Positions 1-64,000 of a DNA stretch of 64,000 nucleotides are shown piece after piece (positions within the stretch are counted from its first letter, which is position 1; each line of letters starts with the position of its first letter). Made by a program: the position numbers and the translations under genes. Source of the DNA: an uncultured Myxococcales bacterium (lineage in GTDB: Bacteria > Myxococcota > Kuafuiibacteriia > Kuafuiibacteriales > Kuafuiibacteriaceae); contig CAYYOT010000018.1 of NCBI GenBank assembly GCA_964473255.1, positions 1,153-65,152 of the forward strand. The letters are read 5' to 3'. The notes beneath the pieces are model-generated. The model did not search any database. It was given only the letters and a program-made list of their open reading frames with translations, and had not been told where the DNA came from.

Positions 1-2
1 TC

Positions 3-83
3 GGACTCGACCCGGAGGAAGTCGACCGTCGCTTCGCCCGGTACCGGCAGGCTCACCTCGCCGAGCCGGCGACTCCGCCGTAA
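3..83 (+). CDS. 3' end of a gene running in from the left edge; probable sulfotransferase-family protein (partial)
   Basis: Frame 3 reads GLDPEEVDRRFARYRQAHLAEPATPP* (TAA 81-83), resembling the GLD..E...RF..Y tail of sulfotransferase-family proteins; only 26 codons visible. Confidence 0.45.
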   Translation, partial: GLDPEEVDRRFARYRQAHLAEPATPP

Positions 84-1687
84 GCCACTCCGGTCAGCTC
101 GGCGATGTCCCTCTTGAACGTCGTGAGATCCCGCAGCTCGAAGTCCGCCAACGAGCGGTGCCCGCAGGCCCGGGCGAGCACCTTCATCAACTCGATGGTT
201 GCCGTCAGGTAGCGGTGAAGACGTTCGGCCGAACGCTCGATGACGAGGCGCGCGCGAAGGTGGTCCTTCTGGGTGGCGATCCCCACCGGACAGTTGTTCG
301 TATGGCACGCCCGCATGCCCAGACAACCGATCGCCTGAAGCGCAGAGTTCGAGACGGCGACACCGTCGGCGCCGAGAGCGAGGGCTTTGACGAAGTCGCT
401 CTCCGTCCGCAGTCCTCCCGTGACGATCAAGGTGACGCCTTCGGTTCGCCGGGCATTCAGGTGACGTCGCGCCCGCGCGAGCGCGGCCATGGTCGGCACG
501 CTAATGTTGTTCTTGAAGATGTCGGGTGCGGAGCCCGTCCCCCCACCGCGACCGTCCAGGATGATGTAGTCGGCACTCGCCTCGAGGGCGAAATCGATGT
601 CGTCCTCGACATGCTGGGCGCTCATCTTGAAGCCCACGGGAATGCCGCCGCTCGCTTCGCGAACCTGGTCGGCTACCCTCCGAAAATCGTCGGTCGTACT
701 GAGGTCGGAAAACGTCGCCGGACTGATCGCGGGCTCTCCGGGCTCGAGCCCGCGCACCTCGGCGATCTTGCCCCGGACCTTGTCCCCGGGAAGATGTCCG
801 CCGGTGCCCGTCTTGGCGCCTTGTCCGGCCTTGAAGTGAAAGGCCTGGACGACCTTCACGTTGTCCAAGTTCCAGGAGAACCTGCCCGACGCGAGCTCGT
901 AGAAATACCGGCCGTTCTTCGCCTGCTCCTCGGGAAGCATGCCGCCTTCCCCGGAGCAGATGCCCGTCCCCGCCCGATCCGCGCCGAGGGCCAAGGCTTC
1001 CTTCGCTTCCTGACTGACCGCCCCGAAGCTCATGTCGCTCACGAAGATCGGGATATCGAGCTCCAGCGGACGCTTGGCGTGGGGCCCGATCACGAGCTTC
1101 GTGTCGACGGGAACCTCGTCGAGGAGAGGCTTCTTCGCGAGCTGGGCAGTGAGGAGCTGGATGTCGTCCCAGCTGGGAAGGTCCTCGCGGGGAACGCCCA
1201 TCGCGGAGCTCTTGCCGTGGTGCCCGATCTTGGAGAGGCCTTCCTGGGCCAACTGCTGAATGTAGCCGTTGTGCGGTTCGTCCGGAGTGCCGTGGATGTC
1301 CTGATACAAGCCGAGGTAGGCCTTCCGATCGTAGGGCTGTGGATTGTCCGTGGCCCACGCTCGAATCTCCGCCTCGTCGACGAAGACCTCGTCCTTATCG
1401 ATCCACGACTCGAACCGGTGAAGAACCTCGTTCGGATTGTAGGAACTGACGCCCGTGCGGAACTGATAGTCCCATCCGTGTACGCCGCAGACGATGTTGT
1501 CGCCATCGATATGGCCGTCAGCCATGAGGGCCCCGCGGTGCAGGCAGCGTCCATAGAGCACAGAAACCCGATCGTCATGTCGGATGACGACCAGGTCGAC
1601 GTCGGCGACGAGGGCATAGGCGGGCGTTCGGTCGGCCAGCTCGGTCAGTCGAGCCACGGAGACCGCGGAGGCGTTCTTGGTGTTCAT
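53..1687 (-). CDS. Rieske [2Fe-2S] domain fused to FMN-binding glutamate synthase-like domain
   Basis: Rieske motifs CLHRG and CGVHGW; GltS motifs SDMSFG, SGEGG, KAGQGAKTGTGGHLPG, DGRGGGTG, TGGLRT; [3Fe-4S] motif CLGMRACHTNNC. Confidence 0.9.
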   Translation of the reverse strand: MNTKNASAVSVARLTELADRTPAYALVADVDLVVIRHDDRVSVLYGRCLHRGALMADGHIDGDNIVCGVHGWDYQFRTGVSSYNPNEVLHRFESWIDKDEVFVDEAEIRAWATDNPQPYDRKAYLGLYQDIHGTPDEPHNGYIQQLAQEGLSKIGHHGKSSAMGVPREDLPSWDDIQLLTAQLAKKPLLDEVPVDTKLVIGPHAKRPLELDIPIFVSDMSFGAVSQEAKEALALGADRAGTGICSGEGGMLPEEQAKNGRYFYELASGRFSWNLDNVKVVQAFHFKAGQGAKTGTGGHLPGDKVRGKIAEVRGLEPGEPAISPATFSDLSTTDDFRRVADQVREASGGIPVGFKMSAQHVEDDIDFALEASADYIILDGRGGGTGSAPDIFKNNISVPTMAALARARRHLNARRTEGVTLIVTGGLRTESDFVKALALGADGVAVSNSALQAIGCLGMRACHTNNCPVGIATQKDHLRARLVIERSAERLHRYLTATIELMKVLARACGHRSLADFELRDLTTFKRDIAELTGVAYGGVAGSAR

Positions 1688-1691
1688 TGCT

Positions 1692-2813
1692 TTAGAGCTC
1701 CTTCTTTTGGGCGAGCGTCAATCGAGCCGCGGTCATCGCTCGACCCTCCGGATCGTCGATCCAGGCCACGAATATCTGGTAGCCCACGGCTAGTACCACA
1801 GCCCCGACGAATAAACCGATGATCCCGGTGGAGACCATCCCTCCGATGGCCCCCAGTAGGATGACCACCATGGGTACGTTGACTCCCCGTCCGAGTAACA
1901 GCGGTTTCAAGAAAGTATCGCTCGAACCGACGATCAGTCCATAGATGGTGAAGAGCACCGCTACGGTGGTGCTCTTGGCGGTAAAGGCCCAGAACATGAC
2001 CGGACCCAGGACCAAAATGGGCGGAAGCTGCACGACGGCCAAAACCAGGACGAAGAGCGACCAGAGCATCGCCGCCGGCACGCCGACGACGAGCATCCCG
2101 ACCGCGGCCAGGAGAGATTGAATGACCGCGATCCCCAAAACGCCCTGAAACACGCTGCGTACGGTTCTGATGGCCAGATCGACGAACGGCTCGCCGCTGG
2201 AACCGGCAAGCCGGGTGGCAAACTTCAGGGCGAAGGCGCGAGCTTGTTCGGCGGACAGCAGAAGCCACCCTGCGATGAGAATCGAGACGAAGAACTGGAG
2301 CGTCGCCGACGCGAGCCCGCCCAAGGCGCCCAGACACCAGGCCCCCGCCCGCTGCAGCTCGGGAGCCAGGCGAGTCAGCGTCTTGTCGAGACTCTCCGAC
2401 GCCTCCAGCCAGCGCTCGTACAGCACTTCGCCCACCACGGGCCACTCCCGAACGCTCGGCGGCGGCGGAGGCACGTCGAGGTCGCCGGCCTGAGCGCTGC
2501 GAGCCACCAGTCGCACCTCCTGGATCGTCGCGGTGAAAAACCACGCGCTGGGAACCAGCAGAAGAGCCAGCATGACCAGGGTGATGAAGAGCGCGCTGGT
2601 GCGCGGCCCAATGCCGGCTCGCTTCATGAGCCCGAGTTGAAGCGGGCGAAGCGAGACCGACAGGATGGCCGACCAGGCGACGACCGGCACGAAGGGTCGG
2701 ACGATGCTCAGCGACCAAATCGACACCAGGGCCAAGAGACCGATGCGAATGAAGGCCTCCACGCTGAGCTTGAGGGTGCGCGCCTCGCGGTCCACGACCG
2801 GCTCGGTTGTCAT
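1692..2813 (-). CDS. AI-2E family transporter
   Basis: Multi-TM protein with the typical C-terminal FLKPLLLGRGVNVPMVVILLGAIGG...GIIGLFVGAVVL; start set at MTTEP (2813). Confidence 0.88.
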   Translation of the reverse strand: MTTEPVVDREARTLKLSVEAFIRIGLLALVSIWSLSIVRPFVPVVAWSAILSVSLRPLQLGLMKRAGIGPRTSALFITLVMLALLLVPSAWFFTATIQEVRLVARSAQAGDLDVPPPPPSVREWPVVGEVLYERWLEASESLDKTLTRLAPELQRAGAWCLGALGGLASATLQFFVSILIAGWLLLSAEQARAFALKFATRLAGSSGEPFVDLAIRTVRSVFQGVLGIAVIQSLLAAVGMLVVGVPAAMLWSLFVLVLAVVQLPPILVLGPVMFWAFTAKSTTVAVLFTIYGLIVGSSDTFLKPLLLGRGVNVPMVVILLGAIGGMVSTGIIGLFVGAVVLAVGYQIFVAWIDDPEGRAMTAARLTLAQKKEL

Positions 2814-2883
2814 GATGGGGAGCACCGGTAGCACTAGCTGGGGGTCCAGGACCAGCGAGGCCCCGTGGTACAGGTACGTGGAA

Positions 2884-3855
2884 ATGGCACGCTACGACGG
2901 GATCCTATCCGCTCTGGCCGGCGCGCTCGGCCAACGCTCCTCGAGCGCCGACATCTCCTTGAGCGAAGACGATAGTCGGCTCGATGGGCAGCGAGCCCTG
3001 GTCACCGGGGCGAACACTGGCCTCGGCCGGGCGGTCGCGCGGCAGCTGGCCCAGCGAGGCGCCGACCTGGTGGTGGCCGGTCGCACCGATGCCCGCGATG
3101 TCTGGGAGGAGTTTCGATCGACGGGGAGGAGCGTCGAGTATCGGTACGTCGATCTTTCGGATCTGCAGAGCGTACGCAGGCTGGTGGAGACCTTGGGCGA
3201 CGGCGCCCCTTTCGACGTAGTGGTCTCGAACGCCGGCGTCGTTCCCGGTCGCGCCCGACGAACCCCTCAGGGCATCGAAGAGATGTTCGCCGTGAACTTC
3301 CTCTCCTGCTTCATGCTCCTCGACCGACTCCTGGACCAGGGGCTCATCCGCGGTTCTCGAACGCACCCGCGGATCGTGATCGTGACCTCGGAATCGCATC
3401 GAAGCGCCCGGCCCATCGACTGGGAGCGCTTCGGCGCGTTTCGCGACTACGGCATGGGCGGGTCGATGGCCGAGTACGCGACGAACAAGTTCCTCCTAAC
3501 CGCGCTCGCTCGTGAGCTGGGACGGCGCCGCGCCCAAGATGATTTCGTGGCCGTCCACAGCATCTGCCCCGGTCCGGTCAACAGCCGGATCGCCCGGGAA
3601 GCACCCGCGTGGGCCCAACCCCTGCTAGGGCTGGTGTTCACCGCGTTCTTTCGGTCCCCGGAGGCGGCCGCGAAGCCGGTGGTTCATCTGGCGTCGAGCT
3701 CCACGCTCGAAGGGCAAACAGGCATCTATCTTCACCACTGGACGCCGAAGGAGGTCCACCCTGAAGCCGAAGCGCCGGAGACCGGCGACCGCTTGTTCCG
3801 CGCGAGCCAGACCTTGATTTCTCGTCTGGCGACCGGCCCCGTCTCCGCGACTTGA
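2884..3855 (+). CDS. SDR family oxidoreductase (retinol dehydrogenase-like)
   Basis: TGANTGLG Rossmann motif, NAG, YATNK catalytic motif; start moved to ATG 2884 to avoid overlap with the divergent gene. Confidence 0.85.
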   Translation: MARYDGILSALAGALGQRSSSADISLSEDDSRLDGQRALVTGANTGLGRAVARQLAQRGADLVVAGRTDARDVWEEFRSTGRSVEYRYVDLSDLQSVRRLVETLGDGAPFDVVVSNAGVVPGRARRTPQGIEEMFAVNFLSCFMLLDRLLDQGLIRGSRTHPRIVIVTSESHRSARPIDWERFGAFRDYGMGGSMAEYATNKFLLTALARELGRRRAQDDFVAVHSICPGPVNSRIAREAPAWAQPLLGLVFTAFFRSPEAAAKPVVHLASSSTLEGQTGIYLHHWTPKEVHPEAEAPETGDRLFRASQTLISRLATGPVSAT

Positions 3856-3910
3856 CCGTCGGGGCCATCGGGCTGGTTGCCGCGCTGTGCCGAACGGAGG
3901 AAGAGAGCAC

Positions 3911-4561
3911 GTGGCGTCCACCGTAGAATTCCATTTCGACTTCATCTCTCCGTACGCCTACCTCGGTTGGAAGATCGGTCGGCCGGCGCTCACCCGGGCC
4001 GGGGCCAATCTGAGGAACCATCCGGTCTTGTTCGCCGCCCTGCTCGATCGGCACGGGCACAAGGGCCCGGCCGAAATAGCGACCAAGAAGCAGTACACGT
4101 TCAAGCACGTGCGGCGATTGGCGCACGACGCAAAGATCCCGCTCGTGCCACCTCCCACCCATCCTTTCCTTCCGCTCCTCGCTCTGCGGATCGCAGGACT
4201 CGCCGACGGTGCCGACCAGGTTCGGATCATCGACGCGCTCTTCGATGCGGCGTGGGCCCGAGGCGTCGGTGTCGAAGCTTCCGACGTCGTGTGCAAGACG
4301 CTGGAGGAAGCCGGGCTGCCAGGTCGCGAGCTCGTGGATGAAGCGACCACGCAGGAAGCGAAAGACCGCCTGCGCCGGAGCACCGAGCGGGCCCTCGAGC
4401 GAGGCGTCTTCGGCGTGCCCACGTTTATCGTGGGAGCTGAGCTCTTCTGGGGTGTGGACTCCGTTCCTCATGTCGTGCGGTATCTTCGCGGTGAGGATCC
4501 GGTGACCGACGAGGATGTCGCGCGCTACGCAAGCCTCCGTCCCTCCGCGGAGCGGCGATGA
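3911..4561 (+). CDS. 2-hydroxychromene-2-carboxylate isomerase / DsbA-like (kappa GST) protein
   Basis: FHFDFISPYAYLG at the N-terminus and GVFGVPTFIVGAELFWG near the C-terminus. Confidence 0.88.
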   Translation: MASTVEFHFDFISPYAYLGWKIGRPALTRAGANLRNHPVLFAALLDRHGHKGPAEIATKKQYTFKHVRRLAHDAKIPLVPPPTHPFLPLLALRIAGLADGADQVRIIDALFDAAWARGVGVEASDVVCKTLEEAGLPGRELVDEATTQEAKDRLRRSTERALERGVFGVPTFIVGAELFWGVDSVPHVVRYLRGEDPVTDEDVARYASLRPSAERR

Positions 4562-6222
4562 CCGGGAACGCTCAACCTCTGTGGGTGAAAGGCGACCTCG
4601 ATGGCTTCTTTGGGCTCGCCATCGATAACCTGATCCAGTTCCTCCTCATCGTGGGCCTCGGGCAGGCGGTGCTCGGTTTTCCTCGGGAGCTGATTCTGGG
4701 CCGCATTCTGCCGGGAGCATGTCTCTCGATCGTGGTCGGGAACGTCTTCTACGCTTGGCAAGCCCAGCGCCTTTCGGCGCGAAGCGGACGTCGGGACGTG
4801 ACGGCGTTGCCCTACGGCATCAACACGCCATCGCTCTTCGCCTTCGTCTTTCTGGTGATGCTCCCCGTCCGGCTGGCGGCGGTGGAGGAGGGCCTTCCGC
4901 CGGGTGAGGCTTCCCTCGTCGCGTGGCAGGTCGGGCTCGCCGCGTGTCTGGTCTCGGGGGCGATCGAACTCGCGGGATCCAGCATCGGATCCTGGGTGCG
5001 CCGGGTGACCCCTCGAGCCGCACTCCTGTCGACGCTCGCGGGCATCGCCATCTCGTTCATCGCGATCGATTTCGCGCTTCGCACCTTCGAATCACCGCTG
5101 GTCGCCATGCTCCCTTTAGCCGTCATCCTGGCCGCCTACTTCGCGCGGATCTCGCTGCCCGGAGGCCTCCCCGGGGGCTTGGTCGCCGTCGGTTTCGGAA
5201 CCGCTTCGGCCTGGCTCCTCGCCTGGCTGAAGCCGGAGGCTGCCCCGGTCAGCGCCGAAGCCGTGATCGACGGAGCCGCTCTAGTGGGCGTCTACTTTCC
5301 ACTTCCGCTCGTCGGCGATGTAGCCGCCGGACTCGGCCATCCTTTGTTCTGGCGCTTCTTCGTCCCCGTCATCCTCCCCATGGGTTTATTCAATGTCCTC
5401 GGCTCCCTGCAGAACGTCGAGTCCGCCGAAGCCGCCGGAGACTCCTATCCGACCGGACCAAGCATGGCGATGAACGGGGCGGGGTCGATGGTGGCGGCCA
5501 TCTTCGGGTCGTGCTTTCCAACCACGATCTATATCGGGCATCCGGGCTGGAAGGCACTCGGTGCGCGCTCGGGCTACTCCCTCGCCAACGCGGCATTCTT
5601 CGTGGTGCTGGCTACCTTCGGGCTGGGAAATTTCGTCGCGGCCATCATCCCCATCGAGGCCGGGATCGCCATCGTGCTCTACATCGGATTGGTGATCACG
5701 GCCCAAGCCTTCCAGACGTCGCCCTCCCGCCACGCGCCGGCGGTCGCCGTCGGCCTGTTTCCCGCCATCGCCGCCTGGGGCGTTCTCGTCATGACCCAAA
5801 CGCTCGGAGCCGCCGGCATCGCCGAGGGCGACCCGGGTCTCGCGGGACGCGTACTGACCAATCCGGATGCCTTCGGGCAAGCTGGGCTACACCTGGAGGG
5901 TCTGGCCGCGACGAGCCAAGGCTTTCTGCTGACGTGCATGGTATGGTCGGCGGCCGCCGCCCTTCTGATCGATCAGCACTTTCGTCCAGCCGCCGCTTGG
6001 ATGGCCTCCGGCGCGGTTCTGTCCTTCTTTGGCTTCATGCACGCCGGGCGCATCGGCCCGGCGGGAGGGACCTACGAGCTGGGCTTTGGCGTCGGCGCGC
6101 AGTGGGCGCTGGCCTACGGGCTCACTTCGGGGTTTCTCGTGTTGTTGGGAGCAACGCATGCTGCGGCGTCCAAGGAAGGCGTCGCCCCCGGACCCGCACC
6201 CATGAAACAGGAGGGTCCATGA
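4558..6222 (+). CDS. NCS2/AzgA-like xanthine-uracil family permease
   Basis: GDLDGFFGL, TALPYGINTP, FPTTIYIGHPGWK motifs; many TM helices; ATGA overlap with the upstream gene. Confidence 0.85.
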   Translation: MTGNAQPLWVKGDLDGFFGLAIDNLIQFLLIVGLGQAVLGFPRELILGRILPGACLSIVVGNVFYAWQAQRLSARSGRRDVTALPYGINTPSLFAFVFLVMLPVRLAAVEEGLPPGEASLVAWQVGLAACLVSGAIELAGSSIGSWVRRVTPRAALLSTLAGIAISFIAIDFALRTFESPLVAMLPLAVILAAYFARISLPGGLPGGLVAVGFGTASAWLLAWLKPEAAPVSAEAVIDGAALVGVYFPLPLVGDVAAGLGHPLFWRFFVPVILPMGLFNVLGSLQNVESAEAAGDSYPTGPSMAMNGAGSMVAAIFGSCFPTTIYIGHPGWKALGARSGYSLANAAFFVVLATFGLGNFVAAIIPIEAGIAIVLYIGLVITAQAFQTSPSRHAPAVAVGLFPAIAAWGVLVMTQTLGAAGIAEGDPGLAGRVLTNPDAFGQAGLHLEGLAATSQGFLLTCMVWSAAAALLIDQHFRPAAAWMASGAVLSFFGFMHAGRIGPAGGTYELGFGVGAQWALAYGLTSGFLVLLGATHAAASKEGVAPGPAPMKQEGP

Positions 6223-7235
6223 ACCGTCCGGTCGATCTGCGCAGTGACACCATGACCCGCCCCACTCCGGGAATGCTCGAGGCGATGATGTCGGCGGAGG
6301 TCGGCGACGACGTCTGGGGCGAGGATCCCTCGGTTCACGCGCTGGAGACCCAGGTCGCCGAGACCTTCGCCCACGAAGCGGCCGTCTTCTGTCCGTCGGG
6401 GACGATGACCAATCAGATTGCACTTCGGGTGCACCTGCAGCCGGGCGATGAGGTGATCTGCTCGTCGGAGGCCCACATCTACAACTACGAGGGCGGCGGC
6501 ATCGCGGCCAACGCGGGCGCCTCCGTCGCCTTCGCCACGTCGGAGCGCGGACGCTTCACGGCGGCCCAGGCCGAGGAGCGCGTCCGAACCGACGATCCAC
6601 ACCACCCGAGGACCCGTCTGATCGCCGTCGAGGACACCTCGAACCGCGGCGGGGGGGCCATTTGGCCCTCTTCCGACCTCCGAGCGCTGCGCAAGCTGGC
6701 GGACGCTCGAAGCCTGGCTCTCCATCTCGACGGAGCCCGTGTCTTCAACCGCCTGGTGGCCGCCGGTGATGCGCCGGAGGAGTACGGGCGTAACTTCGAC
6801 TCCCTTTCGGTCTGCCTTTCGAAAGGGCTGGGCGCGCCCGTGGGTTCGGTGCTGATCGGACCGAAGAGCTTCATCGCCCGCGCCCGCCGAATGCGCAAAC
6901 TCATGGGCGGCGGAATGCGTCAGGCGGGTTTCATGGCCGCCGCGGGACGCTATGCCCTCGATCACCACGTCGACCGACTCTCGGACGACCATCGCCGGGC
7001 GCGTGCGTTGGCCGAAGCGCTCGAGTCCTCCCCCGCCGTCCGCATGGTTCTGCCGGTCGAGACCAATATCGTGATCTTCGAACCGCTCGCAGCCGTGCCC
7101 GACGTGCTCGCTTCACTCGATGCTCGCGGAGTCAAAGCCGCAGGCATGGGCGCGAGAATCCGATTCGTCACCCACCTCGACATCGATGACCAGGGTGTCG
7201 ATCGCACGCTCGATGCGCTCGCGAAGCTGCGCTGA
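6219..7235 (+). CDS. ltaE: Low-specificity L-threonine aldolase (PLP)
   Basis: DLRSDTMT, PSGTMTNQ, HLDGARVFN, SVCLSKGLGAPVGS, GGGMRQAG; ATG 6219 overlaps the permease stop and follows GAGGG. Confidence 0.93.
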   Translation: MNRPVDLRSDTMTRPTPGMLEAMMSAEVGDDVWGEDPSVHALETQVAETFAHEAAVFCPSGTMTNQIALRVHLQPGDEVICSSEAHIYNYEGGGIAANAGASVAFATSERGRFTAAQAEERVRTDDPHHPRTRLIAVEDTSNRGGGAIWPSSDLRALRKLADARSLALHLDGARVFNRLVAAGDAPEEYGRNFDSLSVCLSKGLGAPVGSVLIGPKSFIARARRMRKLMGGGMRQAGFMAAAGRYALDHHVDRLSDDHRRARALAEALESSPAVRMVLPVETNIVIFEPLAAVPDVLASLDARGVKAAGMGARIRFVTHLDIDDQGVDRTLDALAKLR

Positions 7236-7320
7236 AGCCCCGGAAAACGCCCGCTCGATTCCGCCGGCCGTCCCTACCTCGAGGCTCGCTCCCGTGCTGG
7301 GGAACTGATAGTCGAGGATC

Positions 7321-8532
7321 GTGTTGCTGGCCCTGGTCGAAGCACTACGGATCGGCCTGAAGAGCCTGATACGAAATCCCGGTCGAAGTGGGCTCACCAT
7401 CTTGGGCCTGGCGATCGGCGTGGCCGCTTTCATCGCGATGGTGAGTTTCGGAGACGGCGCCCGACGATCGGTGGTCAAGCAGTTCGAGGCGTTCGGCGTG
7501 AACGTCCTGACGGTGCGTCAGTCGGGAGCAGCGGCGGGCAAGGGAGCTCCCCAGGATCTCAGCGACCGTGACGTGGACGCTCTGCGGGACGCGCCGAGCG
7601 TCGAAGCCGTCGTCCCTCTACGACGACGCACGATGACCCTGAACGCCAATGGTCGACAGATACCGACCATCATCCACGGCACGACGCCGGGCTTCGAGAG
7701 CGTGCAGAGCTGGCGATTCTCCGCAGGTGGCATGTTCGACGAGACCGACGTCTTCACCCGGGCGAAGGTCTGCATCCTGGGTCAGACGCCGCTCAGGGAA
7801 CTCTTCGGCAATGATGACCCATTGGGCCAGGTCGTCACCGTCGACGACAAGCTTCGTTGCCGCGTGATCGGCGTTCTCGAGGGCAAGGGTGCGGCCACGT
7901 CGGGCCGAGACCTCGACGATCTCATGCTGATGCCCGCCACGACGTTCCATGCGTATGCCTACAGCGGCGACCGCGGATACTACCGCCTGATGGTCCAGCC
8001 GCGCTCCACGGACCTGCGCGACCGAGCACGCCAGGAGGTCGTGGAAGTGCTCCGCCGTACGCACGACCTACGCCCCGAAGCGCCCGACGACTTTGCCATC
8101 AGCAGTCCGGACGAAGCCACCCAGACCGTCCGGAGGGTCTCCTGGATCCTCACCGGCCTGCTCGCGGGCATCGCCGGCGTCTCCCTCCTCGTCGGCGGCA
8201 TCGGAATCATGAACATCCAGCTGGTGGCCGTCGCCGAGCGGACCCAGGAGATCGGCATACGCAGCGCCATCGGCGCATCACCCGGCCAGATCCTGCTGCA
8301 GTTCCTGCTGGAGGCGGTCCTGCTCGCTCTCGTCGGCACGGTTCTCGGCGCGGCGATGGGCATCGCGATCGCCATCGTCGTCGCTCAAGCCATGAACTGG
8401 GGCTCGGCGGTTCCGGTGAGTGCGGTGCTCGGGGCGGTGGCCTTCGGAGCCGGGGTCGGCGTGCTCTTCGGTTATCTCCCGGCTCAGCGCGCCGCCCGTT
8501 TGGACCCGATCGAGGCCTTGCGGCGGGAGTGA
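7321..8532 (+). CDS. MacB/FtsX-family ABC transporter permease
   Basis: RSGLTILGLAIGVAA, SLLVGGIGIMNI...ERTQEIGIR, PAQRAARLDPIEALRRE. Confidence 0.92.
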   Translation: MLLALVEALRIGLKSLIRNPGRSGLTILGLAIGVAAFIAMVSFGDGARRSVVKQFEAFGVNVLTVRQSGAAAGKGAPQDLSDRDVDALRDAPSVEAVVPLRRRTMTLNANGRQIPTIIHGTTPGFESVQSWRFSAGGMFDETDVFTRAKVCILGQTPLRELFGNDDPLGQVVTVDDKLRCRVIGVLEGKGAATSGRDLDDLMLMPATTFHAYAYSGDRGYYRLMVQPRSTDLRDRARQEVVEVLRRTHDLRPEAPDDFAISSPDEATQTVRRVSWILTGLLAGIAGVSLLVGGIGIMNIQLVAVAERTQEIGIRSAIGASPGQILLQFLLEAVLLALVGTVLGAAMGIAIAIVVAQAMNWGSAVPVSAVLGAVAFGAGVGVLFGYLPAQRAARLDPIEALRRE

Positions 8533-8598
8533 CCGCGGTCGCACGCCGTCGATGAAGGCTCGGCACACATCGTGTTCCGCGGTAACAGTCACCCATCC

Positions 8599-9786
8599 AT
8601 GAGGAATTCGTCCTCCGCTGGCGGTGCGAAAACGACCGCCGTGGCCGCTACGGCCGTCGTTCTCGTTCTGCTCGGCGCCTTCTGGATGCGACCGGCGAGC
8701 AGCGACGGGGCCGTCGCCTACCGGACCGCCCCCGTCCAGGCGATGGACCTCAAGGAGACCGTCGAGGCCACCGGTCGGCTGGCGGCGCGGGAGCCCCAGG
8801 TCGTCTCCGCGCCTCGTGCAGGCCGCCTGATCTCCGTCGAAGTCCAGCCGGGGATGCCGGTGGAGGCCGGCGATGTCCTGGCGCAGCTCGACGACGAACA
8901 GGTGGGCCTCGAGGTCAACCGCGCGTTGGCGCGGGTGGCGGGAGCCCGGGCCAAAGTGAGCCGAGCTCGAGCGGAGCTGGGCCAGGCGGCTGCGCATCTC
9001 GAGCGGACGGCGCGCCTGCACGACAAGTCTCAAGCCAGCCCCGCTGCTCTCGAACAGGCGAGCAGTTCCGAAGCGACGGCCCGAGCTTCCGTTCAGCTCG
9101 CGGAAGCCGACCTGAGAGAAGCCGAGCAGACGCTCGCGTCGGCCCGTGCCGATCAGCGAGGAACACGCATTCGGGCTCCGCGCTCGGGTGTCGTTCTGAC
9201 TACTCCCCATGAGCTCGGACAGATGGCGACGCCCAACGGACCGGTCCTCTTTCGGATATCCGCGCCTCTCGAACGACTGGAGGTCCATGCGGACGTCGGT
9301 GAAGCCGATATCGGGCGTCTGGCCGTCGGACAGTCGGCGAGCTTCGAGGTTCGGGCCTTTCCCGGCGAATGGTTCGAAGCGACCGTCACGCGGATCGGCG
9401 TGGTCGCCACCCGCCGCGCCGGCCTCGCCACCTATCCCATCACCCTGGAGTCCGCGAATCCGGACGGACGCCTTCGGCCAGGGATGTCAGCCGCCGTTCG
9501 ATTCGAAGTGGATCGGTCGGACGACTGCCTCGCCGTCAAGGAAGCCGCCCTGCGTTTTCAACCTCGGGGAGCGTCGGAAGCCCCGCCCCGATCCCGGGTC
9601 TTCAAGCGAAGCGAAGACGGGGAGATCGCCGAGATCGCGGTTCGCACCGGCGTTTCCGACGGGGCGCATACCGAGGTGGTGCCCGAGAACGCAGACGTGC
9701 TGCGCGCCGGAGACGAGGTCATCTTGGGCTATGACACGGGTCCCCAGCGCACCGGACCCGACGTATCCTTGGGGGGCAAGCGGTGA
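8599..9786 (+). CDS. MacA/HlyD-type periplasmic adaptor subunit
   Basis: N-terminal TM, lipoyl-like halves (VEAGDVLAQLD, IRAPRSGVV), coiled coil, LRPGMSA. Confidence 0.88.
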   Translation: MRNSSSAGGAKTTAVAATAVVLVLLGAFWMRPASSDGAVAYRTAPVQAMDLKETVEATGRLAAREPQVVSAPRAGRLISVEVQPGMPVEAGDVLAQLDDEQVGLEVNRALARVAGARAKVSRARAELGQAAAHLERTARLHDKSQASPAALEQASSSEATARASVQLAEADLREAEQTLASARADQRGTRIRAPRSGVVLTTPHELGQMATPNGPVLFRISAPLERLEVHADVGEADIGRLAVGQSASFEVRAFPGEWFEATVTRIGVVATRRAGLATYPITLESANPDGRLRPGMSAAVRFEVDRSDDCLAVKEAALRFQPRGASEAPPRSRVFKRSEDGEIAEIAVRTGVSDGAHTEVVPENADVLRAGDEVILGYDTGPQRTGPDVSLGGKR

Positions 9787-10484
9787 CGCTGGTGGAGATT
9801 CGGAATCTGACCAAAGTCTACGGCTCCGGCGAGACCGCACTCACGGTCCTGAAGGACCTCGATCTCGACGTGTCCAGCTCGGAGATCGTCGCCCTGTGCG
9901 GCCCGTCCGGTTCGGGCAAATCAACGCTCTTGAACATCATCGGGTGTCTCGACCGCCCCACGTCGGGCAGCTACCATCTCGCCGGGCGAGACGTCTCGAC
10001 TCTCGACCGCGCTGCTCAAGCGGCGATGCGGCTGGGTTACTTGGGCTTCATCTTCCAGTCGTTTCACCTGCTCTCGGACATGACGGCCATCGAGAATGCG
10101 ATGCTGCCGCTCCAGTACGCCGGAATCGCACCCCAGGAGCGACGTACGCGGGCGGCCGCCATGCTGGAGCGCGTGGGCCTCGCCGACCGGATGGACCACC
10201 GACCGAGCGAACTCTCCGGTGGTCAGAAGCAGCGCGTGGCCATCGCCCGCGCCTGCGTGACCTCCCCCAAGGTCCTGCTCGCGGACGAGCCCACCGGTGC
10301 CCTCGACTCGAAGACGGGGGTCGCCGTTCTCGAGATGCTGAGCGAGCTTCATGCCGAGCGCGGCCTGACCGTGATCATCGTGACCCATGACGAACACGTG
10401 GCGGAGTGGGCGCATCGACGCATCGACCTTCTGGACGGTCGCATCCTGCAGGACCGCAATTCGCGGGCCGCGGAGATCTCGTGA
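9783..10484 (+). CDS. ABC transporter ATP-binding protein (MacB/LolD type)
   Basis: GPSGSGKST, LSGGQKQRVAIAR, LLADEPTGALD, VTHD. Confidence 0.95.
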   Translation: MTLVEIRNLTKVYGSGETALTVLKDLDLDVSSSEIVALCGPSGSGKSTLLNIIGCLDRPTSGSYHLAGRDVSTLDRAAQAAMRLGYLGFIFQSFHLLSDMTAIENAMLPLQYAGIAPQERRTRAAAMLERVGLADRMDHRPSELSGGQKQRVAIARACVTSPKVLLADEPTGALDSKTGVAVLEMLSELHAERGLTVIIVTHDEHVAEWAHRRIDLLDGRILQDRNSRAAEIS

Positions 10485-11788
10485 GGCTGCTCCTCGCGAT
10501 CTTCGTGGGCTTCACCATTTCGCCCACGCCGGTGCGAGCCGAAGTCGTGACCCTTTCCTCCCTGCGCGACAAGGCGCTCGAGGACCATCCGGACCTGGCG
10601 GCCGAGGCAGCGCGTCGGGTGCAGGCAGAGGCCCAAATCGCCTCGGCGCAGACCGGACAAAAGCCTCGGATCGAAGGAGTTGCCGAACTGACCGGCGCCC
10701 CGGGCGGACAGCTGGTGACGATCCCGGAAGACCTAGCGGGAGGCCCGCCCCTCCAGGTCTCCGGTGCCCGAGCCTTCAACGACACGACGTTCGCCGAAGC
10801 GCTCGCGCCGAACGCTCGGTACTCAGCGCGAATTCAACTCGACTGGAACCTCTATGACTTCGGCCGCACGGCGGCACGGGTGCGCGCCGCGCGCGCCGAA
10901 GCCCGGGCTCGAAGGGCCGACGAAGCCGCCACCGCCGCCGAGCTCCTCGATGCGATCGATCAAGCATATCTGGATTGGCTGACCGCGTACGAACAGGCGC
11001 GCCTGCAGCAGGCGGCGACGCAGCGTCTCGACGAGCGTCTGGAGCGCTTGACGGCCCGGCGCGACGCCGGAGCGGCGGCGGATTCGGAGCTATGGCCGGC
11101 GAAGACGGCCCTCGCCGCCCAGCGGATCCGGACCGCCCGGGCCGAGGAAGGTCTACTGCAGGCGAGGTTGACCCTGGAGGAGGCGACCCAAACCCGGCTG
11201 GACGACGATGCCGAACCCGACCGGACCCTTCTCGAGCTCGGGACCGAACCCGATGACGAAACCGCTCCGTCGACCAAGGAGGCGGAGGCGCTGGCGGCCC
11301 GGGCCTCGGCGGCGAGGACCCAAGCGCGGGTCCACGAACGCCGTCATGCGCCGCGTCTGAGCGCCGGAGCCGACGTTGGTATTCGTGGCCAGATCGACTC
11401 CATTTTCCCGGCTTACCGGGGGACAGTCGGCCTCACCTTTCCGCTGTGGGACGGCGGGCAAGAAGTGAATCGCGCCCGAGAACGTCATGCGGAGGCAGAA
11501 GCCCTGGAGGCCCAGCTCGAGCGCGTTCAGACCGCGGCGGAGCGCCGCAGCCAGCGCAATCGCCTGGCGTTGCGAGAGGCCCGGCGCCGGGTAGGGCTCG
11601 CGGGAGAGTATGCCGAAACCGCCGCCGCGCGCCTGGCCGACGTCGCTTCGCGCGAAGACGCATCGCCGGCGTGGCAGGATGAGCTGCAGCGCGCCGAAGA
11701 GACCCGAGACGATGCGGCGCTACAGCTGCTCGTGGCCCGCGTCGACCGCGCGTACGCCGCTCTTCGTCTGGGCTCGGCTCCGCGTTGA
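10481..11788 (+). CDS. TolC family outer membrane efflux protein
   Basis: Signal peptide from GTG 10481 (GTGA overlap); two OEP repeats ending WNLYDFG and FPLWDGG. Confidence 0.85.
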   Translation: MRLLLAIFVGFTISPTPVRAEVVTLSSLRDKALEDHPDLAAEAARRVQAEAQIASAQTGQKPRIEGVAELTGAPGGQLVTIPEDLAGGPPLQVSGARAFNDTTFAEALAPNARYSARIQLDWNLYDFGRTAARVRAARAEARARRADEAATAAELLDAIDQAYLDWLTAYEQARLQQAATQRLDERLERLTARRDAGAAADSELWPAKTALAAQRIRTARAEEGLLQARLTLEEATQTRLDDDAEPDRTLLELGTEPDDETAPSTKEAEALAARASAARTQARVHERRHAPRLSAGADVGIRGQIDSIFPAYRGTVGLTFPLWDGGQEVNRARERHAEAEALEAQLERVQTAAERRSQRNRLALREARRRVGLAGEYAETAAARLADVASREDASPAWQDELQRAEETRDDAALQLLVARVDRAYAALRLGSAPR

Positions 11789-13066
11789 CGCCACCTCCTC
11801 GGCGACCTCGTCGAGAAGTCCCGCGAGCCGAGCGGCGGTCGATGCGCTCGAATACCGACGGAGCGCCTCGGGCTGGGCGGTGGGAAAACCGGACAGCGGA
11901 ATGCCGGACAAGGCGCACCAGACACAGGCGATCAGGTGTCGCGCGGCCTCCTCGACCTGGTCCCGCCCGTACATCCGGCCGGTGCCCGTCGTCTTCAGGA
12001 CGTCGGCGACCTCGGGACTGTCGGCGAGAGCCACGATCGGCCGCCCGACCGGAAGGTAGTCGATCAGCTTGGCGGGGAGGATCTCCTCGCGACCGGGCTC
12101 CACGCTCACGAGAAGCAAGTCGGACGTCGACAAGCGCTCAGCGGCCGCTTCGTACGGTACGGCCTCCTCGCTGACGAAGCGGTCGAGCACTCCCGCCTCC
12201 TCGGCGCGCCGGCGATCTTCGCCGGACAGTTCGCCCACCGAGCGAACCTCCAGATTGGAGAACGCCACCGGGTCGAGAGCCCGCACTCGACGGAGTACGT
12301 CGATGGTGCGAGACGCGGAGGACAGCGGTCGAAAGCGGCCGAAGAAGCGAAGTACGAGCCGATCTCCGTAGACCGGGTCCGCCGACCATGCCCGGGGCTC
12401 GCCCGCGTAGGCGTTGGTGATCGTGACCATCTTGGCCGCCCTTCGCGGGCGCGCGGCCGCGTATCGGCTTCGAGTGCGTTCCGCGGTGAACACGATGCGG
12501 TCGGCCGACGCGAGAACGCGCTCCTCGACCTGGCGGTCGAGCGACCGAACCCAGGCCGGTCGATTGCGCCCCCGCACGCCGCAGAGGTTCCAAGGGTCGC
12601 GATAGTCGGCGATCCACGGCCGCCCGAGCCGAATCGCCACCAGCCCCGCCAGCACGTGCGATGACCACGGGTCGGCCGTGCTCCACACGACATCCACTCG
12701 CGAGGCACGAGCGAAGCGGAGGACGCCGGGAAGAGCGGCGAGCAGCGTCGCCAGCCAACCGTCGACCGGGACGACGCCGTCGAGTCGGTCGAGGACCAGC
12801 GATCTTCGCGGGTGCGTGTGCTCCAGACTCGAACCCCCGGCCACCATCGTTCGGTCGCCGGCGCTGCCCACGGCGTGGCGGTCCAGCGCGTCGAGCTGGA
12901 TCGACTCCTCGGCCGTGGCCCTTTCCGTGGGCGTGGCCAGATGGACGACGCGAGGCTCCCACCCCCACTGCGGCAGCTCCCGCGCAAACTTGTAGGGCCG
13001 CAATGAACCCACGCGTCGGCGGGGGGGGAAGTACGGCGCGATCATGAGGACGGAGCGTGGCGCCAT
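11720..13066 (-). CDS. Glycosyltransferase, GT4-like
   Basis: VLMIAPYFPP, PWIADYRDPW, PAKLIDYL; start coupled to the upstream stop (TGATG). Confidence 0.85.
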   Translation of the reverse strand: MAPRSVLMIAPYFPPRRRVGSLRPYKFARELPQWGWEPRVVHLATPTERATAEESIQLDALDRHAVGSAGDRTMVAGGSSLEHTHPRRSLVLDRLDGVVPVDGWLATLLAALPGVLRFARASRVDVVWSTADPWSSHVLAGLVAIRLGRPWIADYRDPWNLCGVRGRNRPAWVRSLDRQVEERVLASADRIVFTAERTRSRYAAARPRRAAKMVTITNAYAGEPRAWSADPVYGDRLVLRFFGRFRPLSSASRTIDVLRRVRALDPVAFSNLEVRSVGELSGEDRRRAEEAGVLDRFVSEEAVPYEAAAERLSTSDLLLVSVEPGREEILPAKLIDYLPVGRPIVALADSPEVADVLKTTGTGRMYGRDQVEEAARHLIACVWCALSGIPLSGFPTAQPEALRRYSSASTAARLAGLLDEVAEEVASTRSRAQTKSGVRAVDAGHEQL

Positions 13067-14100
13067 CACGCGACCTCCTCCACGAGCGTCATTACGGCCT
13101 CCGCGGCGTCCGGTGCCGCCCACGCCCGGAGTTCCGGCGACGGCTGCGGTGCATCCTGCAAAAACCTCGAAAGCCGCTGCTCATTGATCTCGGAAAAAGC
13201 ACAGCCGTCACCCGCCCCAACGGCGCGGAGCATGGCCAAGTTCAGCCGCTGCTCGTCGTCGTCGGCCTGGTGCAGGACGAACAGAGGCTTGTGAAGAGCC
13301 AGGCATTCGCTGATGAGCTGACTCCCCGCCGACGCGACGACCTGATCGCAGCGGCGAAGCTCTTCGATGAAACCGAGCCGGTCTCGCGGACGATACTCGA
13401 CGCCCTTCACGTGACCTCGACCGAACACCAGAATCCGAATGTCGTCTCGGGCAACCCGACGCAGAACCGAAGTAACGTCATCTCCGTTGTCATCGCGGAA
13501 ATAGCACAACACGGTCGGCGAACCAGCCTCCTGTGCCAGCGGGGCCGGCTGGTGAAGACGATCATCGAGAACCGGGCGTGCCAGCACGGTACGCCGGTCA
13601 CGGAGCGGCAGCGGCACGAAGTTGACCGCCACGTAGCCGTCGGCCGGCCAGCTGGAAACCGTGGCCTTTACGGCCTCTCGCAACCAGGATGGTCGGTCCA
13701 GGCTCGGCGGTCGCCGACAGCGACTGAAGACGAGTCCATGGCCCACGGCGATGACGGGGCGCCGGAGGATCTTCGCCGCGATGACGGACGGATGGTCGCC
13801 GTCCGAGACCAGAACGTCGGGCACTTCGTTCCAGCCGGCCCGAACGGCCTGGGCCACTCGACGGACCCCGAGGGTGATCGAGCGAATCCCGGGCCGGGCC
13901 GGCAGGGACTGCACCGCCGTGCAGCTGACCACGACCGGTTGCAGGATCGGCAGTGCGTCTCTGCCCGCGAACACGCGGACCGCATGCCCGCGGTGCTGCA
14001 GGCGGCGAATGATGGCGCGCGAGCGGGTGGCGTGGCCGCGACCGCGGCCATGCACATAGTAGTGGATGATCCGACCGACCCCGGAAGGGGGCGAAGTCAC
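13066..14100 (-). CDS. Glycosyltransferase, GT28-C/MJ1255-like
   Basis: YYVHGRGRGHATRS and ASAGSQLISE...DEQRLN; GTG 14100 overlaps the upstream TGA. Confidence 0.8.
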   Translation of the reverse strand: MTSPPSGVGRIIHYYVHGRGRGHATRSRAIIRRLQHRGHAVRVFAGRDALPILQPVVVSCTAVQSLPARPGIRSITLGVRRVAQAVRAGWNEVPDVLVSDGDHPSVIAAKILRRPVIAVGHGLVFSRCRRPPSLDRPSWLREAVKATVSSWPADGYVAVNFVPLPLRDRRTVLARPVLDDRLHQPAPLAQEAGSPTVLCYFRDDNGDDVTSVLRRVARDDIRILVFGRGHVKGVEYRPRDRLGFIEELRRCDQVVASAGSQLISECLALHKPLFVLHQADDDEQRLNLAMLRAVGAGDGCAFSEINEQRLSRFLQDAPQPSPELRAWAAPDAAEAVMTLVEEVA

Positions 14101-15578
14101 GCGGCCTCGCCCCCCGAAAGCTCGACCGCGTCGGGGACGAGCACCGGTTCGGACGGTATCGAACCCCAGCGGGGGGCCGCGGCCTGACGCCGGTTTAGCT
14201 CGGCGGGCGGCCGAAGCAGGCCGGTCGAGGCTACGAAGGCGTGTACGGCCAACCAACGCGCGGCGAGAGCGGCCGTGGACGCCGACGGTTTGCACAGTGC
14301 GCGGTGACGCTTGGCGCTCTCGAAGGCGTCGTAGTAGCGGTCGATGACGTTGGCCGGGTCCGACCGGCCTGCCGCCGCGCGCTGCGCCATATCGGCCATC
14401 CGCCGCCGACGAGCCGGCTCTCGCATCAGCTTCACGACCTCGGCTCCGTAGCGCTCGTTGCAGACTTCGCGATTCGGACCGTGGGGGAGGAGAATCCCGT
14501 CGCGCCCCGATGCCACCTGCTGGGCAACGCCTGCCTGGTCATCGAAAGCCACCACCGGAAGACCGCAGTACATGGCCTCGCTGACCACCTGGCCGTACGT
14601 CTCGCTGAGCGACCCGTAGAGGAACAGGTCGGCGTGGGCGTACCAGTTGCGAACCTCGCTGACCGGGAACTCCCCGGGAAAGAAGGTCCGGTCTCCGACG
14701 CCCGAACGCTGAGCGCGGGCCTTGAACGCATCGCGGTCGGGGCCATCACCCACGATGGTGAGCGTCGTATTCGGAGCGTGAGGGGCGATGTGGTCGGCGA
14801 AGATGTCGATCAAGCGACCGACGTTCTTTTCGCGAACCTGGCGGCAGAGCAGGAGCAGCCGTCCCCCCCGAGGCGCCATCGGCGAGAACGGGTCGTCGCC
14901 GACCGCACCGGCGCGAACCTCTGGATTGACCGGACGAGGAATGACGTGAATCGGCACGCGAACGCCGAGGTTTCGCCAGTAGTCGACCAGACCCTCGGAC
15001 AGGACGATCAGGCCGTCGCCGTTGTTGTAGGCGCGGACGCTCAGCGACTCGGCCATCGGCACCAAAGATTCGTTGCAGATCTGCTGGACCCGCTCGTTGG
15101 TGCTGAGCGCTTCGGGCAGGATGATGTCGTAGATCCGGTTCAGCATCGCGGTGTTGACGTTGAGCAGCGGGACGCCCTTCTTGGCCCGCAGCCAGACGCC
15201 CGCTTCGGTCAGCATCGAACCCGTCTGTGAGAGGAGGACGTCGAAGTCTTGTGCCGCGAGATCCGAGAACCCGCGGCGCGTCGGGATCGGCAGGTAGAAG
15301 CCGGGATGCGAGCGGAACGGGAGCGACTTCAGCAGAACGCTCCGCTCCGGCAGCTCTTCAGCTCTGCCGTTGGGGTCCTTCGGACCGATCAGCGTGACGT
15401 TGTGACCGCGCTGCTCGAACTGGGCGTGGAGAAACTGGGCCGCGAACACCGAACCCGTGGCGTACGGGATCCGGACATAGTCGTTCAGGATGCCGATGTT
15501 CCTGAACGTCTCCGACTCCGAAGGGAAGGAAGTCTCTTCGAGACGAAGTTGGGGACCTGTTTCAAAGCGGGGCGTCAC
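14097..15578 (-). CDS. Glycosyltransferase family 4 (diacylglycerol glycosyltransferase-like)
   Basis: REKN, VGDGPDR, SETYGQVVSEAMYCGLPVV; start set at GTG 15578, the last in-frame start before the domain and just below a sigma54 promoter. Confidence 0.85.
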   Translation of the reverse strand: MTPRFETGPQLRLEETSFPSESETFRNIGILNDYVRIPYATGSVFAAQFLHAQFEQRGHNVTLIGPKDPNGRAEELPERSVLLKSLPFRSHPGFYLPIPTRRGFSDLAAQDFDVLLSQTGSMLTEAGVWLRAKKGVPLLNVNTAMLNRIYDIILPEALSTNERVQQICNESLVPMAESLSVRAYNNGDGLIVLSEGLVDYWRNLGVRVPIHVIPRPVNPEVRAGAVGDDPFSPMAPRGGRLLLLCRQVREKNVGRLIDIFADHIAPHAPNTTLTIVGDGPDRDAFKARAQRSGVGDRTFFPGEFPVSEVRNWYAHADLFLYGSLSETYGQVVSEAMYCGLPVVAFDDQAGVAQQVASGRDGILLPHGPNREVCNERYGAEVVKLMREPARRRRMADMAQRAAAGRSDPANVIDRYYDAFESAKRHRALCKPSASTAALAARWLAVHAFVASTGLLRPPAELNRRQAAAPRWGSIPSEPVLVPDAVELSGGEAA

Positions 15579-15593
15579 AGCCGGGTGTGGGTT

Positions 15594-15610
15594 CGCACAA
15601 ACGATGCCAG
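15594..15610 (-). promoter_or_regulatory. Putative sigma54 (-24/-12) promoter
   Basis: Minus strand CTGGCATCGTTTGTGCG gives GG-N10-GC with TGGCA at -24, located in the gap upstream of the GT4 gene. Confidence 0.65.
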
Positions 15611-15727
15611 CCCGCAAAGACAACCGCGCCGGGATTCCGGCCGAAAAGGTCGCGGGTTTAACCTTAACGCTGCCGGGATTCAGCCGTAGCCCTGGCTGCA
15701 CACTGTGGCGCAGCCAATACATCGAAC

Positions 15728-16906
15728 TTACCCTTCATGAGGCGCCAGACCAGCAACGAGCTCGGCATAGTGGCGAAAGAGATGCTCGAAATGCTGATCC
15801 AGCGTCCGGACTCGGTGGCGTGCGGCATCCCGGGCGACCGCTCGCATGGACGCGATGTCGCGCACGAGGAGCCGTCGGACCGCGCCGGCACAGGCCATGG
15901 CGTCGCCGGGCGAATAGGTTTCGGCGAAGGCGGGATCGGCGAGGTCGGCAGCGCCCCCGACGCTGGGGACCACGATCGGCAGACCCGCCGCCATCGCTTC
16001 GGCCACCACGAGTCCATACGTTTCGGCGGCCGACCCATGCAGCAGAGCGTCGCCGGTCGCGACCGCCTGCGCGAGCTCCTCTCGATTTCGCGTGTAGCCC
16101 GCCACCACCACCTGCGGGACCTTACGCGCCAGGGCTTCGATCCGCGCTCGTTGCGGGCCGTCGCCGTAGATCGCGAGAGCGGTCGGCGCCCCCCGATTCA
16201 ACTCGGCGACCGCCTCGATCAAGGTCGGCAGACGCTTTTCTGGGTGGTGCCGCGAGACGGTGACCAGCAGCGGTGCATCGCGGGGGACCTTGGCTCGGAC
16301 GAGCAGCTTCGCTCGTAGAGTCCGGTCCGGCCTGGCTCGGGCGAATGGCCCAGCGTCGATCCCGAACGGCACGGCCGCGACCCGAGGGATCGAAAACGAC
16401 GCCAGCCGGTCGCGGAGCCACTCTCCGGCGACGACCGTCGTATCGAAACGCGATGACAGGGAACGGAGATACGACCAGACCGGACCGAACGCGCGGTCGA
16501 TACGGCGCGTCGACACGTAGCGATCGAAAAAACTGTGCCCGAAGACCGCCACTGGATCCTGATGAAAGATGAGACTCTTCAGGCCCGATCCTCGCCAGCG
16601 GGCAACCGACCAGCCGCCGCCGTACACCGACGAACCTTCGATAACGTCCGGAGCTTCGCGCTCGAGGATGCGGTGCACGGTGCGCGGGCGAACGAACAGA
16701 TGGTACCGCGGGTCCCCCGGCACCGGCGGGCTCTTAACCCAGACGACGCGCCCCCCGAGGCGCGCTTCCTCCCCGTCGTCCGCGGCCGGGGCCACCACGA
16801 CGACTTCGTGTCCGAGGGCGCTGCCCGCGCGCAGCTTGTGATCGATGTACGTTTTTACGCCGCCGCCCTTTTCCGCGTAGAACTCGGCGACATCGAGGAC
16901 CTTCAT
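15728..16906 (-). CDS. Glycosyltransferase family 4 (mannosyltransferase-like)
   Basis: AEFYAEKGGGVKTY, EKR, YGDGP, AETYGLVVAEAMAAGLPIV. Confidence 0.9.
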   Translation of the reverse strand: MKVLDVAEFYAEKGGGVKTYIDHKLRAGSALGHEVVVVAPAADDGEEARLGGRVVWVKSPPVPGDPRYHLFVRPRTVHRILEREAPDVIEGSSVYGGGWSVARWRGSGLKSLIFHQDPVAVFGHSFFDRYVSTRRIDRAFGPVWSYLRSLSSRFDTTVVAGEWLRDRLASFSIPRVAAVPFGIDAGPFARARPDRTLRAKLLVRAKVPRDAPLLVTVSRHHPEKRLPTLIEAVAELNRGAPTALAIYGDGPQRARIEALARKVPQVVVAGYTRNREELAQAVATGDALLHGSAAETYGLVVAEAMAAGLPIVVPSVGGAADLADPAFAETYSPGDAMACAGAVRRLLVRDIASMRAVARDAARHRVRTLDQHFEHLFRHYAELVAGLAPHEG

Positions 16907-17005
16907 GCGCGTGCTGCGGCTCGTAGGCTAAGTTGGCCGGTGAGGTCGAGCCCGTTTTGCTGAATGCCGCTGGCGCCCACTCTGACCTTTCGTTAGGCCC
17001 GCTTC

Positions 17006-18016
17006 GTGATCAGCGAGCAGTCGGCGTGGCGGCGCAAACGCGCGTTCGAGGCGAGCCGTGACGGCTTCAACGCCGCGCCCGGACTGAGGAATCCGCACGC
17101 TCAGACGCTCTACGGCACCCTTTTCCGACGGCCGCGCGACCCGGGGTACGCCGTGGAGGAGTGGGAAACACCGGACGACGACTTCATCATCGTCCATCGT
17201 CTCGGCGACGGACGTGGCGCCATCGCCGTACTCCTTCATGGCCTGGAGGGGTCGGCGCGCTCTCCGTACATCGCCGGCATGGCCCACGAGCTCGCGGAGC
17301 TGGGCTATTCGGTCTTCGTCCCCGAACACCGAGGCTGCAGCGAGCGACTCAATCGGGCTCGGCGCCTCTACCACAGCGGCACCACCGACGACCTCGCCTA
17401 CGTGATCCAACGCTTGACCGCGACACATCCCGAGTCCCCGCTCTTCGTCTGCGGGGTGTCTCTCGGCGGAAACCAGCTCGGAAAATGGCTGGGCTCCGAA
17501 TCGGTGCCCGACGCCGTGCGGGCCGCGGCCATCGTCAGTCCACCGTTCGACCTCACCGTGTCGGGCCCCCACCTCGACCGAGCCGGGCGCGTCTACGTCT
17601 TTCATTTCCTTCGCACGCTGATTCCGAAGGCTCTGGCCAAAGAGCGACAGCATCCGGGATGTCTTGATCGGCGAGCCGTGGCCCGTTCGCGAACCTTCGA
17701 CGCCTACGATACCCACGCCACGGCGGCGCTGCACGGATTCCGTGACGCCCAGGACTACTATGGCAAGGTCAGTTGCGGTCAGTTTCTCCCCGCCGTGCGG
17801 ACGCCGACCCTGCTGCTGGCTTCGGCCGACGACCCCTTCAACCCCGGCACGACCCTGCCCCGTCGCACCGCGGACCGATCCCCCTACCTGGTACCGGCCT
17901 TCACCGACCGCGGCGGACACGTGGGATTCATCGCGGGAAGCGCGGGTCGGCCCCAGTACTGGCTGCAGAAGGAGACCATCCGGTTCTTCGAGGCGCACCG
18001 CGGCTGGGAAGACTGA
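17006..18016 (+). CDS. YheT-family alpha/beta hydrolase
   Basis: NPHAQTL, LHGLEGS, YHSG, GVSLGG nucleophile, DDP, GGHVGF. Confidence 0.9.
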   Translation: MISEQSAWRRKRAFEASRDGFNAAPGLRNPHAQTLYGTLFRRPRDPGYAVEEWETPDDDFIIVHRLGDGRGAIAVLLHGLEGSARSPYIAGMAHELAELGYSVFVPEHRGCSERLNRARRLYHSGTTDDLAYVIQRLTATHPESPLFVCGVSLGGNQLGKWLGSESVPDAVRAAAIVSPPFDLTVSGPHLDRAGRVYVFHFLRTLIPKALAKERQHPGCLDRRAVARSRTFDAYDTHATAALHGFRDAQDYYGKVSCGQFLPAVRTPTLLLASADDPFNPGTTLPRRTADRSPYLVPAFTDRGGHVGFIAGSAGRPQYWLQKETIRFFEAHRGWED

Positions 18017-18039
18017 GGAGAAGACGGTAAAGCAGGTTC

Positions 18040-18378
18040 ATGCGGAGCGCGAACCTGCTCCTTCTGGCGCTCTTCGCCCTCGTGGTCGGCGGACTCTGGC
18101 TGCTGCGTCCGCGCTCGTCCGCGCCCGAGCCGGCCGGCGCGGCCAAACCGAGCATCGAAAAGACGCTTGCCCCGGTCGCGGCACCCGAGCCCCTGCCGGA
18201 CGGCAGCGGGACGGTCGTCTTCTCCGACGTCGATGACCCGGATGCGCCCCGTCTCGAGCGCACCGCGGATGGAAAGGTCACGATCACGAACGTCCGCGAA
18301 GACCCTCAGTCCGCGCGCATCGAGCGCGGCTCCGACGGGTCGGTCACGATTTCGAATCGACGCCGCGAAAGCGAATGA
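18040..18378 (+). CDS. Small membrane-anchored hypothetical protein
   Basis: N-terminal TM and two repeats (ERTADGKVTITN / ERGSDGSVTISN); fits between neighbours in the same direction. Confidence 0.6.
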   Translation: MRSANLLLLALFALVVGGLWLLRPRSSAPEPAGAAKPSIEKTLAPVAAPEPLPDGSGTVVFSDVDDPDAPRLERTADGKVTITNVREDPQSARIERGSDGSVTISNRRRESE

Positions 18379-18417
18379 CTACTTGATCCGCAGAGCACGC
18401 TTGCTGATGGTTCCGGC

Positions 18418-18888
18418 ATGCGAGCAGCGGTCATGTGTTTGGTGTTCACGTCCGTCTGTTCGTCGGCGAGTGCCACGGAGGGCGGGACCGCGGACCTCAC
18501 GCCGGAGCAGTCGCGCCGGGCCTCCGGGATCTTCGACTCGACCATGAGCCCCTTCTGCCCGGGAAAGACGCTCGCCTCGTGTCCGAGCGGCAAGGCGACC
18601 GAGTGGCGGGCGGACATTCGAGCCTGGATGGCCGAAGGTCTGTCCGACGACGAGATCCTGGCCCGACTGCAGGCGAAGGTCCCTGGCTTTCAGCTGGAGA
18701 GCACACCTCCGACCGACTGGTCGTGGGCCGGGCCCATCGCCGTGTTCGCACTCCTGACCGCGGCCTTCGTCGTCGGCGGACGCCGCGCGGTCCGGCGCCG
18801 AGACCAGGCAACGGTCGCCGCTTCGAGCGCGACGTCCGAAGAAGACCGGACTCTCCTCGAACACGAACTCCAGCGGCACGACGCCTAG
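18418..18888 (+). CDS. ccmH: CcmH-like cytochrome c biogenesis protein
   Basis: Signal peptide, MSPFCPGKTLASCPS, RADIRAWMAEGLSDDEI, C-terminal TM with WAGP. Confidence 0.7.
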   Translation: MRAAVMCLVFTSVCSSASATEGGTADLTPEQSRRASGIFDSTMSPFCPGKTLASCPSGKATEWRADIRAWMAEGLSDDEILARLQAKVPGFQLESTPPTDWSWAGPIAVFALLTAAFVVGGRRAVRRRDQATVAASSATSEEDRTLLEHELQRHDA

Positions 18889-18892
18889 CTGC

Positions 18893-19645
18893 CTAGGCCG
18901 CAGACTGAATGATGCCCAGGAGGCGACCGCGCGTGACCTGACAGGTGAAGCGCACGCGTCCCGTGGGCAGGCGCGCCACGAACGAGGAGAGTCGCGGTTC
19001 ACGCGAAGCGGCTTTCAGCGCCGACCGAAGCCAGGCGCGGTCCTCGAAGTGAAAGTGGTCGGGGAGGGTGTGCAGCGTGGTGAAGAGACCCGTTTCCGTT
19101 CCGATCAGCCGGTGGAACGCATCGGATCCGACCACCGCTCCCCCTGGCTCGACCCGAAAGTAGCCGAAGCCCGCGAGCCTCTGCACCTCATCGAACTCCC
19201 GCAAGAGATCTTGCGTGAACGTCTGCCTTGCCCACTGGTCCGAGACGTCCTGCACGAAGACCATGATTCGCCGGCTGCCCGCCGTCCCCTCGCCTTTCGC
19301 GCGAAAGGCCAGCGTCCGACCGGTCGGACCGCCGGCGCCCACGCGAACCATGATCGGCTCGCCTTTCGCTTCAAGGAGCGTCTCCGTCGTCAGCAGCTCG
19401 CGATCCTCGGTCCGAAGGTGAGCCAGGAGCCACGACCATGTCCGACGGCCTGCCGCGCGCTCGGCTCCCAGAAGCTCGAACAGATATTCGGATCCCGTGA
19501 TTTCGTCTCGAGCTTCATCCCACTCGAAACCAGCGAACGAGCCCAGAGCCTGAAGTCGGCTCGTCAGGTCCCCTTGCTTTCGGTCGCGTTCCGCAGCGGG
19601 TCCTGGGCTGTCATAGGCCACGGTGATCAGCGGTGCACCCGGCAT
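18893..19645 (-). CDS. Tandem PAS-like domain protein with no output domain
   Basis: Two PAS_3-like units (GFEWDEARDEITGSEYLFELLG...EDR and GFGYFRVEPGGAVVGSDAFHRLIG...HFEDR), DVS linker. Confidence 0.65.
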   Translation of the reverse strand: MPGAPLITVAYDSPGPAAERDRKQGDLTSRLQALGSFAGFEWDEARDEITGSEYLFELLGAERAAGRRTWSWLLAHLRTEDRELLTTETLLEAKGEPIMVRVGAGGPTGRTLAFRAKGEGTAGSRRIMVFVQDVSDQWARQTFTQDLLREFDEVQRLAGFGYFRVEPGGAVVGSDAFHRLIGTETGLFTTLHTLPDHFHFEDRAWLRSALKAASREPRLSSFVARLPTGRVRFTCQVTRGRLLGIIQSAA

Positions 19646-19648
19646 GCC

Positions 19649-19728
19649 ATGGTCGGCCCTTCCCGGTAATCGCGCACTCTTTACGCCTGGGTAACAGAGT
19701 GTCGGCTTCGATTACGGGCCGGAACCAT
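19649..19728. promoter_or_regulatory. 80-nt imperfect inverted repeat / long hairpin in a divergent intergenic region
   Basis: Nested arms ATGGT/ACCAT, CGGCCC/GGGCCG, GTAATCG/CGATTAC, CACTCT/AGAGTG, TTAC/GTAA around loop GCCTGG. Confidence 0.7.
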
Positions 19729-19801
19729 TCGACGGTCGATCTCGCCGAGCGCGACTGGATCCGAAGTGGAGCGCGCGAACGACTTTGTGCAAAAGTGCGG
19801 C

Positions 19802-21503
19802 ATGGGCAAGGCCCAATACACACTTTGGGGGGCACTCTGCGTCGCCTGCACCAACGGCACCGCCGGTCTGAGCGGCGACGAAGGAATCGACGGGGGTTCG
19901 ATGGATGCCCAGCTCACGGATGCAACATCGGCGGTCGATGCCGCTTCGAGCGTCGATGCCGAAGCGCGGGACGCCACGGTAAAACGATGTCCGACCGAGG
20001 CCCCCGTCGACCCCGCGCAGGCTCGAACCACCGAAGGCCTGGCGCGGCGAAGTGGTCGCGGACGGCGCGGTCCGAGTCTTTCGCGGCTTGCCGTACGCGG
20101 CGCCTCCGGTAGGAAATCTGCGCTGGCGACCACCCCAGCCGCCCGGCTGCTACGTCGGCGAGTTCGACGCGACCGCATTCGGTCCCGAATGTCCCCAGCT
20201 CGAAGCGTCGCCCGACGGCCCTCGGCCTTTGGGCGAGGAAGACTGCCTGTACCTCAACGTCTGGGGACCTCTCGGCGAGCGAGCGCTCGTCCCCGTCTTG
20301 GTGTTCATCCACGGAGGCGGCAACGTCCAGGGCTCGGCGACCGTCCGCTTCGGCACCGAACTACTCTATGACGGTCGCGCCCTGGCGAGTGAGCAACGGG
20401 TCGTGATCATCACGCTCAACTACCGCTTGGGCGCTCTCGGGTGGCTCACCCATCCCGCGCTGGACCGCGAGGACGCCCGCCCGGACTCCGGCAACTATGG
20501 CCTCCTCGATCAGATCCGAGCGCTGGAGTGGATCCGCGACAACGTGGCCGCGTTCGGTGGCGACCCCGAGCGAGTCATGGTGTTCGGCGAAAGCGCCGGA
20601 GCCGTGAACACCTGTGCGCTCGTCGCCTCGCCGCAGGCCGCGGGGTTGTTCTCTTCGGCCCTCATGCAGAGTGGCGGCTGCCAGGTAGCAACGCGCGAGC
20701 AGGTCCGGGCCGCTTCCGATGAACTCGTCGCCGCAACCGACTGTGCCGGAGCGACCGACATCGCCGCCTGCCTGCGCTCGCGTAGTCCCGAGCGTCTGCT
20801 GGAAGACTATCCACCGACCATTTCGGTCGCCGGTCCGTCCGGCGATCTTCGTCCCCACGTCGATGGAGCGCTTTTGCAAGATCAGCCTCGTCGGGTCATC
20901 GAGTCGGGACGCCACAACCACGTCCCCTTCGTCATCGGTGCAAACGCCGACGAGACGTCGCGCGACGTGCCGCAGCTCGACAGTGACGAGGCCTACGAAG
21001 AGCTGGTGCGAAGCACCTACGGCCCGCTGGCCGCAGGGATTCTCGCCCGCTACCCGGTCGCCGACTTCCCGAGTCCGCGGGCTGCTTACGTCGCCGTCAC
21101 CACCGATTCGCGCTTCGTGTGCACGAGCCGAAGAGACGCTCGCTCGGCCGCCTCCGGACAGACCGCACCCGTCCATCGCTACTTCTTCACCCAAGGATTG
21201 GAAGCATCGCCCGCGCTTTCGCCCTTGGGCGCATGGCACGGACTCGAACTCTTCTTCGTCTTTCAGCGGCTACGGGTCGGCGGATACCAACCGACGGAGG
21301 AGGAAATCGAGCTCGCGCAGACGATGGGGGGATACTGGTCTCGGCTGGCGGAAACCGGGAATCCCGCAATGCTCCCAGGGGCTCCGTGGCCGATCTACGA
21401 CGCCGAGTCCGACCGCACGCTCGTCATGGAGGGGGCGTCGATCGGAGTCGTCGAGGGCATTCGGACGGCTCGCTGCGATTTCTGGGACCTCTTTTCTCCT
21501 TGA
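19802..21503 (+). pseudogene. Type-B carboxylesterase lipoprotein, frameshifted near 20047 (possibly an assembly error)
   Basis: ORF from ATG 19802 has lipobox-like LCVAC and ends ARTTEGLA; another frame continues GEVVADGAVRVFRGLPYAAPPVG with EDCLYLNVW, HGGG, GESAG, WHG. Confidence 0.8.
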
Positions 21504-21570
21504 TGAGCCGACAGCGCGATGCTTGTCGGGCTGGTGGCAACCCCGGTAACCCACGGGGCCAGAGGCGCGC

Positions 21571-22449
21571 ATGGGCAAGAAAACCAAGAGCAAGTCGACC
21601 GCAGCCACGGACATCGCACTCGTAGCCGAACCCCTAACGCACGCTCACTACCCGAGGAAGCCGGACTACGGCGAGCCTCTGGCGAAGAAGGATTACGACA
21701 AGGAGCTCCACAAGCTGCACATCGAGCTGGCCAAACTTCAGTCGTGGGTCAGAGCCACCGGCCAGAAGATCGTGATCATTTTCGAGGGTCGAGATGCGGC
21801 GGGAAAAGGCGGTACCATCAAGCGCATCACCGAGCCGCTCAACCCACGGATCGCCCGTGTGGTGGCGCTGGCCGCGCCGACCGATCGAGAACAGAGCCAG
21901 TGGTATTTTCAGCGGTACGTCGCCCACCTGCCCGCCGCCGGTGAGATCGTCCTCTTCGACCGCAGTTGGTACAATCGAGCGGGCGTCGAGCGCGTGATGG
22001 GGTTTGCGAGCGACGAGCAGGTACAAGAGTTCTTCTTGGCCGTTCCTCAGTTCGAGCGGATGCTCATTCGCTCGGGCATTCGCCTGATCAAGTACTGGTT
22101 CTCGGTGAGCAAGGACGAGCAGGAGCGTCGCTTTCAGGACCGGATCGACCATCCGGTCAAGCGCTGGAAGATCAGCCCCATGGACGTCGAGTCACGGGCA
22201 CGATGGGACGAGTACTCCCGAGCCAAAGACGAAATGTTCGCCTACACCGATATCCGCGAAGCGCCGTGGTTCGTGGTGGAGGCGGACGACAAGCGTCGAG
22301 CCCGTCTCAACACCATCCATCATTTGCTCTCGCTGCTTCCCTACGTGGACCACATTCGACCCAAGATCGACCTGCCGGAACGTCCTCAGCATTCGACGTA
22401 CGTCCGACCGCCCTACCGTGAGCAGCACGTGATCCCCAGGGTGTACTGA
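21571..22449 (+). CDS. ppk2: Polyphosphate kinase 2
   Basis: FEGRDAAGKGG, QWYFQRY, FDRSWYNRAGVERVMGF, KRWKISPMD, DDKRRARLN. Confidence 0.96.
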   Translation: MGKKTKSKSTAATDIALVAEPLTHAHYPRKPDYGEPLAKKDYDKELHKLHIELAKLQSWVRATGQKIVIIFEGRDAAGKGGTIKRITEPLNPRIARVVALAAPTDREQSQWYFQRYVAHLPAAGEIVLFDRSWYNRAGVERVMGFASDEQVQEFFLAVPQFERMLIRSGIRLIKYWFSVSKDEQERRFQDRIDHPVKRWKISPMDVESRARWDEYSRAKDEMFAYTDIREAPWFVVEADDKRRARLNTIHHLLSLLPYVDHIRPKIDLPERPQHSTYVRPPYREQHVIPRVY

Positions 22450-22532
22450 GCGGTTCGACCCCCCTCGACCCGCCGGCCGAACGCTCGACGCGGCGATGGC
22501 CGAACCTGTGCTGGTCCACGGCCGCGATACGC

Positions 22533-22567
22533 TTGACGGCACTTTAGACTTGGTCCAAATTCGGACC
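22533..22567 (+). promoter_or_regulatory. Sigma70-like promoter with overlapping palindromic operator (probable Fur/PerR-family autoregulatory box)
   Basis: TTGACG 22533-22538, 17 bp, CAAATT 22556-22561; inverted repeat TTTAGAC-TTG-GTCCAAA 22543-22559; second palindrome GGTCC-AAATTC-GGACC 22552-22567. Confidence 0.6.
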
Positions 22568-22582
22568 CTGGACAGGTTGCCG

Positions 22583-23026
22583 ATGTCGGTACGGCGAAGT
22601 GAAGAGTCGGTCGTCCCCTTGCTGGAGCGGCTGCGGGAGAAGGGGTGGCGGCTCACGGCTCAGCGCCGCGCGGTGGCGCAGGCCCTCAGTGCCCTCAATC
22701 TCCATCTCACCGCCGAGGAGGTCTTCGACCGGTCGGCGGCAATTCTGCCGGAGATCAGTCGCGCAACGGTGTACAACACGCTGAACGACCTCGTCGCTCT
22801 GGGTGAAGTGAGGCTGCTCAGCTTCGATGGGGGGCAAACTCGGCGCTATGACCCCAACGCTTCGATTCCCCATCATCATCTGGTCTGCAGCAGCTGCGGC
22901 GACGTCCGCGACGTGTTGTTCGCCCAACCAGCCCCCGCACTTCCCCGTCGGGATCGAGGTGGCTATGAGGTTGCGTCAGGTCACATCGTTTACGAAGGCA
23001 TTTGCGCCGAGTGTCTCCCTCGCTGA
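22583..23026 (+). CDS. Fur family transcriptional repressor (PerR/CatR-like)
   Basis: RLTAQRR, HLTAEEV, ISRATVYNTL, HHHLVCSSC and C-terminal CAEC; start moved downstream of the promoter. Confidence 0.9.
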   Translation: MSVRRSEESVVPLLERLREKGWRLTAQRRAVAQALSALNLHLTAEEVFDRSAAILPEISRATVYNTLNDLVALGEVRLLSFDGGQTRRYDPNASIPHHHLVCSSCGDVRDVLFAQPAPALPRRDRGGYEVASGHIVYEGICAECLPR

Positions 23027-23132
23027 CGGCCCGCCGTTCGAAAGTCACCGACTCGAATCCATCGGTTAGAGTTCCGTACGAATGCGGAAGAGCGCCTTGA
23101 TTCGGTGGGTCGTCTGTACCCAGGGTGCAGAC

Positions 23133-25976
23133 ATGCGCGCGGCGTGCCTGCTCTTGCTCGTGTCGCTGCCCGCCCAGGCGGGTCCAGCGCCGTATCGGCC
23201 GCTCGCGCAGGAGCCGCTGGTCGTCGTCGAGGCTCTCGATGCCTCCGTCGAGCTGCACCACGAGATCCATCTCAAGTTCCGCAATGACCTCCGGGTTCGG
23301 GCCACGCCGACGGGACTGACGTCCATGGAGGAGACGGATGGGCTGCTGCCCGTGCTCGCGATCGCCGAACGGGAGCGACTCCACTTCGAGCCCCTGCTCG
23401 AGGTTCCGGGGGATAAGTTGGCCGAGCTCCTACGCCGAGCCGAAGAAGGCTCGGGGCGCGAGCAGCCGGACCTAGCCGGTATCTTTCGAGTGGCGGGCCT
23501 CGAAGAGGCCGATGGGCAGCGACTGCGGTCGGTAGCCACGGCGCTCGGTCAGACTCGGCCCGTGGAGTGGGTGCAGATCGTCGCCCTCGGAGTGCCGCCG
23601 CCGACCGACATTCCGCCGACGTCGACCGACTTCCGATTCCGTCAGATCTACGCCGACCCCCCGCCGGGGATCGACGCGGCGTTTGGAAACGACCAGGGCT
23701 TCGATGGCTCCGGCCTGCGGATCTACGACTGTGAGTACGGGTGGGATGAGACCCATGAGGATCTCGAGGACCAACCCATCACCCGGGAGCCCGACCAGAC
23801 CGTCAATCCCCAGGTACGCCAGCTGGGTTGGCAGGACCACGGCACCGCCGTGGTCGGCATCCTGGGAGCCGCCGACAACGCGTATGGCATCACCGGAATG
23901 GCCGCTGGAGCCGAGTTTTTCTTGTATCCCGAGTGGACTCTGGAAGGGGGCTTTCGACGGGCGAGTGCGGTCGCCAACGCGATCGCCGACGCTCGTCCGG
24001 GCGACATCGTCGTGCTCGAGATGCAGGCGGCGGGCGCGGGGGGCGGATACGTACCGGCCGAGGCGAGCCTGGCCGTGTGGCAGTCGACGCGCGTCGGGAC
24101 CGATGCCGGGGTGATCGTCGTCGCTGCCGCCGGTAACGGGAACCAGAACCTCGACGGCTCGCCGTACGCTCCCTATCGAAGCCGCGGACACAGCGGCGCG
24201 ATCATCGTGGGTGCCGGGACGGCCGACGCACGGCACGATCGTCTGAGCTTCAGCACGTACGGAAGTCGCGTCGACCTCCAGGGTTGGGGAACGGCGATCA
24301 CGACGCTGGGCTACGGCCGTCTTGCTCGCTTCGGCCAAGATCCCCGGCAATCCTATACCGACAGCTTCGGCGGGACGAGCGGTGCAACCCCGATCGTCGC
24401 CTCCGCCGTGGCCTTGCTGCAGCAGTACGCGCGCGACGGACTCGGCCGACTGCTGACCGCAAAGCAGCTCCGAGACGTGCTCGTTCAAACCGGCACGCCC
24501 CAGTCCAATCCCTCCCGGCCGATCGGTCCATTGCCCGACGTGCGAGCGGCCATGGCGGCCCTGGGTGCAAAGGTCCCTCGGATCGACGCGATGAACGTCC
24601 CACCGGGCGTAGAGGGCTCCGCCGTGGAGCTTTCGGCGACGGCCACCGTCTCCACCGGGGAGCAGCTCACCTACCAGTGGAGCGTCGGCAGTACGGATTT
24701 GGGCGGCCCGACCGTCCGCTACACACCGCAGGATGACGGCGAGTTCGACGTGGTCCTGACCGTCACCTCGGGCAGCGGTTTGCGAGACCGGTCGAACGCA
24801 ACGCTGTTCATCGAGAACGTTCCGCCCGAGATCGAGTTCCCGTCGTTCTCCCCGGCGCTGGAAGGCACGGCCTTCTCCCTGACCGCCAGCCTGCGTGATC
24901 CAGGCCGGGACACCGCGACGCTCGCATTCATTTCATCGACCGTGGACGGTACCACCGTCGAGGGCACGACCATCGAGTTCACACCGGTGCTGGCCGACGC
25001 GCGCGCCGGCAAGGCCGAAGTCCTCCTGTCGGCGACGGACGAGGACGGAGGACGGACCGAGGCCCGCCTGGAAGTACCCGTCTTCTTCGTCGACGACGAT
25101 GGGGACGGGATCGCCGATAGTTGGGAGAGCACCTACGGCTACGACCCGCAGAACCCGGCCGACGCCGACGCCGACGACGATGCCGACGGACGCACTCTCC
25201 TCGTCGAGTTCCTCGCCGACACGCATCCGGGCGAGTACGATGGTCCCCCGCTCCTGCGCCTTCTTTCACCCCTCGGAGGTCAGATCGGTCGGTCGCCCGA
25301 ACTCGTCGCCGAAAACCCGATCACCTACGATGACACCTTCGAGCTCGAGTTTCGCTGGCGGTCCGGTACCGGCCCGTGGCAGTCCAGCGGCCCGGCGCTA
25401 CCCACGCCGTCCTCACTGGTGACGGCGTTCGTTCCGCCGACGGACGCGTTCGCCGAGAACGAGACCGTCGCGTGGTCGGCTCGCGGCCTGGACGCCTACA
25501 TGACGGGACCGGAGTCCGAGGTCGCGACCTTCCTCTACAGCGCGATCGAGGAGGCTCCCCCGGTCCCCGTCATCGAGCCGGCGCGGCTGCGGGGCGAGGG
25601 TGATGGATTCACCGCGACGCTTCGCGCATCGGTAGAGCCGGATCCCGAAGGCCAGGCGATCGACGTCGAGTTTCAGGTTCGACGGGGCGAACGTGTGGTT
25701 CGTTCCGAAAGCTTCATCGATGTCGCCCCCGGGCCGCTGACCTACGCGCTTGTCCTGAAGGACAATCCAGAGGGCCTGACGTGGACGGCGAGGGTCCAGG
25801 ATTCCCTGGGAACGGCGTCCGTTTTTGCCGAACCGGCTCCGATCGGCCCCGCATCCGAGGGGTGCGGGTGTGCGACGGCGGCGGGGGCAGACACAAGCTG
25901 GGGAATACTGATAGGTCTCGGTTTGCTGTTGGGGCTGCGCAGAGGTCGCTCGCTCCGACCGCCAACACCGCCGTGA
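23133..25976 (+). CDS. Secreted S8 subtilase with PKD/Ig-like domains, Asp-rich Ca-binding motifs and MYXO-CTERM anchor
   Basis: Triad IYDCE, HGTAV, GTSGATP; oxyanion AAAGNG; DDDGDGIADSWE; tail GCGCAT...WGILIGLGLLLGLRRGR. Confidence 0.9.
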   Translation: MRAACLLLLVSLPAQAGPAPYRPLAQEPLVVVEALDASVELHHEIHLKFRNDLRVRATPTGLTSMEETDGLLPVLAIAERERLHFEPLLEVPGDKLAELLRRAEEGSGREQPDLAGIFRVAGLEEADGQRLRSVATALGQTRPVEWVQIVALGVPPPTDIPPTSTDFRFRQIYADPPPGIDAAFGNDQGFDGSGLRIYDCEYGWDETHEDLEDQPITREPDQTVNPQVRQLGWQDHGTAVVGILGAADNAYGITGMAAGAEFFLYPEWTLEGGFRRASAVANAIADARPGDIVVLEMQAAGAGGGYVPAEASLAVWQSTRVGTDAGVIVVAAAGNGNQNLDGSPYAPYRSRGHSGAIIVGAGTADARHDRLSFSTYGSRVDLQGWGTAITTLGYGRLARFGQDPRQSYTDSFGGTSGATPIVASAVALLQQYARDGLGRLLTAKQLRDVLVQTGTPQSNPSRPIGPLPDVRAAMAALGAKVPRIDAMNVPPGVEGSAVELSATATVSTGEQLTYQWSVGSTDLGGPTVRYTPQDDGEFDVVLTVTSGSGLRDRSNATLFIENVPPEIEFPSFSPALEGTAFSLTASLRDPGRDTATLAFISSTVDGTTVEGTTIEFTPVLADARAGKAEVLLSATDEDGGRTEARLEVPVFFVDDDGDGIADSWESTYGYDPQNPADADADDDADGRTLLVEFLADTHPGEYDGPPLLRLLSPLGGQIGRSPELVAENPITYDDTFELEFRWRSGTGPWQSSGPALPTPSSLVTAFVPPTDAFAENETVAWSARGLDAYMTGPESEVATFLYSAIEEAPPVPVIEPARLRGEGDGFTATLRASVEPDPEGQAIDVEFQVRRGERVVRSESFIDVAPGPLTYALVLKDNPEGLTWTARVQDSLGTASVFAEPAPIGPASEGCGCATAAGADTSWGILIGLGLLLGLRRGRSLRPPTPP

Positions 25977-26449
25977 AAGACCTCACATTGAGCTACATCC
26001 TGGCGCTCGCCGGTTTCTTCACGCCGGTCGCCGGTCTGCATCGCTTCTATCTCGGGCGCCCCGGAACGGGATTCCTCTATCTCATCACCTGGGGGCTCCT
26101 GGGCATCGGTACCCTGGTCGACCTCGTGCGCATGCCGGAGATCGTCCGCGACGAAAACCGTCGGTACTGGGCGTTGACCTACGGTCCCCCGGACCTCCAG
26201 GCGCTTCCCTCGCGCTCGCGGCAGGAAGAGACGGAAGAGATGAAGATCCTGAGGGCCGCGGAGAAGAACGAAGGGTCGCTGACCGTCGCGCGGGCGAGCC
26301 TCGCGTCGGGACTCGACTTGAAACGGTGTCAGAGAATCCTCGACCGTCTCGAAAGGGACGGATTCTGTTCGCCCGACGTCTCGGAGGAAGGCAGTCGACT
26401 CTATCTGTTCACGGGCCTTCGCTCGAACAAGCCTCTGAAGCTGGACTGA
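25973..26449 (+). CDS. TM2 domain protein with C-terminal winged-helix-like region
   Basis: GLHRFYLGRPGTGFLYLITWGLLGIGTLVD; GTGA overlap with the protease stop. Confidence 0.85.
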   Translation: MKDLTLSYILALAGFFTPVAGLHRFYLGRPGTGFLYLITWGLLGIGTLVDLVRMPEIVRDENRRYWALTYGPPDLQALPSRSRQEETEEMKILRAAEKNEGSLTVARASLASGLDLKRCQRILDRLERDGFCSPDVSEEGSRLYLFTGLRSNKPLKLD

Positions 26450-27392
26450 GCGCGACCGCCCATACCCCCTTCTCTCGGCACTCGAATCCGGTCCCCTCCA
26501 GTCCGGCTTCCTCCCCGGCTCGGACGAGCAGCGTCTGCGCCGCGCCGGCGACCCACGCTGCGAATCCTGTGATCACCTCCGCGAAGCGCTCGGGGGGCAG
26601 AGTCCGAGCGAGGGTGACCGCCTCGAGATGCGCCTCGCCCTGGTCCGGGGGGCCGCAAAACGCGACGGCGCCGATCAGAGCCGAGCGAGACCGGTCGATC
26701 ACGTACCACAGCCGCCAATCTCGGGCCTCCGAGCGCCCCAACTCGTCGTAGACCGCCCGAGCGAAGTCCACGGCATAGACTCCGGCCGGCCAGTTGTCGG
26801 GCACGGTCGCCCCGAGACCGGTGCAGAGACTGCGCCGCTCGTGGAGTTCGGCATACAGGAGGTCGCGAGTCGCCGCGCGGAGCTCGAAACCGGGCGTGAC
26901 GAAGGCCGTGGGCGTCAAGCGGCGGATCGTCTCCGCCACATCTGGATAGTCGCGGGCCAGAGCCTCATAGCGCCCGAGTTCGAAATCATCCCGGTCGAAG
27001 CCCGGAGACATCGTGGTCCCCATCAGCGCGAACCGCCCTCCGGCGCGCAGGACGCCCCCCTGCCATACGCCGCCCGGAACCAGCAACTGGGGCACGTGGC
27101 CCGCGGCCAGGTCGCGCCCCAACGTGATGACTTCCCACGCTCCGCGGGGATGAAGCAGCGTGAGCTCGACGGGGTCGCCGTCGTAGAAGTGATACATCTC
27201 GTCGCTGCGCAGTCGATGCAGGAGTGAACGAGAATCCGGCGCCAATAGGTAATAGATCGCCGTCTGCAGGCTGCGGCTGATTCCCTCCCCGGTGCGCGTC
27301 ATCTGGGCGCTGCGATGGGTTTCTCGATAGTACCCCCCTTCGAATCCGAGGGGACGAAGGTCGAGCATCCGAATCAGGCGATCGGCAGCCAT
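26409..27392 (-). CDS. DUF985 (Cupin_5) domain fused to a GNAT/RimJ-like domain
   Basis: EGGYYRET, TAIYYLL, HRLRSDEMYHFYDG, SPGFD; C-terminal part has WYVIDRSRSALIGAVAFCGPPDQG. Confidence 0.8.
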   Translation of the reverse strand: MAADRLIRMLDLRPLGFEGGYYRETHRSAQMTRTGEGISRSLQTAIYYLLAPDSRSLLHRLRSDEMYHFYDGDPVELTLLHPRGAWEVITLGRDLAAGHVPQLLVPGGVWQGGVLRAGGRFALMGTTMSPGFDRDDFELGRYEALARDYPDVAETIRRLTPTAFVTPGFELRAATRDLLYAELHERRSLCTGLGATVPDNWPAGVYAVDFARAVYDELGRSEARDWRLWYVIDRSRSALIGAVAFCGPPDQGEAHLEAVTLARTLPPERFAEVITGFAAWVAGAAQTLLVRAGEEAGLEGTGFECREKGVWAVALSPASEACSSEGP

Positions 27393-27480
27393 GGTGCTTT
27401 CGTCGCCTCGCCGAACGACAAGATCAACGGATCGATGCGCCTTCATCGTTCTCGGTCTCGGACTGCGCTAAGCTGTGGCC

Positions 27481-29397
27481 ATGGGGTCACCGCTTTGGGA
27501 CCAGGGCGCCTTCGAGCGTCGAAAGACGTCGCCGGCCGAATGCGTGCGTTCGATACAGTCCGGACAGCGCGTCTTCATCGGCTCGGGATCCAGCGAACCG
27601 GAAGCGCTCGTCCGCGCGATGGTGGCTCGGGCCGGCGAGCTCTCGGATGTCGAAGTCGTTCACCTTCTGACCATGGGCGACGCACCTTATACGGACCCCA
27701 AACTACAAGATAGCTTTCGACCGAACGTCTGGTTCATTGGTCAGAACATGCGTCGCGTGGTCAACGAGGGCCGGGCCGACTACACGCCGGTTCATCTGAG
27801 TGAGGTCCCCGAGCTCATGGAGTCGGGGCGTTGTCGGATCGATGTCGCCCTCTTGACCCTCTCGCCGCCCGACCGCCACGGCTACTGCAGCTTCGGAACC
27901 CACGTGGACGTCCAGCCCGCCGCCCTGCGCTCGGCGCGGACCGTCGTCGCGGAGATCAACGCCTCGATGCCCCGGACGCTTGGCGACACTCTGGTCCACG
28001 TCGACCAGATCGGCGCCTGGTGTGAAACGACGACCCCCCTGCCCGAGCATGCCGCCGGAGAGCCCGATGAAGCCGCCGTACGCATCGCCGGTTTGATCGC
28101 ACGCCTCGTGGAGCACGAGAGCTGCCTTCAGCTGGGGATCGGCGAGATCCCGCAGTCGGTTCTCCGCTACTTGGTCGACAAGCGCGAGCTCGGGCTCCAC
28201 ACCGAGGCGTTCAGCGAAGAAGCGATTCCGCTCGTTCGCGACAAGGTCATCACGAACACGAAGAAGCGCTACCTACCGGGCAAGACCGTGACCAGCTTCG
28301 CCTTCGGTACCCGAGCGCTCTACGACTACGTGCACGACAACCCGTCGCTATCCTTCAAACCCACCAACATCGTGAACGATCCTCGCCTCATCTCAATGAA
28401 CGACCGCGTAGTCGCCGTGAATTCGGCGCTGCAGGTCGACATCACGGGGCAGGCGGCCTCCGAAGGCGTCGGCTATCGGTTCTCCGGCGGTATCGGGGGT
28501 CAAGTCGACTTCATGCGCGGGGCGGCCATGAGTCGGGGGGGCAAGCCGATCATCGCCCTTCCGGCCACCCTCGACGAGGGCGCCGATAGTCGCATTGTCT
28601 CCCATCTGGCAGAAGGGAGCGGCGTCGTCATCACTCGCGCCGACATTCACTACGTCGTGACGGAGTTCGGCATCGCCTACCTCCATGGAAAAACGATCCG
28701 CGAGCGAGCCATGGCCTTGATCAACATCGCCCATCCGTCGTTTCGCGCCGAGCTCTTCCGCGAGATGGTGCGGCGCCACTACATGACGGGCGGCGAGCAA
28801 ATCCTCCGCCAGAAGCTCGACCGCTATCCCCACGACATGGTGCACACCCATCGTTTCGGCGACGTCGAGCTGGAAGTGCGACCGATTCAAACCGCCGACG
28901 AACGCACCCTCCAGGAGTTCTTCTACTCCCACCGCCCGGATACGGTGTACGCGCGATATTTCAGCCACAAGAAACAGCTCGGGCACCGCGAGGCCTCCGA
29001 ACTCTGCGCCCTCGACTACGAGGCGCGCATGGCGTTGGGGGCCTTCGAGAAGCAGGGCGCGGGCGAACGGCTCGTCGGTATCGCACGGTACAGCTTGAAC
29101 CCGCGAACGAACCGCGCCGAGACCGCGGTGGTGATCCACGAGGACCTCCGCCGTCGGGGACTGGCCACGTATCTGCTTTTGCAGCTCGAAGACCGGGCCC
29201 GAGCACAGGGCATCGACGGCTTCGAGGCCGAGATCCTTCCCGACAACCGGGCCATGCAGGAAGTGCATCGGCGTCTCAACCATCGCGTGAGCTACGTTCC
29301 GGCCGAAGACGTCTTCAAGGTCGAAGTGGACTTCCGCGATGCGCCCGAGGGCGTGGGCGCGGAGCCGAGCCCCAACGCAAGCCCAAGCTTGGTCTAG
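27481..29397 (+). CDS. Acetyl-CoA hydrolase/transferase fused to C-terminal GNAT
   Basis: LQLGIG, LGLHTE, SGGIGGQVDFMRGA, VTEFGIA, LINIAHP; GNAT part RPIQTADE...RRRGLATYL. Confidence 0.92.
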   Translation: MGSPLWDQGAFERRKTSPAECVRSIQSGQRVFIGSGSSEPEALVRAMVARAGELSDVEVVHLLTMGDAPYTDPKLQDSFRPNVWFIGQNMRRVVNEGRADYTPVHLSEVPELMESGRCRIDVALLTLSPPDRHGYCSFGTHVDVQPAALRSARTVVAEINASMPRTLGDTLVHVDQIGAWCETTTPLPEHAAGEPDEAAVRIAGLIARLVEHESCLQLGIGEIPQSVLRYLVDKRELGLHTEAFSEEAIPLVRDKVITNTKKRYLPGKTVTSFAFGTRALYDYVHDNPSLSFKPTNIVNDPRLISMNDRVVAVNSALQVDITGQAASEGVGYRFSGGIGGQVDFMRGAAMSRGGKPIIALPATLDEGADSRIVSHLAEGSGVVITRADIHYVVTEFGIAYLHGKTIRERAMALINIAHPSFRAELFREMVRRHYMTGGEQILRQKLDRYPHDMVHTHRFGDVELEVRPIQTADERTLQEFFYSHRPDTVYARYFSHKKQLGHREASELCALDYEARMALGAFEKQGAGERLVGIARYSLNPRTNRAETAVVIHEDLRRRGLATYLLLQLEDRARAQGIDGFEAEILPDNRAMQEVHRRLNHRVSYVPAEDVFKVEVDFRDAPEGVGAEPSPNASPSLV

Positions 29398-30373
29398 AGA
29401 GGGGGCCGCAGCAGGACCTTACCGCGAACCCGCCGCTGGCGAAGACGGTCGAGCGCTTCGGCCGCCGCTTCCAGCGGCAAGATATCGTCGACGTGGACCC
29501 GAACCCGTCCCGCCTCCAGCCAGCGGAAGAGCTCTCCCACGTGCTGTCGATGGCGTTCGGGCTGTCGCTTGACGAAGGCTCCCCAGTACACTCCGCGTAC
29601 ATCGTTCCCCTTGAGGAGCAGAAGGTTCGCAGGAAGCCGCGGAATGGTGCCGGAAGCGAAGCCAACGACGAGCAATCGGCCGCCCCAGGCCGTGGCCCGG
29701 AGCGCAGGCTCGGTACGCATTCCACCGACCGGATCGAAGACCACGTCTGCTCCTCGACCGTCCGTCAGTTCTCGGACCCGCGACTTGAGATCGTCTCGAT
29801 CGTAGAAGATGATCTCGTCGGCCCCTTGACGCCGACAGTGCTCCGCCTTGTCTTCACTGGAGACGGCGGCCAGCACTCGGGCCCCGGTCGCCTTTCCCAC
29901 CTGGACTGCGGCCGTCCCCACTCCGCCGGCCGCCCCGAGAACGAGCAGCGTCTCCCCCGGGGCGAGCCCGCCCCGATCCTCCAGTGCGTGCTTGGCCGTG
30001 CCGTAGGTCAAGAGCATGGCGGCCGCATCTTCGAGAGAGACCGCCTCGGGAACGCGCAAAGTGGAGGTCGCGGGCACTTCGACGTACTGCGCGTAAGCTC
30101 CGTAGGAGACGTTTCCGACGACCCTGTCCCCCACCGAGCGGTCGGCCACCCCCGGCCCCAGCTGAACGACTCGCCCCGCGAATTCGAGTCCCGGCACGAA
30201 CGGTAGCGGAGGCTGAACCTGATAGCGACCGGCGGTCATCAGGACATCGGGATAGTTGCCGCCCGACGCTCGTACCTCCACCCCACGCAGCCCGGGCCCC
30301 GCTACGGAATGCCGAGCCGCAGCGACACCAAGACTGCGGGCGACCCGTGCTCGAGGCAGACGATGGCCTTCAC
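29394..30373 (-). pseudogene. NADPH:quinone oxidoreductase (MDR/zeta-crystallin family), frameshifted near the 5' end
   Basis: Main ORF 29394-30281 has PFVPGLEFAG and GAAGGVG. The expected N-terminus MKAIVCLEHGSPAVL starts at GTG 30373 (overlapping the upstream stop) in another frame and hits TAG near 30302. Confidence 0.75.
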
Positions 30374-31341
30374 GACGAATCCGTAGACCTCATGGTTCGT
30401 TCGACGGCCGGAAGACGACGCATGAAGTCGTCGGCCCGGTCGAGGACGGGGTCCGGGCGACGCACCCACGTGAAGTGCACCTGCTCGTCGACGAGTTCGG
30501 GGATGACGACATGGGCGCGGCGCACCCGCTCACGCGGAAGCTTGTTCGCGAAGTCGCGGACCGCTGATTGGGGGGCGTAGATGCGGTCGCCCGCCAGAGA
30601 GAGGCTGAGCACGGGCAGGGAGGCTCCGGCGAGAACGCTCTCGGCGTCGTAAGAGCCGGATAGAACGTAGCGACCGGTTCGGGCCTGTCGAGTGAAGTCC
30701 GTCATGAGTCCCGCCGACTCGAGCGTGCCGAAGCCCAAATAGCGCCCCGGAAAGAAGCCCAGCGCGCGCGCGCTGAGCCCCCAGAAGGTGGTGAGCGCAT
30801 AGACGAGCGGGCCACTACGGCCCCAGTTCCGGTAGTGCACGGAAGACGACGAGACCAGGACCAGGCCCTCCGCCAAGTGCGGGCGCTGGGCGAGGACCAT
30901 GGAGCCCAACACTCCGCCCAGGCTGTGACCGAAGAGGACGCGCGGCGCGTGGGGAAGCCGCCGGCCGACGACCTGCAGCAATGCGGGCAGGTCCTTGTCG
31001 ATGATGTCGAGATAACCGTAGTCGATCCCAGGACGCGGTCGAACGTCGCTCGTGCCGTGTCCACGCTGGTCGGCGACCACCAGATCATAGCCGCGCTGAT
31101 TAAAGCCGGCGGCGAGGCGGTAGTAGTAGCTTGCGCCGACGCCCAAGGCGGGGAGAAGAACGACGACGGGCCGGCGACGACGACTCGTGCCGGAGAACAG
31201 CCGGGCCGAGAACCGATGGCCGTCGTTGGCCGCGACCGGTAGGTCCTCGCCGTCCCCCTCGCGCCGTGGGTCGACCGACCCTCGTTCGCTCGGGCGAAGG
31301 GACGAGTCGAGTCTCACCTTCCAACGATACCACAGCCGCAC
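30370..31341 (-). CDS. Alpha/beta fold hydrolase
   Basis: PALGVGASYY, DQRGHG, GHSLGG, HFTWVR; true start may lie somewhat downstream. Confidence 0.85.
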   Translation of the reverse strand: MRLWYRWKVRLDSSLRPSERGSVDPRREGDGEDLPVAANDGHRFSARLFSGTSRRRRPVVVLLPALGVGASYYYRLAAGFNQRGYDLVVADQRGHGTSDVRPRPGIDYGYLDIIDKDLPALLQVVGRRLPHAPRVLFGHSLGGVLGSMVLAQRPHLAEGLVLVSSSSVHYRNWGRSGPLVYALTTFWGLSARALGFFPGRYLGFGTLESAGLMTDFTRQARTGRYVLSGSYDAESVLAGASLPVLSLSLAGDRIYAPQSAVRDFANKLPRERVRRAHVVIPELVDEQVHFTWVRRPDPVLDRADDFMRRLPAVERTMRSTDSS

Positions 31342-31389
31342 ACGTCGTTACGGCTTGTCTGTCGTCCCCAACTCCGAGAGGGAGCTAGC

Positions 31390-32187
31390 GTGGCCGACTC
31401 CTTCCGCGACCGGCGGGTCATGATCACGGGAGCTTCATCGGGTATCGGTGCGGCGCTGGCGCGGGAGCTGGCCGAACGCGGCGCCCGGCTGGCTCTGGTC
31501 GCCCGCCGCAAAGACCGGATGCTCGCCCTGATCGGCGAATTGGGCGTCGAGGACCGCGCCCAGGCTTTCGAGTGTGATCTCTACGACCCATCCGGAAGGG
31601 AGGAACTCGCAGAGACGGTACGCGAGAATTTTGGGGCTCCCGACGTCCTTATTCTCAACGCCGGGACGAGCCAGCGGTCGCTGGTGGAGGAAACCTCGTT
31701 CGATGCGGTCCGGAAGCTCATGGAGCTGAACTTCTTCGCGACCGTGCACCTCGCCCAGATGTTCCTGCCCGACATGCTCGCCCAGCGCGGCGGGAACATC
31801 GCAGTCGTCAGCAGCGTGGTGGGGTACGTCGCGACCCCGAAGCGGAGCGTGTATAGCGCCTCGAAACATGCACTTCACGGGTTCTTCGAGGCACTACGGG
31901 CCGAAGTGCTCGACCGCGGGGTTCGCGTTCACTTGATCTGCCCGGGCTACGTGCAGACCGAAATCGGAGAAGGGTCACTGACCGCATCGGGCCAACCGCG
32001 CGGTCCGGGCGCCCCGGCACCTGCCCGCGGAATCTCGGCGCAGCGGTGCGCCCGCGCGATCCTGCGGGCCATCGAGAAAGGACGCCGCGAAACCTACGTC
32101 GGCGGACGAGAGGTCGCCGCCATCTATCTTCGGCGCTACCTGCCCGACGTGCTGGCTCGCTTCACCCCTCGAGCTGCCCCCCGCTGA
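31390..32187 (+). CDS. SDR family oxidoreductase (DHRS7-like)
   Basis: TGASSGIG, NAG, YSASK; SD GAGGGAG upstream. Confidence 0.92.
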   Translation: MADSFRDRRVMITGASSGIGAALARELAERGARLALVARRKDRMLALIGELGVEDRAQAFECDLYDPSGREELAETVRENFGAPDVLILNAGTSQRSLVEETSFDAVRKLMELNFFATVHLAQMFLPDMLAQRGGNIAVVSSVVGYVATPKRSVYSASKHALHGFFEALRAEVLDRGVRVHLICPGYVQTEIGEGSLTASGQPRGPGAPAPARGISAQRCARAILRAIEKGRRETYVGGREVAAIYLRRYLPDVLARFTPRAAPR

Positions 32188-32190
32188 GTC

Positions 32191-32667
32191 TCAGCCGTCG
32201 AGAAAGCCGGAGATCATCCCTCCGACCCCGCCGCCCGACTCACCCTGCCCCGTGAGAAACGGAGCAAGCTCGGCAAGCTGAGCGACGAAGTTCTCGTCGA
32301 GCCGCGACCGCAGGAAGCTCATCACCAGCGGCGCGACCGCCGTGAGCTGCTGCGGGTCGATTCCCAGCTTGGCTACCAGAGGCGCCAGGGCGGCCAGCTC
32401 TCCTCCGCCGCCGAGCGCCGATGCCGCCGTCCCCAGGAGGCCCCCCAAGCCGCCGGCGAACGCTCCTTCCTCGCTGTTCGCCAGCTCCGCGGCCCGCCCC
32501 TGCCAGTCGCCGAGCTCGGGGATGGCCGTTTCGAAGTGGTTCGTCGCCTCTGCCCCGAGTCGATCCGACGCGAGGCCCTTGACGTAGCTGAGAACGCCGC
32601 CGGCCAACGCCTGCGACTGAGAGGATTCGAGTCCGAGCTGGTCTGTCAGCTGCGCGATCAAGTCCAT
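32191..32667 (-). CDS. Hypothetical Gly/Leu-rich protein (DUF2780-like)
   Basis: MDLIAQLTDQLG...ALAGGVL and GGLGGLLG low-complexity pattern; downstream of the DUF4332 gene. Confidence 0.6.
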   Translation of the reverse strand: MDLIAQLTDQLGLESSQSQALAGGVLSYVKGLASDRLGAEATNHFETAIPELGDWQGRAAELANSEEGAFAGGLGGLLGTAASALGGGGELAALAPLVAKLGIDPQQLTAVAPLVMSFLRSRLDENFVAQLAELAPFLTGQGESGGGVGGMISGFLDG

Positions 32668-32680
32668 GAGTCCCGCAGCC

Positions 32681-33088
32681 TCAGTGGGTGATGACCGCCG
32701 GGAGAGTACCGGCCTGCTCGACCCATTCGCTCACGACGGACGCAGCCGGGACCGCGCGGGTGAGCTTCTTGGTCTCGTTGACCTCGGCCATCTTGGCGGC
32801 GAGATTGTCGGGATTTCTCGTGGCCAGCTCCTTCACGGTATCGACGCCCGAAGCCTCCAAGAGCTCCGAGTACTCCGAGCCGATGCCTTTGATGCGCATG
32901 AGGTCGGCCATGTTCGCCCACTTGAGGAGGTGCGAAGCTTCGACGCCCGTCTTCTCGCTCACCGTCTTTCGTCCGGGAGCGGAGCAGCAAAGCTCGAGCA
33001 GGTCGTCGGTGGTCTCGATGTTGGCCTCGCGGAGCTTGGCTCCGTAGAGCGTGCCGATCCCTTCGATGTCTTCGATTTTGTAGGTCAT
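32681..33088 (-). CDS. DUF4332 domain protein (helix-hairpin-helix)
   Basis: YKIEDIEGIG, WANMADLMRIKGIG, LLEASGVDTVKELATRN. Confidence 0.88.
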   Translation of the reverse strand: MTYKIEDIEGIGTLYGAKLREANIETTDDLLELCCSAPGRKTVSEKTGVEASHLLKWANMADLMRIKGIGSEYSELLEASGVDTVKELATRNPDNLAAKMAEVNETKKLTRAVPAASVVSEWVEQAGTLPAVITH

Positions 33089-33181
33089 GCCTTCCCATAG
33101 ATCAGTCGTATCGACGCCACCATCACCCTGGATTTCACGTCCTCTGGACCCGGCGAAGCCCGCAGGGTACTCCGATGCGTC

Positions 33182-34426
33182 GTGCGTTCGATCCGTTCAG
33201 CCCTGCAAGCCATGCTGCCCCATTTCGAGCCCCTCGGTGTGGAGCGTGTCCCGCTGCGTCAAGCAGCGCACCGATTTGTCGCGCGGCCTGTGCGGGCCCG
33301 GTACGATCTTCCCCCGTTCGACAACAGCGCGATGGATGGCTGGGCCGTCCGCAGCTCGGATCTGGAGTCGGCTCGGGCCGATTCCCCCGTCCGGCTGGCG
33401 CAGGCGGGCGAGTCTCGAGCCGGAGGTGAAGGACCTCTCCCGCAGCTTCGCTCGGGCGAGACCATTCGAATCTTCACCGGAGCCGTCGTCCCTCCGGGGG
33501 CCGACACCGTGGTCATGCAGGAATACGCGTCGGAAGAACGGGAGGTCGTCTCTTTCGGGCGCCCTATCAAAGCCGGAGCCAACATCCGCCGTCGAGGTGA
33601 AGACCTTCGCGCCGAGAGCGAGATGCTGGGCGTCGGAGCACGACTCGCCGCAGGAGAGATCGGGCTCCTCGCCAGCCAGCGACATGCTGCGATCGACGTC
33701 TTCCGTCGCCCGGTCGTCGCCGTCATCAGCACCGGAGACGAGCTCCGCGACATCGGCGATCCGGCAGAGCCACACACGATCGTCAATTCGAACGGCTACG
33801 CCCTGGCCACCCAGATCGAAGACGCGGGGGCCGTGCCCTGGGTCCTGCCCGTCGTCCCCGATGAACCGAGGGCTACGACCGAGGCAATCCGCGAGGCGCT
33901 CCGAGCCGACGTGGTGCTGACCGTCGGCGGCATCAGCGTAGGCGAGCACGACTACGTCAAAGCCGCCTTCGGCGAGGCTGGCGTCGACCTGGACTTCTGG
34001 AAGGTGCGGATGAAGCCCGGCAAGCCTTTGACGTTCGGGCGGTCCGGACAGGTACCGGTGGTAGGGCTTCCCGGAAATCCCGTTTCGGCGGTCGTGACCT
34101 TCGAGCTCTTCGTACGGCCCGGCTTGCGCCGTATGCTCGGGGACCCCCGGCCGTTTCGTGCCCGAACGCGGGTGCGGCTCAGCCGCGATCACCGTCACTC
34201 CGTCGGGCGCACCGAACTCGCTCGAGCCACCCTCGAACGCCGGCCGGAGGGGGACTATGCGACCCCCCTCAGCCTTCAGGGCTCGGGTTCACTGCCATCG
34301 ATGGTCGGCGTCGACGTTCTGCTCGTACTTCCCGCCGATGTCGGCGAGTTCGCAGCCGAAAGTGAGCTTGACGCCCTGCTGATTCACGACCGTCTCGGAA
34401 GCCCCGAGATTCCCATCCAGGACTGA
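33182..34426 (+). CDS. moeA: Molybdopterin molybdotransferase
   Basis: PPFDNSAMDG, IFTGA, STGDEL, MKPGKP, GLPGNPVSA. Confidence 0.95.
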   Translation: MRSIRSALQAMLPHFEPLGVERVPLRQAAHRFVARPVRARYDLPPFDNSAMDGWAVRSSDLESARADSPVRLAQAGESRAGGEGPLPQLRSGETIRIFTGAVVPPGADTVVMQEYASEEREVVSFGRPIKAGANIRRRGEDLRAESEMLGVGARLAAGEIGLLASQRHAAIDVFRRPVVAVISTGDELRDIGDPAEPHTIVNSNGYALATQIEDAGAVPWVLPVVPDEPRATTEAIREALRADVVLTVGGISVGEHDYVKAAFGEAGVDLDFWKVRMKPGKPLTFGRSGQVPVVGLPGNPVSAVVTFELFVRPGLRRMLGDPRPFRARTRVRLSRDHRHSVGRTELARATLERRPEGDYATPLSLQGSGSLPSMVGVDVLLVLPADVGEFAAESELDALLIHDRLGSPEIPIQD

Positions 34427-34435
34427 ATCCCCGTC

Positions 34436-34735
34436 TCAGGACTGGTCGGCCGCCGCCAAGGCCGCATCGAGTCGCTTTTCGATGGAGGCCTTGACGCGTT
34501 CGGGTTTGATCCCGGCGGCTCGCGCGATCATCCCCAGCTTCACCGTCACCTTGACCGAGGCGGGGAGCAGATCGATCTGTCCCGAAGCGCCGGTGCCCTT
34601 CATGAGGGCGACGCTTCCCCGCCAGTCCATCTGCAGGCCGTACTTGGACCGAATCTCGTCTTCGAAAGGCACCAGAGCCTTTCGAAGCTCATCGGCTGAC
34701 AACGAATGGGCGCGCTCAACCACGACGGAACTCAT
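34436..34735 (-). CDS. Polyhydroxyalkanoic acid system family protein (PHA_gran_rgn-like)
   Basis: About 99 aa; ERAHSL...KYGL..DW.G......GTGASG pattern. Confidence 0.65.
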   Translation of the reverse strand: MSSVVVERAHSLSADELRKALVPFEDEIRSKYGLQMDWRGSVALMKGTGASGQIDLLPASVKVTVKLGMIARAAGIKPERVKASIEKRLDAALAAADQS

Positions 34736-34809
34736 GCTCTCGCCCATACCCTCTTGCAACCCCCGACGTCGAGGTGGACGGCATCAACGCGGTTTGGCAG
34801 CTTCGGGTC

Positions 34810-35631
34810 ATGACTTTGGTGGAGGACCGCTTTGTCGAGACCGCCCTGAAGGTTGCCACCACCGGCGCGTCCGAGGCGCTCCGCTGGTTTCGCGGCAGCT
34901 TCGAGATCGAGAACAAGAGCGTCGAGAGCTTCGACCCGGTCACGAACGCAGACCGCGCCGCGGAACAAGCCATGCGTTCGCTTCTGACCGCCGCATTTCC
35001 CGAACATGGCATCCTGGGGGAGGAATTCGGCGAAACGCCGTCCGACGGACCGTGGCGCTGGGTGCTCGATCCGGTCGACGGCACACGTGGATTCCTCTCC
35101 GGAGCCCCCACTTGGACCACCCTGGTCGCATTGGAGCATGCCGGCGTTCCGCAGGTCGGAGTGATCCGGCAGCCGTACACGGAAGAAACGTGGGTCGGCC
35201 GTCCTGGGGCGACCGTGTTCTCGCATCGCGACGAGGCTCGAGCCGCCCGGGTCTCGACCTGCCGAGACCTGGAGTCCGCTCGAATCTCCACGACCGATCC
35301 CCGAGCTCGGCCGGCCGGATACTTTCGGACGCAGGAAGCTCTCGCCTTCGAAGAGCTCAGCCGGAAGACGCTAGTCGCCCGATTTAGCCACGACGCCTAC
35401 GCGTACGGACTGCTGGCCCTGGGTTCACTCGACCTCGTCGTCGAATCGAGCCTCCAAGTCTACGACGTGGCGGCCCTGGTACCGGTGGTCGAGGGCGCGG
35501 GCGGAACCATCACCAATTGGCGAGGTGGGTCCGATCTCTCCGGCGGGCGCACCTTGGCCGCCGCGACACCCGAACTGCACAGCGAGGCACTGCAGATCCT
35601 GCTCCCCTTCATTCGTGACAGCGACGGCTGA
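34810..35631 (+). CDS. hisN: Inositol monophosphatase family, probable histidinol-phosphatase
   Basis: FDPVTNADRAAE, GILGEEFG, WVLDPVDGT, YDVAAL, W in the PTW motif. Confidence 0.75.
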   Translation: MTLVEDRFVETALKVATTGASEALRWFRGSFEIENKSVESFDPVTNADRAAEQAMRSLLTAAFPEHGILGEEFGETPSDGPWRWVLDPVDGTRGFLSGAPTWTTLVALEHAGVPQVGVIRQPYTEETWVGRPGATVFSHRDEARAARVSTCRDLESARISTTDPRARPAGYFRTQEALAFEELSRKTLVARFSHDAYAYGLLALGSLDLVVESSLQVYDVAALVPVVEGAGGTITNWRGGSDLSGGRTLAAATPELHSEALQILLPFIRDSDG

Positions 35632-35674
35632 CCGCTCGCTTGGCGCGAAAGCCCCCCCGCGCTAAGCCCACCAC

Positions 35675-36256
35675 ATGAAGATCGCGGTTCTGCTGGTCGA
35701 TGGTTATGCAGACTGGGAGCCGGCCCTGCTCCTCGCCGAAGCCCGGCGTTCCGGCGGAGCGGAGACGGTCGCCATCAAGGCCCACTCGGGCGTCGTCCGT
35801 TCGATGGGGGGGTTGGAGCTCGCCGACGCGATCGACGTCGAACAGGCCGACCCCGCTCGATATCGCGCTCTCGTGATCCCAGGCGGTACCCGCTGGGAAG
35901 ACGACGTCCCGGCCGAAGTCATCGGTCTCATTCAGCGATGCCACGACGAGGGCGTCATGATCGGCGCGATCTGCGCCGGGACGATCCCGCTCGCGCGGAC
36001 GGGTCTGCTGCACCACCGTTCCCACACCAGCAACGGTCACGCGTATCTCGCCAAACACGTCCCGGACTTTGCCGAGGCTTCATCGTACCGGAACGAGCTC
36101 GTCGTTCGCGATGAGTCGATCATCACCGCGAGCGGGCTCGGCTACGCCGAGTTTGCTCGCGAGATGCTGGAGGCGCTGGACATCCTCTCCGACGACCACG
36201 CCGAGCAGTGGTACGAAGTCTTCAAACGGGGTGAGAAGTTTCACGAGACGGCCTGA
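35675..36256 (+). CDS. DJ-1/PfpI family protein
   Basis: GYADWE, SMGGL, IPGG, GAICAG, HTSN. Confidence 0.9.
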   Translation: MKIAVLLVDGYADWEPALLLAEARRSGGAETVAIKAHSGVVRSMGGLELADAIDVEQADPARYRALVIPGGTRWEDDVPAEVIGLIQRCHDEGVMIGAICAGTIPLARTGLLHHRSHTSNGHAYLAKHVPDFAEASSYRNELVVRDESIITASGLGYAEFAREMLEALDILSDDHAEQWYEVFKRGEKFHETA

Positions 36257-36526
36257 TCAGTTCACCCGGGAGACGCCGGGGCCGGCGATCAGCGCCGCGA
36301 CCATCGCACCCAGCAGCACCCCCAGGCCGATGAAACGCCAGCGACGCGCTCCGTGGGTAGTTCGTGCGACCAGCCCGATGCCGCCCCCGGCGATCAGGAG
36401 GCCCGTGCCCAGCAGACGCACCTCGACCTCGTCGAGCCGGGAAGCGGCCAGCGCCGTCTGCACGACCCCCATGACCATCAGCACGGTCCCCACCCACGGG
36501 ACGAGGCGGTGCATGGAAGCGCGCAT
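36257..36526 (-). CDS. Small three-TM hypothetical membrane protein
   Basis: 89-aa hydrophobic ORF filling the gap below the ABC transporter. Confidence 0.55.
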   Translation of the reverse strand: MRASMHRLVPWVGTVLMVMGVVQTALAASRLDEVEVRLLGTGLLIAGGGIGLVARTTHGARRWRFIGLGVLLGAMVAALIAGPGVSRVN

Positions 36527-36564
36527 GCGGGCGGCGGTAGCAGGGGGGGCCCGGTCCGTCGAGT

Positions 36565-38331
36565 CTAGGCGTCGACGGTGAGCGCCGCGTCGGGATCTTC
36601 TTCCGCCTGCTGCTCGGCCCACATCGATGCATAGCGACCGTTCTTGGCCAGGAGCCCATCGTGGGTTCCTCGTTCTTCGATCCGCCCGTCTACGAGCACC
36701 AAGATTTCGTCGGCGTCGACCACGGTCGAGAGTCGATGAGCGATGATCAGTGTGGTCCGCCCCTCGCTCGCCGCCCACATCTCGCTTTGGATTTCTCGCT
36801 CGGTGGCCGAGTCGAGCGCCGAGGTTGCTTCGTCGAGGATGAGGATGGACGGCTCTTTCAGGAACACCCGGGCTATGGCCACTCGCTGCTTTTCCCCGCC
36901 GGAAAGCTTCAGCCCGCGCTCCCCCACCATCGTGTCCCAACCGTCGGGCGTGCTGCGAACGAAGCCGTCGATGCGCGCCTGTCGCGCGGCTGCTTCGACC
37001 TCCTCGAACCTGGCGGTGGGTCGCCCGTAGGCCAGGTTCATGCGCAGCGTATCGTTGAAGAGAACCGTATCCTGGGGAACGATCCCGATGTTCCGCCGGA
37101 GTGCGTCGAGCGAGAGCGTGCGAATGTCTTCGCCGTCCACCAGGATGGCGCCCTCATCGGGGTCGTAGAAGCGGAAGAGGAGCCGAGCGACGGTGGACTT
37201 GCCGGAGCCACTCGGACCGACCAGAGCGACCCGCCGACCGGGGCCGATGGAGAACGTCAGGCGCTGGAGCACGGGTCTTCGGGGATCGTAGCCGAACGTG
37301 ACCGAGTCAAACGTCACCCCCCGTGGTCCCGGCCCGAGGCTCTTCGCGTCGGCCGACTCCGGCACGTCGGACGATTCGCCCAGCAGCGAGAACATCTGCT
37401 CCATGTTGACCAAGGACTGCTTCACGCTGCGGTAGACCCATCCGAAGATGTTCAGCGGCTGGGCGAGCTGAATCATGTAGGTGTTGACGAGAACGAAGTC
37501 TCCCACCGTCAAGCGGCCATCGACGATACCCTGGGCCGCCATGTACATGAGCATGGTGACGCCACCGGCTACGACGAAGGCCTGGCCCAAGTTCAAAAGC
37601 GAGAGGCTGGACTGACTACGGACCGCAGCGCGCTCATACTTGGCGAGAGCTTCATCGTAGGCGCGGGCTTCCGCCTTTTCATTTCCGAAGTACTTGACGG
37701 TTTCGTAGTTCAACAGGCTGTCGACCGCACGGGTGTTGGCGCGGCTGTCCGCATCGTTCATCTGGCGACGAAACTTGATGCGCCACTCCGTCGTGGTGAC
37801 GGTGAAAGCCACATAGATGACGACGGTCGCCGCGGTCACCAAAGCGAAGCTCCAGGAGAAGCGGCGCAAGAGGATGACCAACACCAGAATCAGCTCGAAC
37901 GCCGTGGGCAGGATGTTGAAGAGGGCGACGCCAAGGACGCTCGAGATCGCGCTGGTTCCGCGCTCTACGGCGCGAGCGAGACCTCCCGTCTGACGGTCGA
38001 GATGAAAACGCAAGGACAGGCCGTGCAGATGTTCGAAGACCTGGACCGCCGAGCGGCGCATGGCGCGCTGAGCGACCTTCTCGAAGACCGCATCCCGAAG
38101 TTGGTTGAATCCCAGCGAACCGACGCGGGCCAGGCCATAGGCGACGATGACCCCGACCGGAAGCACCAGGGCCGTTCGATCGACGGACGGCGTGAGCGCG
38201 TCGACGGCTTCCTTGTAGAGGATGGGCACCCAGACGTTGAGCAGCTTGGCCGCGAGGATGAAGGTGAACGCGAGGACGACGCGAAGGCGCAGCCCCCAAG
38301 CTCCTTCCGGCCAAAGGTACCCCCCCAACAT
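36565..38331 (-). CDS. atm1: ATM1/HMT1-type ABCB exporter (permease + ATPase)
   Basis: LSLRFHLDRQTG, DSLLNYETVKYF, GPSGSGKST, VPQDTVLFN, GERGLKLSGGEKQR. Confidence 0.92.
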   Translation of the reverse strand: MLGGYLWPEGAWGLRLRVVLAFTFILAAKLLNVWVPILYKEAVDALTPSVDRTALVLPVGVIVAYGLARVGSLGFNQLRDAVFEKVAQRAMRRSAVQVFEHLHGLSLRFHLDRQTGGLARAVERGTSAISSVLGVALFNILPTAFELILVLVILLRRFSWSFALVTAATVVIYVAFTVTTTEWRIKFRRQMNDADSRANTRAVDSLLNYETVKYFGNEKAEARAYDEALAKYERAAVRSQSSLSLLNLGQAFVVAGGVTMLMYMAAQGIVDGRLTVGDFVLVNTYMIQLAQPLNIFGWVYRSVKQSLVNMEQMFSLLGESSDVPESADAKSLGPGPRGVTFDSVTFGYDPRRPVLQRLTFSIGPGRRVALVGPSGSGKSTVARLLFRFYDPDEGAILVDGEDIRTLSLDALRRNIGIVPQDTVLFNDTLRMNLAYGRPTARFEEVEAAARQARIDGFVRSTPDGWDTMVGERGLKLSGGEKQRVAIARVFLKEPSILILDEATSALDSATEREIQSEMWAASEGRTTLIIAHRLSTVVDADEILVLVDGRIEERGTHDGLLAKNGRYASMWAEQQAEEDPDAALTVDA

Positions 38332-38360
38332 CCGGAGGGTCTTCAGAGTGCCTAGCTGAC

Positions 38361-39194
38361 TCAGGACATCAGCTCGCGAATGAAGGTCGGCTGGGCAAAC
38401 GCCGCTTGGGCGACGTCTCGGTTCAAATACTTGAGGGCTGGCTCGAGGCGAGCCAGTCGAACCTCGTCCCAGTCGGAAAGGACGGAAGGGCTACCGGCAA
38501 CCGTCCATGACCAGATCGAGGCTCCGTAAAGGGGAACGAATCCGAAGTACGGTCGCACGCAGGCGAACACCTCGCGCAGCGTTTTCTGGGTCTGACGAAA
38601 GACCTCTTCCATCAAGAGCGGGGATTCGGACTGCAGCCCGAAGACACCCTCCTTCTTGAGAACGCGCCGGACGTGGTCATAGAACGAACGGTTGAACAGG
38701 CCCTCGGCCGGACCCACGGGGTCGGATCCGTCGAGCAGGACGACGTCGTACGCAGCCGTCGGCGCTCGCGCGACGAAATCGATACCATCAGCGATCACGA
38801 CGTCTAGCCGCGGGTCGTCCCAGGCACCGATCGACGGCAAATACTCGCGGCAGAGCTCGACGACACGCCGGTCGATCTCCACCATCGTGACCCTTTCGAC
38901 CGAATCGTGCCGGAGCACCTCGCGAGCCGTTCCCCCGTCGCCCCCGCCCACGATCAGCACGTTGCGGGGGGCCTGCACCATGCACAGGGGCAGGTGCGTG
39001 ATCATCTCATGGTAGAAGTACTCATCCTTCTCGCTGGTCATGAACAGACCGTCGAGGGTCATGGCCCGTCCGTAAGCGGCGGTCTCGAATAGCTCGATCG
39101 TCTGGAACTCCGATTGCTCGCGCACGAGTCGTTGCGTGACGCGAAAGCCGATGCGCACACGGTCTTGAAAGGTCTCGTCGTACCAGTCGGACAT
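38361..39194 (-). CDS. speE: Polyamine aminopropyltransferase (spermidine synthase)
   Basis: SEFQ, LDG, DEYFYHEM, VGGGDGG, VEID, DGSDPVG; start MSDWY at 39194 after GAGG. Confidence 0.94.
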   Translation of the reverse strand: MSDWYDETFQDRVRIGFRVTQRLVREQSEFQTIELFETAAYGRAMTLDGLFMTSEKDEYFYHEMITHLPLCMVQAPRNVLIVGGGDGGTAREVLRHDSVERVTMVEIDRRVVELCREYLPSIGAWDDPRLDVVIADGIDFVARAPTAAYDVVLLDGSDPVGPAEGLFNRSFYDHVRRVLKKEGVFGLQSESPLLMEEVFRQTQKTLREVFACVRPYFGFVPLYGASIWSWTVAGSPSVLSDWDEVRLARLEPALKYLNRDVAQAAFAQPTFIRELMS

Positions 39195-39202
39195 GGTCGA
39201 CC

Positions 39203-39619
39203 TCACCGGTCTCCGACCGCCTGCTTCGGCCGGTCGTCGACCCGATGTTCGCCCACCTGGATGCTCTGGCGCGGCTCGACCCCGCGCTCCACGGTCAGGA
39301 GCTCCGAGCGCTCGGCCTGCAGCGCCCGCCGCAGGACCTCGTAGGCTCGGCTCGGCTCGCAGTCTCCGCAGGTGTAGAAGTCGACGGCCGCGTAGCCGGA
39401 CTCCGGCCACGTGTGGACCGACAAGTGTGACTCTTCGATCACGACGACACCGCTCACTCCGTGCGGCGTGAATCTATGAAAGACCGTAGCCACCACGGTG
39501 GCACCGGCTGCCACCGCAGCCTCCTGCAGCATCGCGCGAATCGCGTTTTCGTCGTTGAGAATGAAATTCGGGCATCCGTAGTACTCGGCGAGTACGTGCT
39601 GCCCCCGCGTATCGATCAA
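39203..39619 (-). CDS. speD: S-adenosylmethionine decarboxylase proenzyme
   Basis: GQHVLAE, GVSGVVVIEESHLSVHTWPE (autocleavage site), DFYTCG; TTG start. Confidence 0.94.
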   Translation of the reverse strand: MIDTRGQHVLAEYYGCPNFILNDENAIRAMLQEAAVAAGATVVATVFHRFTPHGVSGVVVIEESHLSVHTWPESGYAAVDFYTCGDCEPSRAYEVLRRALQAERSELLTVERGVEPRQSIQVGEHRVDDRPKQAVGDR

Positions 39620-39688
39620 TTTAGCTTCTCACCCCTCTCTTGGCACGCGAAGCGCGTCTCTGCGCCCGCGGAACGATCCGAACCCAGC

Positions 39689-39718
39689 GTGATAGAGAAA
39701 ATGGATCGGTTCTGACAA
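39689..39718 (-). promoter_or_regulatory. Putative sigma70 promoter of speD-speE
   Basis: Minus strand TTGTCA (39713-39718), 18 bp, TATCAC (39689-39694). Confidence 0.5.
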
Positions 39719-39724
39719 GAGTCT

Positions 39725-40423
39725 CTAGCCGTTTCCCGCGGCCGACTTGGGGGAGCGATCCCACACCCCGGCCGACTGGCCTCGCCAAAGATACCACGTG
39801 GCGATGCTCCGCCACGGACGATAGCGGGCCCCATACTCATCCATGCCCCGGATCTCGGGTCGCTCGCTCAGCTTCCGAGACGCCCTTACGGCATCCCGAA
39901 GACCGAGGTCCCCACCGGGCCAGACATCGGGCCGGTTCAAGGCGAACAGGAGAAACATCTGGGCCGTCCACAAACCGACGCCCTTCACGCCGGTGAGTAC
40001 GCCTATGATCTCCGCATCCGACATCCGCGCCAAGCGTCGCGTGGGAACACGGCCATCCGCGAAGTGTTCCGCCAGATCTCGAAGGTAGGTTCGCTTCTGT
40101 CGGCTGAGACCACACCAGCGCAAAGTGGCATCGTCGATTCGACCGTCGAGCACTTCCAAGACCCTCTGCGGAGTCGGACGGCGCTGCGGAAAGAGTCCCG
40201 TGAAGCGCCGATGCAGCGTGGCTGCCGTCTTCGTGGCGAGCTGCTGGTTGAATAGGCTCAGCGTCAGGACTCGGAAATAGTCCTTGCGCGGCCTCAAGGT
40301 GCAAGGACCGATGGCCAGCACGGCAGGCCGTAGCGTTCGACTCCGGACGAGCATCGCTTCCGCTTCGGCCCACGGTCGCCCTTCGACGCTGGTCTCGAAC
40401 CAGCCGAGATCTCGCGAGGTCAT
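39725..40423 (-). CDS. alkA: DNA-3-methyladenine glycosylase II (HhH-GPD family)
   Basis: QQLA, GLSRQK, VKGVGLWTAQMFL, RPDVWPGGDLG, YRPWRS. Confidence 0.88.
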   Translation of the reverse strand: MTSRDLGWFETSVEGRPWAEAEAMLVRSRTLRPAVLAIGPCTLRPRKDYFRVLTLSLFNQQLATKTAATLHRRFTGLFPQRRPTPQRVLEVLDGRIDDATLRWCGLSRQKRTYLRDLAEHFADGRVPTRRLARMSDAEIIGVLTGVKGVGLWTAQMFLLFALNRPDVWPGGDLGLRDAVRASRKLSERPEIRGMDEYGARYRPWRSIATWYLWRGQSAGVWDRSPKSAAGNG

Positions 40424-41091
40424 CGAGACCGATCAGGGTCGCGAGCCAAGACCGTGTCGAGCTGAGCCATCAGCTCTCGGAGGCGGGCCGCGTCCCGTCG
40501 AGCGCGACGGACCTGGTGCCAGCGCCATAGCGCCACGCTCACGACAAAGGTGGCCGGTCCGAGGAGGGGCGACATTCGGGTCACGACGACGAACGAGACC
40601 AAGAGCGCGCACAGTCCGAAGGCCAACGGGACCCAGGCCCGGGAACGCGACTCTCTCGTGACCTCGAGACTCGCACCCGCGCGATTCTCGTGCAGCTGGG
40701 CCCGGAGCACGGACGACGCCGGCGAACGAGGCCTTCCCGACCACATCGTGACCGTCCCGTTTCGCTCGAGCCGACCGGTCTCACCATCGGTGAGCGCGAG
40801 CCGCCCCCAGAGCAGCTCTCGCTGCTGGGTCGAAAGTCGCTCGTCGAAGAAGCGTCGCGCCTGAACGACGGAGGGTCCGAGCCACGGTACGTCGACCCTC
40901 ACCGCGGCCGGCGTTCCCTGCAGTTCGCGCCGTGCTCGGTCGACGGCGTCGGGATCGATACCGGCCTGCTCGGCCACCCGCCGAACCTCGTCCAGCGTCA
41001 GTCGACGGTCGAGGCCGCGCGCCTGCAGCTCGGAGGCTCGCTCGAGGAGCGCCCGCACCTCCTCCGGTGAAAATGTTCGGTCGTCGCCCAA
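40420..41091 (-). CDS. Hypothetical membrane protein
   Basis: FSPEEVRALLERA...LTLDEVRRVAEQAGIDP N-terminal domain and two C-terminal TMs; coupled to both neighbours. Confidence 0.7.
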   Translation of the reverse strand: MGDDRTFSPEEVRALLERASELQARGLDRRLTLDEVRRVAEQAGIDPDAVDRARRELQGTPAAVRVDVPWLGPSVVQARRFFDERLSTQQRELLWGRLALTDGETGRLERNGTVTMWSGRPRSPASSVLRAQLHENRAGASLEVTRESRSRAWVPLAFGLCALLVSFVVVTRMSPLLGPATFVVSVALWRWHQVRRARRDAARLRELMAQLDTVLARDPDRSR

Positions 41092-41094
41092 CGG

Positions 41095-41484
41095 TCAGTG
41101 CGCCTCGTCGAGACCGATCTCTTCGACCACGGCGATGACGTCCTTCACCTCGACGACGCGCAGGCGGTCGTCCCACGGGACGGCGAGCCCGTGCTTCTTG
41201 ACGAAGAGCACCCGCGCTCCGTCGGGCACGCCGGACACGTTCGTCCCAAACCCGTCCTCCTCCTCACCGGTCGCTCGGGCCACCGCAACCACCTCGGCGT
41301 ACGTCACCTCGGCCGAAGCTTCCTTGGCCCCGGCGGGCAGATAGAGGCCGGCGGAGGTGCGTGTTTCACCCGGCAACAAGCGCACGAGAACCCGTGGACC
41401 GAGCGGCATGACGTGTCGGGTTACGCGAGGCGGCGCGTCCTCGCCCTCGAGACTGACCGTCTCCTCTTCGTGTTCGTCGACCAT
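41095..41484 (-). CDS. groES: GroES/Cpn10-family protein (no adjacent groEL)
   Basis: MPLGPRVLVR, TSAGLYLP mobile-loop motif, VVAV, GARVLF. Confidence 0.75.
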   Translation of the reverse strand: MVDEHEEETVSLEGEDAPPRVTRHVMPLGPRVLVRLLPGETRTSAGLYLPAGAKEASAEVTYAEVVAVARATGEEEDGFGTNVSGVPDGARVLFVKKHGLAVPWDDRLRVVEVKDVIAVVEEIGLDEAH

Positions 41485-41674
41485 GCTCAGGCTTTAGGAA
41501 TTCGCATTGTTTGGGGTCCGACGTCCACAGCAGGCGGCCCGGCCCGGACCGTAACGCCACGAATTTCCACCACTTGGCGGTCTCCTCGGGCGTCGCAGCC
41601 CGCTCTCGACGCCCGCAGCGTCAGCGGGTCGACTCTGCGTGCAAGACCGGCGCTCGGAGCGTAAAATCCCGCCA

Positions 41675-42910
41675 GTGGGTCGGTTTGCCGTCAGCGTCTG
41701 GCACACCTGGTTGGAGCTCGCCCCGTGGTTCCTTTTGGGCGTAAGCGCCGCGATCGTCCTCCATCGCTACCTTCCGCGGAGTTTTGCCGAGCGCCGGCTT
41801 CGAGGTGCAGGCGGCGTCCCGACGGCGGTGGCGCTGGGTGTGCCGCTCCCGCTCTGCAGCTGCGGCGTCCTGCCCGCGGCGCTGGGGCTGCGCAAGCATG
41901 GCGCAAGCTCCGGAGCTTCGGTCGGGTTCCTGATCAGCACCCCGCAAACCGGGGTGGATTCCATCCTGGTGAGCGCCAGCTTTCTCGGATGGCCCTTCGC
42001 CGTGTTCAAGGTGGTCAGCGCAGCGGCGATGGGCCTCGTCGGCGGCTGGACGGCGGATGCCCTCGACCCACATCCGCCTCCGGCGACTCCCGCCGACTCG
42101 GGACCGGTCGCAACCCGGCCCACGTGGAGGGAGAGCTGGGCCCACGGCGTCGAGATCCTCGACATGGTTCTTCCTTGGGTGGTGCTGGGCGTCCTGATCT
42201 CGGCGGCGCTCGACGTGTTCATCCCAAGGAGCGCCTGGCTGATGACCGAGCAGCTCGGGGTCTTCGGCGGCATGGTCGTCGCGCTGGCGGTCGCGCTGCC
42301 TCTGTACGTCTGTGCGACCGGGTCGGTTCCGATCGCTGCCGCGCTCGTGGCGAACGGCCTGCCCGCCGGCGCCGCGCTCGTCTTCTTGATGGCGGGCCCC
42401 GCGACCAACGCCGGGACGGTCGGCGCGCTGGCCAAGCACTTTGGCCGCCGCGTGGCCGGGGTGTACGTCGCGACGATCGTCATCGGGTCGATCGGTCTCG
42501 GCTGGGCGTTCAGCCTGGTCTGGACCCCCGCGATTCGGACCGGTGCCGACCACGGCCACCACGCCTGGTGGGCCGTGGTGTCCGGAGCCACCCTTCTCGT
42601 CTTCACTCTCCGCTACGGACTCCAGCGCCTCCGTGCGTTCGGGGCGACCGATTCGGCACGAAAGGCGGCAGCCACCGGCGCGTCCTACGAGCTCGAAGTG
42701 GAGGGCATGACGTGCGGAGGATGCGTTCGGAAGGTCGAAGGCGCGCTCCGGGAGACCCCCGGAGTCGTGGCTGCCTTCGTCGAGCGCGAGCCGGGGCGCG
42801 CGGTCGTCGAGGGCACTGCAGCTCCCGAAATGCTGGTCGAGGCCGTGCGGCGCGTTGGTTTTCGGGCGCAGCCCAAGCTGGCTACGACCGCCGAGTCACG
42901 CCCCGGCTAG
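41675..42910 (+). CDS. DUF318-type permease (SO_0444-like metal efflux) with C-terminal HMA domain
   Basis: PLPLCSCGV, STPQTGVDS, PLYVCATG, AGPATN; HMA VEGMTCGGC; GTG 41675 lies 7 nt below TAAAAT. Confidence 0.88.
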   Translation: MGRFAVSVWHTWLELAPWFLLGVSAAIVLHRYLPRSFAERRLRGAGGVPTAVALGVPLPLCSCGVLPAALGLRKHGASSGASVGFLISTPQTGVDSILVSASFLGWPFAVFKVVSAAAMGLVGGWTADALDPHPPPATPADSGPVATRPTWRESWAHGVEILDMVLPWVVLGVLISAALDVFIPRSAWLMTEQLGVFGGMVVALAVALPLYVCATGSVPIAAALVANGLPAGAALVFLMAGPATNAGTVGALAKHFGRRVAGVYVATIVIGSIGLGWAFSLVWTPAIRTGADHGHHAWWAVVSGATLLVFTLRYGLQRLRAFGATDSARKAAATGASYELEVEGMTCGGCVRKVEGALRETPGVVAAFVEREPGRAVVEGTAAPEMLVEAVRRVGFRAQPKLATTAESRPG

Positions 42911-44300
42911 TCCGGCGCCGCCGCCGACCGACGGCCACACTCAGCGCCAGGAGTGAAGAGACGACCAGCACGGAGAATGCCTGACGAACGATGTCGGCGA
43001 GCTCCGCGGGGTGAGCATGGATGTCGCCGTTACCGATCCGTCCGGCGATCAGCACGGCGGCGACCATCATCCCACTGACCATGCCCAGGTGCCGCGACAT
43101 CGCAGCCATCGCTCCCGCCCGCCCCACTTCGTCCGGCCGAACGCTGTTCATGATGGTGGTGATGTTGGCCGAGGCAAAGAGTCCGAACCCCAGTCCCTGG
43201 AGCCCCATCAGGACCGCGACGCGAAGGATGGGGGTCTCGGGACCGAGCGTCGCCCCAAGCACGGAGGATACGGCCACCGCAACGACCCCGAACGTCGAGA
43301 TGAGCGTCGGCCGCAGACGGTCGGCAAAGCGCCCCGCGAGAGGGGAGACCGCGGCCATGACCACCGTTCCGATGGCCAGGACCTGCCCGGAGATGCGCGA
43401 GGGATAGCCGAGGGTGACCTGCATCAAGAGACTCAACATGAAGACGGTGCAGAACGCGTTCATGTAGAGGAGAAGCTGTACGAGCAGAGCGGAACGAAGG
43501 GGTCGATTTTCGGCCAGGCGAGCGACGTCCAGCACCGGCTTCGAGATCTTGCGCTGCCGCCATAAAAAGACAGCGAAGAAGAACGCTCCGAATCCGATGA
43601 GCGCGATACCGAACGCGCCCGTTCGCGCGTGCGCCGTCCCCAAGACCAGGCTCAGCACCGCCAGCACCAAGACCCCGACGCTCACCGGGTCGGGTCCTCG
43701 ACTCGGCCAGCGTCCTCGAGACGGCATGATCCGCTCTACGAAGGCCGCCCCGGCGAGGAGCACCGTTCCGCCGACAAAGAATACCCCGCGCCAACCCGCA
43801 GCCTCGACGATGAGCCCGGCGCACACCGGCCCCAAGGCCAATCCGGAGTAGATGGTTCCCATGGAGATGCCGAAGACGCGCCCCCGACGATCGGGCGGCA
43901 CCAGGTCGGCGACGATTCCGGCGCCGGTCGAGGCGATCATGGAAGCGGAGACGCCCTGTAGAAAGCGCATGACGAGAATGAGTCCGACCGACGAGCTGAA
44001 TCCGATGACGAGCGAAATGAGACCGAATCCGAGAAGTCCGAGCTTGTAGAGCGTTCGCTTGTCGGTCGCGTCAGCCAGCTGTCCTGCGGGAAGCATGAAG
44101 CTCAAGCTCCCCGCCAAGAAGAGGGTCTCGATCAGACCGAGACTGGCCGCGCCCGCACCGAGGTCGGAGCCCAGGTCGGGCAGCAGGACGGCAACCCCGG
44201 AAAACATGAACGGTGGGGCGAACTGCGAGGCGATCACGGCGGCCAGGATCGGTCGACGCCGAACGGGCGCGCGGCCGTCGGATGCGGATGGTCGATGCAT
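42882..44300 (-). CDS. MFS transporter (DHA2-like)
   Basis: Motif A-like GQLADATDKR, RFLQG, RRGRVFG, GWR; start MHRP at 44300. Confidence 0.88.
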   Translation of the reverse strand: MHRPSASDGRAPVRRRPILAAVIASQFAPPFMFSGVAVLLPDLGSDLGAGAASLGLIETLFLAGSLSFMLPAGQLADATDKRTLYKLGLLGFGLISLVIGFSSSVGLILVMRFLQGVSASMIASTGAGIVADLVPPDRRGRVFGISMGTIYSGLALGPVCAGLIVEAAGWRGVFFVGGTVLLAGAAFVERIMPSRGRWPSRGPDPVSVGVLVLAVLSLVLGTAHARTGAFGIALIGFGAFFFAVFLWRQRKISKPVLDVARLAENRPLRSALLVQLLLYMNAFCTVFMLSLLMQVTLGYPSRISGQVLAIGTVVMAAVSPLAGRFADRLRPTLISTFGVVAVAVSSVLGATLGPETPILRVAVLMGLQGLGFGLFASANITTIMNSVRPDEVGRAGAMAAMSRHLGMVSGMMVAAVLIAGRIGNGDIHAHPAELADIVRQAFSVLVVSSLLALSVAVGRRRRRTSRGVTRRS

Positions 44301-44322
44301 GACACGCAAGGCGGGCCTCGAC

Positions 44323-44940
44323 TCACCGCAGCGGTCGCTGGAAGTGTTGATAATCGCGCAACGTGCGCCAGGTACCACCCCAATCGAAGCCCTCGGCTCG
44401 AAACGCGGACACCACCGAAGCATCCACCCGGGCGGGGTGGTCGAGGGATCGGTCGGTCCACGTTCGACCTTCCTCGGGGCGGACGACCGCACCTTTGACG
44501 TACGGATTGTAGAGCGGATTGAGATCGATCGCCCGACCGTAGGCGTGGGAGCTGAAGCCGCGACGCGCGCCGGTCACCGGACGACAGTTGAAGGCCGACG
44601 TGTTGTTCGCGCGCATGGAAGCGGCGTCGTCACCGGCGAAATCGCTCGCCGGCGTCATCCGCTCGATGGGATAGCCGAGCTCGTAGAGGACTCGAAAGAC
44701 CCGAACGACGGGCTCTGCGATCCGCGCGTGCACGATGAGCTCTCCCATTCGACGTCGCCCATCGAAGCCTCGATGCGCCACCCGCACGCGCCGAAGGTCG
44801 GAGGGTGACACCGGACACCCGGGGTGAAGAGTCGTCCCCTGCATGCGCTCGAGACGCTCGCGAGGAACCGGGGTCACTTCCGATACGAAGGACTCGGTAG
44901 AGACGGCAGCCAGCAGCAAGATCCAATACCCCACGAACAT
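44323..44940 (-). CDS. M15 family metallopeptidase (peptidoglycan D,D/L,D-peptidase)
   Basis: Signal peptide; NNTSAFNCR, SSHAYGRAIDLNP, WGG.W..RDYQHF. Confidence 0.9.
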   Translation of the reverse strand: MFVGYWILLLAAVSTESFVSEVTPVPRERLERMQGTTLHPGCPVSPSDLRRVRVAHRGFDGRRRMGELIVHARIAEPVVRVFRVLYELGYPIERMTPASDFAGDDAASMRANNTSAFNCRPVTGARRGFSSHAYGRAIDLNPLYNPYVKGAVVRPEEGRTWTDRSLDHPARVDASVVSAFRAEGFDWGGTWRTLRDYQHFQRPLR

Positions 44941-44943
44941 CCT

Positions 44944-45936
44944 CTAATCTGCAGAGTCGATGCCGAAAGCCCGGAGCAGCTCGAGCGCTCCGTGCGTGGG
45001 CGTGATCTCGCCGGCGATGACTCTGGTTTCCACCTGCCTTCGCCGCTTCTTGACCTCGGAGTGGTCTTCGAATGCCGTCTTCAGCCCGTCCTCGACCGCG
45101 GAGCGCAGCCAATAGCCGAGCTGCTCCTTGCGCCGTTGAGCGAGGACACCCGATGCCGTTCCCGTCGAGCGGTGTTCGAGCACGTCACGCCAAACGTCGT
45201 CGATGCCCGCCCCTTCGCGGGCACTCACCGTGTGGACGGACGGCGTCCAGGCGGAGCCTCGGGGCGTGAAGAGCGAAAGAGCGCTCCGCAGCTCGCCGGC
45301 GGCGGTCGCCGCCCGAAGCCGGTTATCACCGTCCGCCTTGGTGACGGCCAGGATGTCGGCCCACTCCAAGACCCCTCGCTTGATGCCCTGGATTTCGTCT
45401 CCCGCCCCGGCGAGCATCAGCAAGAGAAACGTATCGACCATCATGGCGACCGCCGCTTCGGACTGTCCTACGCCGACGGTCTCGACGAGCACGACATCGT
45501 AGCCCGCCGCTTCGCAGACCAGCAGGGTCTCCCGGGTTCGCCGCCCGACTCCGCCCAAGGCTCCGGCGGATGGCGATGGCCGGATGAACGCCCCCGAGTG
45601 CCGGCTCAACCGCTGCATGCGTGTCTTGTCGGCGAGAATGCTTCCTCCCGTCCGCTCCGAACTCGGGTCGACGGCCAGCACCGCAACCCGGCTTCCATCT
45701 TCGACCAGCCGCATTCCCAACGCCTCGATGAACGTGCTCTTACCGACGCCCGGAGGTCCGCTGATTCCAACCCGTACTCCGTCCGGGTTGACCGGTAGGA
45801 GCTCGAGGAGCTCCTGGGCCTGTCGCCGATGATCCGGTCGCCGACTCTCGACCAGCGTGATCGCTTGTCCGAGCGCCGCTCGGTCCCCGGTCGGGAGCCG
45901 CGAAGCCAGCGCCGCCGGCCCCAGCCGCTCGCGCAT
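44944..45936 (-). CDS. meaB: Methylmalonyl-CoA mutase-associated GTPase
   Basis: GPPGVGKST, AVDPSS..TGGSILADKTRM, ETVGVGQSE, TKAD. Confidence 0.95.
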   Translation of the reverse strand: MRERLGPAALASRLPTGDRAALGQAITLVESRRPDHRRQAQELLELLPVNPDGVRVGISGPPGVGKSTFIEALGMRLVEDGSRVAVLAVDPSSERTGGSILADKTRMQRLSRHSGAFIRPSPSAGALGGVGRRTRETLLVCEAAGYDVVLVETVGVGQSEAAVAMMVDTFLLLMLAGAGDEIQGIKRGVLEWADILAVTKADGDNRLRAATAAGELRSALSLFTPRGSAWTPSVHTVSAREGAGIDDVWRDVLEHRSTGTASGVLAQRRKEQLGYWLRSAVEDGLKTAFEDHSEVKKRRRQVETRVIAGEITPTHGALELLRAFGIDSAD

Positions 45937-48025
45937 CAGCCGTCGTCCGGCGCGAGGTCGCGGGTGAGAGACTCGACGAGTTCGGCCGCCGCCTCGGCGA
46001 TGACCGTTCCCGGCCCGAACACGGCGGCAACACCGAGTTCATGAAGGGTCTCGTAGTCGTCCGGAGGAATGACGCCGCCAACGACGACCTTCACGTCGGA
46101 CCGCCCGAGCGCGCGGAGCCCCTGGATCAGCTCGGGCACCAGGGTGAGATGGCCCGCGGCCAAAGAGCTCACCCCGACGATGTGGACGTCGTTTTCGACC
46201 GCCTGCTTGGCGGACTCCTCCGGGGTCTGAAACAGCGGCCCGATGTCGACGTCGAACCCCAGGTCGGCGAATGCCGAAGCGATCACCTTCTGTCCGCGGT
46301 CGTGGCCGTCCTGTCCCATTTTGGCCACGAGGATCCGCGGACGCCGGCCTTCGAGCGCCACGAAGCGCTCGACGAGTTCAGCGCACTTCACGGCGTTTTC
46401 GTCCTCGCCGAGCTCTTGCTTGTAGATGCCTCGAACCGCCTCGATCTTCGCCTCATGCCGTCCGAATACCTTCTCCAAAGCGTAGCTTATCTCGCCGACC
46501 GTCGCCCGGCGTCGAGCCGCTTCGATGCTCAGCTCGAGCAGGTTACCCTGACCACGCTCCGCCGCCGTCGTCAGGTCGTCGAGGGCCCGTTCGACCTCTC
46601 GATCGTCGCGCTCGGCCCGAAGTCGACGCAACCGCTCCACCTGCCCCTGGAGGACCGCGCGATTGTCGACCTTGAGCACCTCGACCTTCTCCGGCTCCTG
46701 CAAACGGAACCGATTGAGCCCGATGATGGTCTGTTGCCCCGCATCGATCCGAGCCTGAGTCCGCGCCGCGGCTTCTTCGATCCTCAGCTTGGGTAAGCCG
46801 CGTTCGATCGCTTCCGCCATGCCTCCGAGCTCCCTGACTTCGTCGATGTGCCCCCGCGCCCGCTCGATGAGGCGCGCGGTGAGAGCCTCGACATAGTGGC
46901 TTCCGCCCCAAGGATCGATCGTGCGACAGACGCCGGCTTCCTCCTGCAGGACGAGCTGCGTGTTGCGGGCGATCCGAGCCGAGAAGTCGGTGGGCAGAGC
47001 CAGGGCTTCGTCGAAGGAGTTCGTGTGCAGCGACTGGGTGTGGCCATGGACCGCTGCCATCGCCTCGATCGCCGTTCGGGTGACGTTGTTGTAGACGTCC
47101 TGCGCGGTCAGGCTCCACCCGGAGGTCTGGCAGTGCGTGCGGAGCGCGAGCGACTTAGGATTGGCCGGAGCGAACGCGGAAACGAGGCGAGACCAAAGGA
47201 CTCTCGCCGCCCGGAGCTTGGCGACTTCCATGAAGTAGTTGATGCCCATCCCGAAGAAGAAGGAGAGTCGGGGAGCAAAGTCGTCGATCGATAAGCGAGG
47301 TCCGCGGTCGCGCCCGCCTCCTGCATGTGATAGCCGGATATCGAAATGCTGTTGAACTTCGGCATCTTGGCCGCCGTGAAGGCGAAGATGTCGCTGATGA
47401 TCCGCATGGAAGGCTTCGGCGGGTAGATATACGTGTTGCGGACCATGAACTCTTTGAGGATGTCGTTCTGAATCGTCCCCGATAGGGCTTTTGAAGCGAC
47501 GCCCTGCTCTTCGGCTGCCACGACGTAAAGAGCCATCACCGGCAGGACCGCACCGTTCATCGTCATCGACACGCTCATGCGGTCGAGAGGAATCCCGGCG
47601 AAAAGAACCTCCATGTCGAGAATACTGTCGATGGCGACTCCCGCCATGCCCACATCGCCGCCGACCCGCGGGTGGTCGCTGTCGTAGCCTCGGTGAGTCG
47701 CGAGGTCGAAGGCCACGGACAAGCCGCGTTGTCCGGAAGCCAGGTTTCGGCGGTAGAAAGCGTTGCTCGCTTCCGCGGTCGAAAAGCCGGCGTACTGTCG
47801 GAGCGTCCAGGGTCGCGTCCGGTACATCGTGGCATACGGCCCGCGAGCGAAGGGTGCGAACCCTGGAAGGCCCCCCAAGTGGTCGAGGTCTTCATCGCCT
47901 TCCGGTCCGTAGGCAGCGTCGATCTCGATGCCCTCCGGCGTGGTCCAGGCCGGCGCTTCCGGTCGGGACGCCGGCCGCCGGGGCCCGAGCTGCACATCAC
48001 GATACGAAGAAGGTAGACGGCTCAT
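45936..48025 (-). pseudogene. scpA: Methylmalonyl-CoA mutase large subunit, interrupted by a ~20-codon frameshifting deletion near 47293
   Basis: 5' part has [26 protein letters not shown]; 3' part in another frame reads [14 protein letters not shown]...[15 protein letters not shown]. The intervening ELAYTLADG.EY segment is absent. Confidence 0.88.
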
Positions 48026-49974
48026 CGGGACTCCTCCCACTGGGTCCAAAGCGACTCGAGAAAGGCGAGCGCATTGTCTTTGGCGCTGATGAAGCGACCG
48101 TTCGGACCGGCATCCACGCCATCCAGGGGCCGGCCAGCGACGATGACGAGCTGCGCTCCCGCGTCGGCGAGCGCTCGCGCCATGCCTTCGGCGCCGGCCC
48201 GATAGGCTTCATCCGTCCCGCACAAGCAAGCGAAGGCGGCGCCGGAGTCGGCGAAGGCCTCGGCGCAGGCGGCCGGAGCATCGCATTCGGGTCCTTCGAT
48301 CACGCCGAATGCCCCCGCGATGAAGAGGTTCCGGGCCCAGACCGACCGCGCGGTGAAGTCCGCGCGGCGCCCCAGGTTGGCCAAAAAGACCCGAGGCAGC
48401 TCTCGGCCCTCCGCGCGGTGGCGGGAAGCGCGGCGGCGAAGCCCTTCGAACTCGTCCGCCCACCGCACGAAGGGCAAAGGGGGAACCACCTCGAAGGATG
48501 TTCCCGAGCCCGGGTCGAAGATCGGTCCGTCATCCGCCACCCGCTCGACGATCGACGACCAAGGACCAACGATGACGAAACACGGCTGCTCATCTCGCTG
48601 CTCTTCGTCGTCGGCCGCTGGCGGGGGCTCATCGTCGGGATTGGGGAAGGCGTTGACGCCGACGATGGCCCGACGGCGGTGAGCCACGTCGAGAAAAGCG
48701 CGCTCGCGCTGGCTGCGGATCTCGTCCTGCCAGCGGCCGATCTGCACCGCGGTCTGAAGCCCGCCTTCCGACTCGAACCGCTGAAAGCGGGACCACGCGG
48801 CCGACGCTATCGCCTCCGTGCGTGCCTCGACGTGATACGACCCCCCGGCCGGATCGATCACACGGTGCAGGTGGGACTCCTGTCGCAAGATGAGATGGAG
48901 GTTCCGGGCCAGGCGCCGGGCCAGCGACGAAGCCGCCCCTCGCGCCAGGTCGAAGGGAATCGTCACCATCGCATCGGCGCCGCCGATGGCGCCCGCCGTC
49001 GCCGCCGCCACCACACGCAGCTGATTGGTCTCCACGTCGCTGAGGGTCAGCATGCTGCGGCTGGGCAGCGCTTCGATGAAGGGTCGAGCGCGGATTCCTC
49101 CGGCCTCCAGGGCTCGGTCGAAGACGCGACGGGTCGCCCGGAGGAGAGCGACCCCTTCGAAGACATCGGCGTCGAGGCTGACCCTGAGCTCGGTTGCGCT
49201 GACCGCTCGCTCGATCTCGACGCCGAGATCGGTCCAGCGTCGCCACCGCTCGACCGCTTCCGCCAAGACCGCCGCCAGCTGCAGGTCGGGGCTGGCTCCC
49301 GCCTCGCTCCAGACCGTCCCATCGATGCGGGCGACGCGGAAGCCGGGGCCCGCCGCTGCCAAGAGGTCGAGGGTGGCCGCTTCCAGCTGCCCGAGCGACG
49401 AGGGCAGCGAACCGAGGCGAGCCCGGGCTGCCATCCAGTCGGTGCCCGCGCACCCGCGCAGCTCGCCCGGCGCGTGCCCTGCCTTCTCCACCGCGCGCAG
49501 AAGGGCCGCGGCCAGAGGCAGAGCCGCCGGACCTGCATCCAAAACGATGGCGGGCAGGCGCTCGACGTCACCAAGAACACGCTCAAGATCCGACGGTCGA
49601 CGAACGACGAGCCCCGTACCCCAGGCCGGGTCGAACCTCTCGCGACTCCCCGCGAGGACCAGGACGACGGCATCGGCCCCCCCCGCGACCTCTTCGCCGA
49701 TCTGGAGCGCAGCGTTCTCGGGCTCCGGTCCAAAGAGCGGGCTCCGGATCTGCCATCCCCGAGGTTCGGTGCGAAACGATCGCGTCGCGGTCCACGGGGC
49801 GAAAGCGTGCGCCGGAACGCTCGCGGCGAGCTCCAGCGGCTCGACGCCCCACCCGTCGGGCGTGGGCAGTCGGAGGGCCTGAAGCTCCCGTCCGCCCGTC
49901 ACTCGCCGCACCTCCTCGAGGTACTCGGCCCATCGGGGGTCCCCGAACGATTCGACACCCGTCACTTCGCGCAC
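48022..49974 (-). CDS. mutA: Methylmalonyl-CoA mutase small subunit
   Basis: [33 protein letters not shown], degenerate B12 domain lacking DxHxxG; ATGA overlap with the large subunit; start approximate. Confidence 0.88.
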
Positions 49975-50143
49975 GGCCCCATTCGATGCCGCGACCGTGG
50001 CCAGGTCAAGGCGGACGCGACCTGCTCGGTCACTCGGGCTCGGTCGCACCCGTCCGCCGGGCCCGAGAGAAGCTCTTCGGGGGATCATGCGGGAACCCAG
50101 GCCTCGGGGGACAGGGGGAATCGCGCGTGGCATCCTCGACCGC

Positions 50144-50485
50144 ATGATCGAGCTCGAAGCCGAGGCCCCGATGAATCGCTACCAAGCCTACATCCACGAG
50201 TTGGAGGCCATGCACGGCTGGCTGGACGTCGACCTCGTCCACAACTGCTTCTTGATGGGCGAAGAAGTCGGGGAGCTCTTCAAGGCGGTTCGACGCTTCG
50301 AGAAGTACTACCGTTCGTCGACGGCCGAAGCGCCAGCGCAGGCCGATGCTCGCGCCCACGTGGCCGAGGAGATCGTGGACGTCTTCAACTACTTGATCGC
50401 GATCGCCAATCGACTCGAGATCGACCTGGAGGACGCTTTTCGCGCGAAGAACGCGAAGAACCAAGAGCGCCGCTGGATCACATGA
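50144..50485 (+). CDS. MazG-like nucleotide pyrophosphohydrolase
   Basis: EEVGEL...EEIVD metal motif and KNAKNQER. Confidence 0.85.
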   Translation: MIELEAEAPMNRYQAYIHELEAMHGWLDVDLVHNCFLMGEEVGELFKAVRRFEKYYRSSTAEAPAQADARAHVAEEIVDVFNYLIAIANRLEIDLEDAFRAKNAKNQERRWIT

Positions 50486-51224
50486 CGAGCCCCCCATCGA
50501 CGTCCAGGCACCGACCGTTGAAGTAGTCGCACTCCACGATGAAACGCACCGCCTGCCACACGTCGTGGGGCTGTCCGATGCGTCCAACCGGTACCCGGGC
50601 GATGAGGGCGTCTTTGGCCTTTTGGTTCATGCCCCGAGTCATGGGGGTCTCGATCACCCCCGGAGCGATCGCGGCAACCCGAACCCCGAAGGGCGCAAAC
50701 TCTCGGGCCCAGGTGACGGTATTGGCGGCCAAGGCCGCCTTCGCCGCCACGTAGTTGCTCTGCCCCCGGTTTCCTTGGCGCGCCACCGACGACATGTTGA
50801 TGACGACACCCGGACGACGGCCCGACCGGGCCATCGCCGCGACGACCTCGCGGACCATGTATGTGGCTCCGGATAGGTTCACGTCGATCACGGCTTGCCA
50901 GAGGTCGTCGGCCAGGGTCGTGACTTCACCCGTCGTTCGGTCGCGCTTCACCAGGAGGCCGTCGCGAATCACTCCCGCATTGTTGACGAGGGCGTTCACG
51001 CCTCCGAGCTCCCGATCGGCCCAAGCTACGAAGGCCCGGCAGGCCTCCGGGTCGGCCACGTCCAGTCGTCGGGTCGCGATCCCCTGCGAGCGTGAAGCGA
51101 GCGCGGCTTCGTCGATGTCTCCTGCTGCGACGCGCGCGCCCGCCCCGTGCAGCTCTTCGGCGAACGTGGCTCCCAAGCCCGACGCCGCCCCGGTGACGAT
51201 GACGCTTAGCTCATTTAGCTCCAT
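50478..51224 (-). CDS. FabG-like SDR (3-oxoacyl-ACP reductase family)
   Basis: TGAASGLG, NNAGVIRDGLLVK, GQSNYVAAK. Confidence 0.88.
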   Translation of the reverse strand: MELNELSVIVTGAASGLGATFAEELHGAGARVAAGDIDEAALASRSQGIATRRLDVADPEACRAFVAWADRELGGVNALVNNAGVIRDGLLVKRDRTTGEVTTLADDLWQAVIDVNLSGATYMVREVVAAMARSGRRPGVVINMSSVARQGNRGQSNYVAAKAALAANTVTWAREFAPFGVRVAAIAPGVIETPMTRGMNQKAKDALIARVPVGRIGQPHDVWQAVRFIVECDYFNGRCLDVDGGLVM

Positions 51225-51458
51225 GGGCTACCTTCATACCGGTCCCGAGCCGCCCTGGACCAGAGTGCGTCGCCTCCGCCCAATCCAACGGTGGTTGCCT
51301 CACTTTCCTGTCCTACCAGTGCGCTCCGGTCCCCGTGATCCGGAAGATGATGCTAAGGCCCGACGCGGGCCCTGCCCTGTGAACCGAAGCGTGGGCGACG
51401 GTCACGCCGACCGAGTGCGCTCCCACACTCGCAAACTGCATCGTGTCTTCGATTCGGC

Positions 51459-52703
51459 TCAGTAGAGGATTCGGGTTCGAATGACGCCGTCGATCCGGTC
51501 GAGCTTCGCCTTCAGCGGTGTGCCGTCGTGGTCGACGTCAACCACGACATACCCCAAGTGTTCGCTCGTCCGAAGGTACTGACCAATGACGTTGGCCTTG
51601 TCATCGCTGAAGGTCCGGTTGAGCTCGGTGAGCACGCCCGGCTGGTTTCGGTGGATGTTGAGGATGCGGTGGGCGTTTTCTTTCACGGGAAGACTGATGT
51701 TCGGAAAGTTCACCGCACCGATCGTCGAGCCTTCATCGCTATAGGCCTGAAGCTTGGTCGACACCTCGGTCCCGATGTTCTGCTGAGCCTCGACGGTGCT
51801 GCCTCCGATGTGGGGAGTGAGAATGACGTTCGGCAAGCCCTGCAAGGGGCTTTCGAACGCTTCGTCGTTCGACTTGGGCTCGGCGGGAAACACGTCGACC
51901 GCGGCTCCGAGTAGGTGCCCGCTCCGCAGCGATTCGGCCAGCGCTTCGATCACGACGACGTTGCCGCGGCTGAGATTCAGCAAGCACGAGCCCGGCTTCA
52001 TCTGAGCGATCCGCGCACCGTCCATCATGTTGGCGGTATCCGGTGCTTGCGGGACGTGCAGGGTGACGAAGTCGCACTGCGGCAGGAGCTCGTCGAGGCT
52101 CCGCACCTGACGGGCGTTGCCCATGGGAAGCTTCGGTTGAATGTCGTAGAAGAGCACCTTCAGGCCGAAGGCCTCGGCCAGGATCGATACCTGAGAGCCG
52201 ATGTGCCCGTAGCCTATGATCCCCAAGGTACGCCCGCGAAGCTCGTGGCTGTTCTTCGCGGACTTGGTCCATTTCGCGCGGTGGGCGGCGGTGTTCTTGT
52301 CGCCGATGCCGCGAAACAGCATCACCATCTCCGCCAGAACCAACTCGGCCACGCTCCGCGTGTTGGAATGCGGAGCATTGAACACTGGGATCCCGAGCTT
52401 GGCCGCGTCATCCAGCGCCACTTGGTTGGTGCCGATGCAGAAGCATCCGATCGCCATGAGCCGAGGCGCCTTTCGCAGGACCTCGGCCGTGAGCTGCGTC
52501 CGCGAACGAACACCCACCATGTGCGCTGGCTCCAGCGCTTGGACCAGGTCCTCGCCGACGAGCGACGTGCCGAGACGACGAACGTTCGTGTACCCATGGG
52601 CGGCGAGGTTCTCAACCGCCTTATCGTGGATGCCTTCGAGGAGCAGGATGTGAATCTTCTCTTTGGGGAAGGACAACGCCTGTCGCGACATGGGATCCTT
52701 CAA
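51459..52703 (-). CDS. serA: D-3-phosphoglycerate dehydrogenase (E. coli type with ACT domain)
   Basis: KIHILLLEGIH, GCFCIGTNQV, NTRSVAE, GYGHIG, TPHIGGST, IHRNQPGVL; TTG 52703 or ATG 52691 start. Confidence 0.96.
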   Translation of the reverse strand: MKDPMSRQALSFPKEKIHILLLEGIHDKAVENLAAHGYTNVRRLGTSLVGEDLVQALEPAHMVGVRSRTQLTAEVLRKAPRLMAIGCFCIGTNQVALDDAAKLGIPVFNAPHSNTRSVAELVLAEMVMLFRGIGDKNTAAHRAKWTKSAKNSHELRGRTLGIIGYGHIGSQVSILAEAFGLKVLFYDIQPKLPMGNARQVRSLDELLPQCDFVTLHVPQAPDTANMMDGARIAQMKPGSCLLNLSRGNVVVIEALAESLRSGHLLGAAVDVFPAEPKSNDEAFESPLQGLPNVILTPHIGGSTVEAQQNIGTEVSTKLQAYSDEGSTIGAVNFPNISLPVKENAHRILNIHRNQPGVLTELNRTFSDDKANVIGQYLRTSEHLGYVVVDVDHDGTPLKAKLDRIDGVIRTRILY

Positions 52704-54094
52704 TCGAAGATCTTGCCCGGGTTCAAGCGAAGGTTGGGGTCGAAGGCCCGTTTGATGTTCCGGAACGCAACCAGCTCGGCCGGCGCGCGACTGAATCGAA
52801 GGAAGGGCTTCTTGAGCAGGCCGATGCCGTGCTCCGCCGAGATGCTCCCGCCGTGCCGGCGGACCAGCTCGAACAGAACCTCGTCCGTTCCGTGGCAGGC
52901 CTCGAAAAACGCCTCCGCCTCGAGATCTTCGGGTTTCATGACGTTGATGTGGACGTTGCCGTCACCGACGTGTCCGAAGAGGTAGACACCAAACTCCGGG
53001 TATCTCGCGGCCAGCGTGGCCTGGAGTTCGCCGACGAACGACGGAAGACCGGCGACCGGAATCGAAACATCGTTTTTATGCAGGAGGCCGGCTCGGGCCA
53101 AGGATTCACTGATCGACTCCCGGAGGGCCCAGAGCTCCCGCGAGCGCGCCGCGGACTCGGCGAGCACACCGTCTCGAACCAACCCGTCGGCAACGACCTG
53201 CTCCATCCAGGCATCGACGGAGGACCACCCCGCCGGCGCCTCGAGCTCGACCAGCACGTACGCCGGATGATCGTCGGAAAACGGTGAGGTCGCGGCACCC
53301 TCCTCCTCGACCACCCGCCGACAGGCATCACTCAAGAACTCGAAAGCCAGCAGCACCGGCCCCTCGGCCTGACGGACGGAGCGGTAGAGCTCGAGCGCTC
53401 GCTGGAGCGTCTCCACGCCGAAGAGGGCAACACGCGTCTCTCTCGGGGGACGCTCGAGCTTGAGGGTGGCAGCCGTGATCACGCCCAAGGTGCCTTCGCT
53501 TCCGATGAAGAGCTGGCGCAGGTCGAACCCCGTGTTGTTCTTCTCGAGAGCGCCGTTCAGTTGCAGCAACTCTCCGGAGACCGTGACGACCTCGAGACCC
53601 AAAACCCAGTGGCGTGTGGTCCCGTACCGCACCACTCGGATCCCGCCGGCATTGGTGGCGATGTTGCCCCCGATCTGGCTCGAGCCGGACGACGCAAAAT
53701 CGACGGGCCACGTGAGATCGTCGGGCTCGACGTGGGCGTGTACCGCCTTCGTGACCGCGCCGGCCTCCACCCGCACCGAGCGCCCGATCGCGTCGACCGG
53801 CCCGAGCTTCCGCATGCGCTCGAGGGAAAGCACGATTTCGCCATTCGCAGCGACGGCTCACCCGGCGAGACCGGTGCGGCCTCCGGAAGGAACAACGGCG
53901 ACTCCGTGGGTGTCGGCGAGGACGAGAAAGCGCCGGACATCTTCTGCCGAGCGCGGAAAGACGACCGCCGTCGGGGCGGGGGCGACGACGCGGGTCCAGT
54001 CTCGACCGTAAGCGTCGAGGTCTGTGGGCTCGGTAGAGACGAAACCTCGGTCGAAATCCGACTCGAGGATGCGCAGGAGCTCGGGCGCCGTCAT
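52700..54094 (-). pseudogene. FAD-linked oxidase, D-2-hydroxyglutarate/D-lactate dehydrogenase-like, with one in-frame TGA at 53858-53860
   Basis: Continuous frame YGRDWT...PSGGRTGLAG*AVAANGEIVLSLERM...GGNIATNAGG, GSEGTLG, FGHVGDGNVH, SAEHGIG, LNPGK. Confidence 0.85.
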
Positions 54095-54099
54095 GTCCG

Positions 54100-54942
54100 T
54101 CAAGCAGGCTTCTTGAAGTGCATGATTCCCCAGGCGAGGTGCCCCGCTCGGCCGGCGTCGATCCAGTGCTGAAGCCCCGTCTTCATGTTCTCGAGGTAGG
54201 CCTCGGAGCACGTCTCGAGCAAGTCTTCGTAGCGTTTCTCGAGCTCCTGCTTCACGCGAGCATAGTGGCGAGGAAGCTGCTCCGACAACGCTTGGATCTC
54301 AACTTCTACCAGCCCCGCGGCCGAAGCGAGGTCGCGGTACATCCGAAATGAACCCATCGCGTCCAAGTGGATTCTCGCCAGAACCGGCCCGAGGACGTCG
54401 GGCGGGCAATCGTCGGCCTGCATGGGATCAGTGAAGATGAAGTCTCCACCCGGCGCGAGCACGCGAGCGATCTCGGAGATGACGCGGGGTTTGTCGCCGC
54501 TATGAAGGATTGCGTCCTGACACCACACCACGTCGAACGACGCGTCCTCCACGGGAATGCTTTCGAACGCCCCATCGACCACCGCTATTCGCTCGTTCAG
54601 ACCGGCTTCGCGATTCAACGCTCGCGCGCGCTCGTTCTGAGCCGTGCTGAGGTTCAGGCAAACCACGTTTTGAAGGTCGAAGGCTCGGGCCAAGCGCCGG
54701 GCCGCCCCTCCGTACCCCGAACCCACATCGAGGAGTCGCGTCGATGAATCGAGGCTGAGCCGCGCCGCCATGGCGTCCACCGTTCGTCGACTGGCCTCGA
54801 AGATCGGCTCTTCGAGCGACTCGTATAGGCCGACGTGGATGTCTTCGCCACCCCAGATCCGGAAGTAAAAGTTGTCGGCGTCGCCGCTGTCGTAATAGTC
54901 GCGGGCAATTTTCACGACTTCGGAGCTGTGCTCGATCGTCAT
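54100..54942 (-). CDS. sdmt: Sarcosine/dimethylglycine N-methyltransferase
   Basis: YYDSGDADNFYFRIWGGEDIHVGLY, DVGSGYGGAAR, WCQDAILHS, MKTGLQHW...LAWG. Confidence 0.9.
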   Translation of the reverse strand: MTIEHSSEVVKIARDYYDSGDADNFYFRIWGGEDIHVGLYESLEEPIFEASRRTVDAMAARLSLDSSTRLLDVGSGYGGAARRLARAFDLQNVVCLNLSTAQNERARALNREAGLNERIAVVDGAFESIPVEDASFDVVWCQDAILHSGDKPRVISEIARVLAPGGDFIFTDPMQADDCPPDVLGPVLARIHLDAMGSFRMYRDLASAAGLVEVEIQALSEQLPRHYARVKQELEKRYEDLLETCSEAYLENMKTGLQHWIDAGRAGHLAWGIMHFKKPA

Positions 54943-54946
54943 CGGT

Positions 54947-55774
54947 CTACTCGTCCGGATGGTACTCTTCGTCCGGAATGTACTTCTTGGAGGCCACGTG
55001 GATCCAGAAGTCCGGGTTTTCGGACCGGTGCGTCTCTTGGAAGTCGCCGAACGTCTTCACATCTTGAAAGCCTACTTCGTAAAGAAGCCTCCTCACGTAG
55101 TTTCTGCGAAGCGGGTACATGTTCAAGTGGTATTCCGAATTATCGGGGAATCGATAAACGAAGCGCGCCAGACCTTCGTCGACGTACTCGGGCTCGGCTT
55201 CGACGTTGTCGCCGCAATAGTAGTACTTGTGAGTGGGCTGTGTTCCCGAATCCAGGATCGCGTCGTAGTTGCGGGAGTCGAGGATGAGGACTCCATCGTG
55301 GCGGAGCGCCGCGTAGAACTCGGCCAGGGCCTTTCGGCGGTCGCGTTCGGAGAAGAGGTGCGTGAATGAATTACCCAGGCAGATGATCGCGTCGTACTTT
55401 CCGTACAGGTCGCGATTTAGCCAGCGCCAGTCGGCGTGGACCGTCTGGAGGACGTGGTTACGTCGGCGACCGTTTTCGAACGCCTTGGCCAACATCTCGG
55501 GACTGCCGTCGACGCTGACGACGGAGAAGCCCGCTTCGATGAGACGGACCGAGTGAAAGCCAGTTCCGGCTGAGACGTCCAACACGCGCTTCTTGTCCAA
55601 GGACCGAAGCGTTCGAATGAAGAAGTCACCTTCACTCTGTGCTCGTGCGTCCCAGTCGATCAGCTCGTCCCACTTGTCGACGAACGCGTGGACATACTCG
55701 TTGGTGTATTGGTCGGTGTTTCGTACTGCCAGAGGGTTACCCTCATAGCGCTGCTTTTCGGTATGATTTTCCAT
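54947..55774 (-). CDS. gsmt: Glycine/sarcosine N-methyltransferase
   Basis: FVDKWDELIDWDARAQSEG, GTGFHS, CLGNSFTHLF, RNYDAILD, YYYCG, HLNMYPLR. Confidence 0.92.
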   Translation of the reverse strand: MENHTEKQRYEGNPLAVRNTDQYTNEYVHAFVDKWDELIDWDARAQSEGDFFIRTLRSLDKKRVLDVSAGTGFHSVRLIEAGFSVVSVDGSPEMLAKAFENGRRRNHVLQTVHADWRWLNRDLYGKYDAIICLGNSFTHLFSERDRRKALAEFYAALRHDGVLILDSRNYDAILDSGTQPTHKYYYCGDNVEAEPEYVDEGLARFVYRFPDNSEYHLNMYPLRRNYVRRLLYEVGFQDVKTFGDFQETHRSENPDFWIHVASKKYIPDEEYHPDE

Positions 55775-55823
55775 GGTCTGAGAGACGCGGTAGAGCCGTG
55801 GTCGGCTGCGCGGCGGAGACAAC

Positions 55824-55852
55824 GCCATACCGGACCGGTCGGCGGGCGTCAA
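55824..55852 (-). promoter_or_regulatory. Putative sigma70 promoter for the gsmt operon
   Basis: Minus strand TTGACG (55847-55852), 17 bp, TATGGC (55824-55829), in the purK-gsmt gap. Confidence 0.6.
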
Positions 55853-55872
55853 AACCTACGGAAGAAACCTGG

Positions 55873-57018
55873 TTAGGGTATCAATTCAGAACGAATGCGC
55901 ATCGCTTCATCGAGCACGTCATCGGCGACCGTGCCGGTGATCGTGAGGTGTCCCATCTTTCGACCGATGCGCGGTTCGCGCTTTCCGTAGAGATGAAGAT
56001 GCGCGTTTGGCACGCGCAACGCTCGGTCGAAACGCGGAAGCACCGCGAACTCTCGATCGCCCGCGAACCAAAGGTCGCCCAAGAGATTCGCCATCGCCGC
56101 CGCTGAAACCCTCATGGATGAGTCCCCGAGCGGGAGATTGCACACCGCGCGCAGCTGCTGCTCGAACTGACTCGCACCGGCGGCCTCGATGGTGAGGTGA
56201 CCCGAGTTGTGCGGCCGCGGGGCGAGCTCGTTCACCAGGACGTCGCCGTCGGGGAGTACGAACATCTCGACGCACAACACTCCGACCAACCCCAAGGTCT
56301 CGGCTACGCCCGTCGCTATCGCCTGGGTGAGCTCCAGCGTCGTGGGCGGAAATCGGGCCGGGCACACGGTCAAGTCCAGAATGTGGTTGGCGTGGCGATT
56401 CTCGAACGTATCGAAGGCGACGCAGGATCCGTCCTGCGTTCGCGCCACGACCACGGAAAGCTCGGCCGCGAAGTCGACTCTTCGCTCGAGGATCGCTCGG
56501 TCGGTCCCGAGGCGCGACCACGCTTCTTCGGAGGCCTCGTCGCCCCTCAGCATCAGCTGACCCTTTCCGTCGTATCCGGACCGGGCAGTCTTGAGGACGC
56601 TCGCTCCGAGCGCCGCCAGCCCCGCCCCGAGCTCTTTCGCCGAGTGGATCTCGCGATATTCGGTCACGGGGAAGCCGGCCGACCTGAGCTCGGATTTTTC
56701 GCGCAGGCGGTCCTGCGCGATTTCAAGGATCCTCGAAGAAGGATGGGTAGGTAGTCGGTCGGCACACCGCTCGGCGGTCGCCGCGGGGACGTTTTCGAAT
56801 TCGTAGGTCACCACGTCGACGGAATCAATGAAGGCGTCGAGCTGCTCGAAGTCGAGATAGTCGGCGACGAAGGCTCGATCGGATACCGCCTCGGTCGGCG
56901 ATCCCGCCTCGGGGGAGTACACGTCGACACCATAGCCGAGGCGTCGCGCCTCATAAGCGAGCATGCGTCCCAGTTGACCGCTGCCCAGAATGCCAACGCG
57001 CTGACCGGGAAGGATCAC
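55873..57018 (-). CDS. purK: N5-carboxyaminoimidazole ribonucleotide synthase
   Basis: [43 protein letters not shown]; GTG 57018 overlaps the purE stop. Confidence 0.96.
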
Positions 57019-57521
57019 GGAAGCTGCTCCTGGCGCACCGCGCTCCGCCGGGCCGCACGATAGGACTCGATGGCCTCCCCCAGCTCCGGGAACGAGGCAG
57101 CCAACATGGCGGCGGCATACAGTGCCGCGTTGATCGCCCCCGCTCGACCGATGGCCATCGTCCCCACCGGAACTCCGGCCGGCATCTGATTGATGGACAA
57201 CAGCGAATCGAGGCCGTTCAGCGCTCGACTCTGAATCGGCACTCCGATCACCGGGAGGATGGTTTCGCTCGCGATCATGCCGGGAAGATGAGCCGCGCCG
57301 CCGGCACCTGCAATGATCACTCGAAGGCCCCGGTCCTTGGCCTGCTGACCATAGGCCATCATGTCGCCGGGAGTCCGGTGGGCAGAGACGACGCGACACT
57401 CGTGGGGAATCTCGAGGGATTCGAGAGTCTTGTGGGCGTCGACCATGGCGGGCTCCCAGTCACTCTTGGAACCCATGATCACGCCCACGAGAGGATGGTC
57501 CACGTCGGCCAGACGAGTCAC
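57015..57521 (-). CDS. purE: N5-CAIR mutase
   Basis: [35 protein letters not shown]. Confidence 0.97.
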
Positions 57522-57594
57522 CGGTCGACTGTTGCGTCATGCTTGGAGGGATTCAAGTCGAAATCCCGAAGCCCGACGATTCGACGACGAAAAG

Positions 57595-58977
57595 TCATAG
57601 ATACGGAGCGAAGAGACGGGCGATACCGTCCCGGAACCGGACGGAGAAGCTCCGTTCGCGCCATTCGGCGGCCGTCATCCTCCGCGAAGCAGCGCGACGG
57701 GCATCGAACTCGGCGGCCAGACTGCCGGCCAGGCCACGGTCGTAGACCTCGACGTTCAGCTCGAAGTTGAGACGGAGCGACCGCGGATCCCAGTTCCCGG
57801 ATCCGATCAACGTCCAGCCATCATCGACGATCATGAGCTTGGAGTGATCGAAGGGTGGCGGCGAAAGCCACACTCGACACGGAGACTCCAGCACGGGGAG
57901 AAGCTGGCCCCACATCGCCCACTGTACGAAACGCAGGTTGCTGCGCTCGGGCAGCACCACGTCGACCTCGACTCCACGATGCGACGCGACTTCGAGCGCC
58001 GTCCGGATGGAGTCGTCGGGAAGAAAATACGGAGTCAAGATGCGAACCGAACGCTTCGCTGCGGCCAGGCCGGCGAGGATGGCCCAGCGGAGGCGGTCGT
58101 GATCCTCGTCGGGTCCGTCGGCGATCGTCCGGGCAACCGAAGCCCCCGAAGGCCTGGCCGCATCCGCCCAGGCCGGTCCGGTCAGCTCTTCTTTGGTGGT
58201 GAACCACCAATCCTCGGCGAAGACCTGGAAGATCTGGCGCACGACCGGACCGTCGACACGAAAGTGGATGTCTCGGACCGGATCACGAGGGCGCGCCTTC
58301 AATCGATGGCCTTGGCGAATGTTCATGCCTCCGGTGAAGGCCATTCTCCCGTCGACGACCAACGCCTTCCGATGGGTCCGGAGATTGACGTACGGAGCTC
58401 GGGAGAAGACGGCGGGCATGAATCGGGCATGGGGAACGCCTCTTCGTCGAAGATCGCTGAGAACCGAAGGACGAGAGTAGCGAAGTCCCGCATCATCGAC
58501 GAGCACCCGCACCTCGAGACCGCGCTGATGGGCTCGAGCCAATGCTTCGACGAACTCCTTTCCCGTCTCGTCGCGGTCGAAGATGTACGTCATCAACGCC
58601 AGCGATCGTCGGGCCTCTTCGATCGCCTCCAGCATGGCCGGATAGGCTTCTTCACCATCGATCAGGGGGAGGAACCGGTTGTGCTCCACCCGCGTGAAAC
58701 GGCAGACCGTATCGAGCGCTCGGGCCAGCGAGTCGAACTCGGGCAGGGGCTCCACGCTCGGCCGGTCGACGGCCTCCGCGGGAAGCGCCGTCCTGTGCGA
58801 CGCCCGCAGGCGCGCGGCGCGACGGCGGATGCGGTTGATCCCGAAGACAAGGTACAGGAGCGGCCCCAACCCTGGAGCCAGCCAGATGACGCCGACCCAC
58901 CCGAGCGCCCCGCGCTCGTCGCGCTTGGTCATGACCACGTGGGCCGAGGCGAGGAGCGCCGCGGACAGCGTGGCCAC
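57595..58977 (-). CDS. cls: Cardiolipin synthase (PLD family)
   Basis: Two HKD motifs (HRKALVVD, HSKLMIVD) and N-terminal PLDc_N TMs; the frame stays open upstream, so the true start may be slightly earlier. Confidence 0.9.
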   Translation of the reverse strand: MATLSAALLASAHVVMTKRDERGALGWVGVIWLAPGLGPLLYLVFGINRIRRRAARLRASHRTALPAEAVDRPSVEPLPEFDSLARALDTVCRFTRVEHNRFLPLIDGEEAYPAMLEAIEEARRSLALMTYIFDRDETGKEFVEALARAHQRGLEVRVLVDDAGLRYSRPSVLSDLRRRGVPHARFMPAVFSRAPYVNLRTHRKALVVDGRMAFTGGMNIRQGHRLKARPRDPVRDIHFRVDGPVVRQIFQVFAEDWWFTTKEELTGPAWADAARPSGASVARTIADGPDEDHDRLRWAILAGLAAAKRSVRILTPYFLPDDSIRTALEVASHRGVEVDVVLPERSNLRFVQWAMWGQLLPVLESPCRVWLSPPPFDHSKLMIVDDGWTLIGSGNWDPRSLRLNFELNVEVYDRGLAGSLAAEFDARRAASRRMTAAEWRERSFSVRFRDGIARLFAPYL

Positions 58978-59044
58978 CGCGGCGGTCGCGGTGACCCAAT
59001 GCGGCTCGATGTCGAGGAGAAGCAGGGGTCGACCCGTGGGCGGC

Positions 59045-59818
59045 TCAGCTCGCGTCGTGGAACTTTATGCCGCAGCCGAGGGCCTTGGTCTCGGGCACCG
59101 AGATGGGCCTGCCGGCCACCAGCTCGGTCAGCGCGTCCTTTAAGTACGTCTTGGTCACCTGCTCGGGGTCCTGCGCGTTATCGTCGATCGTCCCGTGATA
59201 GACGAGCCTCTGGTCGGCATCGAACAGGAAGACCTCGGGTGTTTTGTCTGCGCCAAAGGCGCGCGCCACCGACGAGCCGGAGTCGATCACGTAGGGATAC
59301 CTCATGCCCTGATGCTCCGCACGCTCCCGCATGCCGTCCGGACCATCGACCTCGTTGGCCCGGGGATCGTTCGAGTTGATGGCAATGACGCCTACCCCTT
59401 GGTCCAAGAAGGCATTGGCCGTCGCGACGACCCGACTCTGCCAAGCCTTCACCCATGGACAGTGATTGCAGGTGAAGATGACGAGGACGCCCTTGTCCTT
59501 GGCGACGGTCGCGATCGAAGTCTCGACTCCGTCGAAGTCCGCCAACACGCGTTCGGCGAGCGGCGCCCGGTCCCCGATGCGAAGGCCGGCGCTCTTCGGG
59601 TCATCGGGCTGAGACGAGGGCTTCGAGCCGGCGTGCTTTGCGTGCTCGGGGTCATCGGGCTGCGACGAGGGCTTCGAGCCAGCGTGCTTTGCGTGCTCGG
59701 GGTCGTCGGGCTGCGACGAGGGCTTCGATCCCGCATGCTGCGGATGCTCGGGTGTGGGGGACTGCTGACAGGCCAGGGCCAGGGCTGCGGTGAGCCCGAG
59801 CGTGGTGGGATTCCTCAT
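59045..59818 (-). CDS. Thioredoxin-like/redoxin lipoprotein with an N-terminal tandem-repeat linker
   Basis: Lipobox LALAC; FTCNHCPWV, AINSND, TPEVFLFD, YHGTIDD, GCGIK; ATGA overlap and GGAG SD. Confidence 0.88.
   Translation of the reverse strand: MRNPTTLGLTAALALACQQSPTPEHPQHAGSKPSSQPDDPEHAKHAGSKPSSQPDDPEHAKHAGSKPSSQPDDPKSAGLRIGDRAPLAERVLADFDGVETSIATVAKDKGVLVIFTCNHCPWVKAWQSRVVATANAFLDQGVGVIAINSNDPRANEVDGPDGMRERAEHQGMRYPYVIDSGSSVARAFGADKTPEVFLFDADQRLVYHGTIDDNAQDPEQVTKTYLKDALTELVAGRPISVPETKALGCGIKFHDAS
59598..59739. repeat. 51-bp intragenic tandem repeat, about 2.8 copies (HAGSKPSSQPDDPEHAK)
   Basis: Units begin at 59598, 59649 and 59700; differences are mostly synonymous. Confidence 0.92.
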
Positions 59819-60345
59819 TGTGTTCTCCTTTGGTGGGCAGGGTTGTCGGTGAGACGGCGAAGGGTTGCCCGCAGGTCGGCCTGCTCCACTTTGCCGAACC
59901 ACGTTTTCACGCGTGCGCCGCGAGCATCGAAGATGAAGGTGGCGGGCATGGCGCCGGACCATTCGGGGGCCAGTGCATCGATGAATTCCTGGTCCGAGCC
60001 CATCTTGAGGTAGCTCGGCAGGTCGGCCTTCTGGGAGCGCAAGAACTCGAGCGTCGCCTCGCGTTCGCTGGGAAAATCGGTGCTCACGAATACGAGGGCG
60101 ACCCCGCGGTCTTCGAAGCTACGAGTGACCGACTGGATGTACGGAAACTCCTCCCGACACGGCCCGCACCAGGTCGCCCAGACGTTCACCAGCGTGAAGT
60201 CGCTGTCGGAGTGGGCGATGCGCTGGACGAGCTCGGCCCCGGTGATCTCGATCAGGACTTCGGGACCCGCGGAGCCCTCGCGGCAACCCACTGCCGCTAC
60301 GACCGCGAGGGTGCAGAGGACCCGCAGGCGGCATGGGGCGCTCAC
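59815..60345 (-). CDS. TlpA-family thiol-disulfide oxidoreductase lipoprotein
   Basis: AAVGC lipobox; VNVWATWCGPCREEFP; MPATFIFD. Confidence 0.9.
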   Translation of the reverse strand: MSAPCRLRVLCTLAVVAAVGCREGSAGPEVLIEITGAELVQRIAHSDSDFTLVNVWATWCGPCREEFPYIQSVTRSFEDRGVALVFVSTDFPSEREATLEFLRSQKADLPSYLKMGSDQEFIDALAPEWSGAMPATFIFDARGARVKTWFGKVEQADLRATLRRLTDNPAHQRRTQ

Positions 60346-60428
60346 TCCGCGGTCTTAGCAGATCGCTCTCGGGCTGGGCTTCAGAAAACACTTCCGTCGG
60401 GCGAGCACCCGGACCACGGTAGAAGGAC

Positions 60429-62261
60429 GTGAATTCCGGGGGATGGCAGCCGTGGCTCGGCCTGGCGTTGGCTGAAGCGAGTCTCTTCGTCGGGCCCGCG
60501 CTAGCCGCCGGGACGAGCATGCGCTGGTCGTCGCTCATCGATGGCTTCGTGCTGACGTCGATCCTGGCTCTGGTCGGGCTCCACTTGTTCCCGCAGGTTT
60601 TCGCCGAGCTGGGCCTCTGGGCACTCGCCGCCGCCGTGGCCGGCTTTGCCCTCCCCGCGCTGCTCCACGGCATCGGCCGCGGGGCAGCCCGCCTGGAGGG
60701 CGCCGTCTTGGGACTGGCGGCCTTCGGGCTCGGCGTGCACGCCGCGCTCGATGGTGCTGCGCTGGCGGCAACCGCACATGCCAGGGACTACCAGCCCGTC
60801 GTGTGGGCCGTGGCGCTCCATCGCGTGCCGGTGGGTCTCTTCGTGTGGTGGACCATCCGACCGCGGGCTGGCCCGAGATGGGCGACGCTGGCGCTGCTGG
60901 CAATCGGGCTTGCTACGCTGGGGGGGTTCGGTCTCGCCGCGCCGCTCGAGGGGATGCTGGGCGTTCCGTTTACCTCGGTGGTCGTCGCCTTCGTGTCCGG
61001 CTCGCTCCTTCACGTCCTCGTCGACCATGGGCCGACCCGCAACCCCGCACCCAGTCGGAGACTCGAGCTCCTCGGAGGAGTCTTGGGACTGGCGACGGTC
61101 GGCGCCGGCGAGTGGGAGCACCACTTCGTACAGGTCGAGCCTTTCGCGCGGGCTTTTCTGGCCCTCGCGCTCGATGCGGCGCCCGCGCTTCTGGCTGGCT
61201 ACCTTCTCGCCGGTCTAATCAAGAGCTTCGTGCCGCCCTCTTCAATGGCGTGGCTCGCTCGCGGCTCGACGTGGTCGCAGGCGGCTCGGGGCACCCTTTT
61301 CGGAGCACCGCTTCCCATCTGCTCGTGCAGCGTTCTGCCCGTGTACAAGGGTCTCGTGGACGGAGGCGTGCCGACGGCAGCGGCCGTCGCCTTCCTGGTC
61401 GCGACCCCCGAGCTCGGCATCGAGACCATCTTCCTGTCGGTCAGTCTCCTTGGGCGCGAACTGACGGCGGCCCGGGTGGTCGCGGCCGTGGCGACGTCGC
61501 TGATCGTCGGCGTGCTGGTCGGTAACCGCTGGCCGACCGTTTCCACGGACGTTCAGGCCTCGAAGTCGCCCGTCGCTCCTACCTTCAAGGCTCGGCTGGT
61601 GGCCGCGGCCCGGTTCGGGCTCGGAGAGGTCGTCGTCCACACCGCCGCCTGGATCGTGTTGGGCCTGATGGTCGCCGCCGCGATCCCCCATTCGAGTCTC
61701 GGGCCGTGGCTGAGTACGCTGCCTCCCTGGATGGAGGTACCGCTCTTCGCCGTGGTCTCCGTCCCCCTATACGTCTGCGCCTCCGGAGCCACGCCGCTGG
61801 CCGCCGGCCTGTGGGCCGGGGGCGCCAGCCCGGGCGCGGTGCTCGCGTTTCTGCTCGCCGGCCCCGCGACCAACCTCACGACCTTCGGTGTCCTGGGCCG
61901 ACTTCACGGTCGTCGGGCCTCGCTCTTCTTCGCGGCCACCATGATCGGGTTGGCCTGCGGAGCCGGAATACTCGTCAACCTCGCATTTGCTCGGGGCGCG
62001 GTCGAAGCCCCCCAGCCCGTCGCGCATGCTCACGGCGTCCTTTCTTGGACCTGCCTGGTTCTCCTGACCGCCATCTTCGCTCGCTCGGTCGCGGTCCAGG
62101 GGATCCGGGGCGTCCTACGCGGCCTTTTCCATGTCGACACGCCCGGTTCGGCCCACGACCACGGTCACCATCACGGTCACCACGGTCACGCTCACGACGA
62201 ACTCACCGTCCCACGAGGAGCCAGCGAAACATCGGTATCCACGTCAGCTCATACTGGGTAA
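60429..62261 (+). CDS. ZIP-like domain fused to DUF318 permease, with His-rich tail
   Basis: N-terminal half has HAALDG, LHRVPVG, GSLLH; C-terminal half has PLPICSC, ATPE, PLYVCAS, AGPATN; tail HDHGHHHGHHGHAHD. Confidence 0.8.
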   Translation: MNSGGWQPWLGLALAEASLFVGPALAAGTSMRWSSLIDGFVLTSILALVGLHLFPQVFAELGLWALAAAVAGFALPALLHGIGRGAARLEGAVLGLAAFGLGVHAALDGAALAATAHARDYQPVVWAVALHRVPVGLFVWWTIRPRAGPRWATLALLAIGLATLGGFGLAAPLEGMLGVPFTSVVVAFVSGSLLHVLVDHGPTRNPAPSRRLELLGGVLGLATVGAGEWEHHFVQVEPFARAFLALALDAAPALLAGYLLAGLIKSFVPPSSMAWLARGSTWSQAARGTLFGAPLPICSCSVLPVYKGLVDGGVPTAAAVAFLVATPELGIETIFLSVSLLGRELTAARVVAAVATSLIVGVLVGNRWPTVSTDVQASKSPVAPTFKARLVAAARFGLGEVVVHTAAWIVLGLMVAAAIPHSSLGPWLSTLPPWMEVPLFAVVSVPLYVCASGATPLAAGLWAGGASPGAVLAFLLAGPATNLTTFGVLGRLHGRRASLFFAATMIGLACGAGILVNLAFARGAVEAPQPVAHAHGVLSWTCLVLLTAIFARSVAVQGIRGVLRGLFHVDTPGSAHDHGHHHGHHGHAHDELTVPRGASETSVSTSAHTG

Positions 62262-62907
62262 AGCCCGCCCGGCGAGCGAGTGCCTGGAGATCGTCGCGCT
62301 TGAACGCGCGATTGACCGAAACCGGAGCGTCGAACCGCACGTAGCGCGGGCTCCGGCGGAGCCACGTCAACCACTTCGACGCCTCGAACGGGATCCGGTG
62401 GCGATGAAGATCGTTGATGATCACCGCGGACCGGGCCGCGCGCCGCATCGCCTTTAGCGCCTGAACCGCTTCGTCACCGTCGAAGTGGTGCAGAGTCAAA
62501 GCCATGTGCACGACGTCGTAGGACCGCGGCGCCAGCTGAAAGAGGTTCGCGTGCTCGAAGCTCGACCTTTGGCTTGCATGGTGGGCACGCGCGAAGCCGA
62601 TGGCCGCGTCATCGTCGTCGATCCCAATGTAGCGAGCACTCAGGCCCCGACGATCCGCCCACTCGAGGACGCGCGGAGCGAGCTCCCCGCCCCCGCAGCC
62701 TACGTCCAGGAAGGTGAAGGTCCGCGCTGCCTCGAGTCCTCGCGCTCGATTCAGTCCGGCGAGCGTCGTGGCATGGCCTCCGAGCCAGCGGTTGATCCAG
62801 GCCAGCTCCCGATAGACCCCCACGAGCTCTTCCGGGTCTGCGTCACGGGCATCCATCAACTCCGGCGTCCGGCTGCGCGCGGTCTCATAGGCGGGAACGA
62901 TGGTCAC
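62203..62907 (-). CDS. Class I SAM-dependent methyltransferase
   Basis: RSRTPELMD...INRWLGG, LDVGCGGG, LHHF, INDLHR, DAPVSVNRAF; start approximate. Confidence 0.85.
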   Translation of the reverse strand: MTIVPAYETARSRTPELMDARDADPEELVGVYRELAWINRWLGGHATTLAGLNRARGLEAARTFTFLDVGCGGGELAPRVLEWADRRGLSARYIGIDDDDAAIGFARAHHASQRSSFEHANLFQLAPRSYDVVHMALTLHHFDGDEAVQALKAMRRAARSAVIINDLHRHRIPFEASKWLTWLRRSPRYVRFDAPVSVNRAFKRDDLQALARRAGFTQYELTWIPMFRWLLVGR

Positions 62908-62974
62908 CGGCGCAGGTGAACGGCTCGCTGGGCTGTCGTCCAGCCCTTCCCGTCCTTGCGGGCCGACCTGCCCC

Positions 62975-64000
62975 TCAGGTCTCGCGCTCGAGCCGGCGAT
63001 AGAGGGTCCGGCGGTCCAGACCCAAGATCTTCGCCGCGCGACTCTTGTTGCCATCGACCGCGCTCAGGACGGTGCGGATGTAGCGCTTCTCCAGATCGCT
63101 GAGGGTCATCATCGACTCCGGCGCCCCGTCATCGTCGACCACGAGTCGGGCGCTCTGGTGCTCTCGGATCTTGGGCGGCAGATCGTCGATCATGACCTGA
63201 TCGAAGCGCGTCAGCGTCACCGCTCGCTCGATCGCGTTCTCGAGTTCGCGTACGTTGCCCGGCCAGTCGTAGTCGAGAAGCCGCTGGGCCGCCGACGAGG
63301 ACAGCCCGCGAACCTCCTTGCCGGCGCGCTTGGCGAAACGCGTCACGAACTTCTGAGCCAGGACCAGAATGTCGTTCCCGCGCTCGGCGAGCGGCGGCAG
63401 GTCGACCTGCACGACGTTGATGCGGTAGTAGAGGTCTTCTCGAAATCGGCCTTCCTCGACCAAGGCTTCGAGATCCCGATGCGTCGCGGCCACGATACGC
63501 ACATCGACCTCCACTTCGCCGTCGCCGCCCACCGGCCGTACCCGTCGCTCCTGAAGAACCCGCAGCAGCTTGGGCTGGACGTCGAGCGGCATCTCACCGA
63601 TCTCGTCGAGGAAAAGCGTTCCTCCGGCCGCCCCGACGAAGAGCCCTTCCCGCCGGCGACGAGCGTCGGTGAAGGCGCCCTGCACATGCCCGAAAAGCTC
63701 GCTCTCGAGCAGAGTCGAGGGCACGGCTGGCAGGTTGACAGCCACGAACGGGCCGTCCGCTCGGTCGCTCAGTCGATGGAGAGCGCGGGCGGCGAGTTCC
63801 TTGCCCGTGCCGCTCGGTCCGGAGATCAGCACGGTGGCGTCACTGTCGGCGACCCGCTGCAGCAGGTCGCGCACCCGCTCCATCTGTGAGCTGTCGCCGA
63901 GAAGCTCGTCGACCGAGGGACGCTCGGCCACCCGGTCACGGAGCCGGCGCACCTCCTCACGCAACGCTCGATGATCCAGCGCGCGCTCCAGGAGGACGGG
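62975..64000 (-). CDS. Sigma54-dependent (NtrC-type) transcriptional activator, 5'-truncated by the window edge
   Basis: GPSGTGKE, ESELFGH..GAFTDA, FLDEIGE, WPGNVRELEN, Fis-type HTH NKSRAAKILG. Confidence 0.93.
   Translation of the reverse strand, partial: PVLLERALDHRALREEVRRLRDRVAERPSVDELLGDSSQMERVRDLLQRVADSDATVLISGPSGTGKELAARALHRLSDRADGPFVAVNLPAVPSTLLESELFGHVQGAFTDARRRREGLFVGAAGGTLFLDEIGEMPLDVQPKLLRVLQERRVRPVGGDGEVEVDVRIVAATHRDLEALVEEGRFREDLYYRINVVQVDLPPLAERGNDILVLAQKFVTRFAKRAGKEVRGLSSSAAQRLLDYDWPGNVRELENAIERAVTLTRFDQVMIDDLPPKIREHQSARLVVDDDGAPESMMTLSDLEKRYIRTVLSAVDGNKSRAAKILGLDRRTLYRRLERET

Follow-up and report, generated by a model that had tools for sequence, protein, structure and literature searches.

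A gsmt-sdmt pair set ahead of D2HGDH-like and serA genes in one uncultured Myxococcota genus: a candidate lineage-specific operon fusion

The methyltransferases encoded by gsmt and sdmt convert glycine to betaine and use three SAM methyl groups to do so. Waditee and co-workers reportedly worked on PGDH of the cyanobacterium Aphanothece halophytica and tied salt to serine-pathway supply for betaine. In the A. halophytica system, SHMT overexpression raised betaine, according to the available part of PMC6433796. Gene clusters with the order GMT-DMT-MAT have been described in Ectothiorhodospira and Thioalkalivibrio, and GMT-DMT-MAT-SAHase-MTHFR in Halorhodospira (PMC7824335); the words 'serine' and 'phosphoglycerate' do not occur in the available portion of that paper. 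In Pseudomonas stutzeri, type II SerA makes D-2-hydroxyglutarate (D-2-HG), which is recycled by D2HGDH (Zhang 2017, as cited in PMC9504171), and serA is among the commonest d2hgdh neighbours in the accessible text of PMC8651671. The coupling of SerA and D2HGDH is not universal; the same text describes Achromobacter denitrificans, in which SerA makes no D-2-HG in vivo (PMC8651671).

We analysed a window of 64,000 nucleotides (64 kb) from an uncultured Myxococcales bacterium. Downstream of purEK, four co-oriented minus-strand ORFs follow one another in the order gsmt, sdmt, D2HGDH-like oxidase and serA (Table 1). The TAG stop of gsmt is separated from the ATG of sdmt by ACCG (a 4-bp gap), the TGA stop of sdmt is separated from the ATG of the oxidase gene by CGGAC (a 5-bp gap), and the letters TTGA are common to the oxidase stop and the SerA start. 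This is the layout that the first-pass annotation had described, and it is borne out by the ORFs and by reading of the junctions, as are its gene identities by the family scans. It had also stated that the window does not contain glyA, metK or sahH, the SAH hydrolase gene; all three are indeed absent from it and were found on other contigs of the genome. The sole betaine/choline/carnitine transporter (BCCT) gene of the genome is also on another contig than gsmt-sdmt. A terminator scan of the cluster returned three sites versus 4.7 expected, the only minus-strand site being a weak hairpin within the oxidase gene, and no Rfam element was found within the cluster. In the other genera looked at, purE and purK were not seen next to oxidase-serA. 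DNA of this locus is contained in runs labelled as stromatolite and microbial-mat metagenomes. We infer from the sequence that gsmt-sdmt-oxidase-serA is probably one operon, read as a single transcript.

Table 1. Features of the locus, with positions in the window.
Feature	Position	Strand	Basis and remarks
purE	57015-57521	(-)	TIGR01162 family match; upstream neighbour, outside the proposed unit
purK	stop 55873, start near 57000 not fixed	(-)	PRK06019 family match; upstream neighbour, outside the proposed unit
purE and purK together	55873..57521	(-)	Adjoin the gsmt cluster in 5/5 genus genomes
Promoter-like TTGACG-N17-TATGGC	55824..55852	(-)	In the 98-nt purK-gsmt spacer; read from sequence
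gsmt, glycine/sarcosine N-methyltransferase	54947..55774	(-)	NF051855 equivalog; 275 aa, ATG start, TAG stop
sdmt, sarcosine/dimethylglycine N-methyltransferase-like	54100..54942	(-)	Best family NF041675; 280 aa
D-2-hydroxyglutarate dehydrogenase-like FAD oxidase	52700..54094	(-)	FAD_binding_4 and FAD-oxidase_C; 464 codons, one in-frame TGA
In-frame TGA inside the GGRTGLAG-G FAD-binding motif	53858..53860	(-)	ORF reading
serA, type II (E. coli-type) D-3-phosphoglycerate dehydrogenase	51459..52703	(-)	NF008759; ACT domain

GSMT scored 475.7 bits against its family model (cut-off 350), and its closest solved chains are the GSMT structures 5h02 and 5gwx (E 1e-116). The protein shares 74-79% identity with its congeners and 67-75% with GSMTs from other phyla. 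Its likely start is the ATG at 55774; position 55852, the upper coordinate in the first-pass annotation, falls on the T of TTGACG and is no start codon. SDMT scored 370.2 bits against NF041675, below the 550-bit cut-off, with the next family at 59 bits, and its closest solved chain is 2o57, annotated as 'putative sarcosine dimethylglycine methyltransferase' (E 1e-73). Of 80 gsmt loci, 77 have an SDMT homologue as the next gene after GSMT. The TTGACG-N17-TATGGC element, which had been proposed as a promoter behind purEK, is present in the spacer upstream of gsmt. The pattern TTGACS-N17-TA occurs only once in the window, counting both strands, against 0.60 occurrences expected from shuffles. One TTGAC(G/C)-N17-TAnnnn is present in each purK-gsmt spacer of the genus (5/5 genomes), although the mean identity of these spacers is only 47%, and TTGACG-N17-TA is also found upstream of gsmt in two of the eight other Myxococcota gsmt loci (L018 and L022). 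A sigma-70 consensus scan returned no hit at the element, whose second hexamer matches TATAAT at only 3/6 positions.

SerA scored 624.3 bits against NF008759 (cut-off 404) and matched E. coli SerA (1yba) with an E-value of 2.5e-144. Two starts are possible: the TTG at 52703, which overlaps the oxidase stop, and the ATG at 52691, which lies 8 nt further on from the TTGA overlap and is preceded by AAGGA. The genome, 100% complete as judged by marker genes, has no other PGDH above a family threshold. serA is the housekeeping copy and not a dedicated extra, and its expression is needed at low salt as well. H344, N346 and N364, which bind serine, are conserved, and SerA therefore shows no sign of deregulation; the serine-feedback site is intact, and SerA shows no adaptation to high flux. 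Neither ETF nor ETF-QO, the acceptor chain in the P. stutzeri model, was found in the genome at E <= 1e-10, and electrons thus cannot take that route in the form described.

The order purE-purK-gsmt-sdmt-oxidase-serA is kept in all five genus genomes at protein identities of 50-79%, as is the NTGA stop/start overlap of oxidase and serA (5/5); the largest spacer within the cluster is about 86 nt in the four congeners. The genus shares a collinear stretch of at least 12 genes that reaches from PLD to the mutase genes, and the conservation of the four genes is therefore not above background synteny. Gains or losses among the flanking genes concern DPRP (G003 and G004) and an SDR (G000 only). A neighbourhood search across genomes, which the first-pass annotation had put forward as a check, found the synteny throughout the genus and confined to it. 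The four-gene combination was present in 5/13 Myxococcota gsmt loci, all of one genus, and in none of the eight other Myxococcota gsmt loci, the 78 gsmt loci of other taxa or the 48 metagenomic oxidase loci. Elsewhere, among 64 loci, the genes after sdmt were BCCT (17), metK (5, one with SAH hydrolase), SSF symporter (2) and MTHFR (1); none of the 64 had a 2-hydroxyacid or FAD dehydrogenase there. BCCT is downstream of sdmt in four of the eight other Myxococcota loci. In a tree built from concatenated GSMT and SDMT, the five rows of the genus grouped as one clade (SH-aLRT 99). Its sister group comprised six loci from the same family (SH-aLRT 98), and for four of these BCCT is shown downstream instead. 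The tree and the BCCT-bearing sister loci point to a rearrangement inside the lineage and not to a fresh import. The arrangement has a single origin at the base of the genus and represents one evolutionary event. The other half of the cluster is widespread in the phylum and in metagenomes. Of 41 relatives, 19 have type II SerA, 18 have the oxidase and 18 have both; in nine of these last 18, the oxidase immediately precedes serA and is read in the same direction. The G014 pair is preceded by a divergent upstream region of its own, 189 nt long. The oxidase-serA pair thus appears to be an older unit that in this genus has lost its own upstream region and now sits behind gsmt-sdmt.

Our preferred reading, to which we give a probability of roughly 0.6, is a lineage-specific operon fusion of gsmt-sdmt with d2hgdh-serA in one uncultured Myxococcota genus. 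Two older two-gene units now follow one another in the same orientation after a single promoter-like element. SerA is the entry enzyme to the serine pathway and can reduce 2-oxoglutarate to D-2-HG, which the FAD dehydrogenase would re-oxidise, while serine would give the glycine skeleton of betaine and, via SHMT, one-carbon units for the methyl groups. With the four genes on one transcript, raised transcription for betaine would also raise serine-pathway entry and D-2-HG recycling. This serine-to-betaine supply logic is plausible, and we only infer that salt might co-induce the four genes. The underlying metabolic logic, that type II SerA makes D-2-HG and D2HGDH recycles it, had been invoked in the first-pass annotation and is sound according to the available part of PMC9504171. 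Its reading of the cluster is supported in part, by the gene identities, the tight, operon-like packing and the conserved upstream element, and is weakened by the one-genus synteny, a sole PGDH with feedback residues kept, an interrupted oxidase and the ETF/ETF-QO result. As to the novelty of the combination, a literature search found no report joining gsmt/sdmt with PGDH or D-2-HG, but clusters that are 'self-supplying' on the methyl-donor side (PMC7824335) and the d2hgdh-serA neighbourhood (PMC8651671) are already described in the accessible parts of these papers.

Alternatively, an ancestral rearrangement may have dropped gsmt-sdmt between purK and a housekeeping d2hgdh-serA pair, which would still be expressed for general serine synthesis by read-through, from a start inside sdmt, or both, with no selected role in betaine synthesis. 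We consider such a neutral juxtaposition possible but rather unlikely. The single origin in one genus is consistent with it, as are the collinearity of the entire neighbourhood, the sole PGDH with its intact feedback site, and the different partners that gsmt-sdmt has elsewhere. With at least 582 gsmt-bearing species, one chance landing beside a plausible partner is also not unlikely, which counts against the fusion reading. However, the cluster spacers of about 5-86 nt leave little room for a separate oxidase-serA promoter, where the G014 pair has its own upstream region, and the gene order outlived considerable protein divergence while the DPRP and SDR flanks came and went. The metabolic link between the two units is, moreover, direct.

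The D-2-HG part of the fusion reading would fail if the oxidase were no working D2HGDH here, being either a recent pseudogene in a decaying cluster or an enzyme for another D-2-hydroxy acid (D-malate, D-lactate or glycolate). We regard this as improbable. The oxidase matched human D2HGDH (6lpn, E 6e-73) far better than glycolate oxidase (3e-48) or D-LDH (5e-42). Of nine substrate or Zn residues, seven are unchanged, among them Lys401 and Asn443, which govern specificity and are replaced in GlcD and D-LDH according to the paper used for the residue comparison; the two substitutions, Thr390 to Ser and Tyr432 to Phe, count towards the alternative. No NCBIfam model was matched at cut-off (best glcD TIGR00387, 258.6 versus 567.9), characterised bacterial D2HGDHs also oxidise D-malate (available part of PMC9504171), and two other FAD oxidases present in the genome might substitute. 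Against this, the occurrence of the oxidase tracks type II SerA in 18/19 genomes. TGA is the terminal codon of seven of nine tabulated genes and is therefore a stop in this organism, and the interrupted site is a conserved Gly (GGC or GGT) in 4/4 congeners, which speaks for the alternative. The frame is nevertheless otherwise open over its whole length, and the product is 68-70% identical to the intact congener proteins. The base call at this codon is insecure, since the probable source run was also assembled independently and that assembly breaks at 53863 and has one mismatch that is not listed; the premature TGA could be either an allele of the strain or an error in base calling. The oxidase, which the first-pass annotation had treated as a 'repaired' D2HGDH-like enzyme, is thus D2HGDH-like by domains and best structural match, but its gene is interrupted in this assembly.

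Collectively, the cluster is a local variant of known arrangements and no new kind of system. As in the clusters of PMC7824335, so far as the available portion describes them, gsmt-sdmt is followed by pathway-feeding genes in a co-located supply; here, however, the added genes concern the carbon skeleton and one-carbon source (serine pathway) and not the SAM cycle. As in the P. stutzeri SerA-D2HGDH pair, an ACT-domain type II SerA lies beside a GlcD-family FAD dehydrogenase with D-2-HG-binding residues. In contrast to P. stutzeri, the pair of this genus follows gsmt-sdmt and has no upstream region of its own, and ETF and ETF-QO, which are essential there according to the accessible parts of PMC9504171 and PMC8651671, were not found in this genome. 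With A. halophytica it shares the physiological idea that the output of betaine from glycine methylation can depend on limiting enzymes of the serine pathway. The available sources report no operon that unites the genes of that organism with gsmt-sdmt, and the evidence consists of expression and engineering, whereas here it consists of gene order. The gsmt-sdmt-BCCT clusters of sister genera in the family have an orthologous methyltransferase pair and, in two cases, TTGACG-N17-TA upstream. In these clusters, and in those of Verrucomicrobiota, Planctomycetota and Gammaproteobacteria, sdmt is followed by BCCT, whereas in the present genus it is followed by oxidase-serA.

The four genes between 51459 and 55852 are consecutive, co-oriented and separated by minimal spacers, with purK and purE directly upstream. 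This confirmed the four-gene cluster that a first-pass annotation had described and had read as a self-supplying glycine betaine operon. The junctions it had claimed, two short gaps and a TTGA overlap, were borne out when read from the sequence: TAG, ACCG, ATG between GSMT and SDMT; TGA, CGGAC, ATG between SDMT and the oxidase; and TTGA common to the oxidase stop and the SerA start, with an alternative SerA ATG 8 nt further on, preceded by AAGGA. The four genes lie where the unit had been drawn, but its upstream end, 55852, is the TTG of the TTGACG hexamer, at which a longer GSMT ORF opens, and the likely GSMT start is the ATG at 55774.

Positions and assignments of the features in the window
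Feature	Position	Strand	Assignment
gsmt (first gene)	54947-55774	minus	glycine/sarcosine N-methyltransferase family, NF051855
sdmt (second gene)	54100-54942	minus	SDMT-like, NF041675
oxidase gene (third gene)	52700-54094	minus	GlcD-family FAD oxidase, FAD_binding_4 (PF01565) and FAD-oxidase_C (PF02913)
serA (fourth gene)	51459-52703	minus	E. coli-type (type II) SerA, ACT domain, NF008759
in-frame TGA	53858-53860	minus	within the oxidase gene
promoter-like element	55824-55852	minus	TTGACG-N17-TATGGC, purK-gsmt spacer
short-chain dehydrogenase gene	50478-51224	minus	between serA and the mutase genes
methylmalonyl-CoA mutase cluster	44944-50145		downstream of the four genes

The first gene product passed the NF051855 equivalog (475.7 bits against a cut-off of 350), with residues 34-291 covering model positions 1-258 of 259, i.e. 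the full length. The solved GSMT chains 5h02 and 5gwx matched at E 1e-116 over 260 residues, and mammalian glycine N-methyltransferases matched more weakly, at only E 4e-24. By family score and solved homologues, this product is thus predicted to be a glycine/sarcosine N-methyltransferase. The second product had a full-length match to NF041675 (model positions 5-277 of 278), far ahead of every other family, the runner-up scoring just 59 bits. It missed the NF041675 cut-off (370.2 bits against 550) and was therefore filed as SDMT-like. Its nearest solved chain was 2o57, a putative SDMT (E 1e-73). SDMT homologues (49-67% identical) lay directly 3' of GSMT, the arrangement known from published betaine clusters, in 77 of 80 loci; two exceptions, L089 and L102, stop at contig ends and the third, L099, has none. 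The GC3 of gsmt (0.75) and sdmt (0.77) is like that of purEK (0.76, 0.77) and slightly below that of the oxidase gene (0.81) and serA (0.82), and no import of gsmt/sdmt is claimed from composition.

PF01565 and PF02913 were detected on the two halves of the oxidase that flank the in-frame TGA. Human D2HGDH (6lpn) was by far the best match of three compared, at E 6e-73, with glycolate oxidase at 3e-48 and D-lactate dehydrogenase at 5e-42; none of the curated NCBIfam models reached its cut-off. Residues were mapped on the 6lpn alignment (chain index plus 46), with the human numbering used in the available text of PMC7801405. That text names Arg386, His434, His441, Glu475 and His476 as the zinc/catalytic residues and Thr390, Lys401, Tyr432 and Asn443 as those contacting the C5 carboxylate. 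The oxidase keeps R386, K401, H434, H441, N443, E475 and H476 and differs at two of the named sites (T390 to S, Y432 to F). Because Lys401 and Asn443, which according to the same available text set D2HGDH apart from GlcD and D-LDH, are conserved, a D2HGDH reading of the oxidase is well founded at the sequence level.

In this assembly the TGA, a possible nonsense allele or base-call error, interrupts the oxidase frame inside the GGRTGLAG-G motif, at a site where all four congeners have a Gly codon (GGC or GGT). Recoding of TGA as Gly or Sec was rejected: the codon terminates seven genes here, among them sdmt, the oxidase gene and serA, with start codons following immediately, and so serves this organism as an ordinary stop. 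In Logan's independent assembly of the run that is probably the source, 51400-53863 is covered by a 3782-base contig that differs at one letter and stops at 53863, only 3 nt from the TGA; the next contig begins at 53879. The table of differences covers positions away from contig ends and is empty for this contig, which suggests that the mismatch sits near 53863, no more than a few bases from the TGA. These contigs, of four runs, are from Logan assemblies rather than raw reads, have a depth of ~4-8 and also break at unremarkable sites. A metagenome scan with the oxidase for near-identical copies gave none, the best match being 61% identical. The DNA is present in runs labelled as stromatolite and microbial-mat metagenomes.

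The fourth product passed NF008759 (624.3 bits against 404), matched E. coli SerA (1yba) at E 2.5e-144 and, at about 410 aa, has a C-terminal ACT-type domain at residues 350-409. The residues named as serine-binding in PMC6300728, His344, Asn346 and Asn364 of the ACT interface, are all identical to those of 1yba. This serA encodes the sole PGDH above a family threshold in the window's genome, which is rated 100% complete by markers in 158 contigs; two other 2-hydroxyacid dehydrogenases there resemble D-LDH/VanH-type and glyoxylate reductase-type enzymes. A 2-oxoglutarate reductase side activity yielding D-2-HG is common to the type II SerA enzymes examined, according to the accessible part of PMC9504171, and the SerA of A. 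denitrificans made no D-2-HG in vivo, according to that of PMC8651671. For P. stutzeri, the former also describes ETF and ETF-QO as essential for D-2-HG oxidation. In the window's genome, neither ETF (PF01012) nor ETF-QO (PF05187) was found at E <= 1e-10. Elsewhere in this genome, contig C10 encodes a 970-aa protein (locus L116, 2729-5641) whose N-terminal part is a GlcD-like FAD oxidase and which matches the YdiJ-type D2HGDH model only weakly (78 bits, cut-off 1350); it may be an alternative 2-hydroxy-acid dehydrogenase.

The first-pass annotation had placed glyA, metK and sahH outside the window, and these were indeed located on other contigs of the same genome: a single SHMT gene, two for MetK (domains on C90 and C2), SAH hydrolase (AdoHcyase pieces on C77 and C32), as well as the only BCCT transporter. 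No metK, SAH hydrolase gene or metF is clustered with gsmt-sdmt in the window. One of the two S-adenosylmethionine synthetases (C90, C2) might be dedicated to betaine synthesis.

The promoter proposed for the unit, TTGACG-N17-TATGGC, is present and conserved in the genus but was missed by the promoter consensus scan. The pattern TTGACS-N17-TA occurs once in the whole window, at the position of the element, against 0.60 expected. All five genomes of the genus have exactly one TTGAC(G/C)-N17-TAnnnn in the purK-gsmt spacer, and these spacers align at a mean identity of just 47%. Outside the genus, two of the eight Myxococcota loci, L018 and L022, have the element 5' of gsmt as well. Because it is conserved, we infer that it is probably a real gsmt promoter or regulatory site. 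In L018 (genome G017) and L022 (genome G008), a LysR-type regulator gene lies directly 5' of gsmt-sdmt-BCCT on the gsmt strand, and the spacer contains TTGACG-N17-TATCA, the same element as in the window's genus; gene and spacer element are candidates for a regulator or site of osmotic control.

A terminator scan gave 3 sites against 4.7 expected, the sole one on the minus strand being a weak hairpin within the oxidase gene. The 246 nt after serA folded no better than shuffles (z = -0.80). An Rfam search of 50000-58500 at E <= 1 returned nothing beyond a miRNA match at chance level, with no riboswitch or leader. Spacers inside the cluster reach at most about 86 nt in the four congeners, and the overlap of oxidase stop and serA start is ATGA in three genomes and GTGA in one. 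The 86-nt spacer, between sdmt and the oxidase gene in L015 (congener G002), holds a short inverted repeat seen by eye (cttccg...cggaag), which may act as a weak attenuator there.

The full order purE-purK-gsmt-sdmt-oxidase-serA was found in all five genomes of the genus, at protein identities of 50-79%. The neighbourhood comparison that the first-pass annotation had called for thus showed the combination kept in the five genomes of the genus but in none of the loci examined elsewhere: gsmt/sdmt lay beside the oxidase gene and/or serA in none of the eight other Myxococcota gsmt loci and in none of 78 loci of other taxa (the best 80 of at least 582 gsmt hits, less two congeners), and none of 48 metagenomic oxidase loci had gsmt/sdmt neighbours. 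GSMT orthologues (E <= 1e-125) were present in 13 of 41 genomes (40 relatives and the window's genome), and 401 genomes drawn from the phylum gave the same 13 and none further. In the eight other Myxococcota loci, a BCCT transporter follows sdmt in four, a LysR regulator stands in front in two, one contig ends too soon and one has unrelated genes; for L021 and L024 (genomes G006 and G016), the GC3-based caller gave no usable ORFs and no neighbours of gsmt-sdmt were named. Among the 78 loci, L095 carries an upstream gene for a 2-hydroxyacid dehydrogenase of 31% identity.

A Pfam scan covered 121 ORFs lying up to 3.3 kb 3' of sdmt in 64 of these loci, three long ORFs being left out. It found a convergent HEAT-repeat protein (18/64, mostly Nitrospirota), BCCT (17/64), metK (5/64, one also with SAH hydrolase), an SSF symporter (2/64) and MTHFR (1/64), and a 2-hydroxyacid or FAD dehydrogenase in none of the 64. 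The HEAT block is strikingly constant: in 18 loci, mostly labelled Nitrospirota/Nitrospirales (L041, L051, L064, L065, L067, L070-L072, L076, L078, L080, L084, L087, L088, L091, L098, L111 and L112), the next gene downstream encodes a convergent 460-aa HEAT/PBS-lyase-repeat protein, after which a phosphodiesterase/sulfatase-like protein comes in 17.

At E <= 1e-60, type II SerA was found in 19 of 41 genomes, the oxidase in 18 and both in 18. In nine of these 18 the oxidase gene immediately precedes serA on the same strand; in the rest, the two are adjacent and convergent (two genomes), about 1.5 kb apart (two) or on different contigs (five). In genome G014 the pair overlaps by 4 nt and is preceded by a divergent upstream region of its own (189 nt). 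Of 23 metagenomic oxidase loci with identities of 50% or more, 10 had serA adjacent, and serA is among the commonest d2hgdh neighbours in the available text of PMC8651671. Both halves, gsmt-sdmt and oxidase-serA, are older units. An ancestral unit of purEK and oxidase-serA was rejected, purEK being beside the pair in none of ten other loci examined.

A quick maximum-likelihood tree of concatenated GSMT and SDMT (84 rows, leaving out four duplicate loci and loci without both proteins >240 aa) grouped the five rows of the genus as a single clade (SH-aLRT 99), with six loci from other genera of the family as its sister group (SH-aLRT 98). This placement suggests that the arrangement arose once, in the genus ancestor, by rearrangement within the lineage. 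Horizontal GSMT transfer among mat phyla, Myxococcota included, is described in PMC10742547, whose available text leaves serA unmentioned.

Collectively, the families, packing and element uphold part of the self-supply interpretation, but the combination was found in one genus only, serA is the only PGDH gene above a family threshold and keeps its serine site, and no ETF was found. Our main reading, which we hold with a probability of roughly 0.6, is a single-lineage operon fusion that would have put a housekeeping d2hgdh-serA pair behind the gsmt-sdmt promoter. An adaptive self-supply role would be a reasonable inference. The main rival is neutral juxtaposition, which we regard as rather unlikely although it has points in its favour. 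With several hundred species carrying gsmt, a single origin could be due to chance. Moreover, all five genomes of the genus are collinear from a PLD gene through purEK and the four genes to the methylmalonyl-CoA mutase genes, and retention of the four genes within this region does not exceed background synteny.

Several differences were seen in this region. None of the four congener loci has a counterpart of the short-chain dehydrogenase gene at that position (E <= 1e-10), and a DPRP (photolyase-related) gene, absent from the window, stands between PLD and purE in congeners G003 and G004. In the mutase cluster, present in the window and in all four congener loci (L013-L016), a 707-aa mutase-family protein is ~35% identical to its congener counterparts, against ~70% for neighbouring genes.

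Beyond the operon fusion, a further reading, which we regard as rather unlikely, is promoter capture: in this genus the osmolyte promoter would have taken over the cell's sole enzyme for entry into the serine pathway along with the partner that recycles D-2-HG, such that salinity would set serine/glycine/one-carbon flux together with betaine. By our own stoichiometric estimate, about two serines are consumed per betaine and therefore, if coupling holds, about two D-2-HG would be formed; if promoter capture is true, D-2-HG turnover would be a quantitatively major, salt-dependent flux. Co-induction by salt would mean a halotolerant bacterium matching precursor supply to a very large osmolyte demand, would tie the recently recognised SerA-D2HGDH cycle to stress physiology and would provide a compact cassette of four genes with which to engineer betaine production. 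If the genes are not co-induced, a single rearrangement would have yielded a suggestive, unselected gene order, a caution for guilt-by-association annotation. Either way, the components are known and the arrangement is confined to one uncultured genus.

The first-pass annotation had not known the four-gene combination, and our literature search, with subscription journals and supplementary tables (including Supplementary Table 1 of PMC8651671 and Table S1 of PMC10742547) outside it, likewise found no match and no link of gsmt/sdmt to PGDH or to D-2-HG/serA. PMC7824335 describes betaine clusters that take in genes of the SAM cycle (GMT-DMT-MAT, and GMT-DMT-MAT-SAHase-MTHFR); its available text contains neither 'serine' nor 'phosphoglycerate'. 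If promoter capture is true, the genus would differ from these clusters in having natural precursor-supply, rather than methyl-donor-supply, genes wired into a glycine-methylation betaine operon.
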